In this document: positions 1-64,000 of the stretch, in pieces | How positions within the stretch are numbered: position 1 is the stretch's first letter | Layout: the number at the start of each line of letters is the position of its first letter | Origin: Escherichia phage OliverMaurmann_Bas86 | Strand: one strand, 5' to 3' | Sequence record: PQ850622.1 | DNA: 64,000 bases | Translations under genes and position numbers: made by a program | The notes under the pieces: model-generated | What the model was told of the DNA's origin: nothing | The model's input: only the letters and a program-made list of their open reading frames with translations | Database searches by the model: none

Positions 1-1619
1 TTGGTGTAACTCGTACTGGTATCAACTCTGATATCAAACAGTTTACGCAGAAGGTAACTTTCCAGCAACCTGTTACTGTTCCTGATGCTGTAGGTGATTA
101 TGATGCAGTTACACTGAGACAGCTTCGTAACAGTAGTGGAGGTTCTGGTGGTCCTACCATGAGCGGTATCTCCAACTTTGGTATTGGCGATTTCCATCTT
201 CGTGATAGTCGTGCTTTTATCCCAGCTTTTGAAGTTTTGTCTGACGGGCAGCTTCTGAATCGTGCTGACTACCCAGATCTGTGGGCTTATGCACAATTAT
301 TGTCACCTATAGAGGATTCAGAGTGGGTAGATGACATTTACCAACGAGGTAAATACTCTAAAGGAGATGGCTCCACTACTTTCCGTGTTCCAGACCGAAA
401 TGGTATTCAGCTTAACTCCCTTCCGGCGCTTTATGGACGAGGTGATGGTGGAGCTTCGGCTGCTAATGGTCTAATATTTGATGCTGCTGCTCCTAATATT
501 TATGGGGATATTGGTGGTGTTGTTGCTTATGGTCAGACTGGAGCTATCGCCAGAGGGCAGGAAGAAACGGCTCTCGCCCCTCAACCTAGCACTGGTAATG
601 GTGTCTTGAGGGTTAGTTTAAATGCCTCACTAGTCAGTCCTGTTTATGGTCGTTCCACTGATGAAATCCTAACCCGTAACTTTGTAGGCGTTTGGACTAT
701 TCGTGCGCATGGTGGTTTTACTGCTGCTAATACTTCTTGGTCAGTTATTAATAGTGATGCAAACCGTCCTGCTGGTGGAACTCGAGCAACTAGTGGTTCT
801 ATTATTGCTGAATATAAAATTGGTTCAGAAGTAGAGGCTTCTACTACGCTCCAAACTGATGCTTATATCGACGGAGCTTACTATGGGGTTATCAATGTTT
901 ATAATAAAACCAAAGGAGTTACCAAGCAACTATCTTTTGACGATTCTGGAACCCTGAACTCTGATAGATATGCTGCTCGGTTTGGGACATTGATGACTTG
1001 GAGCGAAACAGGAAGTCGCAGAGGTACTTTTTCTATAGACAACCAAGGGATAGGGACTAACTTCTCCTTCAACTCCATACTAAGTGCCTCTCAAGCAACT
1101 AGTGGGGGGTACAAAACTACCACCCATGTTGGCATGATTCACAACGATACTGGATCTTTTGCTGATTCCTGCTGGCATGTTGCAGGGGATGAAGACAACA
1201 AATACGGTTGTCGTTTAACCCTTAGACCAAGCAGGAATGAGATTTATTACTACACTTGGCAGCCCGGCTCCACTGGAACTTACACTCTTGCTATGAATCC
1301 TGTGTCAGATGAAAGGTTGAAACACAACATTCAAGACCTCTCGCCTGATGAAGCAATTCGTGCGATTAAAGGTTTGGACTTCAAATCGTTTGTGTACAAC
1401 AATGATAATCAAGGAAGAACTCGTCGTGGTATCATTGCACAGCAGGCAGAGAAAGTTGAACCTCTTTATGTTAAAACTCGTAAATTCCATGACAACGATG
1501 GGGTAGAGCAGGAACAGAAAGAGTTGGATGCAACTCCAATGCTTTTAGATACCATGCAGGTTGTTCAAGATCTGCTGAAGCGTATTGAAGTTCTAGAAGC
1601 GAAGTTAGCAGAGAAGTGA
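1..1619 (+). CDS. Tail fiber/tailspike protein, 5' end outside window
   Basis: The frame of ORF 159..1619 stays open back to nt 3 (GVTRTGINSDIK..DAVTLRQL). Tail-collar-like motif ADYPDLWAY..GDGSTTFRVPDRNG. C-terminal SDERLKHNI..GIIAQQAEKV plus coiled coil resembles the S74 intramolecular chaperone domain. Confidence 0.75.
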   Translation, partial: GVTRTGINSDIKQFTQKVTFQQPVTVPDAVGDYDAVTLRQLRNSSGGSGGPTMSGISNFGIGDFHLRDSRAFIPAFEVLSDGQLLNRADYPDLWAYAQLLSPIEDSEWVDDIYQRGKYSKGDGSTTFRVPDRNGIQLNSLPALYGRGDGGASAANGLIFDAAAPNIYGDIGGVVAYGQTGAIARGQEETALAPQPSTGNGVLRVSLNASLVSPVYGRSTDEILTRNFVGVWTIRAHGGFTAANTSWSVINSDANRPAGGTRATSGSIIAEYKIGSEVEASTTLQTDAYIDGAYYGVINVYNKTKGVTKQLSFDDSGTLNSDRYAARFGTLMTWSETGSRRGTFSIDNQGIGTNFSFNSILSASQATSGGYKTTTHVGMIHNDTGSFADSCWHVAGDEDNKYGCRLTLRPSRNEIYYYTWQPGSTGTYTLAMNPVSDERLKHNIQDLSPDEAIRAIKGLDFKSFVYNNDNQGRTRRGIIAQQAEKVEPLYVKTRKFHDNDGVEQEQKELDATPMLLDTMQVVQDLLKRIEVLEAKLAEK

Positions 1620-1622
1620 GAT

Positions 1623-1642
1623 AAGCCCCTTCGGGGGCTTTT
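1623..1642 (+). terminator. Rho-independent terminator
   Basis: AAGCCCC-ttcg-GGGGCTT followed by a T run, just after the stop at 1619. Confidence 0.8.
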
Positions 1643-1708
1643 AGGAGTGAAACTGGTGAATAAGTAATGAAACTACTATATCCAAAAGGAAAATGAAAGG
1701 AGAAGAAA

Positions 1709-1927
1709 ATGAAAATGATGAAACAGGTAACTTATGGTCTAGCTTGCTTAGGGACAGGTTTTGTGATTTCCACAGCAGTACCTGTAAATGCAGTAGGCTC
1801 TCATTCTATTATAGAAGCTCCTGTAGAGAAGCTTAGTTCTCAATGTAAACAAAGGACCATTCAAAATAATTTGGTTGTTATTTGCCCAGACGCTCAATCT
1901 TCAGCTCTGAGAAAAATTCTTCCTTAA
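1709..1927 (+). CDS. Small protein with N-terminal hydrophobic segment (secreted protein or single-TMD holin candidate)
   Basis: RBS aaaggag. MKMMKQ then VTYGLACLGTGFVISTAVPVNAV. Sits directly upstream of the endolysin. Confidence 0.5.
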   Translation: MKMMKQVTYGLACLGTGFVISTAVPVNAVGSHSIIEAPVEKLSSQCKQRTIQNNLVVICPDAQSSALRKILP

Positions 1928-1960
1928 TTGACCTAAAATAACAACAAAAGGAGGTCAAAG

Positions 1961-2452
1961 ATGGACGCTATCGCATTGCCGCCTGTACAGATGAGCCTAA
2001 GTCCGGCTGGTATGGAGTTTATCATGAAGCATGAAGGCATGAGAACTAAAGCCTATAAAGACTCCGCTGGAATCTGGACTATATGTGTAGGGGCTACGCG
2101 CGATATGAATGGGTATCCAGTAAGACAAGGATTAACGTATTCTATAGAGGATTGTCTAGCTCTGCTAGATAGAGACACACAAGACTCTGTTCGTGCTACT
2201 CAGAAAAACATAAGAGTTCCTATGCTAGCTCATGAATTTGATGCTGTCACTTCTTTCAACTTTAATGTTGGTGGTGGTGCTTTGTCAGCTTCAAAACTTA
2301 GGAAAGTGATCAACGGAGATGTGAAGGGTGATGTTTACTCAGAGTTCTTACGTTGGGATAAGATAACTGTTAAAGGTGTAAAGCAGCGGAGTCCGGGACT
2401 TCACAATCGCAGGGTTGCAGAAGCAAATCTATACACTACAGGAAAATATTAA
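1961..2452 (+). CDS. Endolysin, GH24 (T4/lambda-type lysozyme)
   Basis: HEGMRTKAYKDSAGIWTICVGAT matches the E-x8-D-x5-T lysozyme catalytic motif. RBS aaaggagg. Confidence 0.85.
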   Translation: MDAIALPPVQMSLSPAGMEFIMKHEGMRTKAYKDSAGIWTICVGATRDMNGYPVRQGLTYSIEDCLALLDRDTQDSVRATQKNIRVPMLAHEFDAVTSFNFNVGGGALSASKLRKVINGDVKGDVYSEFLRWDKITVKGVKQRSPGLHNRRVAEANLYTTGKY

Positions 2453-2464
2453 TGGAGGTGCCTT

Positions 2465-3268
2465 TTGGCTATCGAAACAACTGCGGTAGTTACTACCGAT
2501 TTAAACCCCCTATACCCACGGGACAGGGACTACCTTTATGAAGGGGCTGCCCAGATACGACTGGTCAAACAAGTCTTAATTAACACTTTCCCTAACATCA
2601 CAGAGCCGGTTCAACTTGACTCAGATTCTTTCAACATCCTAGCAAACAAGGTCTCTTTTACTGGAGACTCTATGGACGTTGGTGGTTTGATGATTAAGAA
2701 CCTAACTCCGGGAACTGGTGATAAAGATGCTGTAACCAAAGGTCAGATGGAAGCTTTCATGTTGAATTGGATGCAAAATAAACTATACCGTATTGGTTCT
2801 TATTACATCACTGAGGAAGATATTAATCCGGGAGACTCCAGCTCTCTTGGCTTCGGTTCTTGGGCTAAAGTAACTGGTGTTGTTATGGGTACTGGTGTTG
2901 TTAACCCTGACGGTTCTGTTCCTAACGCCCAGCGTGTGGAATTCCAAGCAGGTGGTACAGGAGGTCGTGTATTCAACACAATCCGTGCTGATAATATGCC
3001 TCTTACTACAATCAATGGTTCTAGTTTCCAAGTCAGTTCTTATTCCCACTCGCACAACATCACGATGGGTCGAGGTGATGCTAGTGGTCACAATAGCAGC
3101 CCTAATTGGTATAGTCCGGGTGGTGGTTACACTCAGGTAACTGACACCAACACTCACTCCCACTCAATCACAGGTTCTGTTAGTTTTGGGCGTGATGATG
3201 TATCAAGACAACCTATCAACACTTTGCCGCCTTTCAGAGCAGCGCATATTTGGAGACGTATTAGCTAA
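2465..3268 (+). CDS. Tail fiber-like protein with C-terminal HxH repeats
   Basis: TTG start behind ggaggtg. DAVTKGQMEAF fiber N-motif. HSHSHNIT..THSHSITG repeats resemble metal-binding fiber tips. Confidence 0.6.
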   Translation: MAIETTAVVTTDLNPLYPRDRDYLYEGAAQIRLVKQVLINTFPNITEPVQLDSDSFNILANKVSFTGDSMDVGGLMIKNLTPGTGDKDAVTKGQMEAFMLNWMQNKLYRIGSYYITEEDINPGDSSSLGFGSWAKVTGVVMGTGVVNPDGSVPNAQRVEFQAGGTGGRVFNTIRADNMPLTTINGSSFQVSSYSHSHNITMGRGDASGHNSSPNWYSPGGGYTQVTDTNTHSHSITGSVSFGRDDVSRQPINTLPPFRAAHIWRRIS

Positions 3269-3277
3269 GGAGGAATC

Positions 3278-6200
3278 ATGGCGCTTTATCCAATAAAATC
3301 TTTAGGGGCTGTAGGGGTTATTGCTGACCAAGCTCCAACTGATTTAGCACCTAATGCTTTCACTAATGCTATCAATGCCCGCTTTGTAGAGCAAAGAGTT
3401 TTTAAGACGGGGGGCAATGCCCCTCTTTCTTATGTAGAAGAAGATAAAGAGATTACACCACTCTCTTTTATCTCAATGCCTTTTGACTACTACAGTGCAG
3501 GTAATAGCTTTCTGGTTGTTGGTACAGACAAAAAGCTATATAAGTTGACAGATGAAAGCTTGACAGATATCAGCCGTAAGGTTGCCACTGTCACAAAAAG
3601 AGCTTCTGCTTCTATTAAGATTTATCCGGTTGTTTCTCAGATTGTTCCTAAAGAGACTTCCATTTCAATGAATTTCAACCAAACTAAAACTTTGGAAGTT
3701 TCTGTTCTTCCGGAAGATGCTAATAATACATCTCTGGTTTGGGAAGTCAGTAATTCCTCTTATGGTAAGGTAGAGGTTGATCCTAGTAATCCTAAAATTG
3801 CAACTCTAACTTCTTATGAAAGAGAGGGGAATTTAGTAGTCACTGTATCAACAGCCGATGAATCTATCAGCGCTCAGATTGCAGTAAACATTATAGATGG
3901 TGATTCTGGTATCTTCTTAAGCCAAGACACAATAACCGTTCGTAAAGGTGGTAACACTACAATAACTGCTGTTACTGGAAAAACCCCTGTAACTTGGACT
4001 TCTAGTAACAATTCAATCCTCTCCATCACACCGAACACTAACACACTAACGGCATCCTTATTTGCAAATGGAGAAGGCAGTGTTACTGTAACAGCGGATA
4101 ATGGCGTGAAGAGTGCTTCGTGCCAAGTTAATGTTATACCACAGATTGACAGCATCACTCTAAGTCAGACTGATGTCCAAATGAGCAGAGGTACTCAGTA
4201 CGTCCTGACTGCTACAGTTAATCCTTCAGATGCTCCTAATAAGACGATAACTTGGACTTCCTCTAACCCTAATATTGCTACAGTTTCCGGAAACAGTACA
4301 GAAGCAGTAATCACTGGACTACTTGCTGGGTTTACTGAAATCACAGCTGTTACCCAAGAAGGAAATAGAGCAGCAACTTGTACGGTAAGGGTAGACCTAG
4401 GTGGAAGAATGATGCGAACTTCTGCAATGTCTTTTTCGGAACCTATGGTTAAGGAGGTACAGTCAGAGGTTGACAATACCTATGCCCCTGCTGAAACAGA
4501 AGAGGTTTTGTATTTTGTAAGTGAGCCTTCTGGTATAGACACTTCAGGTATGTACGAAGGGAACAACTTCTACGACTACTCAAACGTCAATGACATGGAA
4601 GGTTTTGCACGGGCTGCACTTTTGGCTAACGATGCTCCTTTACAGTCGCTCTCTTTAGATATTATTAATGCATCCCTTGATGTTGGAGAAGACATTGTAA
4701 TCACAGCTAATGCTTTACCTGAGGGAGAGTATTTCTACCAGTGGACAGTAGACAAAGCAGGTTATGTTTCAACTACATCTACTACTGGAAAATCTCTAAA
4801 ACTGACAGCTATTCGTAAAGGTGAGATCAAAGTTACTTGTACTGCTAGTCAAATGACTCAGAAAGATTATGATGCTTTTGACGACTATCCTTGGTATCAC
4901 ACCATAATCTCTAACTGTGCAGTGGCTACCACTCATTATGAAACACCACAGGTCAAAGAGTTTGAATCTGAGTATTTCGTAGATCTTCCGGGATGGGGTG
5001 AGCAAACAGTCGTTGATAATGATGGCAATCCTTCTGTTAAGAAATTTAACTGGAAGTGTGAGCGTATTCGTGCATTCAACAACAGACTTTTTGCTCTGAA
5101 TATGAGGGAATCTAATGCATCTGGTGTAACTACTCACTACCCTCTAAGACTTCGGTGGTCGAATTTCGCTAACGAAAACAAAGCTCCATCTCTTTGGGAT
5201 GATTATGCTTATGATCGTTTAACAACTTCAGACCTATCAGCAAACATTGTTGGTCAAACTGAGGCTTTGGAAAATGGGTACGCTGGGTATATAGATTTAG
5301 CAGATTCTAACGGAAGTTTGATTGATGTACTTCCTCTGAAAGATTACCTTTTTGTTTACACGGAGTTCGAAACCTACATTGGTTCTCCAACCAATAACAC
5401 ATATCAGCCCCTTATGTTTAAGAAGCTGTTTAATGACTCTGGCATACTTGCTCCTGAGTGTGCAGTTGAAGTCGAAGGTGGACACTTCGTAGTAACTCAA
5501 AATGATGTGATCTTACATAATGGTGCATCTAAAAAATCTATAGCATCTAACCGAGTCAAGAATCTTCTCATTAATGAGATCTGTCTAGTAAACCCTCTAG
5601 CTACTAGAGTTCACCTACACCAAGACAAGAAAGAGGTTTGGGTTTTATATGTAGGTCCGGGAGAGCCTAAAGAGAGTTTTGCTTGTAATAAAGCCGCTGT
5701 TTGGAATTATGAGTTTGACACTTGGTCTTTCCGTACAATACCATATGCTCAGTGTATTGGGTTAGTCGATCCACCAGTTCTTGAGAGAGGTCCAATCTGG
5801 GCAGATTTTCAAGAGATCACTTGGGATGATCCCTCTATTAACCAATTAGTCTGGAGAAAGGATGCTAATAACTTCCGTCAAAGGATTACAATAGTTGGCT
5901 CTTTCCTGAAGGGATTCTATCAAGTGGATGTTGGTGCTCTGGACTACATCTATGATAGAACCAATGATAGGATTATAGAAAAACCTTTAGAAATGAGGCT
6001 AGAAAGAACTGGTATTGATTTTGATAATGTCACTAATGAGTGGAATCAAAAACATATTAATAGATTTAGACCTCAAGTTACTGGTACAGGTACTTATACT
6101 TTTGAAGTCGGTGGAAGTCAATTCTCAAACGAGTATGGACACAATCACTCAACTAAAGAGTTTAGGGTAGGCTCAGATCGTCATGTATCCGTGAGACTGA

Positions 6201-6301
6201 ACCATCCATACCTATTCTATAATGTTATAGATAATGATGTTAACAGTAATGCTTCTATGAATGGTTTAACCATAGAGTTTAGTGTTGGCGGTCGAAGATA
6301 A
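3278..6301 (+). CDS. Large virion/tail protein with three to four Big_2 Ig-like domains
   Basis: Repeated ..TLxVxVxPxDAxNKxVTWxSSNxxIATV.. modules in residues ~120-370. RBS aaggagg. Confidence 0.75.
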   Translation: MALYPIKSLGAVGVIADQAPTDLAPNAFTNAINARFVEQRVFKTGGNAPLSYVEEDKEITPLSFISMPFDYYSAGNSFLVVGTDKKLYKLTDESLTDISRKVATVTKRASASIKIYPVVSQIVPKETSISMNFNQTKTLEVSVLPEDANNTSLVWEVSNSSYGKVEVDPSNPKIATLTSYEREGNLVVTVSTADESISAQIAVNIIDGDSGIFLSQDTITVRKGGNTTITAVTGKTPVTWTSSNNSILSITPNTNTLTASLFANGEGSVTVTADNGVKSASCQVNVIPQIDSITLSQTDVQMSRGTQYVLTATVNPSDAPNKTITWTSSNPNIATVSGNSTEAVITGLLAGFTEITAVTQEGNRAATCTVRVDLGGRMMRTSAMSFSEPMVKEVQSEVDNTYAPAETEEVLYFVSEPSGIDTSGMYEGNNFYDYSNVNDMEGFARAALLANDAPLQSLSLDIINASLDVGEDIVITANALPEGEYFYQWTVDKAGYVSTTSTTGKSLKLTAIRKGEIKVTCTASQMTQKDYDAFDDYPWYHTIISNCAVATTHYETPQVKEFESEYFVDLPGWGEQTVVDNDGNPSVKKFNWKCERIRAFNNRLFALNMRESNASGVTTHYPLRLRWSNFANENKAPSLWDDYAYDRLTTSDLSANIVGQTEALENGYAGYIDLADSNGSLIDVLPLKDYLFVYTEFETYIGSPTNNTYQPLMFKKLFNDSGILAPECAVEVEGGHFVVTQNDVILHNGASKKSIASNRVKNLLINEICLVNPLATRVHLHQDKKEVWVLYVGPGEPKESFACNKAAVWNYEFDTWSFRTIPYAQCIGLVDPPVLERGPIWADFQEITWDDPSINQLVWRKDANNFRQRITIVGSFLKGFYQVDVGALDYIYDRTNDRIIEKPLEMRLERTGIDFDNVTNEWNQKHINRFRPQVTGTGTYTFEVGGSQFSNEYGHNHSTKEFRVGSDRHVSVRLNHPYLFYNVIDNDVNSNASMNGLTIEFSVGGRR

Positions 6302-6307
6302 CAAATA

Positions 6308-6334
6308 GGGGCTTCGGCCCCTTTTATTGTTTTT
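6308..6334 (+). terminator. Rho-independent terminator
   Basis: GGGGC-ttcg-GCCCC followed by TTTTATTGTTTTT. Confidence 0.8.
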
Positions 6335-6348
6335 AATTGGAGGTACTT

Positions 6349-7317
6349 ATGGGTGCTGGAGGTTTTCGAAAGAATACTGGTAGAAACAACACCACACTTC
6401 CGTACAATGTTGGTTTTCTAAACAATGTGCAGGATACAGAAACTTACAACGTTGCCGTCTATGATGAACTACAAAAAGTTAGTACAGCAACTAATCAGAT
6501 GTTTCAAGCCATTGATGAAATACATGAAGAAATTGATGTTAGGATTAAAGCTCTTAATGCAATGAATCTTCAATTTGATGAACTTGAAAACAGAATTACT
6601 ACAGAGATCGAAACAGCTATTGCTGACATTCAAACACAGATGGGCAATCTGTCCACTGAAGATATTTGGGATAATTCAGTACAACCGCCAGTTAAGCTAG
6701 AAAGTTCTATGGCAGGGTTTAAAACTTCTATAGAAGGTAATGAGGTTAAGATACAGTCTGTTGAGGGAATCGTAAACCAGCAGGGAGAGGAAATTGGCTT
6801 AGTTCAAACAGAGATCTCCAACATTAACAGCAGTCTATCTTCTTATATGAAGCTATCTGACTACGAAGCTACGTGGGGAATTAACTCAAACGTCAACGGC
6901 AGGTATGCTGGTGTCAAACTAACTAACAACGGCACGAATAGTCAGTTCCAAGTTACAGCTGATAAGTTTGTTGTAGGTGATGGTAACTCGGGTAATACAC
7001 CTTTTGTGTTTGAAGGAGGTCGAGCTAAGATAGAGTTTGCTGATATTAAGAACGTCAATATCACAACTGCTCAAATTGCTAATGCTCGTATTCAGTTTGC
7101 TCAAATAGATAACGTGTGGATTACTGATGGTCAGATTGCCAATCTTACAGCTAACAAGATCACTGCTGGCTCTATGAGTGGTTCAAACTGGAGACTTACT
7201 GTTGGTGGGGATTTTGTGATGGGTGGCACAGGTGGGGCACAGCTCTGGATGAATGGTAATAGAATTGATTTCTATGATGGGAGCGGTGCACTGAGAATCA
7301 GAATAGGGAGTTGGTAA
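6349..7317 (+). CDS. Tail fiber/host-specificity-like protein
   Basis: ATG at 6349 behind ggagg (the track start at 6337 is TTG). C-terminal ITTAQIANARIQFAQIDNVWITDGQIANLTANKITAG repeats resemble lambda J-type fiber repeats. Confidence 0.6.
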   Translation: MGAGGFRKNTGRNNTTLPYNVGFLNNVQDTETYNVAVYDELQKVSTATNQMFQAIDEIHEEIDVRIKALNAMNLQFDELENRITTEIETAIADIQTQMGNLSTEDIWDNSVQPPVKLESSMAGFKTSIEGNEVKIQSVEGIVNQQGEEIGLVQTEISNINSSLSSYMKLSDYEATWGINSNVNGRYAGVKLTNNGTNSQFQVTADKFVVGDGNSGNTPFVFEGGRAKIEFADIKNVNITTAQIANARIQFAQIDNVWITDGQIANLTANKITAGSMSGSNWRLTVGGDFVMGGTGGAQLWMNGNRIDFYDGSGALRIRIGSW

Positions 7318-7318
7318 T

Positions 7319-8350
7319 ATGGCTTATGGAATATGGTGTCAACCTGTAGGACCGGGACCAGCTTCCCCAGCTCCTCTCTTTATTGATAGCGGAAGCACTT
7401 TTCCTCAAATAAAAAATTCAATAAGTGGGAGTTTCAACTTTAACGGGGCTGGTAGATCTTTTCCTATTAGTGGGTGGGATGGGAGTGGTCAAATAGTGAT
7501 TGTACCAACAGGCTCTCTTTGTTGGCAATGGGAGGTTCCTCCTAATTTAGTTCCTGATGTATATTGTGTCAACAATATCTATGTAGAGAATAACACATCA
7601 TTCAGGGTTACATTAAACCAAAACCCGGGAAGCAACCCTTTGTTTGACTGTGGTTTCAATGTATATCAAATCTACCCAAGAGCTGATAGGAACTATGGAA
7701 TAACCTTCTCTAATACAGCTGATTATTTCTCTATCTCAGATGCTGGGATTGTGGGTCAATGCATCTGGGCTTGGCAAGGAACTATAAACAACGCTCTACA
7801 GATACCTGATATTGGTGGTTTCTATATGCCTAATGCTGTAGTTTTTGCTAACTGGTCTGATGGTGGTGTTGGTTTATCTTATACATCAGGAGATAGGGTG
7901 ATTCGAGTTTATCAAAACAGGTCTTATAACAATGGCAACACTAATGAAGGTGGTTCTGTGTTTGCTAGGGTTGCTGTATTTTGTAATGGTGCTGGGGTTC
8001 CTGAACACAACGGCGGTTTAAATATATACTCTCCCGGAACTACTCAGTGCGTATTCTCTACTTATAGGTCTCCTTTTACAGTAGACACTTTCGTAGGCTC
8101 AGCAGGTGGAAATACTGGCTTAGCTTATCCTATGATTCCTCTGTCTTCTGGAGTTGGAGCTATCAGAGGAAGTGGGAGTGGTTGGTATTATCAACAAATG
8201 CGTTCTCATACCATGTCAGGGTCTTCAATAGGAACTGGATATGGTAGATATATGTTCCAATGGTCTAATAGTTATGACTTAGGTTCTAATGCTGCTGTTA
8301 ATATCTCCATCCCTGTAATCAACGCTGCTAAGATTTTTGCAGGTTTATGA
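7319..8350 (+). CDS. Hypothetical virion protein
   Basis: Long ORF tightly coupled to its neighbours in the late operon. No motif recognised. Confidence 0.55.
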   Translation: MAYGIWCQPVGPGPASPAPLFIDSGSTFPQIKNSISGSFNFNGAGRSFPISGWDGSGQIVIVPTGSLCWQWEVPPNLVPDVYCVNNIYVENNTSFRVTLNQNPGSNPLFDCGFNVYQIYPRADRNYGITFSNTADYFSISDAGIVGQCIWAWQGTINNALQIPDIGGFYMPNAVVFANWSDGGVGLSYTSGDRVIRVYQNRSYNNGNTNEGGSVFARVAVFCNGAGVPEHNGGLNIYSPGTTQCVFSTYRSPFTVDTFVGSAGGNTGLAYPMIPLSSGVGAIRGSGSGWYYQQMRSHTMSGSSIGTGYGRYMFQWSNSYDLGSNAAVNISIPVINAAKIFAGL

Positions 8351-8362
8351 TAAGGAGTTTTT

Positions 8363-9160
8363 ATGACAAAAATAATGGGAGTGTCAGAGCTTGACCCTTT
8401 GGTCCAACAAGCTTCTAAGAAATATGGCATTCCTGCTGCTCTTATACATGCAGTGATTCAGAGAGAGTCTAATGGAAGACCTTCTGTTGAATCTGGTACA
8501 GGACCAGTAGGTTTAATGCAAATCAGTAAGGGGTTGGCTAAAGATTATGGATATAAACTTGAAGATAGGTTAGACCCTGCAAAGAATATTGACATGGGTG
8601 CTAGATATTTAAGAGATAACCTGAAAGCTTTTGATGGTGATGTGAGGAAGGCTTTGGTGGGGTATTCAGAAGGAACTGGTGGTGCTAAGCAAATGTTTGC
8701 TGGTAAGAGAGGGTTTACACCTCAAGCTTTAGATTCAATGAATAATAAGCTGTTCCTACCATTCTTTGATAAGAACACAGCAGCGGCACAAGTGGCTAAT
8801 CCTGTAGGTGCTTTGAAAGCAGTTCAGCCTGTGGACCAGTTTGATTCTAATACGCTGACTAGAGAAGGTGCTGCAAACGCTCCTACTCAAGCAGAGATAG
8901 CTGCAAGCAAGGCTGGAGCTTTAGGTGGTCGTCCTGTAGAGTTTTACTCTGATGAACAATCTACTGGGGAAAATCAAAAACCTCAACAGAACTTTGGAAA
9001 TGCTGTATTGGCAGCTGCTTCTATGCTTGCAGGAAAACAGCCTAACTCTCAAACCGTACAGAGAGCACATGCCCCTACTCAAGCAGGTTCTCGATACAGT
9101 CCACAAACACAAGCCGTGCTGAGACGTTTGTCTAGCATAGGTACTGATATTTACAGATAA
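8363..9160 (+). CDS. Lytic transglycosylase (SLT domain), probably virion-associated
   Basis: IQRESNGRP..GPVGLMQIS..Y is the SLT catalytic Glu-Ser and GLMQ motif. Confidence 0.85.
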   Translation: MTKIMGVSELDPLVQQASKKYGIPAALIHAVIQRESNGRPSVESGTGPVGLMQISKGLAKDYGYKLEDRLDPAKNIDMGARYLRDNLKAFDGDVRKALVGYSEGTGGAKQMFAGKRGFTPQALDSMNNKLFLPFFDKNTAAAQVANPVGALKAVQPVDQFDSNTLTREGAANAPTQAEIAASKAGALGGRPVEFYSDEQSTGENQKPQQNFGNAVLAAASMLAGKQPNSQTVQRAHAPTQAGSRYSPQTQAVLRRLSSIGTDIYR

Positions 9161-9169
9161 GGAGGACGT

Positions 9170-10222
9170 ATGTCTCTTTTCGGTTCTGCTCCTAAATCTA
9201 AGACTACGGTAGCTCCGTCTTCTCAGGTTGATGCTCTTCTGAAACAGATTGTAGCAAATGCTCAGGCTATGAATCAAAACGATCAAGGTTTTATTGGTCG
9301 TAACGTAGCGGGTTTTAATGAAAACCAAACAGCAGCTCTTTCTAATTTAGCAAATTCTAACACACTCAACCAACTCAGTCAGATGTACACCCCTAGAACT
9401 CAACAAGGGTTGGACCAGATGAATGAGTTGGCTCAGAAATATCAAAACCTAGTTAATAAAGGTGGTATCACTGCTCAGGATGTTAATAATTTTAGCTCTG
9501 GATTGAATAGCTCTGCTTTAGCTAAGTCTACAGGTAAAGCTGCTGCTAATGTATCTCTTGGTAATGGTTCTGATTCAGGTTCTCTTAGACGTGCTGCTGC
9601 TCAAGGTGCTGCTCTTTCTTCAGCGAACACTAATCTCTCTCGCTCTATTCAGGGTAAAAATATGGGTGTTAACACTCTTCTGAATAACAACTCTTATCAG
9701 CAAGGTTTGCTAAACGCTCAATCTGGTTTAGCAGGTCAGAACTTGAATCTAGGTGCTGCTGGAGTACAAGCTGGTCAACAGGCAATACAGAATCAGCTTA
9801 CTGCTGGTAATCTTCAACAACAGCAAGATCAACTCCAAGCTAACAACAATTGGGAGAATGCTATTGGCAATCAACAGTACGGTTGGAATCAGCTTAACAA
9901 TCAGCTTAATGTATTAAACTCAGTAAGCCCTATGGCTGGATACACTATTACTAATAAAGGTGCTGCCCCTAGTGCTTCGCAACAAATCCTTGGTGCTGGC
10001 GTTACAGGTCTTGGTATTGCTGGTCGTTTAGGTGCTTTTACCCCTAACCAGCAAACTACTAATGCTTGGAACTCATACAATGCTTCTGGAGGTCAAGCCG
10101 GATTGGCTGGTCCTATGATTGGTGGCTCAAACCTGTCTCAACAGAATGGTCAGAGCAACTGGTTATCTACCGCAGGAAGTAATATCTTAGGTGGTGTTCT
10201 AGGAGCCTTTGGAGCAAATTAA
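9170..10222 (+). CDS. Q/N/G-rich low-complexity virion protein (paralog 1)
   Basis: MSLFGS..KTT start, NVAGFNENQTAALSNL motif, Gly-rich hydrophobic C-tail. Paralog of 10232..11200. Confidence 0.6.
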   Translation: MSLFGSAPKSKTTVAPSSQVDALLKQIVANAQAMNQNDQGFIGRNVAGFNENQTAALSNLANSNTLNQLSQMYTPRTQQGLDQMNELAQKYQNLVNKGGITAQDVNNFSSGLNSSALAKSTGKAAANVSLGNGSDSGSLRRAAAQGAALSSANTNLSRSIQGKNMGVNTLLNNNSYQQGLLNAQSGLAGQNLNLGAAGVQAGQQAIQNQLTAGNLQQQQDQLQANNNWENAIGNQQYGWNQLNNQLNVLNSVSPMAGYTITNKGAAPSASQQILGAGVTGLGIAGRLGAFTPNQQTTNAWNSYNASGGQAGLAGPMIGGSNLSQQNGQSNWLSTAGSNILGGVLGAFGAN

Positions 10223-10231
10223 GGAGGAGCT

Positions 10232-11200
10232 ATGGCTTTATTCGGTGGTGGGAGTAGCAAGACTACTTCTAAAATGACAAGACCTGACTACATTCAGTCC
10301 TATATTGATCAGTTGGTCAATCAGGTTAATAACACTAGTTCAGGCGATTATGTGTATCGAGAAAATGTTGGACTTAATCAAAACCAGCAAGAAGCTCTGA
10401 ACAATCTATCACAATCTGGTGCATTAGGTGCACTTTCTTCTCAGTATATGGATGCTGCTCAATCTGGCTTAGGTTATCTAGATAATGCATACTCTGGATA
10501 TAACAACCTGTCTAACTCTGGTCAAATCACTGGGGAACAGATTGGTGCTCTTGCAGGCCAGCTCTATGACGATGAGGCTGTGCAAGCAGCTATTGCAGCG
10601 AATAATGAACAAACCCAACAGAGTTTGGCTAGGAATGCACTTCCTCAAATCTCTCAGCAGTTTGCTGGTCAGCAAGGTTCTGGTGCACGTATGGCTAAAT
10701 CTTTTGCTCAAGGTGATGCTCTGAACCAGATGCAGAACACAGCAACCAATATTACTAATAGTGCTTATGACTCCGCTCTAACTCAAGCACAGAACATTCT
10801 TTCTGGTAATAGACAAACACAAGCATCTGCTTTGGGTGGTTTATCTAACATTGGCTCCAATCTTGCTAATCTAGGAAACCAAGCTGGTCAGTTATCACAA
10901 CAGCAAATGATGAATCAGTGGAATGCAGGACTGCAACAGCAGCAACAACAGCAGTCTGATTTGAACAATGCTTATGAGAATGCTCAGAATGCCGCTAATT
11001 GGGGTTGGCAGGATATTAACAATCAACTAGGTGCTGCTGGGGTTCTTAATGGAGCTTTAGGGACAACCACAACTACTAAAACATCTGGTGGTAGTGGAGG
11101 CTTCCTAGGTGGTGCTGCTAGCGGTGCTGCTGCTGGCTCAGCTTTTGGCCCTTGGGGTGCTTTAGCTGGCGGTGTTATCGGTGGCTTAGCTAGCTCTTAA
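10232..11200 (+). CDS. Q/N/G-rich low-complexity virion protein (paralog 2)
   Basis: MALFGGGSSKTT start, NVGLNQNQQEALNNL motif, poly-Q, GGxxGxxAG C-tail. Confidence 0.6.
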   Translation: MALFGGGSSKTTSKMTRPDYIQSYIDQLVNQVNNTSSGDYVYRENVGLNQNQQEALNNLSQSGALGALSSQYMDAAQSGLGYLDNAYSGYNNLSNSGQITGEQIGALAGQLYDDEAVQAAIAANNEQTQQSLARNALPQISQQFAGQQGSGARMAKSFAQGDALNQMQNTATNITNSAYDSALTQAQNILSGNRQTQASALGGLSNIGSNLANLGNQAGQLSQQQMMNQWNAGLQQQQQQQSDLNNAYENAQNAANWGWQDINNQLGAAGVLNGALGTTTTTKTSGGSGGFLGGAASGAAAGSAFGPWGALAGGVIGGLASS

Positions 11201-11214
11201 TTAGGAGAATAATT

Positions 11215-12882
11215 ATGCAACAAACTTCTTATGCGTATCTTCGCAGTCAAGACCCAAGAAATCAGATTTATGGTGTTAAACAAGGGGCCGCTTCGGCCTC
11301 TCCATACATGGCAAGACCTGCTTACCCAGCTGCTGATGTTTCAATGTATAGTCAGAGACCTCCTGCCTCTCCTGTAGGTTTATCCTCTCTTGTTGCTACT
11401 GCTCAAGAAGACCAAGAAGCTATGTTAAATCCGGGATTTAGGCAGCGCCTTATGGAAGCAGAGAATCAAGGGACTCCTACAAGCCTTCAGGGTATTGATA
11501 TTGGCGAACCAGCTCCTGCTATGAATAACCCAGATCTATCCTCTGATGAGGGTCTACAAGCTGCTGGGTTGATGCCTAGTGACCCACTTCCTGTTACTCC
11601 TCCTCGTAAACCTCTGGAAGAAACAGATAAAGAGTTCTCTCCAGTTCAGGTGGAACAGGCTCAGAATGTTATTAACACTTTAGCTAATAGTAATCCAGCT
11701 CCTGAAGGTATGGCTGGTGCAACTCGTGCTAAAGACCAAGAACGTATTAATAATGATATTATGGAAGTAGCTAAAGCTAAAGATCCAGCACAAGCTTGGA
11801 ATGAGCTTCAGAAGCAACCGTTCTACCAGAAGTCTAGTTTCTATACTGGCTTAATGGGTGTTGGTCTTTCTATCATGTCAGGTAAATCCCCTATTGAAGC
11901 TTTCCAGATTGGTTCTGGCTTAGCTGCTCAGGATGAAACTAAACAACAACTAGAAGCCAACCGTGATGCTCTGTTAGAACAAGGCTATTCTCAAGATTCA
12001 GTTGCTGCTGCAATTGCTTCGGGAGATCCCTCCCTTCTCAAAATGCGTCAGATTAGTCCTCAGGAGAAGATGGCTCTTGCTGCTCAGGATGAAGAACGTG
12101 CTAATCGTGAGTGGGATAGACGTCAACAGATTCAAGAGAATTCGATGCGGGAACGTGCTGCTGAAACTCGTCGTGCTGCTGAAGAACGTGCTAATGCTCA
12201 GTTCGAGAAACAGAAAGAACTTATTGGATATCGTGATCAAGTTAAAGCAGAGCGTGCAGAGAAGGCTGCTCAGAGCTTTACTTTCAACCCTAAAGAAGTT
12301 CGTCTGGCTCAGAACACAGCAGAAGGTACAGTTGCTAAGCAGTGGGCAGAGAAAGCAGGTCTGTTCAACCAGTCTCATAAGGACTTGGATTTAGCAGACA
12401 AAGCTGTTAAGGATAAGGATTACCAAACTGCTCGTTCTGCTTACATGCAGGCTATTATGAACTCCGCAAGGGCAGAAATTGGTGCTAACCGTTCTCTCCA
12501 AGCTGATGACTTGGCTCACTTTGCAGAAGACCCGTCAATCTTCGTTAAGGTTGGTAATACTTGGTCCCTTAAAGCAGGCTATCGTCCTTCTGATGCTGCT
12601 CTGTCATATGCTCGTAAGCAGGCAACTGTTGGTGCTACTTCCGCTGAGAAAGGTGTGAAGGATGCTAAGAAAGCAACAATTGAGGCATATATCGGTTCTG
12701 GTATGGATAAGAAAAGAGCTACAGCTCTTGTCAACCGTGCTATCCCATCTGCTGGTTTCTATGACCCATTCGGTACGTTTGAGAGTGAAGCTGAAGCAGC
12801 TGTTGGTGGAGATACTACAAATCCTCGCTTAACAGGTGCTCTTTCTTCTTCAGCGGCAGATACGAGTTGGATGTTCCAGTAA
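11215..12882 (+). CDS. Hypothetical internal virion protein
   Basis: 555-aa ORF with RBS in the late operon. Charged coiled-coil middle part. Confidence 0.6.
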   Translation: MQQTSYAYLRSQDPRNQIYGVKQGAASASPYMARPAYPAADVSMYSQRPPASPVGLSSLVATAQEDQEAMLNPGFRQRLMEAENQGTPTSLQGIDIGEPAPAMNNPDLSSDEGLQAAGLMPSDPLPVTPPRKPLEETDKEFSPVQVEQAQNVINTLANSNPAPEGMAGATRAKDQERINNDIMEVAKAKDPAQAWNELQKQPFYQKSSFYTGLMGVGLSIMSGKSPIEAFQIGSGLAAQDETKQQLEANRDALLEQGYSQDSVAAAIASGDPSLLKMRQISPQEKMALAAQDEERANREWDRRQQIQENSMRERAAETRRAAEERANAQFEKQKELIGYRDQVKAERAEKAAQSFTFNPKEVRLAQNTAEGTVAKQWAEKAGLFNQSHKDLDLADKAVKDKDYQTARSAYMQAIMNSARAEIGANRSLQADDLAHFAEDPSIFVKVGNTWSLKAGYRPSDAALSYARKQATVGATSAEKGVKDAKKATIEAYIGSGMDKKRATALVNRAIPSAGFYDPFGTFESEAEAAVGGDTTNPRLTGALSSSAADTSWMFQ

Positions 12883-12894
12883 TCTAAGACCTAA

Positions 12895-12940
12895 GTCCTA
12901 TCTCTTATAATGTATATAGGAGGTAGGACATTTTTATTTA
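12895..12940 (+). terminator. Hairpin plus T-run whose loop carries the phage promoter motif
   Basis: GTCCTATCTC (12895-12904) pairs with GAGGTAGGAC (12920-12929), followed by ATTTTTATTT. The 15-nt loop is TTATAATGTATATAG. Confidence 0.5.
12908..12918 (+). promoter_or_regulatory. Candidate phage-sigma promoter element TAATGTATATA
   Basis: Lies 35 nt upstream of ATG 12953. The same 10-mer AATGTATATA recurs at 22900(+), 22835(-) and 33801(-). Confidence 0.55.
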
Positions 12941-12952
12941 TAAGGAGACGTT

Positions 12953-15900
12953 ATGGCTAATTTAAAATCGTGGGAAGAAGCTTCCAAAGCTCCTGCGTAT
13001 CTGAATGCCTCTCCAGAGCAACAGGCTCAAATGAGAGAACAATACAAGGCAGCAGGGGGCACTATTCCTGAGACTCAACCACAAGAGCAACCACAACAAG
13101 AAGAACGAGGTGTTATTGGGGAGTTTGCTCAAGGTGTGTCTAACGCTCTTCAATCAGGTGGTGCTAACATTGCAGCTAGTGCTGCTAAAGGTTTAGGTGG
13201 GCTGGTAGAGATTGGTGAAAACCTAACTGGTTCGGAAACAAGCTATGGTAAGCGCATTCAAGAGAACTCTAAGCAATTGCTGGAAGAACGCTTATCCAAG
13301 ATAGAAGATGGTTTTGGTAAAACAGCTGGTCAGTATGCTGGTGTTGCTGCTGATATTGGTTTGACAGTTGCAAACCCTGCTGTTGCTGCTGCTGTTATCG
13401 CAGCTCGTGAAACAGGTCGTGCTTATGCTGATCAAACTCCTAAAGAAGATGAAGATAAGTCAATCTTAGATGCTGCTCTTGTTGGTGGTGCTAACTACGC
13501 TGCTCAGAAGATACTTCCGGGCATGACTGGTACAGCTTCTACTACTCTAGGTCGTGTAGGACAAAGCGTAGCCTCTAACGCGGTTGCTGGTGCTAAGGGT
13601 GGTGCTATTGTTGGTGCTGCTGAAGCTCAGAACAAATATGGAGATGATACTACTCTAGCTAATGTCTTAGAAGGGGCTATTGAAGAAGGTGCACTCGGTG
13701 CCGCTTATGGTGGGGCGATTGGTGGGGTTCATGGGTTAATAAGTCGTCCTAGTCCTCAAGTGTTTGATCGTACTCCTGAGCATGTTAAGACTGACATTGC
13801 TGCTGAAGATGAGGCTATTCGTAAAGCTGCTAACGCTGATGAACTTCGTGAAGCCTATGCTAAAGCTGAGAATGCTAATGCTGCCTCTGCTTTAAACCTT
13901 CTGGATGAAAATGGTTTCCGAATCACAGATGCAGTTGCTATGGACTCTCCTGCTGTTCAACGTATATTAAATACAGATCAAAATCGTGCAGAGAAGGCTG
14001 CTACGGTTCAGAAAGATAGTTCTAACGTTCCCGGTCTTAATCCTTTAGCTTCTCCTAAGAAGACTCAAGGTAAAGCTTTTGCTGACAATGAGTACAACCA
14101 GAAACAAGCTGTGGCAATGAAAGATGCAATGGCTGACTACACTAAAGATAACACCAAAGCCCTTACTGATGTTCTAGACAATCTAGACCGAGAGTTAGTA
14201 GCTCTGAGAGCAAGTGGTGATTTTACTGGTAGTGCTATTGACATTAAAAACCGTACTCAAGCTGATCGTGATTTTATTGATGCTTATAAAACTTTTTACA
14301 GTGAAGCTAATCGTTTCAAAGCTCGTGATGGTGAAGACCTAAACAACTTCATTGATAAAGCTACTCAGTTGCAGAAGCTCTCTGAAAATGTTTCTCCAGA
14401 AATGAAGAAGGCCATTGGTGGATTAAAGAAACTAAAAGGTATGCCTGAAGGTTTTAACCCTATCCAAGATGCTTTCACTCTGAATAATACAGCTAAGTTC
14501 ATGAGTAACCAAGACCGTGGTTGGACCTCTCTGACTGATGACGGTTTTCGTGAAGCTCCGGCTCCTGTGTTAGTTAAGAATCCTCTCGGTGCAGCCAAGT
14601 ATGTACTTAACCGCTTTACTTCCGATCGTGCTCGTGCTCAACGTGAGAAGCAACAGTCAGCTAATAGCGAAGCTATCCGCTCTTTGGCTAGGGCTGATTT
14701 AGAAGTACAACGAGCTAGGACTCAGGCTGAAGAAGCAAGAGCAAAAATGGAAGAAGAACCAACCACAGAAGACATCAAATTCCGTACTCAAAATGATGCA
14801 CCTTCCGAACCGGTTCGTGAGGAGCCTTCTGCTACTACTGTGACAGAAGAAATTCCTTCCTCTCCAGCTCCAACTGAAACACCTCTTACTGCGAGGGATC
14901 TAGTTGCTCAAAGACGTGCTCTCCAACAAGCAGAGCTTAGACGTCAAGAAACTGAAGCTGCTCAGGCTCAAGAAAGTGCTACACCAGAACCTGAACCACA
15001 GCAAGAAGCTCTTACAGCTAGAGAATTAGTAGCTCAGCGTAGGGCTGTAGCAGAGGCTAAGAAACGTCAAGAGGCAGAGGAAGCAGAACGTGCTAAAGAA
15101 GCTCCTGAGGAGGCCGTAGAAGAGCCTAAAGAGAAACCTGAGCCATTACCTGCTCGTGCTCCTAAAGCTCCTGAGAAGGCTCCTGAGCCTGTTAAACCAT
15201 CACTCGGTGTAGAGCGTCTGGCTTCTATGTCAACTGCTGCCCGTCAGGCAACAAAAGATCGTGCTGACCGATTTGCTCGTTCTTTGTATTCGGCTGCTGC
15301 TAAAGCTAAAGCTACTGCGGAAAACTTCCTTTCTTATAAAGGAGACCCTAAAGAGCTTATGCGTCGTATCCGTCAGGAAGACCAAGCAAACAACACACAG
15401 CGTCATGAAGAGATGGCTAGAAATCAACTGGCTTCCCAGCAAGGCATTGCTTCTGCTAAATCTCAACATGTTCGTGCCTCTTTTGCTGATTGGGTAAAAG
15501 AACGTGGGTTGCCTTCTGATATCGCTACTAAAGCCTTACGGGCTGAAGAGAAAGGTTTAGGTGGGAACGTCACAAGCCTAGATTCACTGAAACGAAGAGC
15601 TGAACGTTTATATCAGAAACAGAGAGATGATGAATTTGACCGTCTCTATCGAGAGGCTCTGGAAGAGAATAAAGCGTTTGACAAGAAAGATGCTCCTAAA
15701 CTGGTAGATCAGAAGAAAGAACTTCAGGATGAAATTGGTACACTGCTTGATGCAGAACCTTTACGTCCTGCTCAGAAAGATGCTATGCGTAAGATCATGG
15801 AAGACTTTGTGGAGAGTAAGTTTAAATCTTCAGAGAAAGCTGGAAGGGTTGAGGCTTTGGAAGTTGGTCAAATGAAGGATGTGTGGGATGGGTTTATTAA

Positions 15901-17398
15901 TACCTATAACCGAGAAGTTAACATGTTCAACAAGGCTAACAAGAACTCTCAATACGAAGCAGCGGCTAAACACTTGCAAGCACGTCAAGAACGTCTTGAG
16001 ACGCTCCGTAACAGAGCTAAGGCTCGTAATGATGCCAAGGCAGCTATGGAAGCTGAAAAGCAGTCATTGGAAGCTATAGCGGCTCAGAAATCCGAGATGG
16101 AGAAGATGTTCAAAGAGTTGCCTGAAAGTGTCAGAGAAGCTCAGGAAGGTCGTACTTTGAAACAGCTTGCTGCTCACCACGATAAAAACTCTCCAGTACC
16201 ACCAGAGCGTTTCCGTAGTATTATTGAACGTATTCACAACGCTGAGAGTGATTACCTCGATCGCAAACGTCGTTTGACCGAAGCAGAGGAAGATGCTCGT
16301 GAGGCTAAGTGGAATAGGATGTATGAACAGGCTGAGGAAATGAACCGTAGGTTTGATATTGATTCTAGAGTGAAGAGAGACAAGGCTCTGAAAGAAGCTC
16401 AGGAACGAGAGAATGACCTAATGGCAGTTCAACGTCAACGTGATGACATTCATAAACGTTTAGTCAACACTCTGGAAGAGAAGGGGGTTTCTAGAGAGGA
16501 TGCTGAAGCGTATGCTGGTTCTTATATGGACAATCGGTATGCTTTGTTAGAGAAACCTATGACTCCAGTGGAACATCAGAATGCTCGTGCTCGTATCGAA
16601 TCTGACGTAGAGAAGTTTGTTAAGAAGTATGAAACAGCTACTCCAATCGAAAGAGAGATTGCTAAGGCAACTGGTGATGCAGATGGGAAAGCTTCTGACC
16701 TTGATGCAGAAACAGCAAAAGCTATCGAAGATGCTCGTAAAGTTGATTCTGATTTTAAGAAACTTTTAGATGAAGAGAAAGAAATGGAGAAGATTCGTTC
16801 GGCTCTACCTGAGGATGAAAGATCTCAGGCTAACTCTGATATTCTTGAAAGTATTAAGAAGCAGGAAGATGACTTTGCTAACAAAGCAGAGAAAGCTTTT
16901 ATTGAAGGGAAAGACTTGCAGGAGTTGGCGAGTGTTGCAGAGGTTCTAGATAGGGTTCATGGTGCAGATAAGGCTGGTAACAACCGTCGATTTGTACGTG
17001 CTCTACAGACTGCTGCTGAGAACAAGAAACGTTATGGAGATAATCCAGTGGCTTGGTTTAGTGCTGATGATTATTCTGCTATTGCGAAACTTGGTGCTGC
17101 TTCGGCAGGTGGTAACAAATCTCGAGCACTTGAGAAAATCTTTGGTTCTACAGCAGAACAAGCTAAAGGGAAACTTTTAGGGAGGGATGATGTAGCTAAG
17201 ATTAGACGTGTGATTGAAGCGAATCCTAATGCTAAGATTCCTTCTTACAAGACAACTACTCGACAAGAGTATTTACAGTTCTTGGAGAAGTATAATGATG
17301 AGGGAGAGTTGAAAGTCAAACGTGGTTCTCTGTCTGACAAGTTAGAAAGGGGTAAGCGTCAAGCTAAACTTCGTGTTAGAGTTCGAGCTAAGGAGTAA
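12953..17398 (+). CDS. Very large (1481 aa) internal virion/ejection-type protein
   Basis: Gly/Ala-rich hydrophobic N-part followed by a very long E/K/A/R coiled coil. Internal tandem repeat LTAR(D/E)LVAQRRA. Confidence 0.7.
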   Translation: MANLKSWEEASKAPAYLNASPEQQAQMREQYKAAGGTIPETQPQEQPQQEERGVIGEFAQGVSNALQSGGANIAASAAKGLGGLVEIGENLTGSETSYGKRIQENSKQLLEERLSKIEDGFGKTAGQYAGVAADIGLTVANPAVAAAVIAARETGRAYADQTPKEDEDKSILDAALVGGANYAAQKILPGMTGTASTTLGRVGQSVASNAVAGAKGGAIVGAAEAQNKYGDDTTLANVLEGAIEEGALGAAYGGAIGGVHGLISRPSPQVFDRTPEHVKTDIAAEDEAIRKAANADELREAYAKAENANAASALNLLDENGFRITDAVAMDSPAVQRILNTDQNRAEKAATVQKDSSNVPGLNPLASPKKTQGKAFADNEYNQKQAVAMKDAMADYTKDNTKALTDVLDNLDRELVALRASGDFTGSAIDIKNRTQADRDFIDAYKTFYSEANRFKARDGEDLNNFIDKATQLQKLSENVSPEMKKAIGGLKKLKGMPEGFNPIQDAFTLNNTAKFMSNQDRGWTSLTDDGFREAPAPVLVKNPLGAAKYVLNRFTSDRARAQREKQQSANSEAIRSLARADLEVQRARTQAEEARAKMEEEPTTEDIKFRTQNDAPSEPVREEPSATTVTEEIPSSPAPTETPLTARDLVAQRRALQQAELRRQETEAAQAQESATPEPEPQQEALTARELVAQRRAVAEAKKRQEAEEAERAKEAPEEAVEEPKEKPEPLPARAPKAPEKAPEPVKPSLGVERLASMSTAARQATKDRADRFARSLYSAAAKAKATAENFLSYKGDPKELMRRIRQEDQANNTQRHEEMARNQLASQQGIASAKSQHVRASFADWVKERGLPSDIATKALRAEEKGLGGNVTSLDSLKRRAERLYQKQRDDEFDRLYREALEENKAFDKKDAPKLVDQKKELQDEIGTLLDAEPLRPAQKDAMRKIMEDFVESKFKSSEKAGRVEALEVGQMKDVWDGFINTYNREVNMFNKANKNSQYEAAAKHLQARQERLETLRNRAKARNDAKAAMEAEKQSLEAIAAQKSEMEKMFKELPESVREAQEGRTLKQLAAHHDKNSPVPPERFRSIIERIHNAESDYLDRKRRLTEAEEDAREAKWNRMYEQAEEMNRRFDIDSRVKRDKALKEAQERENDLMAVQRQRDDIHKRLVNTLEEKGVSREDAEAYAGSYMDNRYALLEKPMTPVEHQNARARIESDVEKFVKKYETATPIEREIAKATGDADGKASDLDAETAKAIEDARKVDSDFKKLLDEEKEMEKIRSALPEDERSQANSDILESIKKQEDDFANKAEKAFIEGKDLQELASVAEVLDRVHGADKAGNNRRFVRALQTAAENKKRYGDNPVAWFSADDYSAIAKLGAASAGGNKSRALEKIFGSTAEQAKGKLLGRDDVAKIRRVIEANPNAKIPSYKTTTRQEYLQFLEKYNDEGELKVKRGSLSDKLERGKRQAKLRVRVRAKE

Positions 17399-17406
17399 AC
17401 AAGAAA

Positions 17407-17443
17407 AGCCCCCAACCTGAAAAGGAAGGGGGCTTCTTTATTT
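17407..17443. terminator. Bidirectional terminator between convergent operons
   Basis: AGCCCCC (17407-13) pairs with GGGGGCT (17428-34), flanked by an A run upstream and a T run downstream. Confidence 0.7.
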
Positions 17444-17495
17444 CTAGATGTTAGAATCCATCGAATTCATCATACATCCCAATTTTCTTCTTCAA

Positions 17496-17762
17496 TCACA
17501 AGACCTCCCAATCATCTGCAAACAAATCACCCTGAGATGGAACCCATCCGGGTTGCATAATACCCTGAGCATTCTTTAAGTCTAAATGAGGGGCGATGAC
17601 GAATCGACCAGTGATGCCAGCTTTTTCATAATCAGAACCCGGTCGAGCTTCTTCTACTTCATATCCACCTTCTTTGATGATGAACTGATTTGCACCATTC
17701 CAACCAGAGCGAGCAATCCTCTTCCCTTCTTTTACTTTAATAAGCGCTGAACTGAAATCCAT
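17496..17762 (-). CDS. DUF2829-family protein (Tad2-like candidate)
   Basis: MDFSSALIKVKEGKRIARSGWNG start and a W-P-S-x-x-D-L-F-A-D-D-W-E C-terminus fit my recollection of the DUF2829 profile. Confidence 0.7.
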   Translation of the reverse strand: MDFSSALIKVKEGKRIARSGWNGANQFIIKEGGYEVEEARPGSDYEKAGITGRFVIAPHLDLKNAQGIMQPGWVPSQGDLFADDWEVL

Positions 17763-17770
17763 TTGTTCTC

Positions 17771-18073
17771 CTAGATTAAATCGTAATACTTAATAATATC
17801 AGAGAGCTTAAACTCTCGAATGTCATTCTTATCATTGTCCCAAGCGGTCATTATCCAACAAGGTTTGCCCCCATTATGATAACGGGAAGAAGCAACTGAG
17901 GTTCGTAAAGGAATAACGGAGCGGTCTGCAATCTCGCCTCTCCAATTACGATAGCTAAAGCGAAGAACTTGTTTCGTAGATACTTGATCATGTGTGTTTT
18001 CCTTGTTCATAGATTCAAAGATTTCCCTTTCTTCAGGAGTCTCTAGATTTTTTAAATTCGCGTCTTGCATCAT
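17771..18073 (-). CDS. Hypothetical protein, WYL-like pattern
   Basis: FSYRNWRGEIADRSVIPL..CWIMTAWDNDKNDIREFKLSDI resembles the WYL domain pattern (weak). Confidence 0.45.
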   Translation of the reverse strand: MMQDANLKNLETPEEREIFESMNKENTHDQVSTKQVLRFSYRNWRGEIADRSVIPLRTSVASSRYHNGGKPCWIMTAWDNDKNDIREFKLSDIIKYYDLI

Positions 18074-18437
18074 TCTCTTCCTTAGTTTTTATCTTATGGC
18101 AAGGCTCTTTGCATAAGACTTGAAAACCATCTTTCTCAACTAAAGCCCTCTCGATGATTTCATCCCAAGTAGCTTCATGGTCCACTGGGACAATAGGCTC
18201 TATATGGTCTACTGCTACGTCTTTAAGAGGAGAATCATTACCACACATAGCACACTTATAGTGCATTGCCAGTTTGCCAGTTTTAGGGTTGATTTTACGT
18301 TCTGTCTGAGCCTCTTTGAGAGAATCAAACATAGGTTTCCATTTCCTAGTCAGAGAACGAATCCCTGACTTAATGAAGGAGTTATAACGTGCTTCAGTCC
18401 ACTGACCAGAGCATCTTGTCTTCTCAGCTTTCGCCAT
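18033..18437 (-). CDS. HNH endonuclease
   Basis: CAMCGN..VAVDHIEPIVPVDH..LCKEPCHKIKT gives a CxxC..DH..H..CH arrangement. Confidence 0.65.
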   Translation of the reverse strand: MAKAEKTRCSGQWTEARYNSFIKSGIRSLTRKWKPMFDSLKEAQTERKINPKTGKLAMHYKCAMCGNDSPLKDVAVDHIEPIVPVDHEATWDEIIERALVEKDGFQVLCKEPCHKIKTKEENDARREFKKSRDS

Positions 18438-18615
18438 AACCTACATCCATATCAGCGTCTTCCCAAATGCGTTTATTGACTCGGTGTGATTCTTTATCAG
18501 CACGAGGGATACGACCTGTGCGACGATCAAATGCTTGGTGCTTAATCTTTTGATCTTTACGAGATTCACGAGTAGAGGAGTTTTCATCATACGAACGATA
18601 GTCAAATTTACCCAT
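18424..18615 (-). CDS. Small basic hypothetical protein
   Basis: 63-aa ORF that fits the gap between coupled genes. Confidence 0.4.
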   Translation of the reverse strand: MGKFDYRSYDENSSTRESRKDQKIKHQAFDRRTGRIPRADKESHRVNKRIWEDADMDVGYGES

Positions 18616-18628
18616 TATAATATCCTTA

Positions 18629-19447
18629 TTACCAAGTTTTATCTAACCATGACCAATCAAAGAGGTCACCTTCAGCTTGTCCAACGAAGAGCAATCGAGC
18701 ATTTTCTAACATCTTAGCTTCTGCTTCTTCCTCGAACCTTTTATAGTATTCCATTCGTATAATATGATAAAGAGTCCACTTATCGAATACCTTCTCAATA
18801 AGTTTGATTGCAGCCTTACTACCAATGCCTTTACGACGCATTACTAGATTGCCACCCCACATCATTTCAACCTTCTCACCGCATCCGGGAATGTTATCTG
18901 TGCTATCCCCGATCAGCATCTGGTAGAAGAAGTTCTGCCATGCTACTTCTTCTGATACATAGTGAGGAGGTACTTCTTTCTGTCTCTCCCCGCAAGCCCA
19001 ACGGTAATGCCATCCGGGAGTGATTAACAAGTCTTTATCACGGGTGCAAATGATAGTGTTCTTATCACGTCTCTGTCTTTCAGCTAGGGCATCATCCGCC
19101 TCTCTCCCAAAAACTTCTACGTATTCGTAATTCTCTTTAATGTAATCACTGACATTTTGCCAGTGGTGAGGTCTTTCTCCCGGTGGTCGATTAGCTTTAT
19201 AACCTTGCTGCTTAGCAATATCAAACCGAAAATTACCACCTTCGCTGAAGTAAAAGATTGTTTTCTCACAACCAGACCTTGCAATGATTACATCTATTTT
19301 ATGTTGAAGTCGTTCAATCAAGAATCCATAATCAACTGGAACACGACCTGTGTCTAGAAAAGGATGCTCTTGTGTAAGAGCACCGACTTCATATCGCAGA
19401 ACATCTGCATCCACAATTGCTACTTCAGGATAGATTACATCAGACAT
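18629..19447 (-). CDS. 5'-3' exonuclease / flap endonuclease (T7 gp6-like)
   Basis: YKANR, EADD, TRDKDL and GDSTDNIPG motifs. ATG at 19447 behind ggagag is preferred over the track start at 19471. Confidence 0.75.
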   Translation of the reverse strand: MSDVIYPEVAIVDADVLRYEVGALTQEHPFLDTGRVPVDYGFLIERLQHKIDVIIARSGCEKTIFYFSEGGNFRFDIAKQQGYKANRPPGERPHHWQNVSDYIKENYEYVEVFGREADDALAERQRRDKNTIICTRDKDLLITPGWHYRWACGERQKEVPPHYVSEEVAWQNFFYQMLIGDSTDNIPGCGEKVEMMWGGNLVMRRKGIGSKAAIKLIEKVFDKWTLYHIIRMEYYKRFEEEAEAKMLENARLLFVGQAEGDLFDWSWLDKTW

Positions 19448-20036
19448 AGAGATCTCTCCGTGTCTCTTCAATAATCCACTCTAAATCATCAACTGCCTCT
19501 TCTACAGAACGGTCATTAAAGAGGAGGTAGGTTGGTAGGTTTGTTCCTTCAATATAAGAACGGGAGTCCCCTTCAAAGGAGCAGCCATCTCGGAGAATCT
19601 GAACTACTCGAACATAGAAGTGTTTCTCTAGTTCTTCAACTTCAGCTTTGAACCCACCATCAGAGAAGACGATAACATCATTCTGTGATGGGATACGTTG
19701 TTGAATACTGCTAACAGCAAGTTTACCCATGCAGGTCTCACCAAACATAGGTTTCAGATAATCCTCACTAGTTGCAATCATCAAGTCTCGAACTGACTTA
19801 CCGCCCCATTCAGGACGGATATGTTCTTTCCACTCACGGTCGTTGTACAGCTCCATGAACTTATAAAGAGGGAGACCTAATGCAGCAGCAGCCACCCGAT
19901 ACATAGGCTCCTTAAAAGCCTTTACATGCGGTCTAAACTCAGTGTTACCAGCGGTCTTCTCTAACCAAGCATTAGCGATTGTATCTTTACCACAACCCGG
20001 AGGTCCATTTAGAATTACTACTAATGGTTTACTCAT
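19440..20036 (-). CDS. P-loop kinase (dNMP kinase-like)
   Basis: Walker A in LNGPPGCGKDT. Size and genomic context resemble phage dNMP kinases. Confidence 0.55.
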   Translation of the reverse strand: MSKPLVVILNGPPGCGKDTIANAWLEKTAGNTEFRPHVKAFKEPMYRVAAAALGLPLYKFMELYNDREWKEHIRPEWGGKSVRDLMIATSEDYLKPMFGETCMGKLAVSSIQQRIPSQNDVIVFSDGGFKAEVEELEKHFYVRVVQILRDGCSFEGDSRSYIEGTNLPTYLLFNDRSVEEAVDDLEWIIEETRRDLYV

Positions 20037-20686
20037 TATTGAATCATCCCTTGAAGATCTTCTTTATCAAAGTGCTTCTCTACTACCGCTTCATACAGAT
20101 CACGATTCTCCGAATAACGGCGATAGAAGGTTCCGTGTGAAATTCCCAGCTCTTGTTGGATGTGATCATGAGGAATACCGAGGAAGAGCATTGAGAACAT
20201 ACTTGCCATCTTGCGGTTTTCCATAATATCACTTAGGTCTTGGAAGAAGAAAAAGATTCTAGATTCCAAGAATGGGTCTCCAGTAGAATCATGCTTATCC
20301 ATAGCAATCTCTAAAGGACTTTCCCATGAATTCATCTCGGGAGGTCTAAACATATCAGCCTCTGGAATAGAATAGATACGTCTGTCTCCAACTGTCTGAC
20401 GATTAGAACGAATCGACCAGATGATATTCTTCACACGATAAGTCATGTGTTCAATATCTTTTTCATCGGTAAGCAGTAGTTCTTCTTGCTTTGCAAATAC
20501 AAAACGCCAAGAGTTCAGTAACACTTCCTGAGCAACATCCTCTGCTTCGTGATAATCTTTAATGTCGTACATAAAATACTTATGCACAACTTTCCAATTC
20601 TCTCGATAGAATTCATCGAAGGTTGGGTAGTACTTAATAGGTATGCCATGAATACGATAGCGTGTGGGTGTTGTCTTTTTCTTCAT
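20036..20686 (-). CDS. Phage sigma factor (ECF-like sigma-70 family)
   Basis: Region-2-like [14 protein letters not shown] and region-4 [21 protein letters not shown]. Resembles the phiEco32 sigma as I recall it. Confidence 0.75.
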
Positions 20687-20710
20687 AAGTCATCCTTAAC
20701 TTACTTTACA

Positions 20711-20935
20711 TTAAACTACACAGAATAAATACATTGCTGTTTCAGGGGAAGGTATGTGGTCACTAGGATATCTAACCCTAATCCACTCATCATCTTCTGC
20801 TACATAATAAGCCCAATAAGACCCATTTTCATTAATAAAGAACTTGAAGGTACAACCAAAGATTTGGTTATTGTGTTCCCATACTGCATGAAACTGAGTA
20901 ACACCTTCTGGTATTGTAAGTTCCGCTCTGATCAT
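20711..20935 (-). CDS. Hypothetical protein
   Basis: 74-aa ORF, coupled (ATGA-type overlap) to its upstream neighbour. Confidence 0.5.
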   Translation of the reverse strand: MIRAELTIPEGVTQFHAVWEHNNQIFGCTFKFFINENGSYWAYYVAEDDEWIRVRYPSDHIPSPETAMYLFCVV

Positions 20936-21198
20936 TGTATTCCTCTCTCCTTTAGAGCTTTAAGCAAACCGTTGTGGTTAGCGGCACAGGTTGTATAATT
21001 GTCCTGATACCACTCGAGTGTTGTTGCAAGTGCTACTCCCTGTCCACTCTGAAGTAAAGGGAGGTCTACATCACATTCAGCTTTTAGGTTTGTTGGTAAG
21101 GGCATTAGCTGCCTGCTGTTGTCGCTCGTTGAACAAGCCATCAAACTAGAAGCGAGCAAAATCACCAAACAACTCTTTTGCTTTTTCTTTGTAAGCAT
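20932..21198 (-). CDS. Outer-membrane spanin (o-spanin) lipoprotein candidate
   Basis: ATG at 21198 behind aaggtg. MLTKKKQKSCLVILLASSLMAC contains the lipobox LMAC. The 5' end overlaps the 3' end of the HNH gene. Confidence 0.6.
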   Translation of the reverse strand: MLTKKKQKSCLVILLASSLMACSTSDNSRQLMPLPTNLKAECDVDLPLLQSGQGVALATTLEWYQDNYTTCAANHNGLLKALKERGIQ

Positions 21199-21631
21199 TT
21201 TCTGCACCTTCTTGAGTGCTATGATAACCAAGCCAAATTACTTTGTTTTGATATCCGATACGAGCACTCCATTTATTAATATCTGACCTGTATCCTACAC
21301 CTTTTATTCCAGTTAAAGAGTTCTTTTGAACTATTTTATTGGCATTGTTGAGGACAGGTGTTGCTTTTCTTAGATTGCTCCAAGAGTTATTAGACTTATC
21401 TAAATCTTTATGGTCTATTTGGAAATCGGGAATTTCTCCAGTTTTTATATACCAAGCAACTCGGTGAGCTTTGTATGTCTTTCTCTGAAAATTCAATGTT
21501 ACATAACCAGCTTTTGTTTTACACCCTGCAACCTTTCCTGCGAGTCTTGAGTTCCACTGAGCGCTCTTATCTTTAGAATGTTTCCAGTACAGAAGACCGG
21601 AAGCCTCGTCATAAGACAGATATTTAATTAA
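21146..21631 (-). CDS. HNH_3 + AP2-domain homing endonuclease (start unresolved)
   Basis: The frame is open to 21631 and encodes YDEASGLLYWKH..GYVTLNFQRKTYKAHRVAW..IDHKD..N, then an AP2-like GVGYR..WSARIGY. There is no in-frame ATG upstream of TTG 21496. Confidence 0.75.
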   Translation of the reverse strand, partial: LIKYLSYDEASGLLYWKHSKDKSAQWNSRLAGKVAGCKTKAGYVTLNFQRKTYKAHRVAWYIKTGEIPDFQIDHKDLDKSNNSWSNLRKATPVLNNANKIVQKNSLTGIKGVGYRSDINKWSARIGYQNKVIWLGYHSTQEGAENAYKEKAKELFGDFARF

Positions 21632-21969
21632 TTCTTTAATTTCAGTGCCTCCGCTGCTTGTTGTTGTCGTTCATTGAAAAGTCCTACATACTCATCACTA
21701 GCACACACATTGTAAAAAACTGGCTTAGTCTTTTCATAATGCATCTCTTTGTAAATAGTTTCCGTGTTCTTCTTCCAGTTAGATAAACCAGTCAGAACTT
21801 TCTGAGCCACTTCATCAGCAGCCTTAGCTCTCTCAACCTCAATCTCTTGCTGTTTCTTCTCTTGGTCAAGAGCATTACTATCACTTCTGTATTGCTCAAA
21901 CTTGACACCACCAAAGAAAACCAGAGCTGTGAAGATTAAAAAACCTATATTGTTTTGAAGCTTTTCCAT
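21628..21969 (-). CDS. Inner-membrane spanin (Rz-like i-spanin)
   Basis: ATG at 21969 behind ggag. N-terminal TMD IGFLIFTALVFFGG, then a coiled coil, then ..NVCASDEYVGLFNE, which is Rz-like. Confidence 0.7.
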   Translation of the reverse strand: MEKLQNNIGFLIFTALVFFGGVKFEQYRSDSNALDQEKKQQEIEVERAKAADEVAQKVLTGLSNWKKNTETIYKEMHYEKTKPVFYNVCASDEYVGLFNERQQQAAEALKLKN

Positions 21970-21981
21970 TTTAACTCCAAC

Positions 21982-22005
21982 GAAAAAAGCCACCCGAAGG
22001 TGGCT
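21982..22005 (-). terminator. Rho-independent terminator
   Basis: Minus strand reads GCCACC-ttcg-GGTGGC followed by TTTTTT. Confidence 0.8.
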
Positions 22006-22027
22006 AAGCTATTACAAGGAGAGATTC

Positions 22028-22768
22028 TTAGAATGGGCTATCATCTTCTTCAAAGGTTGATTGCGGCTCTTCGTTAATGGTAGGAATACTTGGAGTAGCA
22101 TCTTTCTGTTCAGTGTCAGAAGCTTTAGTAACTTCACGACCAGCCAGAGGGATATTCTTAGCATCGTTAGCTTGAGTCAAGAGGTTACGTTGGAATGGGA
22201 AGATTGCTTGATAAGCAGCTAAGTTAGCGTCAGTCTCAGCATACGGTTCGAAGAAGATCAACTCACTACGAGGAGCACCTACCGCGTCACGATATTTAGT
22301 CGGGATTGGAGTGATGCTTTTAATGGAGTTTTTCTTCTCACCAGCTTTATTGGTGTAAGAGTTAACCAGAATGTTAACAGGCTGACCTAACAGCATATCT
22401 TTAAACCAACCCAAATCACCTTTCAGTGCTTGAACACTTGGGTCGATCATTTTAATCAGATTTAGAATACCAGAGTTCTTAGCTCGTGGGTTTACATCAA
22501 AAGATTTAAACTGGCAAGCAGGACGAGGGTCCAGAGGTTTGCCTTCATTATCAGTCCCTGTTGCATCTACGCCAATCAGCTCAAAAGCTAAGTCCATACG
22601 GAAAGCTGGGTTCTTAGGAGTAACTGCTTTGGTTTTAGGGTCAATCCAAGGGTCACGATTGTGAACACCCAAACCTACAACACGAACAATACGTGCTTCG
22701 TACTCACCATCAGGGATTACATCGTAGTTGGATTTACGGGATACAGACAGTTCAGGGATCATAGACAT
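22028..22768 (-). CDS. Single-stranded DNA-binding protein (T7 gp2.5-like)
   Basis: The acidic C-terminal tail ..FEEDDSPF, ending in an aromatic residue, is typical of phage SSBs. Located in the replication module. Confidence 0.7.
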   Translation of the reverse strand: MSMIPELSVSRKSNYDVIPDGEYEARIVRVVGLGVHNRDPWIDPKTKAVTPKNPAFRMDLAFELIGVDATGTDNEGKPLDPRPACQFKSFDVNPRAKNSGILNLIKMIDPSVQALKGDLGWFKDMLLGQPVNILVNSYTNKAGEKKNSIKSITPIPTKYRDAVGAPRSELIFFEPYAETDANLAAYQAIFPFQRNLLTQANDAKNIPLAGREVTKASDTEQKDATPSIPTINEEPQSTFEEDDSPF

Positions 22769-22825
22769 ATTAATATTTCCTTATATAGATTTAAGATTGT
22801 TGCTCTCTTTGAGCGGTTTGTATAC

Positions 22826-22836
22826 TATATACATTA
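22826..22836 (-). promoter_or_regulatory. Candidate phage-sigma promoter TAATGTATATA
   Basis: Lies about 60 nt upstream of SSB ATG 22768, in the loop of the TGTATA/TATACA inverted repeat (22819-22848). Confidence 0.55.
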
Positions 22837-22898
22837 CACTTATACAGATAAGGTTCTATTATACTATAACCTTTTTGGTAGTAGATAATGACAAGTAG

Positions 22899-22909
22899 TA
22901 ATGTATATA
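22899..22909 (+). promoter_or_regulatory. Same motif TAATGTATATA in divergent (plus) orientation
   Basis: Points away from SSB into an ORF-free, hairpin-rich 200 nt and then antisense to gene 23104..23742. Confidence 0.4.
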
Positions 22910-22998
22910 TGGTATAGCTAGTAAAGCTATTGCAGGCTTGTATATTGGGCAATCATTGTAACCCTTGCAAGTACCGAAGGGCAGGAGACACCTGCGAG

Positions 22999-23067
22999 AT
23001 AAAAATAGAGAATTAAGGAATCCTTGATTTAGGTTGTGGGGACTCCTAGGGACTTTGATTCTCTATT
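22999..23067 (-). terminator. Long-stem terminator-like structure
   Basis: A perfect 10-bp inverted repeat, AATAGAGAAT (23004-13) and ATTCTCTATT (23058-67), encloses smaller hairpins. On the minus strand it is followed by TTTTAT. Confidence 0.5.
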
Positions 23068-23103
23068 AAAATCAAAAGAAAACTTAACTTAAAACAATAA
23101 CTT

Positions 23104-23742
23104 CTACCATTCTAAAAGACCTTTAAAACTAGTTTGTTCTACTGTTCTCTGATAAGGTAAGTTAGATTCTGCTTGTTTGCTTAGCATCTCTTGTACTTTA
23201 TCAGTAATTGGATAATCTTTTTGTAATAAAGAAGCTACCCACTCTTTCCTACTTTCCAGCTCTTTTCTAATTTCTTGCAGAGACACAGCTCTGTAATCAA
23301 TTTGTTCCATAGAGGTACAAAAATATCTCCAATCTTTGATAGTAGAATTATGAGTATGAGCATAGATATTATACTTTCCTCTCATTTCATCAGAGTGAAT
23401 AGGGATATGAGTTACCCAAAATTCTTTGTATTTATAATCACCACTGATGTGTCTAAAGACTTTCATCATATCAGGTAGAAGTTCTAATCTATCATGGTTC
23501 CCTAAGACAAGATGTTTCTCTCCCTTTATTTCAGCGATAATATCAAGTGCATACTTCTCAAACACCCAGTCACCTGTAAAGAAAGTTTTATCACGTTTAG
23601 TAACATGATCAAACGCTGCTAAGATAGCTTTATCATGTTCTTCAATACTACTAAACTTCTTCCTAAAGTTACAGATATTACGATGGCCTAGGTGACCATC
23701 ACCTGCAAAATAAACTTCAGCCACTTTCGTATGTGTCCTCAT
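23104..23742 (-). CDS. Calcineurin-like metallophosphoesterase
   Basis: GDGHLGH, TGDW, GNHD and HTH motifs occur in the canonical order. Confidence 0.75.
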   Translation of the reverse strand: MRTHTKVAEVYFAGDGHLGHRNICNFRKKFSSIEEHDKAILAAFDHVTKRDKTFFTGDWVFEKYALDIIAEIKGEKHLVLGNHDRLELLPDMMKVFRHISGDYKYKEFWVTHIPIHSDEMRGKYNIYAHTHNSTIKDWRYFCTSMEQIDYRAVSLQEIRKELESRKEWVASLLQKDYPITDKVQEMLSKQAESNLPYQRTVEQTSFKGLLEW

Positions 23743-23974
23743 AATATGAGTAGTTGAAGGATTCAGCTTTCGTTTCAGCCTCCTCCATATCGTCTGTTTC
23801 CAGAATCACTCTCCAGCCAGAGCCGTTAGGGTATTCAGCTCCCTCATCTAGCCAGACTTTGTATCGTTTAGATTGTGCAACCATCGCAGATGTAATCTCC
23901 ACTGAGAGACTCTTGTAGGAGTCGAGATTGCTCATCGGCATACAGAGCATCAATTTCTTCCTTGAGCTTTGCAA
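23717..23974 (-). CDS. Hypothetical protein (start uncertain)
   Basis: Overlaps the upstream ORF by 107 nt if the start is at 23974. Internal starts at 23935 and 23884 are possible. Confidence 0.4.
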   Translation of the reverse strand: MQSSRKKLMLCMPMSNLDSYKSLSVEITSAMVAQSKRYKVWLDEGAEYPNGSGWRVILETDDMEEAETKAESFNYSYYEDTYESG

Positions 23975-24071
23975 GTTCTACGAAGTTTATCAATTGACCA
24001 TAATCCGTCGCATCAGTGACGAATTGAAACAAACCTTTACCTTCAGCTTTAATAATATACTCTTTAGACAT
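23868..24071 (-). CDS. Hypothetical protein
   Basis: 67-aa ORF whose start codon overlaps the stop codon of upstream gene 24071..24295. Confidence 0.5.
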   Translation of the reverse strand: MSKEYIIKAEGKGLFQFVTDATDYGQLINFVELAKLKEEIDALYADEQSRLLQESLSGDYICDGCTI

Positions 24072-24295
24072 TATAAGATCTCCCTTTGTTTGCTGTTAAT
24101 GACTGTCATCGCTGTGACTGGATTGTTTGTTCCAAGATATTCTAGAACAGGGACACCCTTAGTCGGTTTATCAGCCTCTATGTAATTCTTAACCTTGCCA
24201 CCAAGAACCGCTAGAGAAGCCTGAGCTTCCGCTTCATCATAATGAATTCGGTCAACTGTTTTCTTTCCAATCTTATAAGTGTGAACGTAAATCAT
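24071..24295 (-). CDS. Hypothetical protein
   Basis: ATG at 24295 behind aagga is preferred over the track start at 24331. Confidence 0.5.
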   Translation of the reverse strand: MIYVHTYKIGKKTVDRIHYDEAEAQASLAVLGGKVKNYIEADKPTKGVPVLEYLGTNNPVTAMTVINSKQREIL

Positions 24296-24306
24296 TTTAA
24301 TCCTTA

Positions 24307-24486
24307 TTAACGAGTTGTAGTACGACTCCAACCTTCAACATAGCAATGACCGCCTACAAACTTAGTAGGTGCATTAAATTCTTTTGATATTCGTGTCTCA
24401 CAATCTTCTTTGCTGAAGTCTCCAAAAATATCTATTACCCAAAGAAACAAAGCAAAAGCGACAGCCCAGCATATAAACTTCTTCAT
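24307..24486 (-). CDS. Small membrane/secreted protein (59 aa, below track cutoff)
   Basis: MKKFICWAVAFALFLWVIDIF.. The ATG overlaps the TGA of the upstream gene (ATGA). Confidence 0.45.
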   Translation of the reverse strand: MKKFICWAVAFALFLWVIDIFGDFSKEDCETRISKEFNAPTKFVGGHCYVEGWSRTTTR

Positions 24487-24875
24487 CGTATCACCAGAGG
24501 CTCTTCAGAGTACACAGGAGAGGCTATTTCTACCGGAGGTGCTGCTCTAAGGTCATTAAGCCTTACGCCCTTCAGCATACCATCTAGGTGGTCCATTTTA
24601 GGGATACCGACAGGGAAGTCATCAATCCAAACATCCACAAAGAAACCCAAGCTCTGAGTGACAGAATCCTTCTGAACACCGTTGCAAAAGATAACAGGAA
24701 TATCTAGACTTGCTGCATCTGCTAGAAGCTCTTCATTTGAATACCCATTGGGCTGAGCAAAACGATAAGTGACAATACGAACATCGTGTCCACGAGATTT
24801 CATAAGACCTACAATGTGGGTCCACATCTCCTTGTCCACTGTAAAAGTGTCATCATAATCTAAACCAATATTCAT
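24483..24875 (-). CDS. HAD-superfamily phosphatase-like protein
   Basis: N-terminal GLDYDDT matches HAD motif I (DxDxT). Confidence 0.55.
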   Translation of the reverse strand: MNIGLDYDDTFTVDKEMWTHIVGLMKSRGHDVRIVTYRFAQPNGYSNEELLADAASLDIPVIFCNGVQKDSVTQSLGFFVDVWIDDFPVGIPKMDHLDGMLKGVRLNDLRAAPPVEIASPVYSEEPLVIR

Positions 24876-24890
24876 ACTAGCCTCTTAGAC

Positions 24891-24914
24891 AAGAAAAGCC
24901 ACCCGAAGGTAGCT
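24891..24914 (-). terminator. Rho-independent terminator
   Basis: Minus strand reads AGCTACC-ttcg-GGTGGCT followed by TTTCTT. Confidence 0.7.
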
Positions 24915-25156
24915 TATTTATTCTGTGTTTCCAGTTCACTGATACGAACTTTCAAACCATTAATTTCAGCCTGAGCGGCTTCTAGCTTAATTAGGGCTTC
25001 TTCAGCGTCAGCTTCTGTTTGAAGAACCACAGTAGTTAGTTCATACAAAGCCTGACGTAGTGAATCTTTGCCCATAGAATGAATCTGTGCAACAAAGAAT
25101 TGCTTACCTTCAGTTGTTTCTAGAGTCTCTTTCAATTCTTTAGATGTTAAAGTCAT
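24914..25156 (-). CDS. Coiled-coil hypothetical protein
   Basis: 80-aa ORF, helical and charged. Confidence 0.55.
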   Translation of the reverse strand: MTLTSKELKETLETTEGKQFFVAQIHSMGKDSLRQALYELTTVVLQTEADAEEALIKLEAAQAEINGLKVRISELETQNK

Positions 25157-25158
25157 TA

Positions 25159-25326
25159 TTACTCCCTTTCATAAATTTTGAGAACTGTACCACCATCCGC
25201 TTTAATCTGAGCAGCGACTTCATCGCGTTCTTCATTAGAATAAACCAGTTGGTTGTGAAATTTTCCTGTAGCATCTTGGAAATATACATTCCATTTTGGA
25301 GCAGGTTTACGAATCAAATCCATCAT
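25159..25326 (-). CDS. Small hypothetical protein (55 aa, below track cutoff)
   Basis: MMDLIRKPAPKWNVYFQDATGKFHN.. Fills an otherwise empty gap. The start overlaps the upstream stop. Confidence 0.45.
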   Translation of the reverse strand: MMDLIRKPAPKWNVYFQDATGKFHNQLVYSNEERDEVAAQIKADGGTVLKIYERE

Positions 25327-25457
25327 TGATCTTTCTCCTCTCGTTCAACCCATGTATGAAAAAGCTCCCCATACACTTTGGCATCATCAAAACGTCCTTC
25401 TTCCTGTGCGAGTTTTTGTTGCTTCAAGCACCATTCAGAACTTTTTACTTCTTCCAC
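25323..25457 (-). CDS. Small hypothetical protein (44 aa, GTG start)
   Basis: RBS aaggagacaagga precedes the GTG. The TGA overlaps the next ATG. Confidence 0.35.
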   Translation of the reverse strand: MEEVKSSEWCLKQQKLAQEEGRFDDAKVYGELFHTWVEREEKDQ

Positions 25458-25514
25458 TTCCTTGTCTCCTTAAAAAGAACTAATCAATAAGACTAGTTCA
25501 TTTCGTAATACGAT

Positions 25515-25706
25515 TCAGCTCTTCCACGGGAGGTTGATGGTTAAATTCTTAATAGAGAAATCTTTATCAGGAAACTCTTCCATTAACTCAGCCGCTTCTT
25601 GAATAGCTTTTCTTTCTGTGTTATAGATGCAGAAATGTCCATTACAGCAAACAATTGCATCTTTTGCTCCCGTAATGGCCCATGTTTCATGTACATGTCT
25701 AGTCAT
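25515..25706 (-). CDS. Hypothetical protein
   Basis: 63-aa ORF directly downstream of the polymerase gene. Confidence 0.5.
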   Translation of the reverse strand: MTRHVHETWAITGAKDAIVCCNGHFCIYNTERKAIQEAAELMEEFPDKDFSIKNLTINLPWKS

Positions 25707-25723
25707 TATTCCTCCACTACAAA

Positions 25724-27571
25724 TTAGTGAGTGTGATTCCAGTTTAACCCAATCTTACAATCAGATGCAAGAGGACATTCCATTTTGAGGTATTCACCTG
25801 CTTTACGAACACACTCTTCAGTGAGGGTACGAAGTTTGTTAACATCGTCACGATGTACAGTGAACTGGCCTTCATCATGCATGTCAATAACCTTCGCACA
25901 ACGAACACCATCACGCTCAATCCATTTATTAAGGAATAGCATTGCATACTTCATAACAATCGCCCCAGCGCTCTGTAAGAGAGTGTTTAAGGCTTTATGA
26001 ACCATAACCTTTCCAGTTGCATCTCTTCTCATTGTAATACGACGTCCATCCACACCGTAGATGTATCCACTTTGTGCTTTCTCTGTCATACGTTCAATAA
26101 GAATTGCAATACAAGGATTCTCTGCTAAGAATCTTGCCCTCATGACAGCCCCTTCATCAGAGCCACCACCTACGATGCTTCCTAACTTAGCGTCACCAGC
26201 TCCGTAGTTGAATGCATAGATAAACGTTTTAGCATTATCACGAGTAGGAAGGCCAGCAAGTTTTTGGTTATGTGAGTGAATATCTCCTTCTAAAAGAATA
26301 TCTCTGTACATAACAGCAGAAGCTAGACCGCGTTCAGCTTCTCGTTTCTTAGCTGGGTTGTTTTCCTGCTCTGCTTCAGCGAGCATCTCACGACATTCTT
26401 TGATAAGGTAATGAGCAAGCATCCTCAGCTCAAGACCAGAGCCATCGTAACCTAAGAAGATTTCACGACCAGCAGGTACATAAAATTTATAAGCACCTAT
26501 TGGTTTGTCTTTCTTGCCCGGTTTTCCCATTTCGTAGATAATGTTAGTACCCTTTCGTACGTAACACCCATCAGGGATATGGTTGGTAATGATGAAAGGA
26601 TGGTTATGACTATCGTCTGAGGAATAGTCAGATTGAAAAAGACTGCGGCACTCGTGACCAAACAAACCGCGAGAAGGAATATTAACAACAATGCGATGTT
26701 TAAAACGAAATGTCGGAGTAGCGCAGCTATTAGCTTCGGCGGACAACTTACCATCTTTACGTTCCTTGTCGATAAGCCCGCTAATCAAACCTAGCCTGTG
26801 AGCCGCTACAACGCGTCTCTTAAGCAAACTTCCTACACCCCCTAGCTCACCCCCAAGCCCCTCTTCAAGAGTCTCCTCAAGGTTTGTAGGGGCTGTAGGC
26901 CACTTGTTTGATGTAGCCAAAGCTTTTTTGATTTCATCAAAGGTTACAGGCTTCTTCCTATTAGGGTTGAGACCTAAACCGCTGACATAGGCTTTCATAT
27001 AATTGACAGTGTGATAACGGAAGTGCTTATCCAAAAACCTTCGGATATCAGCATCTATCATCTCTGCTGTCTGTTTCTCTTTAGCGTTACCTCGAATCCA
27101 AGCAGAATACCATGCAGAGTATGTACCATACTTCTTCATAGCTTTACGAATTTCAAAAGTATTCCAAGGTTTCTTAGAATAATTCCACTCTGGAGGTATA
27201 AAACCTTCATCCATCAAGGCTTCTTTGATACGTGCATCTTTTGATGGGTCAAAGTCTACATACTCAACGCAAGTAAACGCCCCACCGATATCTTCTCTTT
27301 TAAGACCAACCCTATCACAATAGAGTTGAGGCCACTTCTGCAAAGCACCGGACTTCTTAAAAGGTTTAGAATAAGTTGAACCATCCACCCGCATTTTGGG
27401 GAGGAGAGGAATCAGTTCTTTATCAATATTGACAATAATCTCTTTGAGAAGATGAACAAACCACCGAGCGTTTCTTCTGTTGAAGTTGACTCCATGCTTC
27501 GCCTGTTTTGAGATTATATCAGCGACTGTCATCTCCGTTATGAAAGGTAACTTATCAGGGTTATCCATCAC
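25724..27571 (-). CDS. Family A DNA polymerase, polymerase domain only
   Basis: Motif A YDGSGLELRMLAHY, motif B RDNAKTFIYAFNYGAG, motif C VIDMHDEGQF. No exonuclease motifs in this ORF. Confidence 0.9.
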   Translation of the reverse strand: MMDNPDKLPFITEMTVADIISKQAKHGVNFNRRNARWFVHLLKEIIVNIDKELIPLLPKMRVDGSTYSKPFKKSGALQKWPQLYCDRVGLKREDIGGAFTCVEYVDFDPSKDARIKEALMDEGFIPPEWNYSKKPWNTFEIRKAMKKYGTYSAWYSAWIRGNAKEKQTAEMIDADIRRFLDKHFRYHTVNYMKAYVSGLGLNPNRKKPVTFDEIKKALATSNKWPTAPTNLEETLEEGLGGELGGVGSLLKRRVVAAHRLGLISGLIDKERKDGKLSAEANSCATPTFRFKHRIVVNIPSRGLFGHECRSLFQSDYSSDDSHNHPFIITNHIPDGCYVRKGTNIIYEMGKPGKKDKPIGAYKFYVPAGREIFLGYDGSGLELRMLAHYLIKECREMLAEAEQENNPAKKREAERGLASAVMYRDILLEGDIHSHNQKLAGLPTRDNAKTFIYAFNYGAGDAKLGSIVGGGSDEGAVMRARFLAENPCIAILIERMTEKAQSGYIYGVDGRRITMRRDATGKVMVHKALNTLLQSAGAIVMKYAMLFLNKWIERDGVRCAKVIDMHDEGQFTVHRDDVNKLRTLTEECVRKAGEYLKMECPLASDCKIGLNWNHTH

Positions 27572-27584
27572 CCACTCCTTATAG

Positions 27585-27938
27585 TTATTGGTATATTAAA
27601 TCTGTGAATGCTTGGTTGTCTTCAACAATATCTAAAGCTTCATATGAATCAGCCAATTCATCCACATAAAAGACTGCTGGAACATCTTCTGCTCGCTGTC
27701 TACGAGCTTCTCTCTGTTCATTACTATCCCTCTGAACCTGTGCTAGTTTCATCCCCCACACCTGCTCATACAGCTCTGGATACTTATCGCTAACCACCAC
27801 AAAGTTTCGAGCTGGTTGGTTTCGGTTAATCTTCGCTGTCAATTCGATAAACTGACGAAACTCTTGAATAGAGAGGTTATCATGGATATTGTCCCACTTG
27901 AGAACGCAGTGTCGTTCTAGGCGTTGAGGTACTGGCAT
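27585..27938 (-). CDS. Hypothetical protein
   Basis: 117-aa ORF in the replication module. Confidence 0.55.
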   Translation of the reverse strand: MPVPQRLERHCVLKWDNIHDNLSIQEFRQFIELTAKINRNQPARNFVVVSDKYPELYEQVWGMKLAQVQRDSNEQREARRQRAEDVPAVFYVDELADSYEALDIVEDNQAFTDLIYQ

Positions 27939-27941
27939 AAC

Positions 27942-28211
27942 TTACTCCACTGTCGGGAAAGGTTTCAAATTATTCATAGCTGTACGAACAATAGCACAGA
28001 TTTCAGGGTCACGATAAGAGAGGAATTTTCCATCCTTGCCACGAATCATTACATTAGTTCGCGCTGTTTTGTTAGGTAATAAAGAGATCCCTCCAAGCAG
28101 GTGGTTGGTAGGATGTTGTCCTTGATTAACTTTGTAATCATGAGTGTGAGCCTCACCATTAAAGAGATGATCACGGATTTGAATTAAACTGATTTTCATA
28201 TTATGCACCAA
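27942..28211 (-). CDS. Hypothetical protein, tandem paralog A
   Basis: Shares TARTNV-x-RG-x-x-GKF-x-S-x-RD..NLKPFP with 28201..28452. Confidence 0.55.
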   Translation of the reverse strand: MVHNMKISLIQIRDHLFNGEAHTHDYKVNQGQHPTNHLLGGISLLPNKTARTNVMIRGKDGKFLSYRDPEICAIVRTAMNNLKPFPTVE

Positions 28212-28452
28212 AGTTAGGGAAAGGTTTCAGGTTTTCAATGGACTTAGCGATACGCTTAGGGACACTCTTATCGCGGAAGGAGATGAATTTGCCATTAGCA
28301 CCACGAAGGGCTACGTTAGTACGAGCTGTTGTTGGATTAAACTGAATCATCTCAACAGAGCCTGTAATGTTTTCTACAGGGAAAGTGTAGCTCTCAGTTG
28401 CATTCATAGAAGGAAGGAAATCAGTTACAGTGATATAAGTTACTTTAGACAT
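28201..28452 (-). CDS. Hypothetical protein, tandem paralog B
   Basis: See 27942..28211. Confidence 0.55.
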   Translation of the reverse strand: MSKVTYITVTDFLPSMNATESYTFPVENITGSVEMIQFNPTTARTNVALRGANGKFISFRDKSVPKRIAKSIENLKPFPNFGA

Positions 28453-28473
28453 ATTTATTACCTTAGATTATAT

Positions 28474-28505
28474 AAAAGAAAAGGCCACCCGAAATGGGTA
28501 GCCTT
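28474..28505 (-). terminator. Rho-independent terminator
   Basis: Minus strand reads GGCTACCC-atttc-GGGTGGCC followed by TTTTCTTTT. Confidence 0.8.
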
Positions 28506-28508
28506 ATA

Positions 28509-28823
28509 TTAACTAGAGCTTAAAGCTCCTTTGCGACCGCCTGCTGATTTTCCAGCACGATCTCCACTTTTGCCGCCGTTCGAGCGATTTCGAGAGACTG
28601 ATTCAACACGTAAGTTACTTGACGCATTAGAACCTCCCGACTTGATTGATCGTTTATGTCCAACGTCTTTACCTCGGACAGCAGCTTTTCCATCGCGCTT
28701 TTCAACGATGCGACGTGCACGGTGGCGCTGAGCATCTCCGCTCTTGCTACCAACACCTGTCTCCCCACGTTTGATTGCGGTACGTCTTTCTTGCTCATAA
28801 TCTCTTTTCGCCTTATCCGTCAT
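28509..28823 (-). CDS. Basic Gly/Ser/Arg/Lys-rich low-complexity protein
   Basis: Its codon style (CGT, GGT, GCT, GAT) matches the rest of the phage better than the overlapping alternative frame 28520..28798. Confidence 0.5.
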   Translation of the reverse strand: MTDKAKRDYEQERRTAIKRGETGVGSKSGDAQRHRARRIVEKRDGKAAVRGKDVGHKRSIKSGGSNASSNLRVESVSRNRSNGGKSGDRAGKSAGGRKGALSSS

Positions 28824-29193
28824 TGTTAGTTATCCTCTGATTGAAAGTGTGAATTGCGTGGCAGTTAGCGCAGAGGATTCTGCACTTCTTCATCTCTGCC
28901 TTCACTTGAGAAATTGATCTCGTGTGACCTTGAGATAGCTCAAAGGATTTTTCAGAGGGGTTAATATGGTCAAACTGGAGAGCAGAAGCGTGTTCTTTAT
29001 AGCCACACAGAGAGCATCCGTAAAAGGTTTTAACTCTTCTGATGAATACTAATTGTCGATTTCTTCTCTCTTCATTGTAAAGCCTACGCTTCTCCCTATT
29101 AGCTGGGTCCGCGTACCTGCACCTGTCTGAACAGTATTTTTGAAATACAAACCTCTTCTCAAATACTTCTTGACAAGTAGGACAAACATCCAT
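28813..29193 (-). CDS. HNH endonuclease with N-terminal zinc ribbon
   Basis: CPTC..CSDRC, then CSLCG..FDHINP..CANCH. Confidence 0.7.
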   Translation of the reverse strand: MDVCPTCQEVFEKRFVFQKYCSDRCRYADPANREKRRLYNEERRNRQLVFIRRVKTFYGCSLCGYKEHASALQFDHINPSEKSFELSQGHTRSISQVKAEMKKCRILCANCHAIHTFNQRITNNDG

Positions 29194-29268
29194 GTTACTA
29201 ACTCCTCCTTAAAATCCTTATAGGTAAGTACATTACATAGCATCAAGCACAGCTATCATATGCTACTT

Positions 29269-30006
29269 TCATGATTTTTCAGATTCCATTGCTTTAACAA
29301 TAGCTTTACAGAAACCTGAACGAACAATATCGTCTGATTCACCATCTACTAGAGCGGCAAATTCAAATAAATTGTGACGGTATATGAAATCAGTAGCCCA
29401 ATCTAGACCACTCTCACCACGCATGTCGTGCTGATTAGTGTCCCCCATACAGAACATCTGAGAGGTTTCACCAAGACGTGTCATGATTGAATATGCTTCA
29501 TCAGGAGTAGTATTCTGGAACTCATCAACAATTACAATAGAATCGTTGAATGAGCGACCACGGAGATATTCCAGAGGTACGAACTCAATGTTACCGTTGC
29601 CAATTTGACACTCATAGAAGCCTTTACCATAACGCTGAGTGATAACATCAACAATAGGCATTAAGTATGGTTCAAACTTCTCACGAAGCCCACCGGGAAG
29701 TAATCCAAGACTGTTACCCATACCAACAGCAGGTCGGCTTAGGATAATCTTCTCAATCTTCCCACTTTTCAGAGCATCAATAACAGTTGTTGTGATAACA
29801 TAAGTCTTACCACAGCCAGCAGGAGCATCTGTGAATACAACCTGTTTGGTTTTAATTGCATCAAGCAGCTCACTCTGGAATTGGTTCTGAGGTACTACCG
29901 GCTTAGCAAGAACTACTTCTTCAAATTCCCGCTTTCCTTTCTTGGTGACGAGAGCTTCACGACGTAATTCTCTCCGTGATGCTTTCCGAGATTCTCTACG
30001 ACTCAT
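29269..30006 (-). CDS. phoH: PhoH-like ATPase
   Basis: Walker A DAPAGCGKTY and Walker B IVIVDEFQN. Typical PhoH length and layout. Confidence 0.9.
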   Translation of the reverse strand: MSRRESRKASRRELRREALVTKKGKREFEEVVLAKPVVPQNQFQSELLDAIKTKQVVFTDAPAGCGKTYVITTTVIDALKSGKIEKIILSRPAVGMGNSLGLLPGGLREKFEPYLMPIVDVITQRYGKGFYECQIGNGNIEFVPLEYLRGRSFNDSIVIVDEFQNTTPDEAYSIMTRLGETSQMFCMGDTNQHDMRGESGLDWATDFIYRHNLFEFAALVDGESDDIVRSGFCKAIVKAMESEKS

Positions 30007-30184
30007 TTCCTACCTCCGTGTTCTTCATATAAGAAGCTACAGGATTTACACTCTGAGCAATGGATACCTATAACCTTAATTTCGACAAACTTCTTATTCT
30101 TCCCTTTAGTCGGGGAGCCTTTGGCAAGCTCCCGTATTACTTTCGAGTCCAAATGGAGAAGAGTTGATTCACATTTAAAACATT

Positions 30185-30505
30185 TCAGATTGATTTGTCC
30201 TTATGTAAACGGTATACTTCAGTAGTCATACAAGCTATACGCTCGTCATGTGGGAGATGCATACCAGTAGAGCCGTTCCATCCTTCGAACTCTGAATCAA
30301 AGAATCCAATAGGCTCGGGATACATCTCTTGCAAGGTGGTTAAGTCATCAGCCACTTGTTGCCACTTATCGTCAGACCAGATTGGGTCATCCAACCAATA
30401 ATACAAATAGGAGTGGATAAGCATCTGTGTTCTGTGTCGTTTAATCACTTCAGCAGGACTGATTTCATTTCCGTTACCAGTCCTAAATGTACTATCGTTG
30501 ATCAT
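30185..30505 (-). CDS. Hypothetical protein with LigA domain-Ia-like motif
   Basis: SYLYYWLDDPIWSDDKWQQVADDLTTLQEMYPE resembles YY-x-D-x-P-x-x-SD-x-x-Y-D..L..LE..P of NAD-ligase domain Ia. Confidence 0.5.
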   Translation of the reverse strand: MINDSTFRTGNGNEISPAEVIKRHRTQMLIHSYLYYWLDDPIWSDDKWQQVADDLTTLQEMYPEPIGFFDSEFEGWNGSTGMHLPHDERIACMTTEVYRLHKDKSI

Positions 30506-30691
30506 TTAGATAACCTTGTGCTCGTAGATGCTGGGGTTGAAATAATGCAACCAGTTTATATATTGTTTCTGTTCAAGGTAGTGTCTGCAATCATGACAAA
30601 AAGCATGACCCAAACCTGTTTCCTCGTTCAGCTTGAAGTTGATAAGAAGCTTCTGCTTTTGACAGAAGCTACATGTTTTGTATAAGTCCAC
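30506..30691 (-). CDS. Small Cys/His-rich protein
   Basis: CSFC..HAFCHDCRH pattern. Confidence 0.45.
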   Translation of the reverse strand: MDLYKTCSFCQKQKLLINFKLNEETGLGHAFCHDCRHYLEQKQYINWLHYFNPSIYEHKVI

Positions 30692-30699
30692 AGTTTTAC

Positions 30700-30834
30700 C
30701 TATTCATCTGAATTGTGACTACAACAATACTCACAAACTCCGCAGCAAGGACAAATCTCTACTGTAGGGTCGTAAGCATCATCAACTGTCATACCGCACC
30801 GTGTACAGAAAACATCATCATCGTTTTCTTCCAA
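30700..30834 (-). CDS. Possible 44-aa Cys-rich ORF (TTG start)
   Basis: ..FCTRCG..ICPCCGVCEYCC.. No ATG start. Weak call. Confidence 0.25.
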   Translation of the reverse strand: MEENDDDVFCTRCGMTVDDAYDPTVEICPCCGVCEYCCSHNSDE

Positions 30835-30836
30835 AA

Positions 30837-31484
30837 TTAACTCTCCAAAGTTTTCTTCAAAGCTGCCCATGAGATTGGATAGAGTTTAGCCATCTCTTCA
30901 TCTAATGACTGAGCAAATAGTCGAACTTCATATTGAGCATGGGATGATAGTCGTTGACGACACAATTCAAACCAGCCATACAAGCTACCAGTCCAGTACC
31001 AAGTAGTTACCATACCTTGAGGTAAAACAAATCTAGCTTGTTCAGGAGCTACGAACTTAATCAATTCGTCATAACTAGCAAGAGATGCCTCGTACGCAGA
31101 GTTAAACAAAGCTAAAGCTTTTGCCTCTTCCTCCCCTTCAAGAAGTATTCCAGAACCAGAATGTAGATCATCTGGACGGGAGAAGATTTCTTTAGGTATG
31201 AAAATATCCACTGCTCCATCTTTATATCTACGACTCATCTCGTTCCAAGAAAAACCAACTTGATGCTTCTGTAACTGTCGTGCAATTGCTATAGGAGCTT
31301 CGCATCTGAAGCTCGCTTGTGGGTGACGAAAAGGACTTACGTGTCGTTCCCGAGCTAGAAAATTTATTAGACGAGTGTCACTTTCTTTTAATTCTTCCCT
31401 TTCTACCCCCATAGTTACACGAGCAGCATTGACTACTGTAAGATCTGAACCGAAGTTATCAATTAATGAAGCTTTGATTGTCAT
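30837..31484 (-). CDS. thyX: ThyX-like flavin-dependent thymidylate synthase homolog with divergent signature
   Basis: ThyX-like ..RHVSPFRHP..QLQKHQVGFSWNEMSRRY. The canonical RHR-x7-S motif reads KHQ here. Confidence 0.8.
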   Translation of the reverse strand: MTIKASLIDNFGSDLTVVNAARVTMGVEREELKESDTRLINFLARERHVSPFRHPQASFRCEAPIAIARQLQKHQVGFSWNEMSRRYKDGAVDIFIPKEIFSRPDDLHSGSGILLEGEEEAKALALFNSAYEASLASYDELIKFVAPEQARFVLPQGMVTTWYWTGSLYGWFELCRQRLSSHAQYEVRLFAQSLDEEMAKLYPISWAALKKTLES

Positions 31485-31950
31485 TTATGTAAGTCTCCTT
31501 GACTTTATTATATTCCCTAGAGGCTTCTTCTATGGTTGAGAAGAGTCCTATGTGCTTAGATTTAAATACCGCCCGGTAAGCAATAGAGCCACTTTTCCTT
31601 CTATGGACAGTCACTCCAATCACTCCGGTTGATAAATTATTACTCTGAGCTACTTTGTTTAGGCCATTTCCTGATCTAGTAGTCCCCCTAAGATTCTCTC
31701 TTTTGTTGTTTATCCTGTTGCGGTCTATGTGATCTACTTCTTCAGGAAGCAATCCAGTGTCCCACCAGTAAGCAAGTCGATGAGCGTAGTATCTAGCACC
31801 TTTATAAACGATTCTCAAATACCCATTGGTATTTACAGAACCAGCTATAGACCCTTTGTGTCCTTTTCCATAAGTTTTAACCCATCGGAAATCTCCAGTC
31901 AAAGGGTCGTAATCAAGAGCTTCTTTTATTGACGGGTCAATATCATTCAT
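31459..31950 (-). CDS. HNH_3 + AP2-domain homing endonuclease
   Basis: YDPLTGDFRW..GYLRIVYKGARYYAHRLAYWW..VDHIDRNRINN, then GVTVHRR..YRAVF (AP2-like). Overlaps the thyX start by 26 nt. Confidence 0.8.
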   Translation of the reverse strand: MNDIDPSIKEALDYDPLTGDFRWVKTYGKGHKGSIAGSVNTNGYLRIVYKGARYYAHRLAYWWDTGLLPEEVDHIDRNRINNKRENLRGTTRSGNGLNKVAQSNNLSTGVIGVTVHRRKSGSIAYRAVFKSKHIGLFSTIEEASREYNKVKETYINDNQSFIN

Positions 31951-31965
31951 CCGTGAATACCCTTA

Positions 31966-32241
31966 TTATTTATTGCCTAGAGCTGTATCCAAAAATGCTT
32001 TCAGGTTTGCTTCAGTCTGCATACCGGAGAGGCTGTAGTGTGCACCACTGTTACGGTCAGGCACAACGAAAGCAGGGATACTTCGTACACCATACTTAAC
32101 AGCTTGTTCACGACCATCACCTTCAAGGATGTTAATCTCTTCCACTTCTACATCAAACTCCTTAACAACCTTCTCAAAGGTAGGAGCCATTGCTTTACAT
32201 GGAGCACATGAATTACTATAAAATTTAATTACTTTACTCAT
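31966..32241 (-). CDS. Thioredoxin
   Basis: FYSNSCAPCKAM contains the CxxC active site. ATG at 32241 behind aagga is preferred over the track start. Confidence 0.8.
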   Translation of the reverse strand: MSKVIKFYSNSCAPCKAMAPTFEKVVKEFDVEVEEINILEGDGREQAVKYGVRSIPAFVVPDRNSGAHYSLSGMQTEANLKAFLDTALGNK

Positions 32242-32242
32242 T

Positions 32243-32419
32243 CTATTCCTTGTTAATAAACAGATTGATATGGCGCTGAGTAGCAGGGACAACAATAAAA
32301 GATTTATACTGCCCTTTTGCTAAATCATGAGCAATCTTCTTTGTCTGACCAAGACCCATTACACAGCCACTAACAATAATGGCATGTGCTTGTAATTCTT
32401 CAGGGAGGTTTAATTTCAC
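32243..32419 (-). CDS. Possible 58-aa ORF (GTG start)
   Basis: aaggaatccaaaga precedes the GTG. Fills the gap between two genes. Confidence 0.35.
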   Translation of the reverse strand: MKLNLPEELQAHAIIVSGCVMGLGQTKKIAHDLAKGQYKSFIVVPATQRHINLFINKE

Positions 32420-32431
32420 TCTTTGGATTCC

Positions 32432-32617
32432 TTACAGCATAACAAGAACGATAATAAGAGGTAGTGTTATAGCAAAATGTACCAGAACAACACTACCTAG
32501 CTTGATAGCTTTAACATCCTCTTCTGCTGGGTTTTCTTTAATTGCTAAATTTCGAGCTTTATAGATAATAGTACCAACTATTAACGACCACACGGCCCAC
32601 ACAACCAATGAAATCAT
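32432..32617 (-). CDS. Small two-TMD membrane protein (paralog 1)
   Basis: MISLVVWAVWSLIVGTIIY..VLVHFAITLPLIIVLV. Confidence 0.5.
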   Translation of the reverse strand: MISLVVWAVWSLIVGTIIYKARNLAIKENPAEEDVKAIKLGSVVLVHFAITLPLIIVLVML

Positions 32618-32626
32618 ATCAAACCC

Positions 32627-32806
32627 TTATGCAGTCAGAAGGTGAAGCAGGAATGGGATAACAACAGCTACGACAACCATGATGGTTGATGCTGTTTGAA
32701 TCTCACCTTTCTTGTCAGGGGTTTCTTCAATAAGCTTACCAGAAGCCCAATAGATACCACCGCCAATAAAGATAGCCCAAATACCCCATACGATTGCTGA
32801 TAACAT
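32627..32806 (-). CDS. Small two-TMD membrane protein (paralog 2, 59 aa, below track cutoff)
   Basis: MLSAIVWGIWAIFIGGGIYWASGKLIEETPDKKGEIQTASTIMVVVAVVIPFLLHLLTA. RBS aagga. Confidence 0.5.
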   Translation of the reverse strand: MLSAIVWGIWAIFIGGGIYWASGKLIEETPDKKGEIQTASTIMVVVAVVIPFLLHLLTA

Positions 32807-32867
32807 ATATCTATATCCTTATAAATGAGTTCGCCCCACCTCGGGTTAGGAGACAGGGCGGAGGTTT

Positions 32868-33443
32868 TTAGTAAGACACATCACCACTTGAGTGGGACAT
32901 GTTGCTCTTGACGAAGTAACAGAACTTGCCAAGACCTTCATTAATTTCTTGAAGCATACTCTGGTCCACTGGATAGGTGCACAAGTCTGAATCAAACTCA
33001 TCCATCTTCTCAATGATACACATAAGAGTCATGCACATGTCGGAAAGCATACCGTCCATGTCGAGATCAGCGTTACCTTCTCGGAACCAAGCATGGCCTA
33101 AATAATTACTAGCAGTAGCATCCACTTTAACACAATGAAAGCGCATACGCTCTGCTATTCGGTCGCCTGCCTCACGAGCATAATCTTCTAGTTCATCGAA
33201 CATACCATGAACACCTTGGAAACCAGCTCCAGAGACGTTCCAGTGGTAGTTCTTTGCTTTGATGTGTAGAAGTTCAAGGTTAGCTTGCACACCACACAAG
33301 ATGTGTTCTAAGCTGTTACCGCTAATCAGTTTATTCATTCCCTCAAGACGAGAGATAGAAGAGTCAGTAGTAGAGAATGGGTTGCTAGAACCCACTCGTG
33401 TTAGTTCTGGTAAGTCGAAGACATTATTATGCATTAGGTGCAT
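32868..33443 (-). CDS. Dps/ferritin-like protein
   Basis: KAKNYHWNVSGAGFQGVHGMFDELEDYAREAGDRIAERM matches the Dps ferroxidase helix pattern HW-x-x-x-G..F..H..F-[DE]-E..D..AER. Confidence 0.75.
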   Translation of the reverse strand: MHLMHNNVFDLPELTRVGSSNPFSTTDSSISRLEGMNKLISGNSLEHILCGVQANLELLHIKAKNYHWNVSGAGFQGVHGMFDELEDYAREAGDRIAERMRFHCVKVDATASNYLGHAWFREGNADLDMDGMLSDMCMTLMCIIEKMDEFDSDLCTYPVDQSMLQEINEGLGKFCYFVKSNMSHSSGDVSY

Positions 33444-33774
33444 CCCCTTCTAAGTTAGTTGAATTAGCTACATTACGAGCAATGTTATCCATGACCTGCT
33501 GGGTAATAACAATGCAATTCTGTGGGTCTACAGACTTAGAACGCCCCATTTCAGGGTCATAAACCTTAACACGCTTGGCTGTTGAGCCAGTAACTTGCAA
33601 CACTTTGAGAAGATAACCTTGGTTTCCAATAGACCATGCAACAACATCACGATTCTTGATATAACGACCAAGCATATCACGATGATAGAACTGCTGCATA
33701 ACTTTAGCTTTGCTAATCTCTTCAGATGGCGGGGCCACTTTACTCAAATCTAACATAACTCTCTCCTGTTTCAT
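33427..33774 (-). CDS. Hypothetical protein
   Basis: 115-aa ORF downstream of promoter motif 33792-33802. Confidence 0.5.
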   Translation of the reverse strand: MKQERVMLDLSKVAPPSEEISKAKVMQQFYHRDMLGRYIKNRDVVAWSIGNQGYLLKVLQVTGSTAKRVKVYDPEMGRSKSVDPQNCIVITQQVMDNIARNVANSTNLEGDAPNA

Positions 33775-33791
33775 ACAATATTCTTATACTG

Positions 33792-33802
33792 TATATACAT
33801 TT
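33792..33802 (-). promoter_or_regulatory. Candidate phage-sigma promoter AAATGTATATA
   Basis: Lies 18-28 nt upstream of ATG 33774. Contains the 10-bp palindrome TGTATATACA. Confidence 0.5.
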
Positions 33803-33826
33803 GAGAGTTATCATATCTACTACCAA

Positions 33827-34033
33827 CTAGTAGTGGACCTTGCTAGTCAAGGACCCAGCACTGTTATTATCATTTTGAAACCAGCGATGAATCTCCACTT
33901 TTTCAGCGAGTCCTAAAGCTTTTGTAGCTTTCTTAGCAAGACGAGCTTCTTGTCGTGTGTCGAATAATTTAAGACAGTCACCACCGAGATCTTTGTTAGC
34001 CCATTTAACACGAACTGCCCATAATTTAACCAT
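33827..34033 (-). CDS. Hypothetical protein, tandem paralog
   Basis: Shares V-R-V-x-W..TRQEAR..KK..I-H..KVHY-stop with 34033..34248. Confidence 0.5.
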   Translation of the reverse strand: MVKLWAVRVKWANKDLGGDCLKLFDTRQEARLAKKATKALGLAEKVEIHRWFQNDNNSAGSLTSKVHY

Positions 34034-34248
34034 TAGTAATGTACCTTTCCGCTGATATAGAAACGACCTGATTTAAAGTCCTGAGCTTTGTGGATAGTGA
34101 TCTTGTCAATAGTACTTTCGCAGCTTAATAAGAACTTCTTATGAGCGCGAGCTTCTTGACGAGTGTTTCTGATACCCATTGACTCTGTACCACTGCTCCA
34201 GTGAACGCGGACTACCCAACGTCTTTTCATTGTTCCAAACTCCATCAA
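34033..34248 (-). CDS. Hypothetical protein, tandem paralog
   Basis: See 33827..34033. Confidence 0.5.
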   Translation of the reverse strand: MMEFGTMKRRWVVRVHWSSGTESMGIRNTRQEARAHKKFLLSCESTIDKITIHKAQDFKSGRFYISGKVHY

Positions 34249-34782
34249 TTATACGCCTTTAGAAGCAACAACCCCATCAGAGTTATTGTAACGACCCTTC
34301 ACTGCATAGGAATCATCACCAGCGTGAGAGTGTTCAAACATAACCATTTGACCAACACGCATCCCAGCACGAACTCGTAAGCTGTGATTGTGGGTAACGT
34401 TATGGAACTCAAAGGTTAGCTTACTGCTGTTAAACCCTGCATCAGCCCACCCAGCATGTAAGTGGTTCAAACCACAACGAGCCATTGAGGAGCGAAGTAC
34501 AAACAGACTTGAGATGTTATCTGGAAGGTTAAACTCTTCCATTGAGTGCGCTAAGAAGAATTGTCCCGGAGTGATGACAATACCATCTTCAGGGATTTTC
34601 ACCTCTTTCCACTTGAGGTTTTCTTTAGCATCAATGTCAACAATGCCGTCAGCCTGTTCTTCAACAAGGATAGTATCACCAATACGGATATCCACACTAG
34701 CAGCGTTAACATATTTATGCTCCGCATCTAAAAAGCCATTATCAATAACACTGTGTAATTCTTGAGAACCTAAAAGACTCAT
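34249..34782 (-). CDS. dcd: dCTP deaminase family protein
   Basis: SVDIRIGD, LRSSMARCGL and GWADAGFNSSKLTFEFHN fit the Dcd/dUTPase trimeric fold motifs. Confidence 0.85.
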   Translation of the reverse strand: MSLLGSQELHSVIDNGFLDAEHKYVNAASVDIRIGDTILVEEQADGIVDIDAKENLKWKEVKIPEDGIVITPGQFFLAHSMEEFNLPDNISSLFVLRSSMARCGLNHLHAGWADAGFNSSKLTFEFHNVTHNHSLRVRAGMRVGQMVMFEHSHAGDDSYAVKGRYNNSDGVVASKGV

Positions 34783-36227
34783 GAGTTTCTGTTTCCTTGT
34801 ACAGATGATGCCAAATTGTTAATCATGTTACGAGCTGTTTCACGAGTCAGCGTAACACCTGCTAAGTTACTATCAAGTTCACCAACTAATTCACGAGCTG
34901 TTGCTCGGAGTTCTGCACCAAGTGTAGTGTTAGAATGAGCCAGACCATTACGACGACCGACAGGTCGAGGAGTATTGTTAGCATCATTAGCTAAAGATGC
35001 AAAACCAATACGAGCAGCTTCACGAGCGGCTATAGCTGCTACCCGATCTTCCGTAGGGGTTGGCAAATCACCAACTTCTACACGTTCTATATCACTAGAA
35101 CGTAGACCCTGAACAACAGAGCTAACTGTTTCCCATGAACGACGGGAGCGCTGCAAATCACCCATAGATGGAGAAGAAGCAGGTCGAACAGTTACTCCAC
35201 CTGTATCATGAGTGACGTGCCATGTACGAGTACCCATTCCAGAAGAACGGGCACTACCAAAACTACCAGTGAAAGTATCACGAGGTGCCTCTGTAGCAGG
35301 TGCTGCGAATCTTGTCTGTTGCCAAGAGTCACGTCTGTCAGTTCCCGGAGTCCAAGGCTGCGTAATTGCTTCAGCACCTATAGTGGTTAATCCGCTAGAC
35401 CATTCTGTCTGTAGATTAACTTCCTCGTCCAGATAACTACGACCCCTTTCCTGAGGAATGTTTAATATAGTTTCCATCATCTTCAGGGTATAATGATGAC
35501 GCTGATTCTGATATAAATTTACACCAGCCATAGGTCCAACTAAATCACTAATCAGGTGAACTTCTGGCTCACCGAAAGCTCCCATTGCAAGGTGCATGTA
35601 TTCAGTAGAACTGCTATAAACTGCAACAGTTGCTTCAGGCCACTTCTTGTGAACATACTTCATTTCACGACTAGATACCACAGGAATGTCACGAGTGTAT
35701 GACATTGCAAACAAACCTTCGTTTGACACATACAGATTACCAAGAGTCATAAACCCTTGACAGATCATAGGAAAGCGACGGCTTAAAGTATCCATATCCA
35801 AAGGTAGATTAATCATCATCTGGATTTTAACTTGATCAATCTCAATTTCCAGAATCTCTTGGAAAGTGAAAAGCGCTTCAGCATAGGTTGTCCCGTTAAC
35901 AGGCTGAATTAGTCGAGATGTAACCTGAAGCCCCTTACTTTCTGTCCAAGATAAGAAGTTGTCAAGGAATAGTGCAGCATTACCTACGTTAGCAGGGCTG
36001 TTTTCTTGACGAGTGTTCCAACGAAGCCCTCCTTGAACTAGGAAGATATCAACATCATTCGGAGTTCTATTTTGAAAGAACGTATCACGGATAGCACCAC
36101 CTGCAATAACAGGATAGATGCCATCAGGGACTACGTTATCTCTGATCAAATTACGAATCAGGTCAAGCCCTACACTGAGGGCTTCTCCTTCTTGAAGGTT
36201 CAATTCAGATAGTGGAATCTTAATCAT
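34779..36227 (-). CDS. Class II (CCA/polyA-type) nucleotidyltransferase-like N-domain plus long S/T/R/G-rich C-terminal region
   Basis: VIAGGAIRDTFFQNRTPNDVDIFL matches GG-x-x-RD..D-x-D. Residues ~270-480 are low-complexity. Confidence 0.5.
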   Translation of the reverse strand: MIKIPLSELNLQEGEALSVGLDLIRNLIRDNVVPDGIYPVIAGGAIRDTFFQNRTPNDVDIFLVQGGLRWNTRQENSPANVGNAALFLDNFLSWTESKGLQVTSRLIQPVNGTTYAEALFTFQEILEIEIDQVKIQMMINLPLDMDTLSRRFPMICQGFMTLGNLYVSNEGLFAMSYTRDIPVVSSREMKYVHKKWPEATVAVYSSSTEYMHLAMGAFGEPEVHLISDLVGPMAGVNLYQNQRHHYTLKMMETILNIPQERGRSYLDEEVNLQTEWSSGLTTIGAEAITQPWTPGTDRRDSWQQTRFAAPATEAPRDTFTGSFGSARSSGMGTRTWHVTHDTGGVTVRPASSPSMGDLQRSRRSWETVSSVVQGLRSSDIERVEVGDLPTPTEDRVAAIAAREAARIGFASLANDANNTPRPVGRRNGLAHSNTTLGAELRATARELVGELDSNLAGVTLTRETARNMINNLASSVQGNRNS

Positions 36228-36229
36228 TT

Positions 36230-36778
36230 CTACATTTTCCAGTTGAGAGATGGGGGATTCTTATAATCAAATCCAGCCATTTGGCAAAGACACATGTAAA
36301 CCTTAACTGTCAAGTTAACGTCTTGTTCACAATACGTGAACATGTCTTCAGTGAAAGCATCCCATGCTTCTTCCTGTTCACCATAGTCACCCTTCAGCTC
36401 TCCCAGAAATTCGCCCCATTGCTTGAGGCCATGACCGCGAGGTCCGTGTCTAGGGTCGCCTTTGGGATATTCTGGACTGTCACCAATACGGTCAGGCTTG
36501 AGGTATCGACTCAGGCACAGGGTATCAAAGACATTAAAACGAAAAGGTATCACATGAGAGTAGAATTTAAACAAAGCAGGAAGGTCAAAATCAATAATAT
36601 TGTGACCTATTACTACATCAGCTTCTTTCAGTTTGTGTAGTGCTTCTTCAATTTGGTGAGGGCGATACCCCCACCGTTCTCCAGACAGTACATCAAATAT
36701 CCATATACACCAGACATTCTGAATACCATCATAGAGGTTATCACCTTCAATATCAAACGCATACAGTTTCTTTACCAC
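36230..36778 (-). CDS. 3'-5' exonuclease (DnaQ-like), separate exonuclease part of the DNA polymerase
   Basis: Exo I FDIEGD, Exo [11 protein letters not shown], Exo III YCEQDV. Confidence 0.8.
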
Positions 36779-38562
36779 GGACGTGCCTCCCCTTCTTGTG
36801 AAAGTAAGGAAGCTGCATCTTCTCCGTTGGTGACTGTAAACGGATTATCTTCATCAACTTCATGATCTTCTCGTTCCACAAGACGACCTGTTTCGTTAAT
36901 GTATTTGGTATAGCAAACCCCTGTCTGTCCATAGTTACGCTCTTTGAGCAGACGTATGATTGACAAGTTTTTACCTAACCCATCCGCTTGTTTATTACGT
37001 TCGAAACCGATAATACATTGACACCAGCGCATTAATGAACGTGAGCCAGTAAACTGTACTTCTTTAACCTGACCACCTTCTTCGTGAGGGGCACCGCCCG
37101 CCGGAGCATTCAAGTGAGATAACACAAAAGCAGTGAAGTCTAATTCCTTACACATACCAGCAAGCTCTGAAGCAATCTTACTGATTTCTGTATTCACTTC
37201 GGATGGAGTTAAGTGAGATACCAATGCAGTGATGTTATCAAGAATGATAAATTTACACTGATTCTCAACTACCCAAAAGCGAATACACTGCTTAATGTCT
37301 TCCCATTCGTTCTGCCCAAAGTTGTCATACAAGAAAAACTTATCAGCGTATCGAAGTGCTTCATCTCGTAGCTGGCTTTCTTCGTACTCAACATCTGGTC
37401 GGTGGAAAGGTACAGATGCTGACTTACCTGCAATGTTCTTAACAGACATGCCTACCTTCTCTTCCAAGAAGAAGCCACCACCATTAAAACCATGCTCAAG
37501 GCAAAGCCATGCTACCAGTTCGTGTGCGATTAAGGTTTTACCTGAACCAACACCACCGCCGATTGCAACCATCTCTCCCCAACGAATACCGAAAGTCATG
37601 TCGTTAAGAGTTTTCCACGGATAAGGGATACCCCACTCCGCTTTCTTCAGAGCATCTTCAAGGCAATCAAAAACTGTAACAGCGCCGGCAGGAGATTCCC
37701 GCTTAGCTGAATATTTCAGATTGTTGAAAAGCTCTTGACCTCTCCCTGCAAGTAACATGTCGTTTGCATCTTTGATTTCCTTTTCTTGTCCGTTATAAGT
37801 GAACGTACCTTTTGGAATTCTTGCAAACTTGACATGTGGGTACAGAGAACGACCTTTAGTCAATGCAATCTCTCCTGCATCATCATTGTCCATGCAGAGT
37901 ACAATCTCCTCGAAACCATTAATAAAATCACGATTTCTTGACAACACAGAAGAGATTGAACCTGCACCGAACGGAAGAGAGACACAAGCAGGTTTGATAT
38001 TAGTTGCGTTTGTGAACGCAGTAAGTACGTGGAATCCAGACATACAAGAGAGTGGGTCTTCGAAGATGAAGAGCTTCTTATTGTAAACATCGCCACGTTG
38101 TGCTTGAGCCATACCAAATAAGTCGGCTTCTTTCACATTACCTACATAATAGAACTTCTTGCTGTCTAGAAGTTTTACTTCATATCCAACAATATTCCCA
38201 TCACGTTCACGAGGGAAGAAGTAGCTGTCAGGAGTTTGACCGTCTGTTTGACTTAAACCAATACGGCATCCATAACGTTCAGATACAGCTTTAGGAATTA
38301 AGCGACGAGTCAATTCTCCCTGAGGAAGCTCTAAGCAATCGTCTAAGACTTCTCGGAGTTCTTCAGGGGACAGCTCTTTCTTTTCATTAGGGGTGGGCGT
38401 CGTTCCTTTCTCGAAGATTTCATACGCACCACATCTGTTACATGAACCCCACTCCTCACCGGACTCTTCATTTCGGAAGAGAATCATGTGATTGCGGGTC
38501 TTATCACGACCATGAGAGATACACTCTTTACAGCCCGTGTCTCCCAAAATGATCTTTGACAT
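36772..38562 (-). CDS. Primase-helicase (T7 gp4-like)
   Basis: N-terminal zinc ribbon [24 protein letters not shown], Walker [10 protein letters not shown], Walker B FIILDNIT. Confidence 0.9.
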
Positions 38563-38597
38563 GCTCTATCCTCCTTGGAATTCCTTGAGCAATCTTC

Positions 38598-38804
38598 TTA
38601 GTAAAACGATCGTATTTCTTCCCACACATCATCTTGCAAGTTTCTAAAACCCTGCAAGGTTTGCTTTGTTCTGTGAATAAATTCTTCAGAGTGCTTATCA
38701 GGTGTGAGCATACTGACAAACTTTTCATAGCGATTAATCTTCCACCGCATCTTCAAGTAGTCAGATTCCAGCTTTCTTAACTTCTGCCTGTCAGTTACTG
38801 TCAT
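38598..38804 (-). CDS. Hypothetical protein
   Basis: ATG at 38804 behind aggtgagaagg is preferred. The track start at 38900 would overlap GGCT-like gene 38791..39222 by 110 nt. Confidence 0.45.
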   Translation of the reverse strand: MTVTDRQKLRKLESDYLKMRWKINRYEKFVSMLTPDKHSEEFIHRTKQTLQGFRNLQDDVWEEIRSFY

Positions 38805-39222
38805 CCTTCTCACCTGCCAGATATGCTGTCCAGTCACCAGATTCAACCAGAACATCTTGTTCTTCGTCGATGTGATAAATCCACGCTTCCACAGTTTCAC
38901 CGCTGTCCAATAATACTGGAATCAGCGTACGCTTATAAAAGGTGTATGGGTTATCATTGCCACGGTGACCTTCCAGACCGTCATATGGGCCTTCCAGACC
39001 AGCTTGGGTTGTTTCAAAGACTTCTACACGAACAGGCTTACCATTGCTGTCATGCTCCAAAGATACACTTGGGAAGTATGCTGTGCAATACTGATACAGG
39101 TTACAGTTGTTTACTGTCCACCCTTCACCAATAGACACACCACCTGCACGAGCATTGATAGCATGGTTGTGTTGACCTTTTCTCAAGCTTCCGTAAGTTG
39201 CAACTAGTACTTTATCAGACAT
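38791..39222 (-). CDS. Gamma-glutamyl cyclotransferase-like (AIG2/GGCT fold) protein
   Basis: N-terminal VATYGSLRKGQHNH is the YGSL-x-x-G signature of the GGCT/AIG2 family. Confidence 0.7.
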   Translation of the reverse strand: MSDKVLVATYGSLRKGQHNHAINARAGGVSIGEGWTVNNCNLYQYCTAYFPSVSLEHDSNGKPVRVEVFETTQAGLEGPYDGLEGHRGNDNPYTFYKRTLIPVLLDSGETVEAWIYHIDEEQDVLVESGDWTAYLAGEKDDSN

Positions 39223-39288
39223 TATATTACCTTTTAGTGTTTCAGTTAAATTCGAACTAGCCTCCTCTTTCGAAGAGGCTAAAGCAAA

Positions 39289-39474
39289 TTATTCTACTTC
39301 GAAGTGTTTGATCACACCAGTCAACACATCAGATTGGAATGTACCCACTAGCTCTGTACCTCGGAAGAAGTTAACACTTGTTCCAAGTGATTCAAAGCGA
39401 TCTGCTTGAATGTCCAGAGATTGAATATTTCCTTCTGCTGACATTGTACGAAACATGATTGTGTATTTATTCAC
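39289..39474 (-). CDS. Hypothetical protein
   Basis: 61-aa ORF coupled to the upstream gene. Confidence 0.45.
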   Translation of the reverse strand: MNKYTIMFRTMSAEGNIQSLDIQADRFESLGTSVNFFRGTELVGTFQSDVLTGVIKHFEVE

Positions 39475-39713
39475 AGACTTGTTACTCCCTTATCTGCTTG
39501 TGCAATTGCGATGATACGCTCAGCACATTCCATTGAATATTTATCACCTCGTTTGAGGAAGGTGATGATTGCAGAGAACTGATTACCAATCATTCTCTTA
39601 TTTGTGATACCGAACTCTTCACAGAGTTGGTTGATAGCTTTACGAGAGCCTACAATCAGAGGCTCTTTTTCTTCGGTCATTCCACGGCTGATCAAATCTT
39701 CGATAGACAACAT
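39471..39713 (-). CDS. Hypothetical protein (possible HTH)
   Basis: 80-aa ORF. INQLCEEFGITNKRMIGNQFS is HTH-like (weak). Confidence 0.5.
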   Translation of the reverse strand: MLSIEDLISRGMTEEKEPLIVGSRKAINQLCEEFGITNKRMIGNQFSAIITFLKRGDKYSMECAERIIAIAQADKGVTSL

Positions 39714-39739
39714 TACAAATTCCTTTTTGTTTAATTTAA

Positions 39740-40975
39740 TTACAGAGTTACTGCTACTTCGCTACCTTCAACATTGACAGACTCTAACTTGCGAGGGTTA
39801 TGAATCTGTACCGGATTAACCGGAACGTTCCAACCACTACGGTAGAAGTTACGACCATCACAGAACAAAATGACATTGGCAGACATTGCATTCGGTTGCA
39901 GGTTGTTATGGACATGACGGATATCTGCAATCCAATAACCACGAGACAAAGTGTAACCAGTAGGTGCATTACGAATAGTTTGAGTATTCATCTGACCTTC
40001 CAGTTGCATCTCTTCAGGAACTACATCTACCGAATCAACTGGCTGTGCTACCTGATCTTCCAGTGCAAAGTTTTCATCATTAGCGCTTTCGCTGTCATCT
40101 ACCAACTCACCGTCTCCATCTTCAATCGGAGTCTGGTAAACCACTTTATACTGAGGAGTATAGAGAGGGTTCTGAGCTTTAACAAACTCAAGGATGTTAT
40201 GGCGGTAGGTATCCAGAGTTGTACCAGTCAGGCCCGGTGCTGTATTAACTTCCAGTACCCACGCTTCTTGACCTTTGGTGATAATATCAACTGCACCGAA
40301 ATCCAGACCCATTGATTCAACAGCTTTCACCGCATTGATCAGAGAGGCGTCATTCGGAGCATCTGTGAAGGAGCTTGAGTAAACCCAGCCAGTGTGGTGA
40401 TTACGAATATCTTCACGATAGTTAGGGTCTTCGCGATAACCATTGCGACGAATCTTCTTCTGAACATAGGTGATTACACCTTTGAACACATGAACACGCC
40501 ACTCACGACGTGGGCCTTGAATGCCTTTAGTGTACAGTTCAGCTCGACCAAGACCATCACCCGGTTCTACAACAACAATACCCGAACCAGAGTGACCAGT
40601 CAGCTCATGGCGCTCATACACAATATTACCAGTGTTTGACCACTCCTGAGCAGTCTCTTGAACATCTGTGTATTCCACAGTTTTAACACCTGCTTGGTCC
40701 ATCACACTGAAAGCACGACGTTTGTTCGCTGCCATATATAAGGCTGCGGTACGGTTAAGGACGGTTGCAGAACCAAAGAATGATTCAGGATAGCGACGGT
40801 TCCCGTAGTTAACAACCACATCACCTTCACGAGAACGCCAGCGGCTATTCTCTGAAAGAAGACCCATCACGTTAGCATTGATGCGTTCATCACGGATAGT
40901 ATCACTGATAGCAGATACTAGAGCGTTAACAGAATCAGACGGGCCATACGGAAGAACACGGATACGAGTAGTCAT
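39740..40975 (-). CDS. ATP-grasp ligase (RimK-like)
   Basis: Layout and motifs fit an ATP-grasp fold (..ANKRRAF..GV.TV.., EWRVHVFKG, DFGAVDII..WVLEVNTAPGL). The C-terminal 130 aa are unassigned. Confidence 0.75.
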   Translation of the reverse strand: MTTRIRVLPYGPSDSVNALVSAISDTIRDERINANVMGLLSENSRWRSREGDVVVNYGNRRYPESFFGSATVLNRTAALYMAANKRRAFSVMDQAGVKTVEYTDVQETAQEWSNTGNIVYERHELTGHSGSGIVVVEPGDGLGRAELYTKGIQGPRREWRVHVFKGVITYVQKKIRRNGYREDPNYREDIRNHHTGWVYSSSFTDAPNDASLINAVKAVESMGLDFGAVDIITKGQEAWVLEVNTAPGLTGTTLDTYRHNILEFVKAQNPLYTPQYKVVYQTPIEDGDGELVDDSESANDENFALEDQVAQPVDSVDVVPEEMQLEGQMNTQTIRNAPTGYTLSRGYWIADIRHVHNNLQPNAMSANVILFCDGRNFYRSGWNVPVNPVQIHNPRKLESVNVEGSEVAVTL

Positions 40976-40977
40976 TT

Positions 40978-41208
40978 TTAGATACCTTTTAGTTTAAGAA
41001 TTTCGTTACGACAGGATTGAATTTTAGCTTCGATTGCCCAATACTCAGCGAACATTTCGTCTTCTTGGGCATCGCTTGGAGAGTCAATTAAGTTAAAAGC
41101 AAACGGATACAGCTTTCGCTGCTCCGTTACCAGTTGTTGAAGTCGGAGTTGTTGATACTCCAGCATTGTCAGGTGAGGCTTAGCTCCCTTGCTTGACATG
41201 AGGCTCAA
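40978..41208 (-). CDS. Hypothetical protein
   Basis: 76-aa helical ORF. Start uncertain. Confidence 0.45.
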   Translation of the reverse strand: MSLMSSKGAKPHLTMLEYQQLRLQQLVTEQRKLYPFAFNLIDSPSDAQEDEMFAEYWAIEAKIQSCRNEILKLKGI

Positions 41209-41413
41209 CTTTAATCCCCTTCATTTTAACATAGTCAGCCAACACGTTATTGATAACGGTTGGAAAAGGGATTTCTACTGGAGAGTCAACCAGCTTCCCA
41301 ATACCTTCTTGCATCCACTTCTGGATTGCTCGGAGGTTATCACATCCTGTGCTTGTCATCGGAATACGGCGGGTAGTTACCACGTTATCCAACATCAGTT
41401 TACGAACTTCCAT
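41180..41413 (-). CDS. Hypothetical protein
   Basis: 77-aa ORF directly downstream of the GATase. Confidence 0.45.
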   Translation of the reverse strand: MEVRKLMLDNVVTTRRIPMTSTGCDNLRAIQKWMQEGIGKLVDSPVEIPFPTVINNVLADYVKMKGIKVEPHVKQGS

Positions 41414-41424
41414 AACTATACCTC

Positions 41425-43458
41425 TTAGTGTTTACCTTTACAGTAATCTGAATTACAGATCACCCTGTTTTCTTTGTTCAGTGAGCAAGTTTCTGCATCA
41501 CGCCACGGAATTTGTTTATAACAGACTGCACAAAACCCAATTGAAGTCCAGAGGGCTTTTGTAAACTCAGCTGTTCGTTGTCCATCGTAACTGACAACTG
41601 TTTTTCGGAGAGAGGTTGACTTTTCTGGAAATGTCTCCGCTTTCTCAGCGGGTACCTCCTTTGGGGCATTCTTTGGACCATAAACAGAGATGGCATAAGT
41701 ATCACCACCACGTTTTTCCAAATACGAATTAGGAACATCTGCAAGTGTGATGTCCCCTGAACGTTTTGCTGAGCTGACCATTACAATCATACGGCTAAGC
41801 ATACGTTCATCAACACGAACAGCTACTTCAGGACGACGTGGGTTGGTTGTGTCTACTGCTTTAGTCCAAATATAACCTTCAGATAGAGTAACATTCTTTA
41901 CTTTATCTTTGATTTCTTTGGAGCAGATATAACAAACGTCTTCACCACGAAGTTTACTCATTTCGTTGTCAAACTCGAAATCAGTCTTGACTTCACCACA
42001 GATAGCACATACACCCAAAGGCACATCTTCTTCCTCTTCAGAGGTTTTAGATAACGCTTCGAAGCATTCTGGATGCCAGTATGCCTGATAAGCAAACACA
42101 GCCTTACGAGCATCTTTCCAGTCAATGTGCTTATCACAACCACCACAGTCACCATGAGAGTGAGATTCCCAGAACTTACGAGTGACTTCTACACCATTCT
42201 TAGTGATGAAGGAGTCCTCTGCATCAAAAGGGATATCATCATCAAAATCAGCAGTAGTGCTTTGAGGCTCCTTATCTGTAGCATCAACAAACAGCCCTGA
42301 AGTTAGTACGAGGCGAATCATACTGTCCACTTCGGAGATACAAGCGATTGTCCCGCGATATACTACCTTTGGGTTTTCAAGAGCCTTAAGATATTCATCT
42401 TTGGCTACGTTGTGAACATCCCCTTCGACATACTCTTGGGCTTTATCATCGTAGATGTAACCAACCATCTTACCACGATCTGTGTTGTTATAAGCATGGA
42501 ACTCGTGAGGAGTAATATCCACACGACCATCACGACGATAAGGAAGACCACGATCGGCAGCCAGTTTGTTCTGGTCTTCAATCGCTTTACGACGACGAAT
42601 GTCTCCGCTTGTCACGCCGGGCTTGTCGTCTTTGTTTCCGTAAATGTCGCTTGTGCTGCTGCTTGGTTTGTTTGTCTGTTGGTTCTGATAAAGAGAGGAG
42701 TTCGAGTAATAGCCGCCCCAGCGACTCGTTACCGTAAAAACCGGAAGCTTGTGCTCCACCTCTTGAACCAGAGTCATACGACTGTTAGACACATCAAAGA
42801 TATACTCAGTTCCCACTTTACACTCGAAGTGGTCATTGATACGGTTCTTGTGGGATTTAGAACGCTCTAAAATCCACATAAGCATAGCTTCTTCAGAAGC
42901 CCCAAACCAATCCAAACCACAGCGGGCTAGGTGGAAAGGACGCTCATCATTACGGATAATGTGAAGCGTGTTGTCTTTAGCATCATGCCAAATCAAAGTG
43001 AATGCACCATCCAGTTTTTGGATAGTCTCTGCTGCTCCAATGGTGTTAATTGAGTGGCAGATGTTTTCACTATCAACTTCGAAACGCTTACTGTCAGGAA
43101 GGAGATCTTGATCTAACAGGGTTCCATTATGAACCAGAGTAATATCCCCGTGAGTAAATGGGTGAGCATTTCGAGCATTGACAGCCCCACGAGTGGCATG
43201 TCGGCTGTGACCAACAATCCACGAAGGAGGAACTACGTAGTTCGTAAGCCCTTTGGTAATATTTGTATATTCTGTCTGGAGCATAAAAGCATAAGAAGGA
43301 AGAGCTTCTTTATAAGAGAAGACTTGCTTTTCACCTTTACGCTGACCAAACACACCAGTTGAGTGCTGTCCACGGAAAACACCAGCATACAGAAGTTGGT
43401 TGAAAATGTCCAAATCTGCTGAGGTCATGTTGCCGCCAGCTAATACGATACCACAAAT
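41425..43458 (-). CDS. Class II (Ntn) glutamine amidotransferase fused to a Cys-rich zinc-ribbon region; predicted ATT start
   Basis: The frame upstream of ATG 43428 reads TAG-AAA-ATT-TGT-GGT-ATC-GTA, giving (M)CGIVLAGG, the canonical GATase-II N-terminus, behind aggtgga. HSRHATRG and NAHPF motifs are present. The C-terminal half has 3-4 CxxC pairs. Confidence 0.8.
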   Translation of the reverse strand: MCGIVLAGGNMTSADLDIFNQLLYAGVFRGQHSTGVFGQRKGEKQVFSYKEALPSYAFMLQTEYTNITKGLTNYVVPPSWIVGHSRHATRGAVNARNAHPFTHGDITLVHNGTLLDQDLLPDSKRFEVDSENICHSINTIGAAETIQKLDGAFTLIWHDAKDNTLHIIRNDERPFHLARCGLDWFGASEEAMLMWILERSKSHKNRINDHFECKVGTEYIFDVSNSRMTLVQEVEHKLPVFTVTSRWGGYYSNSSLYQNQQTNKPSSSTSDIYGNKDDKPGVTSGDIRRRKAIEDQNKLAADRGLPYRRDGRVDITPHEFHAYNNTDRGKMVGYIYDDKAQEYVEGDVHNVAKDEYLKALENPKVVYRGTIACISEVDSMIRLVLTSGLFVDATDKEPQSTTADFDDDIPFDAEDSFITKNGVEVTRKFWESHSHGDCGGCDKHIDWKDARKAVFAYQAYWHPECFEALSKTSEEEEDVPLGVCAICGEVKTDFEFDNEMSKLRGEDVCYICSKEIKDKVKNVTLSEGYIWTKAVDTTNPRRPEVAVRVDERMLSRMIVMVSSAKRSGDITLADVPNSYLEKRGGDTYAISVYGPKNAPKEVPAEKAETFPEKSTSLRKTVVSYDGQRTAEFTKALWTSIGFCAVCYKQIPWRDAETCSLNKENRVICNSDYCKGKH

Positions 43459-43535
43459 TTTCTAATCCACCTGAAGGGTAAACCCTTTCATCTAATTAAC
43501 CTTTAAATGCGCCCTGTATAAGAGCGCCCGTTGTG

Positions 43536-44636
43536 TTACAGCAGTCGTTCTAATTGCATTTCCAGAAGGTCTGGAATATAACCAGTGACGTTATCATCAC
43601 TGCTACCTGATTCACGCATCAATGCAAACATGTGACGAATTTCACGAACCGTTGCGATTCGAGTGCTTTCAATCTGAGGGGTGTAGTAGGTCATGATCTC
43701 TTCGTAGACACTGTTGGCATTACCGCGCACATATCCCAAGAAACCATAGAAGTCATTCATATCACGTAAGTTGATAAGGACTTCACCATCAGGGCCAGTC
43801 TGTTGCACACGAACACGACCAACCAAAGTCACAGATTGCTCACGACAGAAGAGAATATCACGAGCAAGACGATACCCTTCAGTGAGATCACTGTCTCTTG
43901 GAGTATAGTCTAGGGGTAGATGTTGAATCATAGGAGCGAAGCGCAGCTCATTCAACTTCTCAACATAAGCTTCATTGTCTAAATCTGCATATTCAACAGC
44001 CAGTTTCTTGAGAACCAAGAAGCGGTTGACCAGATTCAGAAGTTGGCTCTTTTTCCACTTCGGCTCTGAGATACGGAACTCAACAGAACCAAATTGAGAT
44101 AGAGGCAAAAGATTAAGGGAGGTATATTTATCCCAGCTATTAACAAGAGAGTGGAAGAAAGCTTCCCCGTCTCGGTTGAACGCTGACGAAGCATTCATAA
44201 CTTGTGCTTGAACGACAGCAAAAGCTGGACAGAAGTTGCTACGATAGCGATGGTATCCAGAACATTTGAACATCATCTTTTCATAGAACGTCCATCCAAG
44301 AATAACTTTCTTAAGGATGTTACTATCAGCGTCACGCATATCCATATGAACATGAGTGGAGCAGCGCCAAGTTCCCTCGGCTCCAGAATCCTGTACTGCT
44401 TCACTCAGATTGTTAATAGCACGAAGTAATTCTTCACCGTTGTAAGGTCGTGCACATACTAATTCACAACCATCACGAAGAGAGCCATCTTCAGTACAAA
44501 CCCACATATCAGCGTCAATGTCAGTTGTACCTTCGACTTCTAACTCAATACCAACACCACACTGAAAAGCAATACTTGGATGCGGTTCAGATAAGCGAGG
44601 GTTACGGTATCCAAAAACTTGTGCTACGGTTGTCAT
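43536..44636 (-). CDS. Amidoligase_2-family (GS-like) enzyme
   Basis: GVGIELEVEG, TEDGSLRDGCELV and CSTHVHMD match my recollection of the putative amidoligase family. Confidence 0.7.
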   Translation of the reverse strand: MTTVAQVFGYRNPRLSEPHPSIAFQCGVGIELEVEGTTDIDADMWVCTEDGSLRDGCELVCARPYNGEELLRAINNLSEAVQDSGAEGTWRCSTHVHMDMRDADSNILKKVILGWTFYEKMMFKCSGYHRYRSNFCPAFAVVQAQVMNASSAFNRDGEAFFHSLVNSWDKYTSLNLLPLSQFGSVEFRISEPKWKKSQLLNLVNRFLVLKKLAVEYADLDNEAYVEKLNELRFAPMIQHLPLDYTPRDSDLTEGYRLARDILFCREQSVTLVGRVRVQQTGPDGEVLINLRDMNDFYGFLGYVRGNANSVYEEIMTYYTPQIESTRIATVREIRHMFALMRESGSSDDNVTGYIPDLLEMQLERLL

Positions 44637-45259
44637 AATGATTCCACCAACTCTACATTATATGATGACAGGTCTGAAGAAATATGCTTGAACTTCTCCA
44701 GAAGGTTTAAAGATTGACGACCATTGTCGCCATAACCAGCTTCAAGAAGCACGTTTCCAACGTAAGCCCCTTTGTAATAAACTTTTCCATCGACAGGATT
44801 GATATAGATGAAACGAGTAACCAACCCTTCAAACTCTGGATTAAACAGGTTGTACACCAATTCACCCGGAATCGAACGACCGAGAGAAGGAGGTGCACCG
44901 CGAAGTTTGTTTCCCATCAAACCTTTAGCTCTCTGACGAACAGGGTTGATATGGGTCCAGCTCACCATGTTATTGCCATGCTGAAGGTATCCTACATCTG
45001 GAGATTCCAGAATAAGGCTGTGATCAAACACTGGTATATTGCTAACAATCTGACGTTCAAACTGACCTTCAGAGTTTTTAGTCCAACGTTCTGCCTCAAA
45101 CACTAAAGACATTTCAGCGTCGTGTGAGTAGTCGTCGATATCAAAGTTACCTTGCTGACGAACATCAAGCACATATAGAGGGAGGTTTTTACCATCAGGT
45201 GATCGCTGAGCAATCCATGTTCCACAATAATAGTGTTGAAAATCTCTTAACAAGCTCAC
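44633..45259 (-). CDS. Hypothetical protein of the amidoligase cluster
   Basis: 208-aa ORF, translationally coupled on both sides. Confidence 0.55.
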   Translation of the reverse strand: MSLLRDFQHYYCGTWIAQRSPDGKNLPLYVLDVRQQGNFDIDDYSHDAEMSLVFEAERWTKNSEGQFERQIVSNIPVFDHSLILESPDVGYLQHGNNMVSWTHINPVRQRAKGLMGNKLRGAPPSLGRSIPGELVYNLFNPEFEGLVTRFIYINPVDGKVYYKGAYVGNVLLEAGYGDNGRQSLNLLEKFKHISSDLSSYNVELVESL

Positions 45260-45268
45260 AATATCACC

Positions 45269-46078
45269 TTATACAATCTGGAGTTTAGAGGAGAATTTAT
45301 CCGCTTCTTTAACATCGTTGCTGTTGATGATGTTATGAAGCTTTTCGATTGGAAGACGAGAGTGAAGTGACATCAACACTTCCATATCACAGCCTTGAAC
45401 AACCTTATCCACTTGCTCATAAACAAACTTGCGGGTTGACTTCTCACCAATCCAGAAGTTAGAAAGAGAACGATATTCAATACCGTAGTCCTTGTAACGA
45501 ATAGCAGAAGCCTTTCCGTACAACTCTTTACGACGAGTGTCTTTATCCATGATTACAGCTGGCAAGGACAGGAAGTAATCACACAGCACACCCAACATCA
45601 TTTGAGTTTGTCGATTGATCTCCAAAGTTCCAGAGACACCGAGGTGCACATGGCCCCCAGCAGTACGCAAACCTTTATCGGTTGCGACTGGTGAAGGGTT
45701 CTTTTGTCCAGTGAAGGCGTTGAAATCAGGAGTACAGCCAAATACAAAAGCTGACGGATGGAATGATTCAAGCTCTTCTGAAGTGAACACATGAGAGCTA
45801 ATCCCAAGCGCTGCTTCCAGACCACGATCATTCAGGATTTTGTTAGTCAGATCAATACCGCGCTGAATATTATCATCAAACGCTTCAAACCCTTTCTGTG
45901 GGTTAATATCAAACTCAGCCAGAACGTTGTCTTCTTGAAGACGAACATCAGGAGCCAGATCAATTTTGTTATCTTTAGAACATCCCAGCTTACCAGCCAC
46001 AGAGGTGATAATACCGGAAGCAGTACGAACAAACATTTCCGGATCCGACCCTATTAAGAATTTACGTTTAGTAGTCAT
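45269..46078 (-). CDS. phiEco32-type COOH-NH2 ligase (GCS-like, type 2)
   Basis: N-terminal FLIGSDPEMFV and the later GGHVHLG fit my recollection of this family. Confidence 0.65.
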   Translation of the reverse strand: MTTKRKFLIGSDPEMFVRTASGIITSVAGKLGCSKDNKIDLAPDVRLQEDNVLAEFDINPQKGFEAFDDNIQRGIDLTNKILNDRGLEAALGISSHVFTSEELESFHPSAFVFGCTPDFNAFTGQKNPSPVATDKGLRTAGGHVHLGVSGTLEINRQTQMMLGVLCDYFLSLPAVIMDKDTRRKELYGKASAIRYKDYGIEYRSLSNFWIGEKSTRKFVYEQVDKVVQGCDMEVLMSLHSRLPIEKLHNIINSNDVKEADKFSSKLQIV

Positions 46079-46545
46079 GCTTTAGTCCAACCTTTATGAG
46101 ATAGATAGTTTTTAAATCTGCCACTGTGCACAGCGCCCATGTGGCCTTGATGTAAGTCGTTGCTTCTACAGAAGTCTCTAAGATTGTATATTGTTACAAC
46201 CTCGCCATCTGGAGATCTAAACTTCCAAAATCTAGCATTCCCTTTCACAGCGTTTTCTTCACTGGTCAGAAGTTGGAAATTACTTGGGTGGTTATTAAGT
46301 TTATCGCCATCGATGTGATCAACAGTCATACCATCCGGAATAGGCCCAATAAACAATTCATACATAAGTCTATGTAATAAAAAGTTCCTTGTTATCTTTT
46401 CAGGAGCCTGAACTGTTGTAAACTTAAGATAACCATCTTTATCAGGAAACAGTTTCCTCTGTTTCCCTGTTCTTGCATGGAATATACTACCGTCTTCGAA
46501 CACCAAGAAGGTAGCAACTCCGACTACTAACTCCCTAAATTCCAT
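46075..46545 (-). CDS. HNH_3 homing endonuclease
   Basis: GYLKF..LHRLMYELFIGPIPDGMTVDHIDGDKLNNHPSNFQL. Inserted inside the amidoligase cluster. Confidence 0.75.
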   Translation of the reverse strand: MEFRELVVGVATFLVFEDGSIFHARTGKQRKLFPDKDGYLKFTTVQAPEKITRNFLLHRLMYELFIGPIPDGMTVDHIDGDKLNNHPSNFQLLTSEENAVKGNARFWKFRSPDGEVVTIYNLRDFCRSNDLHQGHMGAVHSGRFKNYLSHKGWTKA

Positions 46546-46569
46546 AGAGAGCCAATAAGGAAAGCACGC

Positions 46570-47520
46570 TTAGTCATTGTAATACTCCACGAGTTCATCA
46601 AAAAGGGAAACAACACGAGCACCAGCTTCTTCTGGTGTCATTGAGGAAGGTACTGCTTGCATCAGTCGTTCGATAAAACTGCGAACAGTGATTCTGTCCA
46701 TACGCTGATCTAATACTTCTCGCTTGTGACCTGCACAAGTTGACCAGAGACGCAACCACTCACTCATACTTTCATAATGGTCAGGGTCTTGGTCACGACG
46801 GCGTGCCATACGACGGAGAACTCCATCATTATGGTTTCGTACATAACCATCTCGGTTATCATCAACACCGAACACATTCTGAACCCATACGTTTTCAGAA
46901 AATTCATCAGTGGTGCAAATTAGTGGCAGAAATGCAATTGCACTCATGTCACCATCAAAATAAGTCGCTGCTGACTCATCGGTTGAGTCTACGTCATTAC
47001 TATAACACCAGCGACCAAAGAAGTTACGACTTAAACCAGCTAAGCGTAGAGCTAAACCGATTCGTTGTCGCTTAAGCAACTCTTCCTTGTCTTGTACGCC
47101 TTCCTGAAGGAACTCCATTCCATTAAAATCACCATCCAAATAGCTACGGATGGTCATTAGTCCAGTAAACACCTTGTCTGCTGGATGGTTTCGAAGGTTC
47201 ACGGCAATGGAGTTCACCGAAGTGACAGAGAACATATCTTTATAGCAAGACATTGAGTTAAAAATGTCTGTTGCTTCAACTAAAGCTCTTTCGATATCTT
47301 TAGCCGGCACGCCATAAAAATTGTGAGGCCAGAAGTTAATAACTTCAATTTCTGAAGTTCTGTCACGAAGGCTTGTTCGGTTACGACTTTCACCGTTAAT
47401 GTCTGTAACAGAATACATGTGCATACAGTTAAAAGTACCAAAGCAAGCTCTTCCTTTGAACACTGACTCACCGAAATCCTCTGCCGGTGTTACCGGAGCA
47501 ATCGATGCGGAGATTGACAT
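46570..47520 (-). CDS. Hypothetical protein of the amidoligase cluster
   Basis: 316-aa ORF. No motif recognised. Confidence 0.55.
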   Translation of the reverse strand: MSISASIAPVTPAEDFGESVFKGRACFGTFNCMHMYSVTDINGESRNRTSLRDRTSEIEVINFWPHNFYGVPAKDIERALVEATDIFNSMSCYKDMFSVTSVNSIAVNLRNHPADKVFTGLMTIRSYLDGDFNGMEFLQEGVQDKEELLKRQRIGLALRLAGLSRNFFGRWCYSNDVDSTDESAATYFDGDMSAIAFLPLICTTDEFSENVWVQNVFGVDDNRDGYVRNHNDGVLRRMARRRDQDPDHYESMSEWLRLWSTCAGHKREVLDQRMDRITVRSFIERLMQAVPSSMTPEEAGARVVSLFDELVEYYND

Positions 47521-47528
47521 ATTCGCCT

Positions 47529-48746
47529 CTATTTATTAAAGAATAATTTTTCCATAATGGTTTCCCACTCTTCTGAGGGGAGGGTTGAGAACCCGTTTCC
47601 GTGAAGCCTGTTTGTCATGCAACTAATAATATTGTACATGTTGTAGCTTCGGGTGGATTCTGTTCCATTGTTCCAGTTATAACCGAAAACAATTTTATCG
47701 AAGGAGGTTTTATCCGTAGTTACTTCTCGGATGAACTCAACCAAGAGCGATTTCTCTGTGATGACCGCACGTTCACCATCTGGCAGATTACAATACTGAG
47801 GAAGAAGGATTGGTAAGAACATCGAATTGTTCACTCGACAATCGCGCACACCTTCACTGCGATAGATTAGGCTTGAGAAGTCTTCATCACGCAGGTGTCC
47901 TTCACCTTCAGTGTATTCACACTGTCGCCATTTGGTCTGGCGAGGTTCAACCATTGTACTACCAACGCCTACTGTATACAGAGACGCTTGGAAGATACAT
48001 GAATCGTAATCATTCCCTGTTAAAGCAACTTGCTCATTGCCGAACACATCCACTGAAGAGTTGATCAGTCGGCTGAATGCAAGAGAGGCTAAAGGGGACC
48101 AACCTTTCTTATACATCTTGTTCAACATTTCATACACAGCAGATTTTTCATCATCTGTATAGAATGTACGATTCAGCATCAGATAGAACAGAGCGCGATC
48201 AGCAGGACAACCATCAGTACAAACACCCATGAATCCTACTTCATGCCATACCAGACATGAGTCAGAATCCTTATCCATGAATGCTTCAAAGGCTTCCATT
48301 ACAGCCCTGTCAGTAACATCAGGACGGTTGTTTTCTTCTGCCCATGTTTCTACATGAGAAGGAGGACGAGGGTCTCCATTCTCCACCCCTTCGCGGAAAT
48401 ATTGAGTGGTAATAGGCTTTTTATCACCATAACGTTTTACACCATAAGCGGGAAGGTGTGTACCAGAGTTCCAGATGTACTTAATTTCGGACATAGGCAT
48501 CATGTTTTCAAGAACGTTCTCTTCAGCAGTGCCTTGACGAACCATCATATTTTCACTCCACACCTTAATGCGGATATTCCAGCCGTAGTTGCTGTCATAC
48601 GTGTTATAATAATCAGGATCACCATCTTCATCTTCATCATAATCACCACCCTGATAGTAACCTGCTTTCAGGAAACCATAACAAGGAGGCCAGATGGTTA
48701 CAACATCATCTGATTCTTTCCAGCTTTGAAGTGTTACAGGGAACAT
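47529..48746 (-). CDS. Hypothetical protein of the amidoligase cluster
   Basis: 405-aa ORF. Acidic D/E/Y-rich insert near the N-terminus. Confidence 0.55.
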   Translation of the reverse strand: MFPVTLQSWKESDDVVTIWPPCYGFLKAGYYQGGDYDEDEDGDPDYYNTYDSNYGWNIRIKVWSENMMVRQGTAEENVLENMMPMSEIKYIWNSGTHLPAYGVKRYGDKKPITTQYFREGVENGDPRPPSHVETWAEENNRPDVTDRAVMEAFEAFMDKDSDSCLVWHEVGFMGVCTDGCPADRALFYLMLNRTFYTDDEKSAVYEMLNKMYKKGWSPLASLAFSRLINSSVDVFGNEQVALTGNDYDSCIFQASLYTVGVGSTMVEPRQTKWRQCEYTEGEGHLRDEDFSSLIYRSEGVRDCRVNNSMFLPILLPQYCNLPDGERAVITEKSLLVEFIREVTTDKTSFDKIVFGYNWNNGTESTRSYNMYNIISCMTNRLHGNGFSTLPSEEWETIMEKLFFNK

Positions 48747-48757
48747 CTTTTACCTCT

Positions 48758-49120
48758 TTACTCTGCTACCAAAAGGCTCAGAGATTTGCGAATGTAGTCA
48801 ATACTACGGAAGTTTCGATAGTTCTCTTGGAAGCGCATTTTTTCAAACTCTGCTTCCTGAAGCTCTACCTCTGCTGCTTTATATCCTGATAAAGCTAAAC
48901 TTACCACATCCTGAGGTAAGGTATTACGACGGCGAATAAGATATTTATTCGCTTTTAGTTTACCTTGTGCACGAGCCATTTTGGCCTTTGCCGCCTTGAT
49001 ACCATGAGAAATCCAAAGCAGTTGCTGTTTCAGATCTTCCTCATCCATACCACCTAAATCATTTGCTACTTTATGAAGCGTAGACAGGTTCACATGGCCT
49101 TTAATGGGGCGTAGGTTCAT
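48758..49120 (-). CDS. Hypothetical helical protein
   Basis: 120-aa ORF. Confidence 0.5.
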   Translation of the reverse strand: MNLRPIKGHVNLSTLHKVANDLGGMDEEDLKQQLLWISHGIKAAKAKMARAQGKLKANKYLIRRRNTLPQDVVSLALSGYKAAEVELQEAEFEKMRFQENYRNFRSIDYIRKSLSLLVAE

Positions 49121-49284
49121 AACTTCTCCTGTTTGTCACATTGATTGGTTAGCCAGTTGTAAGACCCTCTGTTATTCTTGCTTAACTCGCAAGATGCAAA
49201 AGAGTACATCCTGACAAACCCCACAGTGGCTAAGCAAATAAAGATTGCTGCCAATAAGAATTTAGCTTTCAACTTATTATCCAT
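49117..49284 (-). CDS. Small membrane-anchored protein (55 aa, below track cutoff)
   Basis: MDNKLKAKFLLAAIFICLATVGFV.. RBS agagg. The TGA overlaps the next ATG. Confidence 0.45.
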   Translation of the reverse strand: MDNKLKAKFLLAAIFICLATVGFVRMYSFASCELSKNNRGSYNWLTNQCDKQEKL

Positions 49285-49304
49285 ACAACCTCTTCTTTGA
49301 ACTT

Positions 49305-49329
49305 AAAAAAGGACTCTCATAAGAGAGCC
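49305..49329 (-). terminator. Rho-independent terminator
   Basis: Minus strand reads GGCTCTC-ttat-GAGAGTCC followed by TTTTTT. Confidence 0.8.
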
Positions 49330-49392
49330 AAGCTTTAAGGCCAATTAAATAGATATCACCCAATATCTGTGGATAACCTGCTCTTAAAATAT

Positions 49393-49525
49393 TCTATCCG
49401 ACGGATGTTCGAGGATTATTCCTCTCCCTAGCATCGGCCCCATACGGGAAAGATTAAATTAAGATTAGGTTAGTTGAGCCAGAATAGCTCACATAGCCCT
49501 CTGATACTCACGAGGGCTATAGATG
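49393..49525 (-). repeat. Conserved structured non-coding element, copy 1
   Basis: Aligns with 53929-54055. Contains stop-proximal hairpin ATAGCCCTC/GAGGGCTAT (49493-49520) and inner hairpin GAGGA-ttat-TCCTC (49411-24). Confidence 0.6.
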
Positions 49526-49777
49526 TTACTCTGTATCTCCGTCGAAGCGGAGGATTGCTGTCGGAACAGGAATAACTGCCATGTCAATCTCTAAACGGAA
49601 GAGATGACCTGTGCTCAACTGAACTGCTGTTACCGGCTTAGCGATACCAGCAACAGAGGCAGAAGGGATTCGGATAAAGAATTCCCCCGGATATTCAACC
49701 GAACGAAACACATCTCCCGGTGTCATATCTTTTACTTGAACAGTAGGCTCAGGAGGTGTTTTATTGGAAATTTGCAT
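49526..49777 (-). CDS. Small protein, PGDxF paralog family member 1
   Basis: ..DMTPGDVFR..L.TGHLFRL..VIPVP. Confidence 0.55.
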   Translation of the reverse strand: MQISNKTPPEPTVQVKDMTPGDVFRSVEYPGEFFIRIPSASVAGIAKPVTAVQLSTGHLFRLEIDMAVIPVPTAILRFDGDTE

Positions 49778-50010
49778 TACAAACCTTTCTTAGCACGATC
49801 TTTGGCAGTCTTGCCAGTGCGAATACGGTGGGAAACATTAACCAGTTCGCCGCCTTCGACGATGGTTACGCTTTTATTTTTCGCAATATCGAATACAGTC
49901 TTCTCTGTACCGCCCAGACGAATCTGTTTAGGTTCGCTGTGGGTCTGAGTTGATTTAGACTGGAACTGGAACGGCTGACGGATGGCATCAATTGCGCTAA
50001 CTTTAGACAT
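49777..50010 (-). CDS. Small basic hypothetical protein
   Basis: 77-aa ORF whose stop overlaps the next start. Confidence 0.5.
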   Translation of the reverse strand: MSKVSAIDAIRQPFQFQSKSTQTHSEPKQIRLGGTEKTVFDIAKNKSVTIVEGGELVNVSHRIRTGKTAKDRAKKGL

Positions 50011-50037
50011 GCTTTATTACCTTACATTAAAGAGAGA

Positions 50038-50451
50038 TTAAACAACAAATTGGAACGCTTCGTATCCAAACTTGTATGAGAAGTCATGCTTGAATTTCAC
50101 TACACGACCACGATCACGGAAAGATTTCAGACGACTAATAAAGCCAGCCATCGGCTCAGGGTCAATAGGGCTACGAATCTTCATAGCTACAGAGTGCAGC
50201 TTGAAGCGTTTACCAGTGCTACAGGCCATCATCACATACTCCATACGAGTAGTCCAGATGTTGAGCACCATGCTTGTTTTCTCCGCTGACCAACCAGTCT
50301 TGCGGGCGATTTCTTTATGGACATTAAGCTCCAAAGGAAGAGGGAATTGCTTGTTGAATGAAGCCGGATATAGCTTGACCAGAAGGTCAATGTTTTCTTT
50401 ATACGTTAAGTAAGCCAATTTCTTGCTTACGTTAGGGAATTTCCCAGACAT
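50038..50451 (-). CDS. ProQ/FinO-domain RNA-binding protein candidate
   Basis: LYPASFNKQFPLPLELNVHKEI..SAEKTSMVLNIWTTRMEYV..GKRFKLHS parallels E. coli ProQ FPHCF..RPLKIGIFQDL..LRSALRLYTSSWRYL..GATRVDLDG. Confidence 0.65.
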   Translation of the reverse strand: MSGKFPNVSKKLAYLTYKENIDLLVKLYPASFNKQFPLPLELNVHKEIARKTGWSAEKTSMVLNIWTTRMEYVMMACSTGKRFKLHSVAMKIRSPIDPEPMAGFISRLKSFRDRGRVVKFKHDFSYKFGYEAFQFVV

Positions 50452-50629
50452 TTTTTGAAGCTCCAAAACAGCGCCGAAAAGAGAGGCGTCATAGTAGCTA
50501 AAGGGAGGAGAGAAGAGGGCTTATTTACTTGCCTTTTTCTGTCCGTTAATGTACCAGAGAACTGAGCCATCAGGCTGTCGCTGACCGAAGCCTTTCAGGT
50601 TAACCATTTCTTCTTCAGAGTAGGCACGT

Positions 50630-50893
50630 TTATTCACTGATCTTCTCCACTAAATCCAGAGTTGCCGATTCAAACACAACACCAACTGGCATACTAGGTG
50701 CCATATTACGAACGTATCCACTCTGCATAGACACGGCTCGAGAGTATTCAGAACCGTTAGAGCTTTTGTTTACCTTCATGTAAAGGGTTTGTTCTTTATC
50801 TTCTTTCAGAGTAAAGAAAGAGCCGGGAAGAAGCCCCTGAACAGTCAGAGGGATATCTGCAACATGAGTCTTATTGATAGTAAGAACTGTCAT
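50630..50893 (-). CDS. Small protein, PGDxF paralog family member 2 (divergent)
   Basis: ..GLLPGSFFTL..LYMKV.. Confidence 0.5.
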   Translation of the reverse strand: MTVLTINKTHVADIPLTVQGLLPGSFFTLKEDKEQTLYMKVNKSSNGSEYSRAVSMQSGYVRNMAPSMPVGVVFESATLDLVEKISE

Positions 50894-50896
50894 TGC

Positions 50897-51151
50897 TTAT
50901 TCCTTAATAGTTGCTTCAGCTTTAATAGGAATAACAGCAACATCTTTACGAGGTGCTGTCGCTCGGCCCGTATTAAGACAGGCTACAAGTCTGTGCTCAT
51001 CCGCACCCTTAATACAGAGTCGAGTAGAGAACTCGGTAGACAATAAGATGTACAAATCATCATCTTCACTATTAGGGAACATGAAGCAATCCCCGAGTCG
51101 TAAAGCACTGAGAGGTATTGCATTCTTACCTGCTGGTTTGTTAACTTTCAT
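50897..51151 (-). CDS. Small protein, PGDxF paralog family member 3
   Basis: ..LRLGDCFMF..LYILL..VAVIPI. Confidence 0.5.
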   Translation of the reverse strand: MKVNKPAGKNAIPLSALRLGDCFMFPNSEDDDLYILLSTEFSTRLCIKGADEHRLVACLNTGRATAPRKDVAVIPIKAEATIKE

Positions 51152-51427
51152 TTAACCACCTTTAGTTATGGACCGATTTATGAGAGAACTCTTGGAAGAA
51201 TGCTTTCATAAATAGGGGGAGGGGACGAATCCTCCCATATCCTATTAATTAATATTGCATGTAAGATCTAACAATTCGATGCTGTAGTGGATAGCGTAAA
51301 ACGCTTACCGGCATTAAACCCAGCCCATGAGGGGCTTATGTGAATAAAATGCTCAACATTGAGCGGTTAGTTGATAGGAGATCTGAAGTCCTATCTCAAA
51401 GGACTCTCGTAAGAATCCTTCACGATA

Positions 51428-51694
51428 TTACTTAGTAACAAAGACTGTCACCTTATCCATTACCCAGCCTATCAACATAAGTAAAGGTAAGAAGAGGATA
51501 AAGATCAGCATAAAAGGCCAGAAGAATATCACCGTCCAAATAGAGTATTCATCAGGCTTACCACTCCACGAGGAATGGAAGAAGTTGTAGAGTGTATTGG
51601 TTTTGAAGCACCACTTAACTACAATGGCTGCCAACCACCAACCAATAACATAAATCAGGAGGACATACGCTGCTGTAACCATTGACCGTTCCAT
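51428..51694 (-). CDS. Integral membrane protein (3 TMD)
   Basis: Hydrophobic stretches AAYVLLIYVIGWWLAAIVV and IWTVIFFWPFMLIFILFLPLLMLIGWV. Confidence 0.55.
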   Translation of the reverse strand: MERSMVTAAYVLLIYVIGWWLAAIVVKWCFKTNTLYNFFHSSWSGKPDEYSIWTVIFFWPFMLIFILFLPLLMLIGWVMDKVTVFVTK

Positions 51695-51909
51695 TGATAG
51701 TTGCGAGTGACCACGTTTCCGTGGATAAGAAAGTGCTGTCGACGAAGGGTATCTTTAACGTTGTAATAGGCAGCGTTTCCAAGATGGCCTTCTTTGATAA
51801 GCCAACGCAGGTTGCGAATACCAACTAACAACATAAGTACTTGTTGCTTGTATGAAGTTTGAGCTGCTGTTTCAAGTAGAGCTTTCGTATCAGAATAATG
51901 ACCGGACAT
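51655..51909 (-). CDS. Hypothetical protein
   Basis: 84-aa ORF. Confidence 0.45.
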   Translation of the reverse strand: MSGHYSDTKALLETAAQTSYKQQVLMLLVGIRNLRWLIKEGHLGNAAYYNVKDTLRRQHFLIHGNVVTRNYQWNGQWLQQRMSS

Positions 51910-51910
51910 A

Positions 51911-52237
51911 TCACCACTCCTTACCTGTTGTTGTCACAGAGCCACCACACAGCTCACCACGGGAGATGAAGTCATAACGTGACCAATCACCTTGGGTAGC
52001 CATATCACGCTTTGCATAAGCCTTCTCGTCAACAGCACCGCCATTGGAACAAGAAGCACCAGCATAATGCATATCAATTTCTCCACTAGGAATCTTCTCT
52101 CCGCTATGCCAACGGGAAACACAGACACCTTCTACAGATAATGCACACCATCCATCAGGACGATGCTGTACGCAGCCTGTAAGAGCTACACAGGCGATAA
52201 AGATACAGGTTAAGGTAATTACACCACCCCAACTCAT
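51911..52237 (-). CDS. Lipoprotein
   Basis: ITLTCIFIACVALTGCVQH contains the lipobox LTGC. Confidence 0.6.
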   Translation of the reverse strand: MSWGGVITLTCIFIACVALTGCVQHRPDGWCALSVEGVCVSRWHSGEKIPSGEIDMHYAGASCSNGGAVDEKAYAKRDMATQGDWSRYDFISRGELCGGSVTTTGKEW

Positions 52238-52374
52238 GATCCCTCCTGAAGCGCCTTACGGCGGCTATCTCGCCAAGCCATCCATAGGTAGGTTTTAAGT
52301 TCTTCTCTTTCTTCTTCTCTGAACAAAGGAGAAGTAAAGATATCATCGAACCACTCATTAAACTCAGGGGTCAT
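52234..52374 (-). CDS. Small acidic protein (46 aa, below track cutoff)
   Basis: Strong RBS aggaggg. MTPEFNEWFDDIFTSPLFREEEREELKTYLWMAWRDSRRKALQEGS. The TGA overlaps the next ATG. Preferred over track ORF 52155..52358. Confidence 0.55.
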   Translation of the reverse strand: MTPEFNEWFDDIFTSPLFREEEREELKTYLWMAWRDSRRKALQEGS

Positions 52375-52392
52375 AAACCCTCCTACGTTGAT

Positions 52393-52470
52393 TGGTGCAC
52401 CCTACAGGATTCGAACCTGTAACCGACGACTTAGAAGGTCGCTACTCTAATCCAATTGAGCTAAGGGTGC
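52393..52470 (-). tRNA. tRNA-Arg (anticodon UCU), CCA encoded
   Basis: Minus strand reads GCACCCTTAGCTCAATTGGATTAGAGTAGCGACCTTCTAAGTCGTCGGTTACAGGTTCGAATCCTGTAGGGTGCACCA. 7-bp acceptor stem GCACCCT/AGGGTGC, anticodon loop CTTCTAA, T-loop GGTTCGAATCC. Confidence 0.9.
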
Positions 52471-52479
52471 TAGATTTAT

Positions 52480-52689
52480 TTAACTAAAGATACGAATGGC
52501 TACATCGTGACCAATATGACCGGGAACTTTATGCTGCTCTATTTTCAGACAGCGCTTACAGATACGAGATACACGAGACTCTTTTCTCTCGACTGGAGTG
52601 TCTTTTGCGTGAGTGATTTGAAGGTTTTCAGTGATCACCCACTCATGTTTACACTCAGAATCTTCGGGCTTTTTCTTACGAAAGAACAT
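52480..52689 (-). CDS. Small zinc-ribbon protein (family with 52698, 52872, 62203)
   Basis: ATG at 52689. ..CKHEW..CKRC.. Confidence 0.5.
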   Translation of the reverse strand: MFFRKKKPEDSECKHEWVITENLQITHAKDTPVERKESRVSRICKRCLKIEQHKVPGHIGHDVAIRIFS

Positions 52690-52697
52690 AACACCTC

Positions 52698-52862
52698 TTA
52701 GATCAGATCTGTTTTCTTGTGCAGACCACACACTTTACAGCGAGAGTAGATACGCAACCCTTGTCGCTCTCTGTCAGTAAGTTTATTTGTGATCGTCAGT
52801 TCATAAGTAGAAAGATCTTCCCACTCATGGAAATGAAATAGACGTTTGAACCATTTGATCAT
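52698..52862 (-). CDS. Small zinc-ribbon protein (54 aa, below track cutoff)
   Basis: MIKWFKRLFHFHEWEDLS..RCKVCGLHKK. RBS aaggaa. Confidence 0.5.
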   Translation of the reverse strand: MIKWFKRLFHFHEWEDLSTYELTITNKLTDRERQGLRIYSRCKVCGLHKKTDLI

Positions 52863-52871
52863 AATGATTCC

Positions 52872-53018
52872 TTAGATTATGTCACGACGACTAACTTCAC
52901 CACACACCTTACACTGGATAACGTAACGTACGCCCCTTGCATCTCCACAGATCAGCGGACGGGTGTCGATAATCTTCCAATCATGACAATGGAAGACACG
53001 CTTTAGCCACTTAATCAT
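52872..53018 (-). CDS. Small zinc-ribbon protein (48 aa, below track cutoff)
   Basis: MIKWLKRVFHCHDWKIID..QCKVCGEVS. Paralog of 52698..52862. Confidence 0.5.
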   Translation of the reverse strand: MIKWLKRVFHCHDWKIIDTRPLICGDARGVRYVIQCKVCGEVSRRDII

Positions 53019-53019
53019 A

Positions 53020-53277
53020 TTAAGCACACGCCGGTAGTTCAATTAACTGAGGAGTACGACAAGGACCGTCTTCATACACACCAACCAACGTTGGCATGTA
53101 AGGCCCAGCGCACTGGTATTCGTCGAACAGTTCATTGTAAGTAGGCTTCCACTTCCAAGCCCACACATAACCCATTCGGTCAATGGCAATGTAACGAGTG
53201 TTCAGAGGAACTTGCATCATTACATCACCAACTGCTATTACTTTCGTAATAACTGCTGCTCGGAAGTTTGTCTTCAT
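53020..53277 (-). CDS. Hypothetical protein
   Basis: 85-aa ORF. Confidence 0.5.
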   Translation of the reverse strand: MKTNFRAAVITKVIAVGDVMMQVPLNTRYIAIDRMGYVWAWKWKPTYNELFDEYQCAGPYMPTLVGVYEDGPCRTPQLIELPACA

Positions 53278-53525
53278 GGTGATTTAATCTCAATCTGAAC
53301 ATTGACAACAAATACAGTATGGTTTGCACTGTACACCGAAGTGCCGATGATTGGCTTATCATCACTGAGGATTTCAACAGCGTGATCGAGGTTGATCTTC
53401 AGATGAAGACGACCTGATTCCATGAAGAAATCACCAGCACGTATCTCACCGAACTTAGCTGGCACACCGATAGAAGGTATCAGTATGTCAGTGCGACCTT
53501 TACGGTCAAATAAACGATTGAACAT
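53274..53525 (-). CDS. Small protein, PGDxF paralog family member 4
   Basis: ATG at 53525 behind gagagg, downstream of terminator 53569-99. ..IRAGDFFM..LHLKI.. Confidence 0.5.
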   Translation of the reverse strand: MFNRLFDRKGRTDILIPSIGVPAKFGEIRAGDFFMESGRLHLKINLDHAVEILSDDKPIIGTSVYSANHTVFVVNVQIEIKSP

Positions 53526-53568
53526 ATCAACCTCTCTTGTTAGTTTAAGTAAGAGTTGTCCCTTAATT

Positions 53569-53599
53569 AAAACAACAAAGGCCACCCCGAAGGGCAGCC
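53569..53599 (-). terminator. Rho-independent terminator
   Basis: Minus strand reads GGCTGCCC-ttcg-GGGTGGCC followed by TTTGTTGTTTT. Confidence 0.7.
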
Positions 53600-53608
53600 C
53601 ATTATTAA

Positions 53609-53749
53609 TTATCCACCGTAGAACCAATCACCTTGACGCTTACGGATGTTAGTTGTCAGACGAAGCATGGCAGACTCAATCTTCAGAGCACCATTTGCTA
53701 CTGCATCCATACGTTCAGGACGGTTCATACGTTTGGTTGTCTTCTTCAT
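53609..53749 (-). CDS. Small basic protein (46 aa from ATG 53749)
   Basis: MKKTTKRMNRPERMD.. The upstream part of track ORF 53609..53884 overlaps a hairpin-rich non-coding stretch. Confidence 0.4.
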   Translation of the reverse strand: MKKTTKRMNRPERMDAVANGALKIESAMLRLTTNIRKRQGDWFYGG

Positions 53750-53788
53750 ATCGTTCTCTCTTTGTTGGTGGAGGCAGGTTTGCCAGTT

Positions 53789-53822
53789 AATATAAAGGGA
53801 AGCCCTACACGTTAAGGCTTCC
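53789..53822 (-). terminator. Terminator-like hairpin
   Basis: Minus strand reads GGAAGCC-N11-GGCTTCC followed by CTTTATATT. Confidence 0.45.
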
Positions 53823-53928
53823 GCTTGTACAAACTGTCGAGAACTCTCTACCCCTAGATTGTTCTCTATCCCAAACCGATACATACCCCTACATATCGGA
53901 AAGCTGTTCGAAAATTAACAGGTTTTAG

Positions 53929-54055
53929 TCTATCACCGGATGTTTGAGACAAGTCTCGCCCTAGCGGTGAGCCATATGGCGTTGAGATTATAGTTAATTG
54001 AGGAACACCCTCACATAGCCCTCTGATAGACACAAGGGCTATAAGTCGATGTTAC
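53929..54055 (-). repeat. Conserved structured non-coding element, copy 2
   Basis: Aligns with 49393-49525. Stop-proximal hairpin at 54015-54042. The inner hairpin is GAGAC-aa-GTCTC (53946-57), a compensatory change relative to copy 1. Confidence 0.6.
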
Positions 54056-54286
54056 TTAACCATTGATATGAGTTACTTGAACATCAGGTACAGGGATAAC
54101 TTCATGGTCTTCCTGTAATTGGAACAGTGTCCCCTGACTAAGACCAACCACACGATGCATATCGTTAAGTCTAGTGTCTGTCTTTAGGTAGACATTTTCA
54201 GAGTTAGTTGGTAAACGGAACACATCGCCCGGACGTAACTCACTGAGCTTTTTAGTAACAACTACAGAGAAGAGATTAATTTTCAT
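54056..54286 (-). CDS. Small protein, PGDxF paralog family member 5
   Basis: ..LRPGDVFRL..VYLKT..GTLFQL..VIPVP. Confidence 0.55.
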   Translation of the reverse strand: MKINLFSVVVTKKLSELRPGDVFRLPTNSENVYLKTDTRLNDMHRVVGLSQGTLFQLQEDHEVIPVPDVQVTHING

Positions 54287-54474
54287 TTGATTAACACCAA
54301 ATCAGTACGACGTTCGAAGGAAGGGGAGGATTCACCATTCCACTGAACAAGATAACAGAGAACACCATCAATCGTTGTTCTCCGACGAATAACACCTGTA
54401 ACAGTTCCACCAACAAGGCGAACGGTGTCGCCAACGGTAAATTTAACCTTTGAGCGCATCTCCTGTTTCCTCAT
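54283..54474 (-). CDS. Small SH3/KOW-like protein (start uncertain)
   Basis: ..KFTVGDTVRLVGGTVTGVIRRR..YLVQWNGE. The long track ORF to 54612 overlaps the upstream gene. Confidence 0.4.
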   Translation of the reverse strand: MRKQEMRSKVKFTVGDTVRLVGGTVTGVIRRRTTIDGVLCYLVQWNGESSPSFERRTDLVLIK

Positions 54475-54748
54475 TCTGGCGTTTAATTTCTTCAGTGAGT
54501 TGCTTATTAAGATCTTGAATACGCTTAATCTCCCAACCCAAAGAAGCCAAACGATCGTTACGTGCTTCGATTTGTTCCTGCATTTTAAGTAATTTGGAAC
54601 GAACATCAGCATTAAAAACTTCTTCTTGCTTAAGAAGGAACTCGTAACGACGCTTCCAGCTTGCTGATTTATTTCTTAAAACAATAAACCCTAGAGTAGA
54701 AACCGTTACAGTGAGTACGAAAAGGAACTTATAAACCTCTAAAGACAT
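54443..54748 (-). CDS. Membrane-anchored coiled-coil protein
   Basis: N-terminal TMD FLFVLTVTVSTLGFIVL followed by a charged helix. Confidence 0.55.
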   Translation of the reverse strand: MSLEVYKFLFVLTVTVSTLGFIVLRNKSASWKRRYEFLLKQEEVFNADVRSKLLKMQEQIEARNDRLASLGWEIKRIQDLNKQLTEEIKRQNEETGDALKG

Positions 54749-54949
54749 ATCTTTATCCTCTTAAAGTAAGATATTATAAGAAATATTATTTAGAATTTAT
54801 TATTTCTAAACTTAATTTCTATCAATAATTTTCAGAGGTCTATATACAGTCATTACCTCTGGTCCCAAATCACTTCCACTTTTTACAGAGAAAATCATAA
54901 GTGTGTGATTTATAAGGAAATTTAGTTTGTCAATATTGGCACCTATGAA

Positions 54950-55336
54950 TCAGTCACGGGAGCTATTATTGAACACTAAATCACCACAATACATCGGATT
55001 GGTATACCACTTTGGCACCCCTTCGCTCTTACTCTGAAAGTATGTACCGCTGTACAAAGGCACATAATCTTTCTTCAGTGCACGTCTTGCAAGCCGCTCG
55101 CTCTCTCTGATTGATCTCTTTATCAGAGAGTTATCATCACGAATTAGCTTTACATAACGCTTAAAAGGTTTCTCCTTCTTTAATAGGACGGGTATCCACT
55201 CGAACTGGTTTCGTTGATTTATAACCTGCTCGGCAGTCAGTTTTCGTTGTGACATTCTGTTTATTACGGTATCCGCTACTAATGCTTTGCAAGCGGTTGG
55301 CTGATTCCCTGCCTCATAATAAATAGTCAATGTCAA
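54950..55336 (-). CDS. SleB-type cell wall hydrolase (Hydrolase_2) homolog
   Basis: IYYEAGNQP..ALVADTVINRM..VINQRNQFEW matches E-A..AV..V-x-NR..V-x-x-x-x-QF. TTG start; the upstream frame is open to 55363. Confidence 0.65.
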   Translation of the reverse strand: MTLTIYYEAGNQPTACKALVADTVINRMSQRKLTAEQVINQRNQFEWIPVLLKKEKPFKRYVKLIRDDNSLIKRSIRESERLARRALKKDYVPLYSGTYFQSKSEGVPKWYTNPMYCGDLVFNNSSRD

Positions 55337-55389
55337 AAGTAGCTGGGCTGTCGTTATCAGAACTTACTACCCCCTTGTTTTACGGGCAT

Positions 55390-55415
55390 AAAAAAGCCCC
55401 ATCCGAAGACGGGGC
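55390..55415 (-). terminator. Rho-independent terminator (third of three)
   Basis: Minus strand reads GCCCCGTC-ttcg-GATGGGGC followed by TTTTTTAT. Confidence 0.85.
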
Positions 55416-55470
55416 GACCTGAAAGAGTGAACATGACCTCACTCATTTAAGAATCCTCGAAAAGACTCTT

Positions 55471-55494
55471 AAAAAAGCGGCCTCGTTAAAGGCC
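55471..55494 (-). terminator. Rho-independent terminator (second of three)
   Basis: Minus strand reads GGCCT-ttaacg-AGGCC-gc followed by TTTTTT. Confidence 0.65.
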
Positions 55495-55574
55495 CGGTCA
55501 AATGACCATCCAATAGGGGTTGAACCATGCCAATGATTCACAAAGGGAGTTCCCTTTAGGTATCACTAGCTACG

Positions 55575-55596
55575 CAAAAAGCCGCACAAAGGCGGC
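55575..55596 (-). terminator. Rho-independent terminator (first of three)
   Basis: Minus strand reads GCCGC-ctttgt-GCGGC followed by TTTTTG. Confidence 0.65.
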
Positions 55597-55655
55597 AGAC
55601 ACAAAGACGCTCAAGAAGAGCGTCATAGTAGTTGACTACTGGTACAGAAGAGGGC

Positions 55656-56099
55656 TTACTTAACTCTTGCTGTTTTGAGTGGGTCAATATATTTTTCAAC
55701 TCCCCACTTATGCTTACTATCAGCGTAGAAAACATCTGGTGCACATTGGCTAGTAGTAGGAAATGCTTTCGGTGGCTTAGTGCTACCTTTATTCTTCTGC
55801 TTACCTTTAGTGCGACCGTTACAAAAGATTTCTAAACGTTTTTCTTGTTCTGTTTTTGCTGCACCGTTGGTTAACAGAGAACGCTTGTGATCAGCAAGAA
55901 GAAGAGCATCAGCACGATGAACACGACGACCTAACACCTTCGCTACGGTAGAAGGTTTATGTTCTTGAGCGGCTTGTTTGATAGCTCTTCGTTTAAGGCT
56001 ACGTTTGCTAATATGGTTAACAGCGGCTGGCTTTTCTTTTTCCAGCTCACTCATAGAGAACACTCGTCCGCCTTTCATGCTGATTTTAGATTTAGCCAT
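55656..56099 (-). CDS. Basic hypothetical protein
   Basis: 147-aa K/R-rich ORF. A TATAAT hexamer at 56128-56133 (minus) lies upstream. Confidence 0.55.
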   Translation of the reverse strand: MAKSKISMKGGRVFSMSELEKEKPAAVNHISKRSLKRRAIKQAAQEHKPSTVAKVLGRRVHRADALLLADHKRSLLTNGAAKTEQEKRLEIFCNGRTKGKQKNKGSTKPPKAFPTTSQCAPDVFYADSKHKWGVEKYIDPLKTARVK

Positions 56100-56169
56100 T
56101 TCTTTATTCCTTTCGCTGATAAATTATATCGTGCAAGCCTTACCACATAGCAAGGCTTAACCAAATAAC

Positions 56170-56379
56170 TTAATCAATTAAACTAAACGATTTCCAACTA
56201 CGTGTAATTGCTACCTTTTCGCCATCAAAGAGAACACTTACAGAGATCAGTTTACCGCGACAACTGGATACCGTGGTAATACGTCCGGTTAATGCCTTAC
56301 CTTTATTCAGGTAGTGATAGCGGACACGACGTCCTAACAAACGAGTAGCTTTCTTCTCTAACGTGCTTAAGCTGGTCAT
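56170..56379 (-). CDS. Small hypothetical protein
   Basis: 69-aa ORF whose start overlaps the upstream stop. Confidence 0.5.
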   Translation of the reverse strand: MTSLSTLEKKATRLLGRRVRYHYLNKGKALTGRITTVSSCRGKLISVSVLFDGEKVAITRSWKSFSLID

Positions 56380-56600
56380 TAAATAGCCCCTTTATATTGG
56401 AGTGATCTTACACGACGATACATAACAGTTGATGCACTAATCGCCGCTTGTTTTCTTTCGTGCTCATGCTGATTCTTTCGAATCTTATCCATCTCGGCAT
56501 CATTACGACGACGTTGTAAGATTCTGCTACATTTGCGATGGTTATTATTAGCACGTGCTTTCTTACAGATAGGGCACAAATGGGATTGAGTTAAGATCAT
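56379..56600 (-). CDS. Small basic Cys-containing protein
   Basis: HLCPICKK..HRKC, then R/K-rich. Confidence 0.5.
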   Translation of the reverse strand: MILTQSHLCPICKKARANNNHRKCSRILQRRRNDAEMDKIRKNQHEHERKQAAISASTVMYRRVRSLQYKGAI

Positions 56601-56830
56601 TTGCGTAACCCCAGCTTACGAAGGAATCGGCCTAACTTAGTTTCTTGCGTGATAGTGTAAGTAACAGAGTTATCAATCAAGGCTTGTTCTTGAATCGGCG
56701 ACGGATACCATTCACCGGTAAGAATGCATTTGCATTCGATTCCATATCTATCGGTTTTACGATAGGTCATATTGTTTAAGATATTACGATACATCTTAAC
56801 TTCTGTTTTCAATTTTGGCATGGTGATCAT
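56597..56830 (-). CDS. Small hypothetical protein
   Basis: 77-aa ORF, coupled. Confidence 0.5.
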   Translation of the reverse strand: MITMPKLKTEVKMYRNILNNMTYRKTDRYGIECKCILTGEWYPSPIQEQALIDNSVTYTITQETKLGRFLRKLGLRK

Positions 56831-56875
56831 CTCTTTTTAGTTTCTTTGATTAGCACACTGAATCAATGCACTAGT

Positions 56876-56908
56876 AAAAGAAAAGGCGCTACCCTTTCGA
56901 ATAGCGCC
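56876..56908 (-). terminator. Rho-independent terminator
   Basis: Minus strand reads GGCGCTA-N10-TAGCGCC followed by TTTTCTTTT. Confidence 0.8.
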
Positions 56909-56927
56909 CCATGTGTTTTATTGTTGG

Positions 56928-57830
56928 TTATGCTGCCAGTTGGCGTGCCGCCATAATCTCGGCAGCTTTGCGTAACACTTCCTCTTCTTCCTGCGCAGCT
57001 TTCTCATTAGCTTTGACAGTTGAAGCGTTTGAGATACGACCGCGAAGGTTAGACAATTTTTCAGTCATTTCATTGATCACCTTTTCCATTTCATCGGCGT
57101 ACGAGTCCAGAGATTCAAGCTCTTTAGTTGAGGCATTAATCAGGTAGTCATCGCTGATAGAAACAGTTGAAGCGGTTACTTTCTTAAGGAGTGAATCGAA
57201 AGTTTTCTTAACTTTGCCTACTTCTTCACTCAATGCGATAGTATTGTCAGAAGATGCGCCGTTGCGTTCATCTGCCAGTAGTGCCGCTTCAATACGGATT
57301 GCAGCCAGACGGTCAACCAGTGCATAAATATCCTGATTAAAGTTTTCGTTAACCTTCTGGTTGATCTGGTTTGCTACCGGAACATTGTCGTTGCAACCTT
57401 TGTAGAATGCTGGGTTATCAACCTGCACGTCTTCACCTTTAGCAAAGCGTTCAAAGGAATTAGACCAGCGGGCGCGGTTTTGTTCCATTTTGGCCTTAAC
57501 TTGTTCCGGTTTAGCATCCTCTTTCGCTTTCGCTTCACCTTCCAGATTAATCCATTTCTTTTTACCGTTCGCCCCGTCGCTGTTGTACTTGATCGGGGTT
57601 AAGAAAGAGATGGCAACCGCAATCACGTCTAAGTCACGATAACGCTCAGTTAACAAGAAATCAACCGCCGCCTGCAATACATCCAGTTTCTTACCGTTGG
57701 TGCGGAAGTGCTGCAAATGGCCTAACAGGAAGTTAGAAACATCTTGTTTGATTGCCGCGTTGTTGCTACGAATGTTGTTAGCCAGTGCATTAAAGCCGGA
57801 TTCGTTAACCAGATTAAAAACTTTAGCCAT
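56928..57830 (-). CDS. Helical early protein of unknown function (300 aa)
   Basis: ATG at 57830 behind ggtga (the track start at 57839 is GTG). First long gene after the promoter/boxA array. Confidence 0.6.
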   Translation of the reverse strand: MAKVFNLVNESGFNALANNIRSNNAAIKQDVSNFLLGHLQHFRTNGKKLDVLQAAVDFLLTERYRDLDVIAVAISFLTPIKYNSDGANGKKKWINLEGEAKAKEDAKPEQVKAKMEQNRARWSNSFERFAKGEDVQVDNPAFYKGCNDNVPVANQINQKVNENFNQDIYALVDRLAAIRIEAALLADERNGASSDNTIALSEEVGKVKKTFDSLLKKVTASTVSISDDYLINASTKELESLDSYADEMEKVINEMTEKLSNLRGRISNASTVKANEKAAQEEEEVLRKAAEIMAARQLAA

Positions 57831-57898
57831 GATATTCACCTTTCAATTGTAAGGGCACTATGCCCCCGCTCTCTATGAGCTTTTTAAGTCACTATTGA

Positions 57899-57938
57899 CT
57901 TATCAATAATCACTCAATATCAAGTAATTATTGATAAG
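57899..57938. repeat. Perfect 12-bp inverted repeat with 16-nt spacer
   Basis: CTTATCAATAAT (57899-910) and ATTATTGATAAG (57927-938), 70-110 nt upstream of ATG 57830. Confidence 0.8.
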
Positions 57939-58650
57939 CGAGGCGGTCTTATCAGGAGTTAACCTTGCCGCCTCCTTATCCGTGATGTTTCATCTGGTAT
58001 CTTTAATTAGTCGCTATAAATAAAGCCGACCTGATAGCGATGATCAATCATCACAATAAGGCAGTGCGTCCGACTCTATTTAATTACTTTATCGTAACCG
58101 TCGGCAATATCGTCTACTTTGCTTTCGCTCCCGCCTATCCTTTTGTACTAACTCTCAATCGCTAACCATCGCCCACTACGGGAGGTTATTGCGAAAGAGT
58201 CATTAGCCGTCTAATGCATTGACGTTTTATATCTTTCAGCAGGTTTACTACATAAACTGATTATGTACGCCATCAATAGTGGCCTCAAATCATTCACATC
58301 GTAAACGTTCACACTAAACCTTATTGTTAAATAGCAATTTGCCACTTTTTAACCATTCACCGCCGCCCCCAATTGGGCGTTAATTCGTCGGATTTGCCTA
58401 CCCTGATAAACTTCTTTCACTGTAGCACCTTGTTAGCGATGGCCGCCGCTACCCTTTAACCGTGGGCGATTAGTTTAGGCCGTTGCGTGTACTCAATGAA
58501 TCCGTTTTATCAGTGGTGACGTTTCCAGTTAAGGGATTGTAAAAACTGTTTACCCTGATAATTTAGGGAGTCTTACGCCGTTTTATCTGGTATGTTTTCC
58601 GATGGTTATTATCATCCAACATATTCAACCGATATAGGAGAATGTTTAAA

Positions 58651-58663
58651 TTGTTAAAGAGCG
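58651..58663 (-). promoter_or_regulatory. rrn-type boxA-like element, copy a (CGCTCTTTAACAA)
   Basis: Minus strand reads CCGCTCTTTAACAATTTAAAC. Hairpin AGTGTG/CACACT (58675-92) lies just upstream on the transcript. Confidence 0.65.
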
Positions 58664-58750
58664 GTAAATCTATCAGTGTGCTTTCTCACACTATGCAACT
58701 GTTAGCCGTTGTTACGCTTTTCTTAAGCGGTGAATTGCTTAAGTGTGCTC

Positions 58751-58779
58751 ATTATGAATCATGCTGTTTTAGCTGTCAA
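58751..58779 (-). promoter_or_regulatory. Sigma70-type promoter P-a
   Basis: TTGACA (58779-74), 17-nt spacer, CATAAT (58756-51). A-rich upstream flank. Confidence 0.65.
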
Positions 58780-58881
58780 CCGCTTTTTTAATCTTTTTCG
58801 TCGTTCCCTTTATTGGGAGGATATATCAATCAGCTATATTTGATTGAAGATTAAGCGGTAAGGCTTAACTCACGATTCATA

Positions 58882-58894
58882 TTTTTAAAGAGCG
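58882..58894 (-). promoter_or_regulatory. rrn-type boxA-like element, copy b (CGCTCTTTAAAAA)
   Basis: One mismatch to copy a. Confidence 0.55.
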
Positions 58895-58917
58895 GTGTTT
58901 CTTACTGCTTGGTGAAC

Positions 58918-58944
58918 ATTCTATCAGAGTGTTCACCTTGTCAA
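58918..58944 (-). promoter_or_regulatory. Sigma70-type promoter P-b (extended -10)
   Basis: TTGACA (58944-39), 15-nt spacer, TG-a-TAGAAT (58923-18). Confidence 0.55.
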
Positions 58945-59016
58945 CTCTTTTTATCATCTTCTTTTATTCTATTCCCTTATCTCGCTTGAATCTATGCGAA
59001 AGGGCAAGATGATAAA

Positions 59017-59029
59017 TTGTTAAAGAGCG
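59017..59029 (-). promoter_or_regulatory. rrn-type boxA-like element, copy c (CGCTCTTTAACAA + TTTATCA)
   Basis: Minus strand reads GGCAC-tta-GTGCC-CCGCTCTTTAACAATTTATCATC. The hairpin at 59031-59043 immediately precedes it. Confidence 0.7.
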
Positions 59030-59075
59030 GGGCACTAAGTGCCGGATGTTTCAAGTCATCGCTGACCGTGTGAAC

Positions 59076-59103
59076 ATCTTATCATAGTGATTCGATGTGT
59101 CAA
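59076..59103 (-). promoter_or_regulatory. Sigma70-type promoter P-c (extended -10)
   Basis: TTGACA (59103-098), 16-nt spacer, TG-a-TAAGAT (59081-76). AAAAATAG lies upstream. Confidence 0.65.
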
Positions 59104-59165
59104 CAACTATTTTTCGATTAATGCATCTTGATAAACTAGCGACCGTTAAGGCCGCTAACCTTACC

Positions 59166-59366
59166 TTAGTTCATACGTTTAAAGGTTAAATCTTTATCCG
59201 TACTTACCAGCGATAACACCGCAATAGCTTTGCCTTTATCGGCATCGGCTACCATCTCTTTTGCCTGCTGTAATGTACTACCGACTATTCTCATAATCAT
59301 GTTAGTAACGTTAATGCTAGTGCAAGTGATTTGCGTGTCTTTGCTTGAGAAGGTGTAGATGTTCAT
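59166..59366 (-). CDS. Small hypothetical protein
   Basis: ATG at 59366 behind gagga is preferred over the track start at 59405. Confidence 0.5.
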   Translation of the reverse strand: MNIYTFSSKDTQITCTSINVTNMIMRIVGSTLQQAKEMVADADKGKAIAVLSLVSTDKDLTFKRMN

Positions 59367-59420
59367 TGATAAATCCTCGTTATGGCATGGTTGAGAGTTT
59401 ATCAAGATACACTAATCGAA

Positions 59421-59433
59421 TTATTAAAGAGCA
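59421..59433 (-). promoter_or_regulatory. rrn-type boxA-like element, copy d (TGCTCTTTAATAA)
   Basis: Preceded on the transcript by hairpin GGCTA-gatgtt-TAGCC (59450-35). Confidence 0.6.
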
Positions 59434-59491
59434 AGGCTAAACATCTAGCCTATCAGGAGGTAACTTACTGCATCGCGTCCTGACAAGATTC

Positions 59492-59519
59492 AATATACAC
59501 TATCCTAAAACCGTTGCAA
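59492..59519 (-). promoter_or_regulatory. Sigma70-type promoter P-d
   Basis: TTGCAA (59519-14), 16-nt spacer, TATATT (59497-92). Confidence 0.5.
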
Positions 59520-59681
59520 GCCTTTTTCTAAAATAATTTCACTTTCTTTTAGGTATAGAGGAACACGCGCACGAATAACATCAAGGGAGGAAGAAAACAA
59601 GCATTATAATCAAAAGCTAGGCATGTAGGAGGCGTTCTAACGAGATAAACAGGGGCAAGATGTGCAATCACCTTAGAAATG

Positions 59682-59705
59682 AAAAAAGCGCCTCAAAAGG
59701 GCGCT
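59682..59705 (-). terminator. Rho-independent terminator
   Basis: Minus strand reads AGCGCC-cttttg-aGGCGCT followed by TTTTTC. Confidence 0.8.
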
Positions 59706-59725
59706 TAGAGAGTCTTACGGGTTGG

Positions 59726-60052
59726 TTACGGATTGGTGCAAGTGCCGTTACCTGATGCTATTTCGTTCATCGACTCATCGAACAACGTCATGCTAGACCG
59801 CATCATGTGATCAATGGTGATTTGCTTGCCTGTTGTCTGATTGACCAGCATTGCAGACTTACTATCAACTATCTTGCTGTCGTAGTCGTTCAGGTCAATC
59901 AATATTGCCTTGCTGGACTTCTTGCCAGTGTCGTAGTTTTCCATTAGATAGGTGCATTGCAGACCATCTAAACTGGCCTCGTTGAATACGGCAGCATGTG
60001 ACACGGAAGAAACAGCGAACAAGGCAGCACATACAGCTAATTTAATTTTCAT
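59726..60052 (-). CDS. Secreted (Sec signal peptide) small protein
   Basis: MKIKLAVCAALFAVSSVSHA-AV. Confidence 0.6.
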   Translation of the reverse strand: MKIKLAVCAALFAVSSVSHAAVFNEASLDGLQCTYLMENYDTGKKSSKAILIDLNDYDSKIVDSKSAMLVNQTTGKQITIDHMMRSSMTLFDESMNEIASGNGTCTNP

Positions 60053-60145
60053 GATTCAACCTCAAGAAGAACGTGCAACAAAGAAAAACAAGTCATAGAT
60101 AAATGCTATGATACAGAGAACTAACAGACAATGCAAAAAAAATAC

Positions 60146-60421
60146 TTATGTAACATTACTCACCACTTTATCTAGATGATCATCGAACGTTTCACAAATG
60201 GATTGCACTTCGTCAATATCTAGTAACAGACCGTGACGGGCAAAGAATTGAGCTAACTCAAGATAATCCGCACCAATAAGCATGACACCATTGAAAGGGG
60301 CGATCTTAACATCTTGAGATGTTACCAATAATAAATTACCAATATCAGCAATAGCATCATAATTCAGTGTAACGCCTACGCCGTAATTATGTGTTTCAAT
60401 AATGGCGATAGTTTCCATCAT
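60146..60421 (-). CDS. Hypothetical protein
   Basis: 91-aa ORF whose start overlaps the upstream stop. Confidence 0.5.
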   Translation of the reverse strand: MMETIAIIETHNYGVGVTLNYDAIADIGNLLLVTSQDVKIAPFNGVMLIGADYLELAQFFARHGLLLDIDEVQSICETFDDHLDKVVSNVT

Positions 60422-60669
60422 TAGTTATCCTCGATAGTCAATAACTCTTCCAGCGATAAGCCAGATTTAACCAGCAAATCACGATACTCGTTAGCATCCA
60501 TCGGATCGAGGCCGGACAATTGAGCGATGGTCATGCGTGCACGTAATGAAGGTAAGGAAACTAAAGCACGGATAGGGATCAATACAAGCCCATATTTACC
60601 ACTGATAACTAAATCACCGTGCTGGATGCACATATGAGCATTTACTACGATTGCAAATGATTCATTCAC
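60421..60669 (-). CDS. Hypothetical protein
   Basis: 82-aa ORF, coupled. Confidence 0.5.
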   Translation of the reverse strand: MNESFAIVVNAHMCIQHGDLVISGKYGLVLIPIRALVSLPSLRARMTIAQLSGLDPMDANEYRDLLVKSGLSLEELLTIEDN

Positions 60670-61166
60670 TGGATAGCCTCACAATTAGCAAAGTTAATAA
60701 AGGTTGTATAAACTGCTACACCGTCATTGTAAGCAGTGGTAGCGAGTACAGTTTCACTCACATCCCCATAACTAACGAGATTCGTTACGAACTGTAATTT
60801 CTCTTTCTCGACCTTCTGATATAGAGAGTAAGTCACCATATCTTGATCACTATCAGCACGTTTCAATTTAATGACTGACTGAGTGCCAGATTTCTCGCCC
60901 AATGGGGTAAGAGTGACACGCACATTAGCGGTAGTGACTTCATTGAAGTGTACACGCCAGAAGGCATCATTACCATCACTACCAACGTCACGGCAGACCA
61001 TATCAGGAGCATTCTTAAACGTGCTAACAAAGGATTGCAGACCTGTAGGAGCGGATAACGCTTTATCATCTTTAGCCTGAACATTGGTAGCGATAGCACT
61101 AACACCGATAGCTGCAACCAGTGCATAGGACGCTAGATTGATAGCCTGCATTGCTTTGATAGCCAT
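60666..61166 (-). CDS. Secreted protein (signal peptide)
   Basis: ATG at 61166 behind aggag. MAIKAMQAINLASYALVAAIGVSAIATNVQA-KD. Confidence 0.6.
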   Translation of the reverse strand: MAIKAMQAINLASYALVAAIGVSAIATNVQAKDDKALSAPTGLQSFVSTFKNAPDMVCRDVGSDGNDAFWRVHFNEVTTANVRVTLTPLGEKSGTQSVIKLKRADSDQDMVTYSLYQKVEKEKLQFVTNLVSYGDVSETVLATTAYNDGVAVYTTFINFANCEAIQ

Positions 61167-61300
61167 TATTACTACTCCTGATAAATGAAAGATTGTTTGT
61201 CGTGTGTAGTTACTTAGGCTGATCAACCTTCACTACTCACTATCACCGCTAACTACTTTACATCACTGCTTCATTAACGATAATTCAAACTACGATTGCA

Positions 61301-61328
61301 ACTATATATTAAAGGAAAAACATGTCAA
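61301..61328 (-). promoter_or_regulatory. Sigma70-type promoter P-e (leftmost-operon start)
   Basis: TTGACA (61328-23), 16-nt spacer, TATAGT (61306-01). Confidence 0.6.
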
Positions 61329-61617
61329 CCACTTATTTTCAAACTATTTCATAAGTCACTGAATATAAAAGGAATTTAATTTACTAAACTTTCTTGTTCA
61401 GAGATACAGCTTACCAAATAGATGTTATTTTATAACACTTACAGAACGGGTAGCAGACCAACGGGATAGATAGATGGGTAAGACGTGCCGCATAGGTTAG
61501 CCAATGGGTAAGAAGCCTAACGAGGAAGGGGAAACGGGTAGGATATAATGTAAGTTAGTTACAGGTAACAGGTCAGACCATGCGGTGATAAATTACCAGT
61601 CAAATTCCCTACTCATC

Positions 61618-61690
61618 AAAAGAAAAAAGAAACGCTGAAAAAGAAAAGAATAAAAGAAAGAATAAAAATAATAACTAAAGTAAACAACTA
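61618..61690 (+). repeat. A-rich, nearly all-purine tract
   Basis: AAAAGAAAAAAGAAACGCTGAAAAAGAAAAGAATAAAAGAAAGAATAAAAATAATAACTAAAG, lying between the two iteron clusters. Confidence 0.8.
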
Positions 61691-62202
61691 CCAGTCTAAA
61701 CATACATACATCAATAATCCACTCATGAATAATCACATAAGTTATTACATTCAAACTATGGGGGATGGTCATCAATGGTATAGTTTACATAGGTTATCAT
61801 TAATGTTCTTACTATTAATACCGGTTAGTTATAGTCTTCTATTAGTATGCCTGTACAGTGCTAGCCTTTCATCCCTTCTCAATATGAGTAAGAGAAATAC
61901 GGGTGGGAGAATACTGGTTAGATATACATGGGTATTAAATAGATGGCTTATATCAATGGGTAGGGTATTTATGGGTAGGCATACCTCTGATAGCAGGTAG
62001 GGCAAGGATTAGAGCTTAAAGGCTGATTGATTTCCTAAAGGCGATTGCATTCCCTATAACCCTTTTTTAAATGAGGACTCCCCCTTTTACCAAAACACGC
62101 TCGGAGGGGCTAGGTCCACTCGGTCAAATCAGAATTTTAAACTCTTATATATAACTATATGCCCCAACGTTAGTTGTGGATTTAAGAATAAGGAACTATT
62201 TT

Positions 62203-62367
62203 ATGTGGAAGATTAAGTTACTACTTAAGCAATTCAAATGTAATCACGAGTACTATCCAATCCGGATATCAAGAGGTGATGAACGATTACACACTTATTA
62301 CAAGAGTACATGGAGATGTGCAGACTGTGGTAAGGTGAGGAATAGTAAATGGGTGGATAGGCCTTAA
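62203..62367 (+). CDS. Small zinc-ribbon protein (same family as 52480/52698/52872)
   Basis: ATG at 62203 behind aaggaa. MWKIKLLLKQFKCNHEYYP..WRCADCGKV. Confidence 0.5.
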   Translation: MWKIKLLLKQFKCNHEYYPIRISRGDERLHTYYKSTWRCADCGKVRNSKWVDRP

Positions 62368-62502
62368 TGTGAGGTGGACTTTATGGGTATGCCTTTATGA
62401 GATCCCCTTTACATCAGCGTACATGGGTTTATACATGGGTGGGCCTTTAGATGAGTACGCCTTTATGGGTTGATCACTCTCGTTTATCAGAGGAGAACAA
62501 AT

Positions 62503-62751
62503 ATGTTTCTAGACTTTTTATCAGAGGTACTTCCCTACTTCCGCACTGAGAAATGTGCATTTGTATTTGATGAAGGGGAGGAGTCAATGACTTGTTTGGG
62601 TAGATTAGTAGACCTAGACGATGATGAAGATTTTGATGCTACGATGGACATTAGTTCATTGGGCTGGTTGTACATGAGATGCTTTGTAAGTTACAAGGCT
62701 GAAACGTTTAAAGATTATCGCTATAGCGCTGAAGGAGAGAATGATGAATAA
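62503..62751 (+). CDS. Acidic hypothetical protein
   Basis: ATG at 62503 behind gaggag. D/E-rich. Confidence 0.5.
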   Translation: MFLDFLSEVLPYFRTEKCAFVFDEGEESMTCLGRLVDLDDDEDFDATMDISSLGWLYMRCFVSYKAETFKDYRYSAEGENDE

Positions 62752-63400
62752 CAATATGACAGGAACTAATACACTGAATGCAATCTACGAGAACATGGGA
62801 TGTAAAGGCGAGGTTGTTTACAATGGTAATCTCCGTCCTTTATCAGAGGACACTTTCTATCTGAATCGTGTTCATGAAACTACTGGAGGTCAGTCCCGAG
62901 TTGAGATGGCAAAACAATTGGCTCATGGTTCTGTGTATGGTTATGCTCCTTCAACCCGTGAAATATGGGAAGGTTTGATTCCTTGTACAGAAGCTAAAGA
63001 TGTGAAAGATTATTTCACTGTAGCGAAAGAAGTTAAACGTAAGTGTCCGTCCAATTTAGAAGTTGTTCCGTATGTAGCTGACAAACATGCACACCTACCG
63101 GACTATGCCCGTGAGATGATTGAGATGATAGAAGAGGCTGAGTATGAAGCTCTGAATAATTATTTAAATTCAAAAGAGCAATGGTCTCGTAATGTAGTAA
63201 TTGACGAAGAAGGTAATGAAGTTGTAACGTGGGTGCATGTTAGTGAACAAGCTCTGGACCCCGAGCTTGAAGAATACAAAAAATTTTTGGCGTCCTCTTC
63301 TTTTGAGGTAGAGAATGACAAATCTATTCCAGTTAGCTGGGAAGGTGAAACTGTAGCTCTCCAGACTTTGTTCAACCTACACGTAGGTGATGTAGACTAA
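62741..63400 (+). CDS. Hypothetical protein
   Basis: 219-aa ORF with RBS aaggagag. Confidence 0.55.
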   Translation: MMNNNMTGTNTLNAIYENMGCKGEVVYNGNLRPLSEDTFYLNRVHETTGGQSRVEMAKQLAHGSVYGYAPSTREIWEGLIPCTEAKDVKDYFTVAKEVKRKCPSNLEVVPYVADKHAHLPDYAREMIEMIEEAEYEALNNYLNSKEQWSRNVVIDEEGNEVVTWVHVSEQALDPELEEYKKFLASSSFEVENDKSIPVSWEGETVALQTLFNLHVGDVD

Positions 63401-63411
63401 TAAAAGGTGTT

Positions 63412-63437
63412 GCCTCCTCTCGTGGGAGGCTTTTTGT
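63412..63437 (+). terminator. Rho-independent terminator
   Basis: GCCTCC-tctcgtg-GGAGGC followed by TTTTTGTTG. Confidence 0.8.
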
Positions 63438-63465
63438 TGTAACGATAATGTAGAAGGAGTATAAG

Positions 63466-63933
63466 ATGTTTGGAGAAAAAGGAGAACTCACGCCTGCACA
63501 GGTAGCTGAGATTACAGGAAGACTGCCCGGAGTAACGGAAGAACTTGAATCCAAGGGCATGGAACCAAGCACAGGGAAGTTCACTAAAGGTAATAAATTT
63601 GGACGTCCCAAAGGTAGTAGAGGTAAATTGACACAGCTCATGCTCGATCGTGTTGCTGCTAGTCACCTGTCTCCCGATGAAGTGTTGATTCAGATTTATG
63701 AAGATCCAAATATTCCACCTGATCTTAGATTCAAGGCTGCAAGTAAAGTCGCTGATCTGGTATATCCTAAGGCAGCTTCTGTTGAGGTTAAGATTGAGGA
63801 AGAGAATGTAATCAATGAAGAGTCACTGAACGCACAGATTCGAGACTTCTTGACTGGTGCACTGAAAGTGGATGTGCTACCTCCAGAGGACTCTGAGGAC
63901 GCTGAAAAGGAGGAGGAAGCGGACGAGAGTTAA
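63466..63933 (+). CDS. Terminase small subunit-like protein
   Basis: ..GNKFGRPKGSRGKLTQ..PDEVL..RFKAASKVADLVYPK resembles the GN-x-x-GRPKG..R..AA..L-x-x-Y-x-x-PK pattern of many small terminases. Located at the start of the rightward operon. Confidence 0.5.
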   Translation: MFGEKGELTPAQVAEITGRLPGVTEELESKGMEPSTGKFTKGNKFGRPKGSRGKLTQLMLDRVAASHLSPDEVLIQIYEDPNIPPDLRFKAASKVADLVYPKAASVEVKIEEENVINEESLNAQIRDFLTGALKVDVLPPEDSEDAEKEEEADES

Positions 63934-63962
63934 TAGGAATAAAGGGGAGGGTTCTTTTCGCG

Positions 63963-63983
63963 AGGGATCTCTCCCTTTTTTTA
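63963..63983 (+). terminator. Rho-independent terminator
   Basis: AGGGA-tctc-TCCCT followed by TTTTTTTATTTT. Confidence 0.6.
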
Positions 63984-64000
63984 TTTTATTGGAGGAATAT

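Follow-up and report, generated by a model that had tools for sequence, protein, structure and literature searches.

Host-rRNA-type boxA elements behind the early promoters of a phiEco32-like phage: putative recruitment of the rRNA antitermination machinery

Why does a virulent phage carry, behind its early promoters, four copies of a short element resembling the boxA of host rRNA leaders? Antitermination by boxA and the Nus factors is a classic process of rRNA operons and, together with N, of temperate lambdoid phages; more recently it has been recognised in CRISPR arrays and in a few mRNAs. The window analysed here is 64,000 nucleotides of DNA from Escherichia phage OliverMaurmann_Bas86 (PQ850622.1), a virulent phiEco32-like podophage (Gordonclarkvirinae) with E. 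coli as its host. The analysis, which is computational throughout, suggests that a virulent phage carries exact copies of the host rrn-type boxA behind all its main early promoters and would borrow the rRNA transcription machinery for its first transcripts. The four boxes are probably genuine host-rRNA-type boxA elements (GCUCUUUAA-A) that enlist host NusB/NusE and, with them, the antitermination complex of rRNA operons, which would make immediate-early transcription processive and Rho-resistant; we infer Nus-factor binding and all functional consequences from the sequence.

The four boxes and their promoters

The published gamma-proteobacterial boxA consensus, GYTCTTTAANA (Baniulyte 2017, PMC5725501), has four matches on the two strands of the 64-kb window, against 0.57 expected, and four or more matches occurred in none of 100 shuffles. 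All four are on the minus strand, at the coordinates where the first-pass annotation had placed four 13-nt boxes. A chance origin is ruled out by the shuffles together with the conservation among relatives. The boxes and their promoters are given below in the order of transcription.

59492-59519, minus strand: promoter P_d, TTGCAA-16-TATATT, with an A/T-rich tract upstream (promoter scan and sequence)
59421-59433, minus strand: boxA d, TGCTCTTTAATAA, exact consensus fit
59076-59103, minus strand: promoter P_c, TTGACA-16-TAAGAT, with a TG extended -10 (promoter scan)
59010-59029, minus strand: boxA c with its spacer, CGCTCTTTAACAATTTATCA (CGCTCTTTAACAA followed by TTTATCA), consensus fit and identity to an rrn leader
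58918-58944, minus strand: promoter P_b, TTGACA (58944-58939), 15-nt spacer, TGaTAGAAT (-10 at 58923-58918) (sequence)
58882-58894, minus strand: boxA b, CGCTCTTTAAAAA, exact consensus fit, at about +17 from the predicted start
58751-58779, minus strand: promoter P_a, TTGACA-17-CATAAT, kept in all relatives (promoter scan)
58651-58663, minus strand: boxA a, CGCTCTTTAACAA, exact consensus fit, the last box before the untranslated RNA described below

Tandem sigma70 promoters have already been reported for phiEco32 and SU10 (PMC4281155). In the window, TTGACA is the -35 of three promoters, and an extended -10 is seen in two, in agreement with the annotation. Its distance of 17-90 nt between start and box also agrees with the sequence, the -10-to-box distance being 23-81 nt on the same strand, with start sites taken at their predicted positions. 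Between the predicted start and box b there are only about 17 nt, and about 8 nt in phiEco32, a shorter distance than in rrn leaders. The P_b spacer is 16 nt long in the relatives, the 15-nt spacer of the window representing a 1-nt deletion.

With UUU, the boxes belong to the rrn type and not to the lambda type. The E. coli K-12 rrnB leader reads ...GCGGCAC TGCTCTTTAACAATTTATCAGACAATCTGTGTGGGCAC, and CGCTCTTTAACAATTTATCAG is present in one of the rrn leaders of strain IAI39; copy c is identical to these at 19/20 and 20/20 positions, respectively. The E. coli rrn boxA sequence given in the annotation is correct, and the match that it put at about 19 nt measures 19-20 nt. Transfer of a whole rrn leader was rejected, as the identity ends at the box and its 8-nt spacer and the flanks are unrelated. 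The short match at the box was also all that a BLAST search with unit c recovered from 5,426 E. coli genomes. A scan of IMG/VR with an rrn-type 18-mer recovered genuine rrn leaders, Pasteurellaceae prophage-like contigs and one group of unknown kind, with no additional Kuravirus.

The affinity of an rrn-type boxA (UUU) for NusB:NusE is about ten times that of the lambda nut boxA (8 nM versus 80-90 nM; PMC2800207), in favour of recruitment of the host factors by the boxes. Alternatively, the boxes could form a sponge, in which abundant early RNAs with one to four high-affinity boxA copies would sequester NusB/NusE/SuhB, depriving the seven host rrn operons of these factors and helping to shut off host ribosome synthesis. 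The three or four tandem near-consensus promoters, each with a box of the high-affinity type, would suit this role, a P_d transcript would contain four boxes, and shut-off of host transcription by the phage has been described (PMC12276001). However, the arrangement of one box per promoter, always near the start, is better suited to loading in cis; the boxes precede long functional transcripts rather than short terminated decoys; and gp79 already shuts off sigma70 transcription (PMC12276001). We regard titration as improbable.

The following hairpins stand before the boxes.

59434-59451, minus strand: hairpin before boxA d, with a gap of 0 nt (RNA fold); its stem is invariant in the relatives and hence gives no covariation evidence
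59031-59043, minus strand: hairpin GGCACTTAGTGCC, with a gap of 1 nt to boxA c (RNA fold)
58675-58692, minus strand: hairpin AGTGTG-AGAAAG-CACACT, with a gap of 11 nt to boxA a (alignment fold)

The annotation had described three copies as directly preceded by a hairpin, in the boxB-then-boxA order of the rrn leader. This is true of units d and c; the hairpin of unit a is separated from its box by the 11-nt gap, and RNA folding revealed no hairpin upstream of box b. Covariation support among these hairpins is limited to unit a, in which three base pairs (alignment positions 112/130, 113/129 and 114/127) are compensatory in 3-5 of 13 phages. Hairpins situated no more than 12 nt upstream of the box are present in 24 of the 28 upstream contexts found among the relatives, compared with 68% of shuffles. 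They show no enrichment, and their interpretation as boxB mimics was abandoned; the covarying hairpin of unit a notwithstanding, the likeness to the rrn order is weak. Comparison with the rrnB leader showed that a boxC-like GU-rich element (UGUGUGGG) is absent 3' of all four boxes. In local folds boxes d and c are unpaired (d in the minimum-energy fold), whereas some positions of box a are paired. RNAalifold predicted that boxA a pairs with its complement at 57864-57875, near the first gene, and this pairing was discarded: it is invariant, lacks covariation and has one pair broken in 4 of 22 phages.

The hairpins also bear on the possibility that the boxes are lambda-like nut sites, at which boxA would work only with a phage N-like protein bound to a neighbouring hairpin, the resulting complex crossing intrinsic terminators. 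Hairpins flank every box and some of them covary. Nevertheless, the units have no conserved boxB-like hairpin in common, none is shared 3' of the box, and the rrn type of the boxes is not that of lambda. The protein that such sites would need is considered with the terminators below.

Conservation of the boxes among related phages

The related set consisted of 30 phages, namely 22 Kuravirus/Suseptimavirus phages and eight distant metagenomic relatives in which the neighbouring protein is 45-70% identical. Together they contain 114 boxA units that fit the consensus at 11 of 11 positions; every one is on the transcribed strand, and the opposite strand has none. The 22 Kuravirus/Suseptimavirus phages have 92 of these units. 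Their contexts number 28 upstream and 8 downstream, and the similarity breaks off at the edge of the box. The eight distant relatives have 22, with two or three perfect boxes each and none on the other strand; a TTGACA-type promoter precedes each box, and 870-936 nt separate the last box from the gene. In alignment A3, which has a mean column identity of 56%, 12 of the 13 positions of boxA a are invariant, against a background of 12%, making it the best 13-nt window among 851 positions. In the more distantly related Salmonella phage 7-11, the early end is devoid of boxA.

The occurrence of at least 28 unrelated promoter contexts before the box argues for strong selection on the box itself, and the swapping of modules is a natural experiment that marks it as the constrained element. 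Exchange of promoter modules exactly at the box edge, in 28 upstream contexts, would also be expected of recombination at a common short sequence. The 13-bp box might then act at the level of DNA, as a protein binding site or a recombination hot spot for promoter modules, and its likeness to boxA would be a coincidence. We consider this extremely improbable. A perfect consensus in 114/114 sense-oriented units, some of which match rrn leaders over 19-21 nt, is very unlikely for an unrelated DNA site; moreover, the box is not palindromic, and module swapping can itself result from a conserved functional box.

Their exact consensus fit, the lack of any other match in the window, their retention in all units of the 30 phages, always on the transcribed strand, and the swapping of the promoter modules in front of them make it very probable that the boxes function as boxA RNA elements and engage host NusB/NusE. 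Consensus fit, sole matches and retention likewise favour the annotation's proposal that the phage loads an rrn-type Nus complex onto its early transcripts, whereas the boxB-boxA likeness on which it had also drawn proved weak.

The untranslated RNA, the first gene and the terminators

The region around and beyond the boxes has the following features.

59686-59706, minus strand: intrinsic-terminator-like hairpin closing the upstream operon, which has no boxA; an annotated terminator in SU7
57831-58650, minus strand: conserved and heavily base-paired untranslated RNA, about 820 nt long, separating boxA a from the first gene (alignments A2 and A3)
56928-57830, minus strand: first gene after the RNA, 300 aa, a homologue of phiEco32 gp124, always linked to the boxA/RNA module
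56883-56910, minus strand: strong intrinsic-terminator-like hairpin directly after the 300-aa gene, proposed as the first barrier for boxA-modified polymerase, with no strong sigma70 promoter behind it

The RNA that follows the last boxA had been overlooked in the first-pass annotation. It is found in 97/97 related phage records and has a folding z-score of -7.5. Compensatory pairs number 76, 64 and 144, against 43, 38 and 92 in the corresponding shuffles, and the observed number was exceeded by 0/500 shuffles in each case. A coding role for the stretch was rejected: there is no conserved ORF, and a 44-aa ORF starting with GTG (58211-58345) is absent or reduced to 24-25 aa in the relatives. 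Searched against Rfam 15, the window had no match at the gathering score other than tRNA, and the region 57700-59750 gave only chance-level matches at E<5.

The RNA is rich in G and not in C (G 23.4%, C 17.7%), and rut-like windows are scarce; Rho may for this reason be a minor threat within it. C-rich rut sites in the leader, considered as a cause for anti-Rho protection, were not found.

The antitermination reading is supported by the long untranslated structured RNA behind the last box, as is the case for the N-independent boxA of rRNA and CRISPR arrays (PMC7665894), and also by the upstream operon, which lacks boxA and ends at the strong terminator 59706-59686. Since the boxes head a conserved structured untranslated RNA, the analogy with rrn operons and CRISPR arrays, where boxA serves a long untranslated RNA, is closer than the argument from terminators.

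A Nus complex assembled on boxA can also repress, as at suhB (PMC5725501), and this counts against our preferred explanation. The boxes might on that model exert negative control, the complex blocking translation of the downstream gene or causing its termination by Rho, and so act as a brake on early expression. Repression through boxA has been demonstrated at suhB, with further genes predicted to be controlled in this way (PMC5725501), and box d is 55 nt upstream of the start codon of a small ORF. However, start codons are distant from boxes a, b and c, with 820 nt between the last box and the next gene; it is difficult to see why a lytic phage would place a repressive element behind each of its strong early promoters; and the link to a long untranslated RNA fits the known cases of antitermination (PMC7665894). 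A repressive role is very improbable.

There are 31 terminator-like hairpins in the window, where 11.2 are expected, and most are on the minus strand. As most of them have no strong sigma70 promoter behind, some read-through mechanism or processive transcription is needed. The boxes might plausibly explain the crossing of nine or more intrinsic terminators by one operon, which the annotation had ascribed to them. The rrn-type complexes are nevertheless established mainly as anti-Rho devices, rrn operons themselves end at intrinsic terminators, and in older genetic work the complexes read through intrinsic terminators poorly in vivo. Suppression of intrinsic termination by the rrn-type complex is known in vitro only (PMC6614801).

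The many downstream terminators without promoters also fit the nut-site alternative, as lambdoid N systems do cross intrinsic terminators (PMC5725501). Very basic small proteins are encoded nearby: one of 73 aa (RILQRRRND, net charge +13), one of 69 aa and one of 147 aa. However, these are encoded beyond the first strong terminator, and the place that an N gene would occupy, after the box and ahead of that terminator, is taken by the gene of the 300-aa protein, which is acidic and has no Arg-rich motif. No antiterminator or N-like gene was found with Pfam, PHROG and the check for Arg-rich motifs. Nut sites that depend on a phage protein are unlikely. The AlphaFold model of the 300-aa protein (pLDDT 80) gave no meaningful match in a fold search, nor did the neighbouring proteins in Pfam, PHROGs, NCBIfam and PDB sequence searches.

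Recruitment of the host complex by the boxes might proceed as follows. As each strong early sigma70 promoter has its own box, every early transcript would have at least one near its 5' end. On leaving the RNA polymerase, the box would be bound by host NusB-NusE(S10), and with NusG, NusA and SuhB the polymerase would become an rRNA-type antitermination and chaperone complex, for which a phage protein would be unnecessary. The modified polymerase would transcribe the folded untranslated RNA of about 0.82 kb and then the early genes. Transcription would be Rho-resistant, fast and processive, possibly with less stopping at the many intrinsic terminators. Against this mechanism count the G-rich composition of the RNA, the poor read-through of intrinsic terminators in vivo, the unenriched hairpins, the missing boxC, the closeness of box b to the start and the lack of boxA in phage 7-11.

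More tentatively, phiEco32-like phages may run a mimic of an rRNA operon. Tandem near-consensus promoters, each with a perfect host boxA, would provide an rRNA antitermination and chaperone complex from the first minute of infection, with no phage protein, and this complex would make, and help to fold, a large structured phage RNA of a new kind (0.82-0.93 kb) before proceeding into the early genes. The boxes may exist chiefly for the sake of this RNA and not of the terminators.

Comparison with other boxA systems

The closest likeness is to the E. coli rrn leader (boxB-boxA-boxC) and its complex, the rrnTAC (NusA/B/E/G, SuhB and S4). The phage shares with it the same boxA over 19-20 nt (copy c), tandem strong promoters, a box near the start, a long structured untranslated RNA behind and the proposed independence of a phage protein. 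Unlike rrn, the phage is virulent and has four units, each with its own promoter, whereas in rrn two promoters share one box. It has no boxC, its boxB-like hairpins are non-homologous and statistically unremarkable, and its transcript runs on into early protein genes.

The lambdoid nut sites (lambda, P22 and phage 21), which depend on N, likewise combine a phage boxA with host Nus factors for termination-resistant early transcription, as is proposed here. In them, however, boxA is followed by an N-binding boxB, and the boxA of lambda is the weaker CGCUCUUA form; the present boxes are of the rrn type and belong to a virulent phage.

Tandem promoters near the genome end are also familiar from T7, where several strong host-type promoters (A1-A3) drive the whole early region, much as in the phage described here. 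The T7 early RNA differs in being handled by RNase III sites and the phage's own polymerase, and to our knowledge T7 has not been described as a user of boxA.

In Salmonella and many other bacteria the boxA of CRISPR arrays is N-independent, heads an unusually long untranslated RNA and prevents premature Rho termination (Stringer 2020, PMC7665894). It is a single box at a host locus, whereas the phage has tandem promoter-box units in its early region, followed by genes. The boxA of the suhB 5'-UTR and of other mRNAs has the same consensus and a position in the mRNA leader (Baniulyte 2017, PMC5725501); these elements act negatively and within about 50 nt of the start codon, unlike the phage boxes.

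The annotation knew of no such description for this phage group, and the literature search, which did not extend to Savalia 2008 and Pavlova 2012, found no paper joining phiEco32 or Kuravirus to boxA or Nus. If correct, the recruitment proposed here would be a protein-free route to Rho-proof, fast immediate-early transcription in a virulent phage. It would also be a concrete candidate for the antitermination strategy of phage 7-11, which according to authors working on this phage group "remains to be defined" (PMC8948821). The analysis further reveals a large, deeply conserved, structured RNA in a group of phages used for therapy.

The surroundings of P_d have additional features. A 52-nt stretch (59488-59539) is 85-86% identical to sequence in Phapecoctavirus phages, which have no boxA behind it. 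Between units d and c lie a long-range inverted repeat and a small ORF.

59389-59420, minus strand: 5' arm of the repeat, 32 nt, 84% complementary, kept in 8 relatives
59166-59366, minus strand: ORF of 66 aa without a family match, a hypothetical protein in SU7, PAS59 and MLP3
59113-59144, minus strand: 3' arm of the repeat, pairing with 59389-59420

The two arms pair in a continuous helix of 25 bp that brackets the small ORF.

Promoter-boxA units and their conservation

Sequence matching identifies the window as a phiEco32-like podophage (Gordonclarkvirinae: Kuravirus and Suseptimavirus), with identities of 98% to vB_EcoP-101114UKE3, 93% to SU7 and ~90% to phiEco32 across the conserved half. 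In phiEco32, the counterpart of the boxA region is a ~1.9-kb gap without genes that separates genes 124 and 125, close to the right end of the genome. An earlier paper reporting tandem sigma70 promoters here for phiEco32 and SU10 (PMC4281155) does not mention the boxes. Leftward genes occupy the window as one block from ~61.3 kb down to 18.6 kb. At ~61.3-62.7 kb the strand switches and the GC skew turns, suggesting a circularly permuted representation in which the physical genome end would lie 2-3 kb upstream of the promoters and boxes. A tRNA-Arg(TCT) gene (52393-52470, minus strand) is situated inside the early/middle region.

The four boxes and their promoters are as the first-pass annotation described them, with near-consensus sigma70 promoters each preceding a box on the minus strand:

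58663-58651, minus strand: box a; promoter P_a, TTGACA-17-CATAAT
58894-58882, minus strand: box b; promoter P_b (58918-58944, minus strand), TTGACA-15-TGaTAGAAT
59029-59010, minus strand: box c with its tail; promoter P_c, TTGACA-16-TGaTAAGAT
59433-59421, minus strand: box d; promoter P_d, TTGCAA-16-TATATT

The 15-nt spacer of P_b, which is 16 nt long in relatives, results from a 1-nt deletion in this phage. P_d and its A/T-rich upstream tract (59488-59539) have 85-86% identity over 52 nt with Phapecoctavirus; in these ~150-kb myophages the P_d-like promoter precedes small genes and has no boxA behind it.

All four boxes match GYTCTTTAANA, the boxA consensus based on functional elements of E. 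coli (PMC5725501). With both strands of the 64-kb window counted, there are exactly four matches (0.57 expected), and four or more were found in 0 of 100 shuffles. The proposed rrn match of copy c holds: with its tail, CGCTCTTTAACAATTTATCA, it is identical to the E. coli K-12 rrnB leader at 19 of 20 positions and to the rrn leader of strain IAI39 at 20 of 20. Beyond this stretch the flanks are unrelated to both leaders, and boxC is absent from the phage units, a weak point of the rrn analogy. The hairpin-before-box order, also likened to rrn, fared less well: upstream hairpins are present, but their frequency within 12 nt does not exceed that in shuffles. Compensatory changes are seen only in the unit a hairpin (58692-58675) and in some hairpins behind the boxes.

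The same region was compared in 21 further Kuravirus/Suseptimavirus genomes. Every genome of the set has 3-5 consensus boxes, and all 92 units are on the transcribed strand, with 0 opposite. The boxes are preceded by 28 unrelated contexts, representing different promoter modules, and followed by 8, the box edge being the exact point where similarity ends. Eight more distant metagenome-assembly loci, in which relatives of the 300-aa protein of the first gene (56928-57830, minus strand; a homologue of phiEco32 gp124) are only 45-70% identical, have 2-3 perfect boxes each (22 units on the gene strand, 0 opposite). TTGACA-type promoters precede most of these boxes, and the last box is 870-936 nt from the gene, with no called gene between. 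Upon aligning 14 close and 8 distant phages (the divergent alignment; 56% mean column identity), 12 of the 13 box positions were found to be invariant, compared with 12% overall. Of all 13-nt windows along the 851 positions, the box ranks first. Its retention in all of these phages, the exchange of modules at its edge and this conservation indicate that the box itself is the constrained element. In the second unit of distant relatives L063, L068, L071 and L072, nTTATCAGG directly follows the box. The L071 copy, CGCTCTTTAACAATTTATCAG, is identical over 21 nt to a variant of the E. coli rrn leader. The stretch behind boxA may also be under constraint.

Directly after box d, a long-range inverted repeat (59389-59420/59113-59144; 32 nt, 84% complementarity), with a 25-bp continuous helix, flanks a 66-aa ORF. 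It is reminiscent of an RNase III stalk or of the helix that joins rRNA leader and trailer, and is kept in 8 relatives with too little variation for covariation analysis.

A structured untranslated RNA behind the boxes

From box a to the first gene, an 820-nt stretch (57831-58650, minus strand) is 76-99.8% identical in 97 of 97 related phage records and contains no conserved ORF. It folds far better than shuffles, with a z-score of -7.5 (-249.5 kcal/mol) for the minus strand; the plus-strand z-score is -5.6 (-217.3 kcal/mol). The RNAalifold structure of 22 close phages has 251 pairs, with 98.1% of cells paired. Both sides changed in 76 pairs, a count that none of 500 shuffles attained (43.1 ± 3.6) and that fell to 8-11 when partners were slid. 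When the structure was instead predicted from the window alone, it had 64 such pairs in the close phages (38.3 ± 3.5 in shuffles, 7-13 slid). On the divergent alignment it gave 144 (92.2 ± 5.1 in shuffles), together with 540 double-changed cells versus 170 and 363 further pair types versus 306.5 ± 6.6, each value being reached by 0 of 500 shuffles. Covariation is strong across 30 phages, and the strand indicated by the numerous G-U pairs is the minus one.

Being conserved, without an ORF, strongly folded and covarying, this stretch is a large, structured, untranslated RNA with the boxes at its head. It has no match in Rfam and may represent a new RNA family. The RNA continues into the first early gene with no terminator between. 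Since it is G-rich and has few rut-like windows, protection from Rho may matter less for the RNA itself than for the genes behind it. A near-boxA, TGCTATTTAACAA (58324-58336, minus strand), has a C-to-A change at a core position and is kept in 22 of 22 close phages and largely in distant ones. It is located within helices of the structured RNA, which makes a structural role more probable than one as a Nus site.

Terminators and recruitment of Nus factors

The transcribed strand has more terminator-like hairpins than expected (31 against 11.2), the first one past the boxes (56910-56883) lying directly behind the first gene. Most of the strong hairpins (56910, 55596, 55494, 55415 and others) are not followed by a strong sigma70 promoter, so read-through is needed. 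One intergenic region (55396-55624, minus strand) holds four of these hairpins in 230 nt (55624, 55596, 55494, 55415), with no strong promoter after them. The first-pass annotation had attributed passage across such terminators to an rrn-type complex. The terminators and the need for read-through stand, but the support for intrinsic suppression is in vitro, and in older genetics the in vivo effect of this complex on intrinsic terminators is weak. For this reason, a phage co-factor possibly takes part. Very basic small proteins are encoded directly behind the first terminator:

55656-56830, minus strand: proteins of 77 aa (+7), 73 aa (+13), 69 aa (+10) and 147 aa (+22)

These may bind nucleic acid. 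No antiterminator family was matched, nor did a family search return any match. The 73-aa protein contains a CPIC motif and RILQRRRND. The 300-aa protein, in an N-like position, gave a confident model with no fold match. A 108-aa protein (59726-60052, minus strand) with a signal-peptide-like N-terminus is called 'terminase' by several records and by PHROG 13168, which looks like a propagated misannotation.

Recruitment of host Nus factors by the predicted boxA elements is very likely. The phage boxes belong to the rrn type, whose affinity for NusB:NusE is ~10-fold that of lambda nut boxes (PMC2800207). Acting in cis, the box RNA would recruit factors already in the cell, as befits immediate-early transcripts made before any phage protein. 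The arrangement follows the logic of rRNA and CRISPR arrays, in which an N-independent boxA heads a long untranslated RNA. In rRNA, the complex of Nus factors and SuhB withstands Rho and assists folding independently of phage proteins, and in vitro suppression of an intrinsic terminator, lambda tR', is seen with the rrn-type complex that includes SuhB (PMC6614801); in CRISPR arrays, boxA stops premature Rho termination (PMC7665894). Rho resistance, speed and help with folding would be the consequences in the phage.

Occurrence in other phages

No paper among those searched ties phiEco32, Kuravirus or Gordonclarkvirinae to boxA or Nus factors. The promoter-boxA arrangement seems to be an undescribed variant of known boxA antitermination systems, although earlier mention, as in the primary phiEco32 papers, is possible. 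Salmonella phage 7-11, a more distant relative whose antitermination strategy its authors call as yet undefined (PMC8948821), has no boxA at its early end. Other phages may also use an rrn-type boxA, because five IMG/VR contigs of an unrelated viral group (L030, L033, L041, L044 and L046), without a match in the phage collection, carry GCTCTTTAACAATTTATC ~35 nt past the promoter-like TTGATATATAATAGAT. A second IMG/VR contig group resembles Pasteurellaceae prophages.

Follow-up and report, generated by a model that had tools for sequence, protein, structure and literature searches.

Co-oriented heptamer arrays at the predicted concatemer junction of a phiEco32-like podophage

The recognition of concatemer junctions and the duplication of short, exact terminal repeats are understood in outline, mainly from phage T7 and the involvement of its RNA polymerase. 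The T7 junction carries a heptamer, CCTAAAG, on one strand, with three copies in the 160-bp terminal repeat (plus a CCTAAGG variant) and further copies in the flanking unique DNA, 8-11 after the repeat and four before it. These arrays, called SRL and SRR in the T7 literature, consist mostly of tandem copies 13 bp apart; the right-hand array is preceded by the rightward promoter phiOR, the left-hand one is followed by early promoters. The T7 origins are built of a promoter plus an AT-rich segment (phiOR, phi1.1A/B), and we know of no firmly established function for the heptamer arrays themselves.

Direct repeats in one orientation beside an easily melted A/T-rich tract are also found at lambda ori, P1 oriR and the origins of iteron plasmids, and the iterons of known origins are typically 17-22 bp long. 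The P1 pac site is built of hexamers, and the R sites of lambda cosB and the pacL/pacR sites of SPP1 are likewise short repeats around the cut site or sites, close to the genes for terminase, with a segment that is AT-rich or bendable. In all three phages the small terminase has been shown to bind these sites, and the DNA is cut to cohesive ends or by headful cuts (the SPP1 and lambda recognition sites are summarised in PMC7672466).

The ends of phiEco32 were mapped experimentally and those of SU10 and YF01 were obtained from reads (PMC4281155, PMC9965538), and the authors of the SU10 study call the mechanism behind their ends unknown (PMC4281155). Whereas T7 uses its own RNA polymerase at phiOR, the phiEco32-like phages use the host polymerase together with a phage sigma factor, gp36. 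We analysed a window of 64,000 nucleotides from Escherichia phage OliverMaurmann_Bas86 (PQ850622.1), a phiEco32-like podophage of the Gordonclarkvirinae, in which an initial annotation had pointed to a repeat-bearing region at 61230-62480 as either a replication origin or the physical genome ends. The sequences of relatives came from INPHARED records and Logan contigs, used in place of an IMG/VR scan with the small-terminase-like protein that gave only five loci. While the termini of this group are known biology, the heptamer arrays described below appear to be undescribed in the accessible literature; they are absent from the published descriptions of the direct terminal repeat (PMC4281155, PMC9965538), and the earlier phiEco32 literature was covered in part.

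Predicted genome ends and terminal repeat

The features of the predicted terminal repeat and of the DNA to its right are as follows (coordinates are those of the window).

61863-62111, + strand: direct terminal repeat (DTR), 249 bp, present as one collapsed copy; assigned in this genome by homology only
62016-62055, + strand: two copies of TAAAGGC(T/G)ATTG, the inverted form of GCCTTTA
62060-62089, + strand: CCCTTTTTTA-N10-CCCCCTTTTA, the most conserved block of the DTR, ending 22 nt from the right cut
62112-62160, + strand: very conserved block AGGTCCACTCGGTCAAATCAGAATTTTAAACTCTTATATATAA, directly right of the right cut and also present in the distant relative L030
62203-62367, + strand: 54-aa zinc-ribbon-like ORF (C-x-H...C-x2-C; PHROG 7696, E = 1.6e-11)
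63466-63933, + strand: 155-aa small-terminase-like (TerS-like) protein, encoded directly upstream of the large terminase gene in relatives

The segment 61863-62111 aligns end to end with the 193-bp repeat of phiEco32 and the 250-bp repeat of NC-B, each of which is exact at both ends of its record (193/193 and 250/250). The linear records of at least eight relatives, including SU7 (GenBank and RefSeq), HC-25922, 101114UKE3, NC-B and EK010, begin at the equivalent of 61863 or within 1-2 bases of it. The DNA to the left of 61863 matches the right genome end of relatives and the DNA to the right of 62111 matches their left end, with right-end unique DNA on one side of the DTR and left-end unique DNA and the terminase genes on the other. 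From these homologies we infer that the virion left end is at 61863 (AGCCTTTC...) and the right end at 62111 (...GGGGCT). The two boundaries share the cut context RAGnGnCT|AGsC, and these contexts are kept in 19 of 19 relatives, with one base different in Bas90, Bas91, rybdy3 and 172-1. The PAS59 record counts against this placement, as it annotates a different terminal repeat of 275 bp that starts 206 bp further left. The earlier reading of the region as genome ends, with the assembly permuted relative to virion DNA, is nevertheless supported by the record starts of relatives, the phiEco32 and NC-B repeats and the flanks, and homology identifies the stretch as the likely concatemer junction of a phiEco32-like phage.

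The DTR is homologous to those of the Kuravirus group (phiEco32, SU10 and YF01), with the same start, AGCCTTTC, and the same end, ...GGCT. It differs in length, with 249 bp here and in the SU7/NC-B-like group versus 192-194 bp in the Kuravirus group and 205 bp in Bas89; the length in excess of the Kuravirus group lies in the middle and includes the second TAAAGGC unit. The neighbours are also as in the Kuravirus group, with the early leftward operon on one side and small genes, the TerS-like gene and the large terminase gene (TerL) on the other. Kuravirus-group DTRs have in common with this one an internal CCCTTTTTTA-N10-CCCCCTTTT block and heptamers at left-end offsets of +36 and +65, but the internal heptamers read ATGGGTA here and ACGGGGA there. 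The CCCTTTTTTA-N10-CCCCCTTTTA block occurs in Privateer and L030 as well. It was described for SU10 (PMC4281155), and it corresponds to the conserved 130-170 region across 30 DTRs (PMC9965538).

To the right of the DTR, the block at 62112-62160 could be a core recognition sequence and/or an early rightward promoter; a promoter scan found no sigma-70 consensus in it. The first gene inside the left end is the 54-aa ORF, conserved in 19 of 19 relatives. The region had been called ORF-poor, which holds for 61227-62202, where there is no conserved ORF, but not for the segment occupied by this gene. The TerS-like gene, which had been placed 1-2 kb downstream, does begin 1.35 kb from the right cut, with the terminase genes as a whole 1.3-2 kb to the right. 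An Rfam search of 61000-62800 found no RNA family.

Distribution and conservation of the heptamers

Three arrays of a short repeat occupy the junction.

61446-61540, + strand: array 1, four strong copies of A[CT]GGGTA at 61446, 61474, 61504 and 61534 (spacing 28, 30 and 30)
61899-61977, + strand: array 2, ACGGGTG, ATGGGTA, ATGGGTA and ATGGGTA at +36, +65, +93 and +108 from the left end
62349-62471, + strand: array 3, a composite repeat GCCTTWAYGKG that carries five ATGGGT (units at about 62361, 62376, 62390, 62404, 62442 and 62459)

A recount bore out the 13 matches to A[TC]GGGT[AGT] between 61446 and 62471, in three clusters and all on the + strand (starts at 61446, 61474, 61504 and 61534; 61899, 61928, 61956 and 61971; and 62349, 62383, 62423, 62435 and 62465). 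The 64-kb window holds 51 matches to AYGGGTD versus 26.5 +/- 4.6 in shuffled sequences, and the 13 heptamers fall within 1026 bp where 0.31 would be expected on one strand from the match rate in the rest of the window (Poisson P = 3e-17). A position weight matrix scan of the window found no further cluster. Relative to the left cut the arrays start at -417 to -329 (array 1) and +36 to +108 (array 2), and relative to the right cut at -213 to -135 (array 2) and +238 to +354 (array 3). Tandem Repeats Finder reported only the A-rich tract discussed below and the TAAAGGC pair at the junction; it misses the heptamer arrays because their spacers are unrelated.

The heptamer provides the top junction 6-mer in 18 of 19 relatives, ATGGGT in six and ACGGGG in 12; in the exception, Bas94, the top 6-mer is CACGGG, which overlaps ACGGGG. 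We refer to the six ATGGGT phages as class A and to the 13 ACGGGG phages, Bas94 included, as class B. The core is 7 bp long (9 bp with its flanks) and is conserved between spacers that are unrelated. In each of four comparisons the cores were better conserved than the spacers (identities of 0.89 and 0.57, 0.89 and 0.76, 0.98 and 0.85, and 0.99 and 0.96); the first pair is that of array 1, and the second and third are those of array 2 in classes B and A, respectively. Array 1, which lies in unique right-end DNA 323-417 bp left of the DTR, is nearly invariant in the six class A phages and is represented in class B by three copies with a spacing of 27-31 bp, even where the spacers and the left flank are non-homologous; weaker copies (ACGGGAT, ATAGGTT and ACGAGGA) lie between its strong heptamers. 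Array 2 also includes weak copies (ACTGGTT and ATGGCTT), and its offsets of +36 and +65 are kept across the 13 phages scored, which represent both classes, with +66 in Bas89. The distant relatives L030-L032 retain co-oriented ACGGGK, and other heptamers form arrays at the equivalent place in Privateer (CTATGGR) and GAP52 (ATTGAGG).

The TAAAGGC(T/G)ATTG pair inside the DTR, reported earlier at 62016-62055, was recovered by Tandem Repeats Finder (62017-62056, period 19). Both copies are conserved in class A and one is kept in class B, and GCCTTTA itself is found at the left terminus and in array 3.

The three clusters had been treated as one family, and this view did not hold. SDYTW1, which like TH43 is a natural recombinant, combines ACGGGG arrays 1 and 2 with an ATGGGT array 3, and the third cluster is a different, separable composite repeat. 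The longer GCCTTTATGGGT repeat noted there is real but degenerate, with 4-6 GCCTTWAYGKG units at a spacing of 16-52 nt. The first heptamer of array 3 falls within the last codons of the 54-aa ORF, and the array extends as far as the ribosome-binding site for the 62503 gene. Its TAATGTG at 62365-62371 is homologous to the late-promoter region between genes 3 and 4 of phiEco32 and SU10 (PMC4281155). The repeat unit of array 3 is a different one, and the array overlaps both a late-promoter region and a 5' leader; we keep it apart from the function of arrays 1 and 2.

The simplest account of arrays 1 and 2 would be that they are functionless by-products of duplication or slippage at a recombination-prone junction. 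Some adjacent units do look like recent duplicates (ATGGGTAAGA occurs twice, 30 bp apart, and TATCAATGGGTAGG resembles TATTTATGGGTAGG), and the DNA beside the DTR is hypervariable. However, the cores are conserved while the spacers diverge or are swapped, the same offsets recur in two genera, the orientation is strictly uniform, and equivalent arrays of other motifs are present in distant relatives and in T7. We regard a neutral origin as very improbable, and the arrays probably guide either end cutting and packaging or the start of replication.

Array 1, the promoters and the A-rich tract

The right-end side of the junction, from 61227 to 61862, contains the following features in addition to array 1.

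61301-61328, - strand: sigma-70-type early leftward promoter, TTGACA-16-TATAGT (11/12 match), which drives the right-arm early operon
61524-61552, + strand: candidate rightward promoter for the phage sigma factor gp36, by the motif rules of PMC12276001
61591-61604, + strand: first copy of a 14-nt direct repeat, AATTACCAGTCAAA, conserved in class A; the two copies bracket the A-rich tract
61618-61690, + strand: A-rich tract beginning with CTGAAAAAGAAA, 70% A and 82% purine
61686-61699, + strand: second copy of the 14-nt direct repeat, AACTACCAGTCTAA, conserved in class A
61752-61765, + strand: conserved block CAAACTATGGGGGA, kept in both classes

The leftward promoter is conserved in class A and most of class B, and SU7 carries a promoter annotation at the homologous place. 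With this promoter reading from 61328 to 61301 and rightward genes starting at 62203, the divergent transcription described in the initial annotation stands. From about 61770 to 61860, up to the left cut, there is a hypervariable spacer that cannot be aligned even among class A phages.

Published rules for gp36 promoters call for AATGTA at -14 to -9, G at -37 and A at -34 (PMC12276001). The candidate promoter has TAATGTA at 61546-61552 (with AATGTA at -14 to -9), G at 61524 (-37) and A at 61527 (-34), and its predicted start at about 61561 is directed at the right genome end. All three elements are present at six of the 41 AATGTA sites in the window, including the one at 61547 and one at 63447, upstream of the TerS-like gene. 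The candidate is invariant in class A and absent from phiEco32; the sequence TATAATGTAT that follows the last heptamer of array 1 is also found in Bas89, L031 and L032.

Another reading is that the heptamers are operators for a regulator, or -35-like docking sites for gp36, which would govern the divergent early promoters together with the rightward one at 61546 and play no direct part at the DNA ends. The last strong heptamer (61534-61540) occupies -27 to -21 of the candidate promoter, as a repressor site might, and the region does separate divergent operons. In addition, the 3' part of the heptamer, GGTAG, coincides with -37 to -33 of the two best gp36-type promoters (TTGGTAGTAG, at 22900 and 33801), and heptamer positions G4 and A7, invariant in both classes, match the gp36 -35 contacts (-37G and -34A). 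Such a G-N-N-A match nevertheless carries very little information, and array 2 lies inside the DTR, far from mapped promoters and at fixed offsets from a physical end that would be unexpected for operators. The docking variant was rejected: a heptamer lies 1-3 bp too far from the next AATG for gp36 promoter geometry, and the recognition helix of gp36 does not differ between this phage and phiEco32, nor between the two classes, although the heptamer does. We consider regulatory sites of either kind unlikely as the primary explanation of the arrays.

The A-rich tract, which lies 78 bp right of array 1, had been described as almost pure purine. The description overstates the purine content, but the tract does contain the 70-nt stretch with the highest A content in the 64 kb (71%, versus 57% for the next best), and the surrounding 200 bp, at 26% GC, are the second most AT-rich in the window. 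Homologues of the tract occur in phiEco32-like phages, GAP52, Privateer, pSal-SNUABM-01 and L030-L032, and the motif CTGAAAAAGAAA at its start is conserved in distant relatives. Class B phages have ACCACTTAA and TCCACTTAA in place of the two bracketing repeats. A phased A-tract bend was ruled out, as the A-runs are 5-8 nt apart and do not give helical phasing.

Array 1, the promoter-like element and the A-rich tract could together act as an origin of replication close to the right end of the genome. In that case an initiator would bind the repeats, the A-rich tract would melt or be primed by a transcript, and the same protein would have further sites in array 2. The order of elements suits such a role, as the repeats are followed by a candidate promoter and this by the most A-rich 70 nt, and conservation of the tract and of the direct repeats around it extends far outside the genus. 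At the equivalent of array 1, GAP52 has four perfect co-oriented DnaA boxes (TTATCCACA) and one inverted box, just upstream of the same A-rich tract. The cumulative GC skew also has its minimum at about 62 kb, but this switch is confounded, since it coincides with the divergence of transcription. Like iteron origins, then, the locus has an AT-rich element, but it differs from them in having a conserved core of 7 bp with unrelated spacers rather than repeats of 17-22 bp, no Rep- or O-like initiator among eight neighbouring ORFs (Pfam and PHROG), and no DnaA box with at most one mismatch in 61000-63000. The promoter-like element is missing in phiEco32, and an origin would not account for array 2, which keeps fixed distances to the physical end and lies in a repeat present twice in the virion. 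A literature search turned up no relevant report of origins or iterons in phiEco32-like phages. The earlier suggestion of an iteron origin with a DNA-unwinding element has some plausibility for the first cluster and the A-rich tract, helped a little by the GAP52 DnaA boxes, but does not fit the second cluster, which lies inside the DTR. Overall, an origin at array 1 is a serious contender but a doubtful one.

Proposed end processing, candidate binders and implications

The reading that we put forward, and to which we give an even chance of being correct, is that the concatemer junction carries arrays 1 and 2 as putative protein sites for terminus generation and the start of packaging. The AYGGGKA heptamers of both arrays would be bound by a phage protein that assembles on the junction; if bound there, as we infer, this protein could position or license the two CT|AG cuts, at 61862/61863 and 62111/62112, which would produce the terminal repeat in duplicate and initiate packaging. 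The arrays would then be accessory sites of the pac/cos type, like the CCTAAAG arrays of T7 or the R sites of lambda cosB. Position and analogy make recognition by terminase plausible, as the repeats flank the predicted cut sites near the terminase genes. On the other hand, the cut nearest to array 1 is 320-420 bp away, and the array lies directly upstream of the promoter-like element and the A-rich tract, a position that looks just as much like that of an origin or regulatory region.

The comparison with T7 is one of layout. This junction, too, has a heptamer in one orientation inside the repeat and on both sides of it, but its right-hand array, array 3, is composite and separable, its strong copies are 14-30 bp apart with unrelated spacers rather than in tandem, and AYGGGKA and CCTAAAG are unrelated sequences from different phage families. 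The analogy transfers a layout and no proven mechanism, because the function of the T7 arrays is itself not firmly established. Compared with lambda, SPP1 and P1, the predicted ends here consist of a duplicated 249-bp repeat and two defined cuts, and the sites are putative ones.

The prime candidate for a protein that binds the arrays is the 155-aa TerS-like protein, whose identity as a small terminase is weakly supported. Profile comparison with the PDB gave marginal matches to small terminases, 7joq_I (E = 0.011) and 6w7t_I (E = 0.22), the second of which we take to be the PaP3 protein. HHpred similarity to PaP3 TerS has been reported for gp3 of YF01 (PMC9965538). A sequence search against the PDB gave no match for the TerS-like protein, and Pfam DUF5681 was below threshold (E = 0.093). 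An AlphaFold monomer built from a 35-sequence alignment had a pLDDT of 65 and a pTM of 0.29, and Foldseek against the PDB returned nothing below E = 1.

The TerS-like proteins of the ATGGGT and ACGGGG classes are 90-92% identical, and three alignment columns separate them (E33/T36/L137). Co-variation of these residues with the motif class was rejected, as P0046 has E..ST yet carries ACGGGK motifs. The 219-aa protein encoded upstream of TerS was also dropped as a specificity factor; its N-terminal half varies with motif class and is chimeric in SDYTW1, for which simple linkage suffices as an explanation, and its structure model (pLDDT 41) was unusable. Elsewhere in the window, the 108-aa ORF at 59729-60052 is probably mislabelled as 'terminase', given a signal-peptide-like N-terminus and a weak match to T4 Spackle.

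The phiEco32-like phages have ends of the T7 kind yet lack a polymerase of their own, and the elements through which such ends might be formed can now be named and mutated: the contexts of both cuts, the conserved blocks that flank the right cut, and arrays at fixed offsets, with ATGGGTA versus ACGGGGA as a natural two-state variant of the motif. Both this assembly and many of the group's database records are permuted and contain the repeat once instead of twice (Bas87 and 101114BS3 are examples of permuted records), which matters for the correct annotation of therapeutic phage genomes. A more speculative scheme, which we consider distinctly unlikely, would have a single reader of the heptamers, either a further phage protein or gp36 docking by way of the domain that reads -35 elements, fire an origin or promoter at the right end, made up of array 1, the 61546 promoter and the A-rich tract, and recruit terminase to both CT|AG cuts. 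If this were true, a junction-organising factor would do here what T7 RNA polymerase does at the concatemer junction of T7, and the switch between ATGGGTA and ACGGGGA from one genus to the other would define packaging or replication specificity groups.

A probable genome-end junction and its terminal repeat

The region around the heptamer clusters is very likely the genome-end junction of a phiEco32-group phage, including its terminal repeat. Compared with Escherichia phages of that group (101114BS3, MLP3, Bas87, SU7, NC-B and others), it shows 85-96% identity; the group is assigned to the Gordonclarkvirinae. At least eight linear records begin at, or one to two bases from, the base matching 61863, and exact repeats occur at both record ends of phiEco32 (193 bp) and NC-B (250 bp); these start with AGCCTTTC, finish with GGCT and align to 61863-62111 (249 bp). 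The phiEco32 repeat was located by restriction mapping, primer walking and subcloning, SU10 reads drop off sharply at both ends of the repeat, and the YF01 ends were confirmed by full-length nanopore reads (PMC4281155, PMC9965538). On the left of 61863 the sequence corresponds to the right end of relatives' genomes, and on the right of 62111 it corresponds to their left end, which argues that the window holds a collapsed, permuted junction. The initial annotation had raised physical ends in a permuted assembly as one possibility, and the relatives' record ends and flank matches support it.

Layout of the junction, left to right
61328-61301, leftward: sigma-70 early promoter
61446-61540, +: array 1, four strong heptamers spaced 28-30 bp
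61546, rightward: candidate gp36-type promoter TAATGTA, with G at -37 and A at -34
Either side of the A tract: 14-nt direct repeat
61618-61690: A tract, 70% A and 82% purine
Between A tract and terminal repeat: conserved block CAAACTATGGGGGA, then a hypervariable spacer
61863-62111: terminal repeat, holding array 2, two TAAAGGC units and a CCCTTTTTTA-N10-CCCCCTTTTA block
Inside the terminal repeat, +: array 2, at +36, +65, +93 and +108 from the left end
Directly right of the right cut: highly conserved block
62203-62367, rightward: conserved 54-aa zinc-ribbon-like ORF
62349-62471, +: array 3
After array 3: three further genes, the last encoding the 155-aa small-terminase-like (TerS-like) protein
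63446, +: candidate TAATGTA promoter, the TerS-like gene's own

The CCCTTTTTTA-N10-CCCCCTTTTA block was described earlier for SU10. The context RAGnGnCT|AGsC is common to both boundaries in the 19 relatives, four of which depart from it by one base, and both boundaries fall in the middle of CTAG (61861-61864 and 62110-62113). The PAS59 record disagrees, with a 275-bp terminal repeat annotated at 1-275 that begins 206 bp to the left of the CT|AGCC boundary shared by phiEco32, NC-B, SU7 and others; overlap in the assembly may account for it, or the end may be a different one. At its right end the deposited SU7 genome includes only 53 bp of repeat sequence, about which its authors themselves cautioned, and the full repeat in the SU7 subgroup is about 249-250 bp.

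Heptamer arrays and their conservation

The heptamer A[TC]GGGT[AGT] has 51 matches in the 64-kb window, compared to 26.5 +/- 4.6 in shuffles. Thirteen of these lie in three clusters within 61446-62471, every one on the + strand, where the density outside this stretch predicts 0.31 (P = 3e-17); a position-weight scan of the window found no heptamer cluster elsewhere. The initial annotation's count of about 13 co-oriented copies in these clusters is thereby borne out, and the TAAAGGC(T/G)ATTG direct-repeat pair and the longer repeat of the last cluster (GCCTTTATGGGT) that it described are real, the latter though degenerate. Its almost pure purine, A-rich tract is the richest in A of any 70 nt in the window but falls short in purines, and the stretch it called ORF-poor is not wholly ORF-free, given the zinc-ribbon-like gene. 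An Rfam search of the junction region found no RNA family. Elsewhere in the window, the AT-richest 200 bp (54729-54928; GC 24.5%, with an 80-bp minimum of 13.8% at 54753-54832) may correspond to the spacer separating genes 120 and 121 in phiEco32/SU10, for which three early promoters have been described.

Among 19 junction-spanning sequences, the heptamer supplies the commonest non-trivial junction 6-mer in 18, namely ATGGGT in six (class A, to which the window belongs) and ACGGGG in 12 (class B, with phiEco32 among them); the exception is Bas94, with the overlapping CACGGG. The first array 2 offsets from the left end are constant at +36 and +65 (+66 in Bas89), followed by +79/+92 in class B and +93/+108 in class A. 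Apart from Bas89, where it is ACGGGG, the opening copy of arrays 1 and 2 is ACGGGT whichever the class, and therefore any reader of the sites must accept A-Y-G-G-G-K-A. Mean pairwise core/spacer identity is 0.89/0.57 for array 1 and 0.89/0.76 for array 2 in class B, and 0.99/0.96 and 0.98/0.85 in class A; that the heptamers are without function seems highly improbable.

The left flank and first spacer of array 1 in SDYTW1, 172-1 and IMGVR_2597490005 are unrelated to phiEco32, with three cores kept (spaced 27-31 bp in SDYTW1 and IMGVR_2597490005, which were scored); Bas94 has an unrelated flank as in SDYTW1, but fewer cores are kept. Three more distant relatives with TerS 75-84% identical (L030-L032) all keep co-oriented ACGGGK copies as well as the A tract, and they share the CT|AGCC boundary and the right-hand conserved block. 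At the equivalent place, phages that are more distant again have heptamers of their own: in Privateer it is CTATGGR, of which eight copies precede the putative right cut and three follow it, and in Cronobacter phage GAP52 it is ATTGAGG. SDYTW1 and TH43 are natural recombinants, the latter combining ATGGGT arrays with a TerS-like protein that is otherwise class-B-like.

Array 3 is different from arrays 1 and 2. Its unit, GCCTTWAYGKG, is found in both classes, a TAATGTG within the array is homologous to the SU10/phiEco32 late-promoter place between genes 3 and 4, and in SDYTW1 array 3 is ATGGGT-type although arrays 1 and 2 are ACGGGG.

Possible roles and readers of the arrays

The reading ranked first, because of a parallel with T7, is that arrays 1 and 2 would be protein-binding sites that mark where the two cuts are made and where packaging takes hold of the junction; it stands about an even chance of being correct. 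The 160-bp T7 repeat, checked directly, holds CCTAAAG three times plus a CCTAAGG variant, with 8-11 CCTAAAG copies after the repeat and four copies (CCTAAGG variants included) before the right-hand repeat; no array copies were found on the other strand. Promoter phiOR precedes the right array, while the left array is followed by phiOL and A1. The window junction closely parallels this layout. The right-end promoter region of T7 has been linked to replication as well as packaging.

The main rival, considerably less probable, is a replication origin in which array 1 would act together with the promoter-like element and the A tract. In its favour, GAP52 carries four perfect DnaA boxes at array 1's place, and the GC-skew minimum falls at about 62 kb but is confounded by transcription; against an origin, the heptamer core is 7 bp, array 2 is located within the terminal repeat, and neither an initiator gene nearby nor DnaA boxes in the window's junction were found. 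The GAP52 boxes (443-631; TTATCCACA, co-oriented, plus one inverted) directly follow a TAATGTATAA element and precede the conserved A tract, where phiEco32-like phages have array 1. The cut/packaging and origin readings are not mutually exclusive.

A purely regulatory role for the heptamers is unlikely, less probable again than an origin. G(-37) and A(-34) are among the promoter features that a cryo-EM study found to be specifically recognized by gp36, the sigma factor of the phage. In the heptamer G4 and A7 are invariant, and GGTAG also occurs in the -35 regions of the window's two best gp36-type promoters. Against docking of gp36 on the heptamers stand their low information content, too long a distance to the next AATG and a recognition helix that is the same in both classes. 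Candidate gp36 promoters (AATGTA with G -37 and A -34) occur at 9908, 22900 and 63447 (+) and at 29234 and 33801 (-), those at 22900 and 33801 having TTGGTAGTAGATA in common at -39 to -27.

The 155-aa TerS-like protein, whose adjacent gene makes it the leading candidate reader of the arrays, matched no Pfam family above threshold, and a profile from 35 homologues gave marginal matches to the small terminases 7joq_I (E = 0.011) and 6w7t_I (E = 0.22). Its YF01 orthologue has been related to PaP3 TerS by HHpred (PMC9965538). Structure prediction yielded a weak model, below what fold comparison needs. The class A and class B proteins differ consistently at three positions only, and more distant relatives break this pattern, so co-variation does not mark the protein as the motif reader.

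The 219-aa protein encoded upstream (62741-63400) was rejected as reader, its strong class variation being explained by linkage and its structure model being unusable; it is chimeric in SDYTW1. RefSeq and pharokka records call it an "ABC transporter" on the strength of PHROG 12176, a name that is probably spurious, because no Pfam support was found for it and the N-terminal half differs by lineage, while the C-terminal half is conserved. The label "terminase" on a 108-aa ORF (59729-60052, -), given in several GenBank records through PHROG 13168, looks wrong because of an N-terminus that reads as signal-peptide-like and a weak T4 Spackle match. The neighbouring 166-aa protein (60669-61166) likewise has a signal-peptide-like N-terminus.

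The termini and repeat of this phage group were already known and are rediscovered here from raw sequence. The accessible literature on the group, incompletely covered, yielded no mention of the heptamer arrays and the constancy of their offsets, of the two states of the motif, of the cut context common to both boundaries or of the predicted right-end gp36-type promoter. Together, the arrays, motif states, cut context and promoter provide a fresh example of short repeat arrays at direct terminal repeats.
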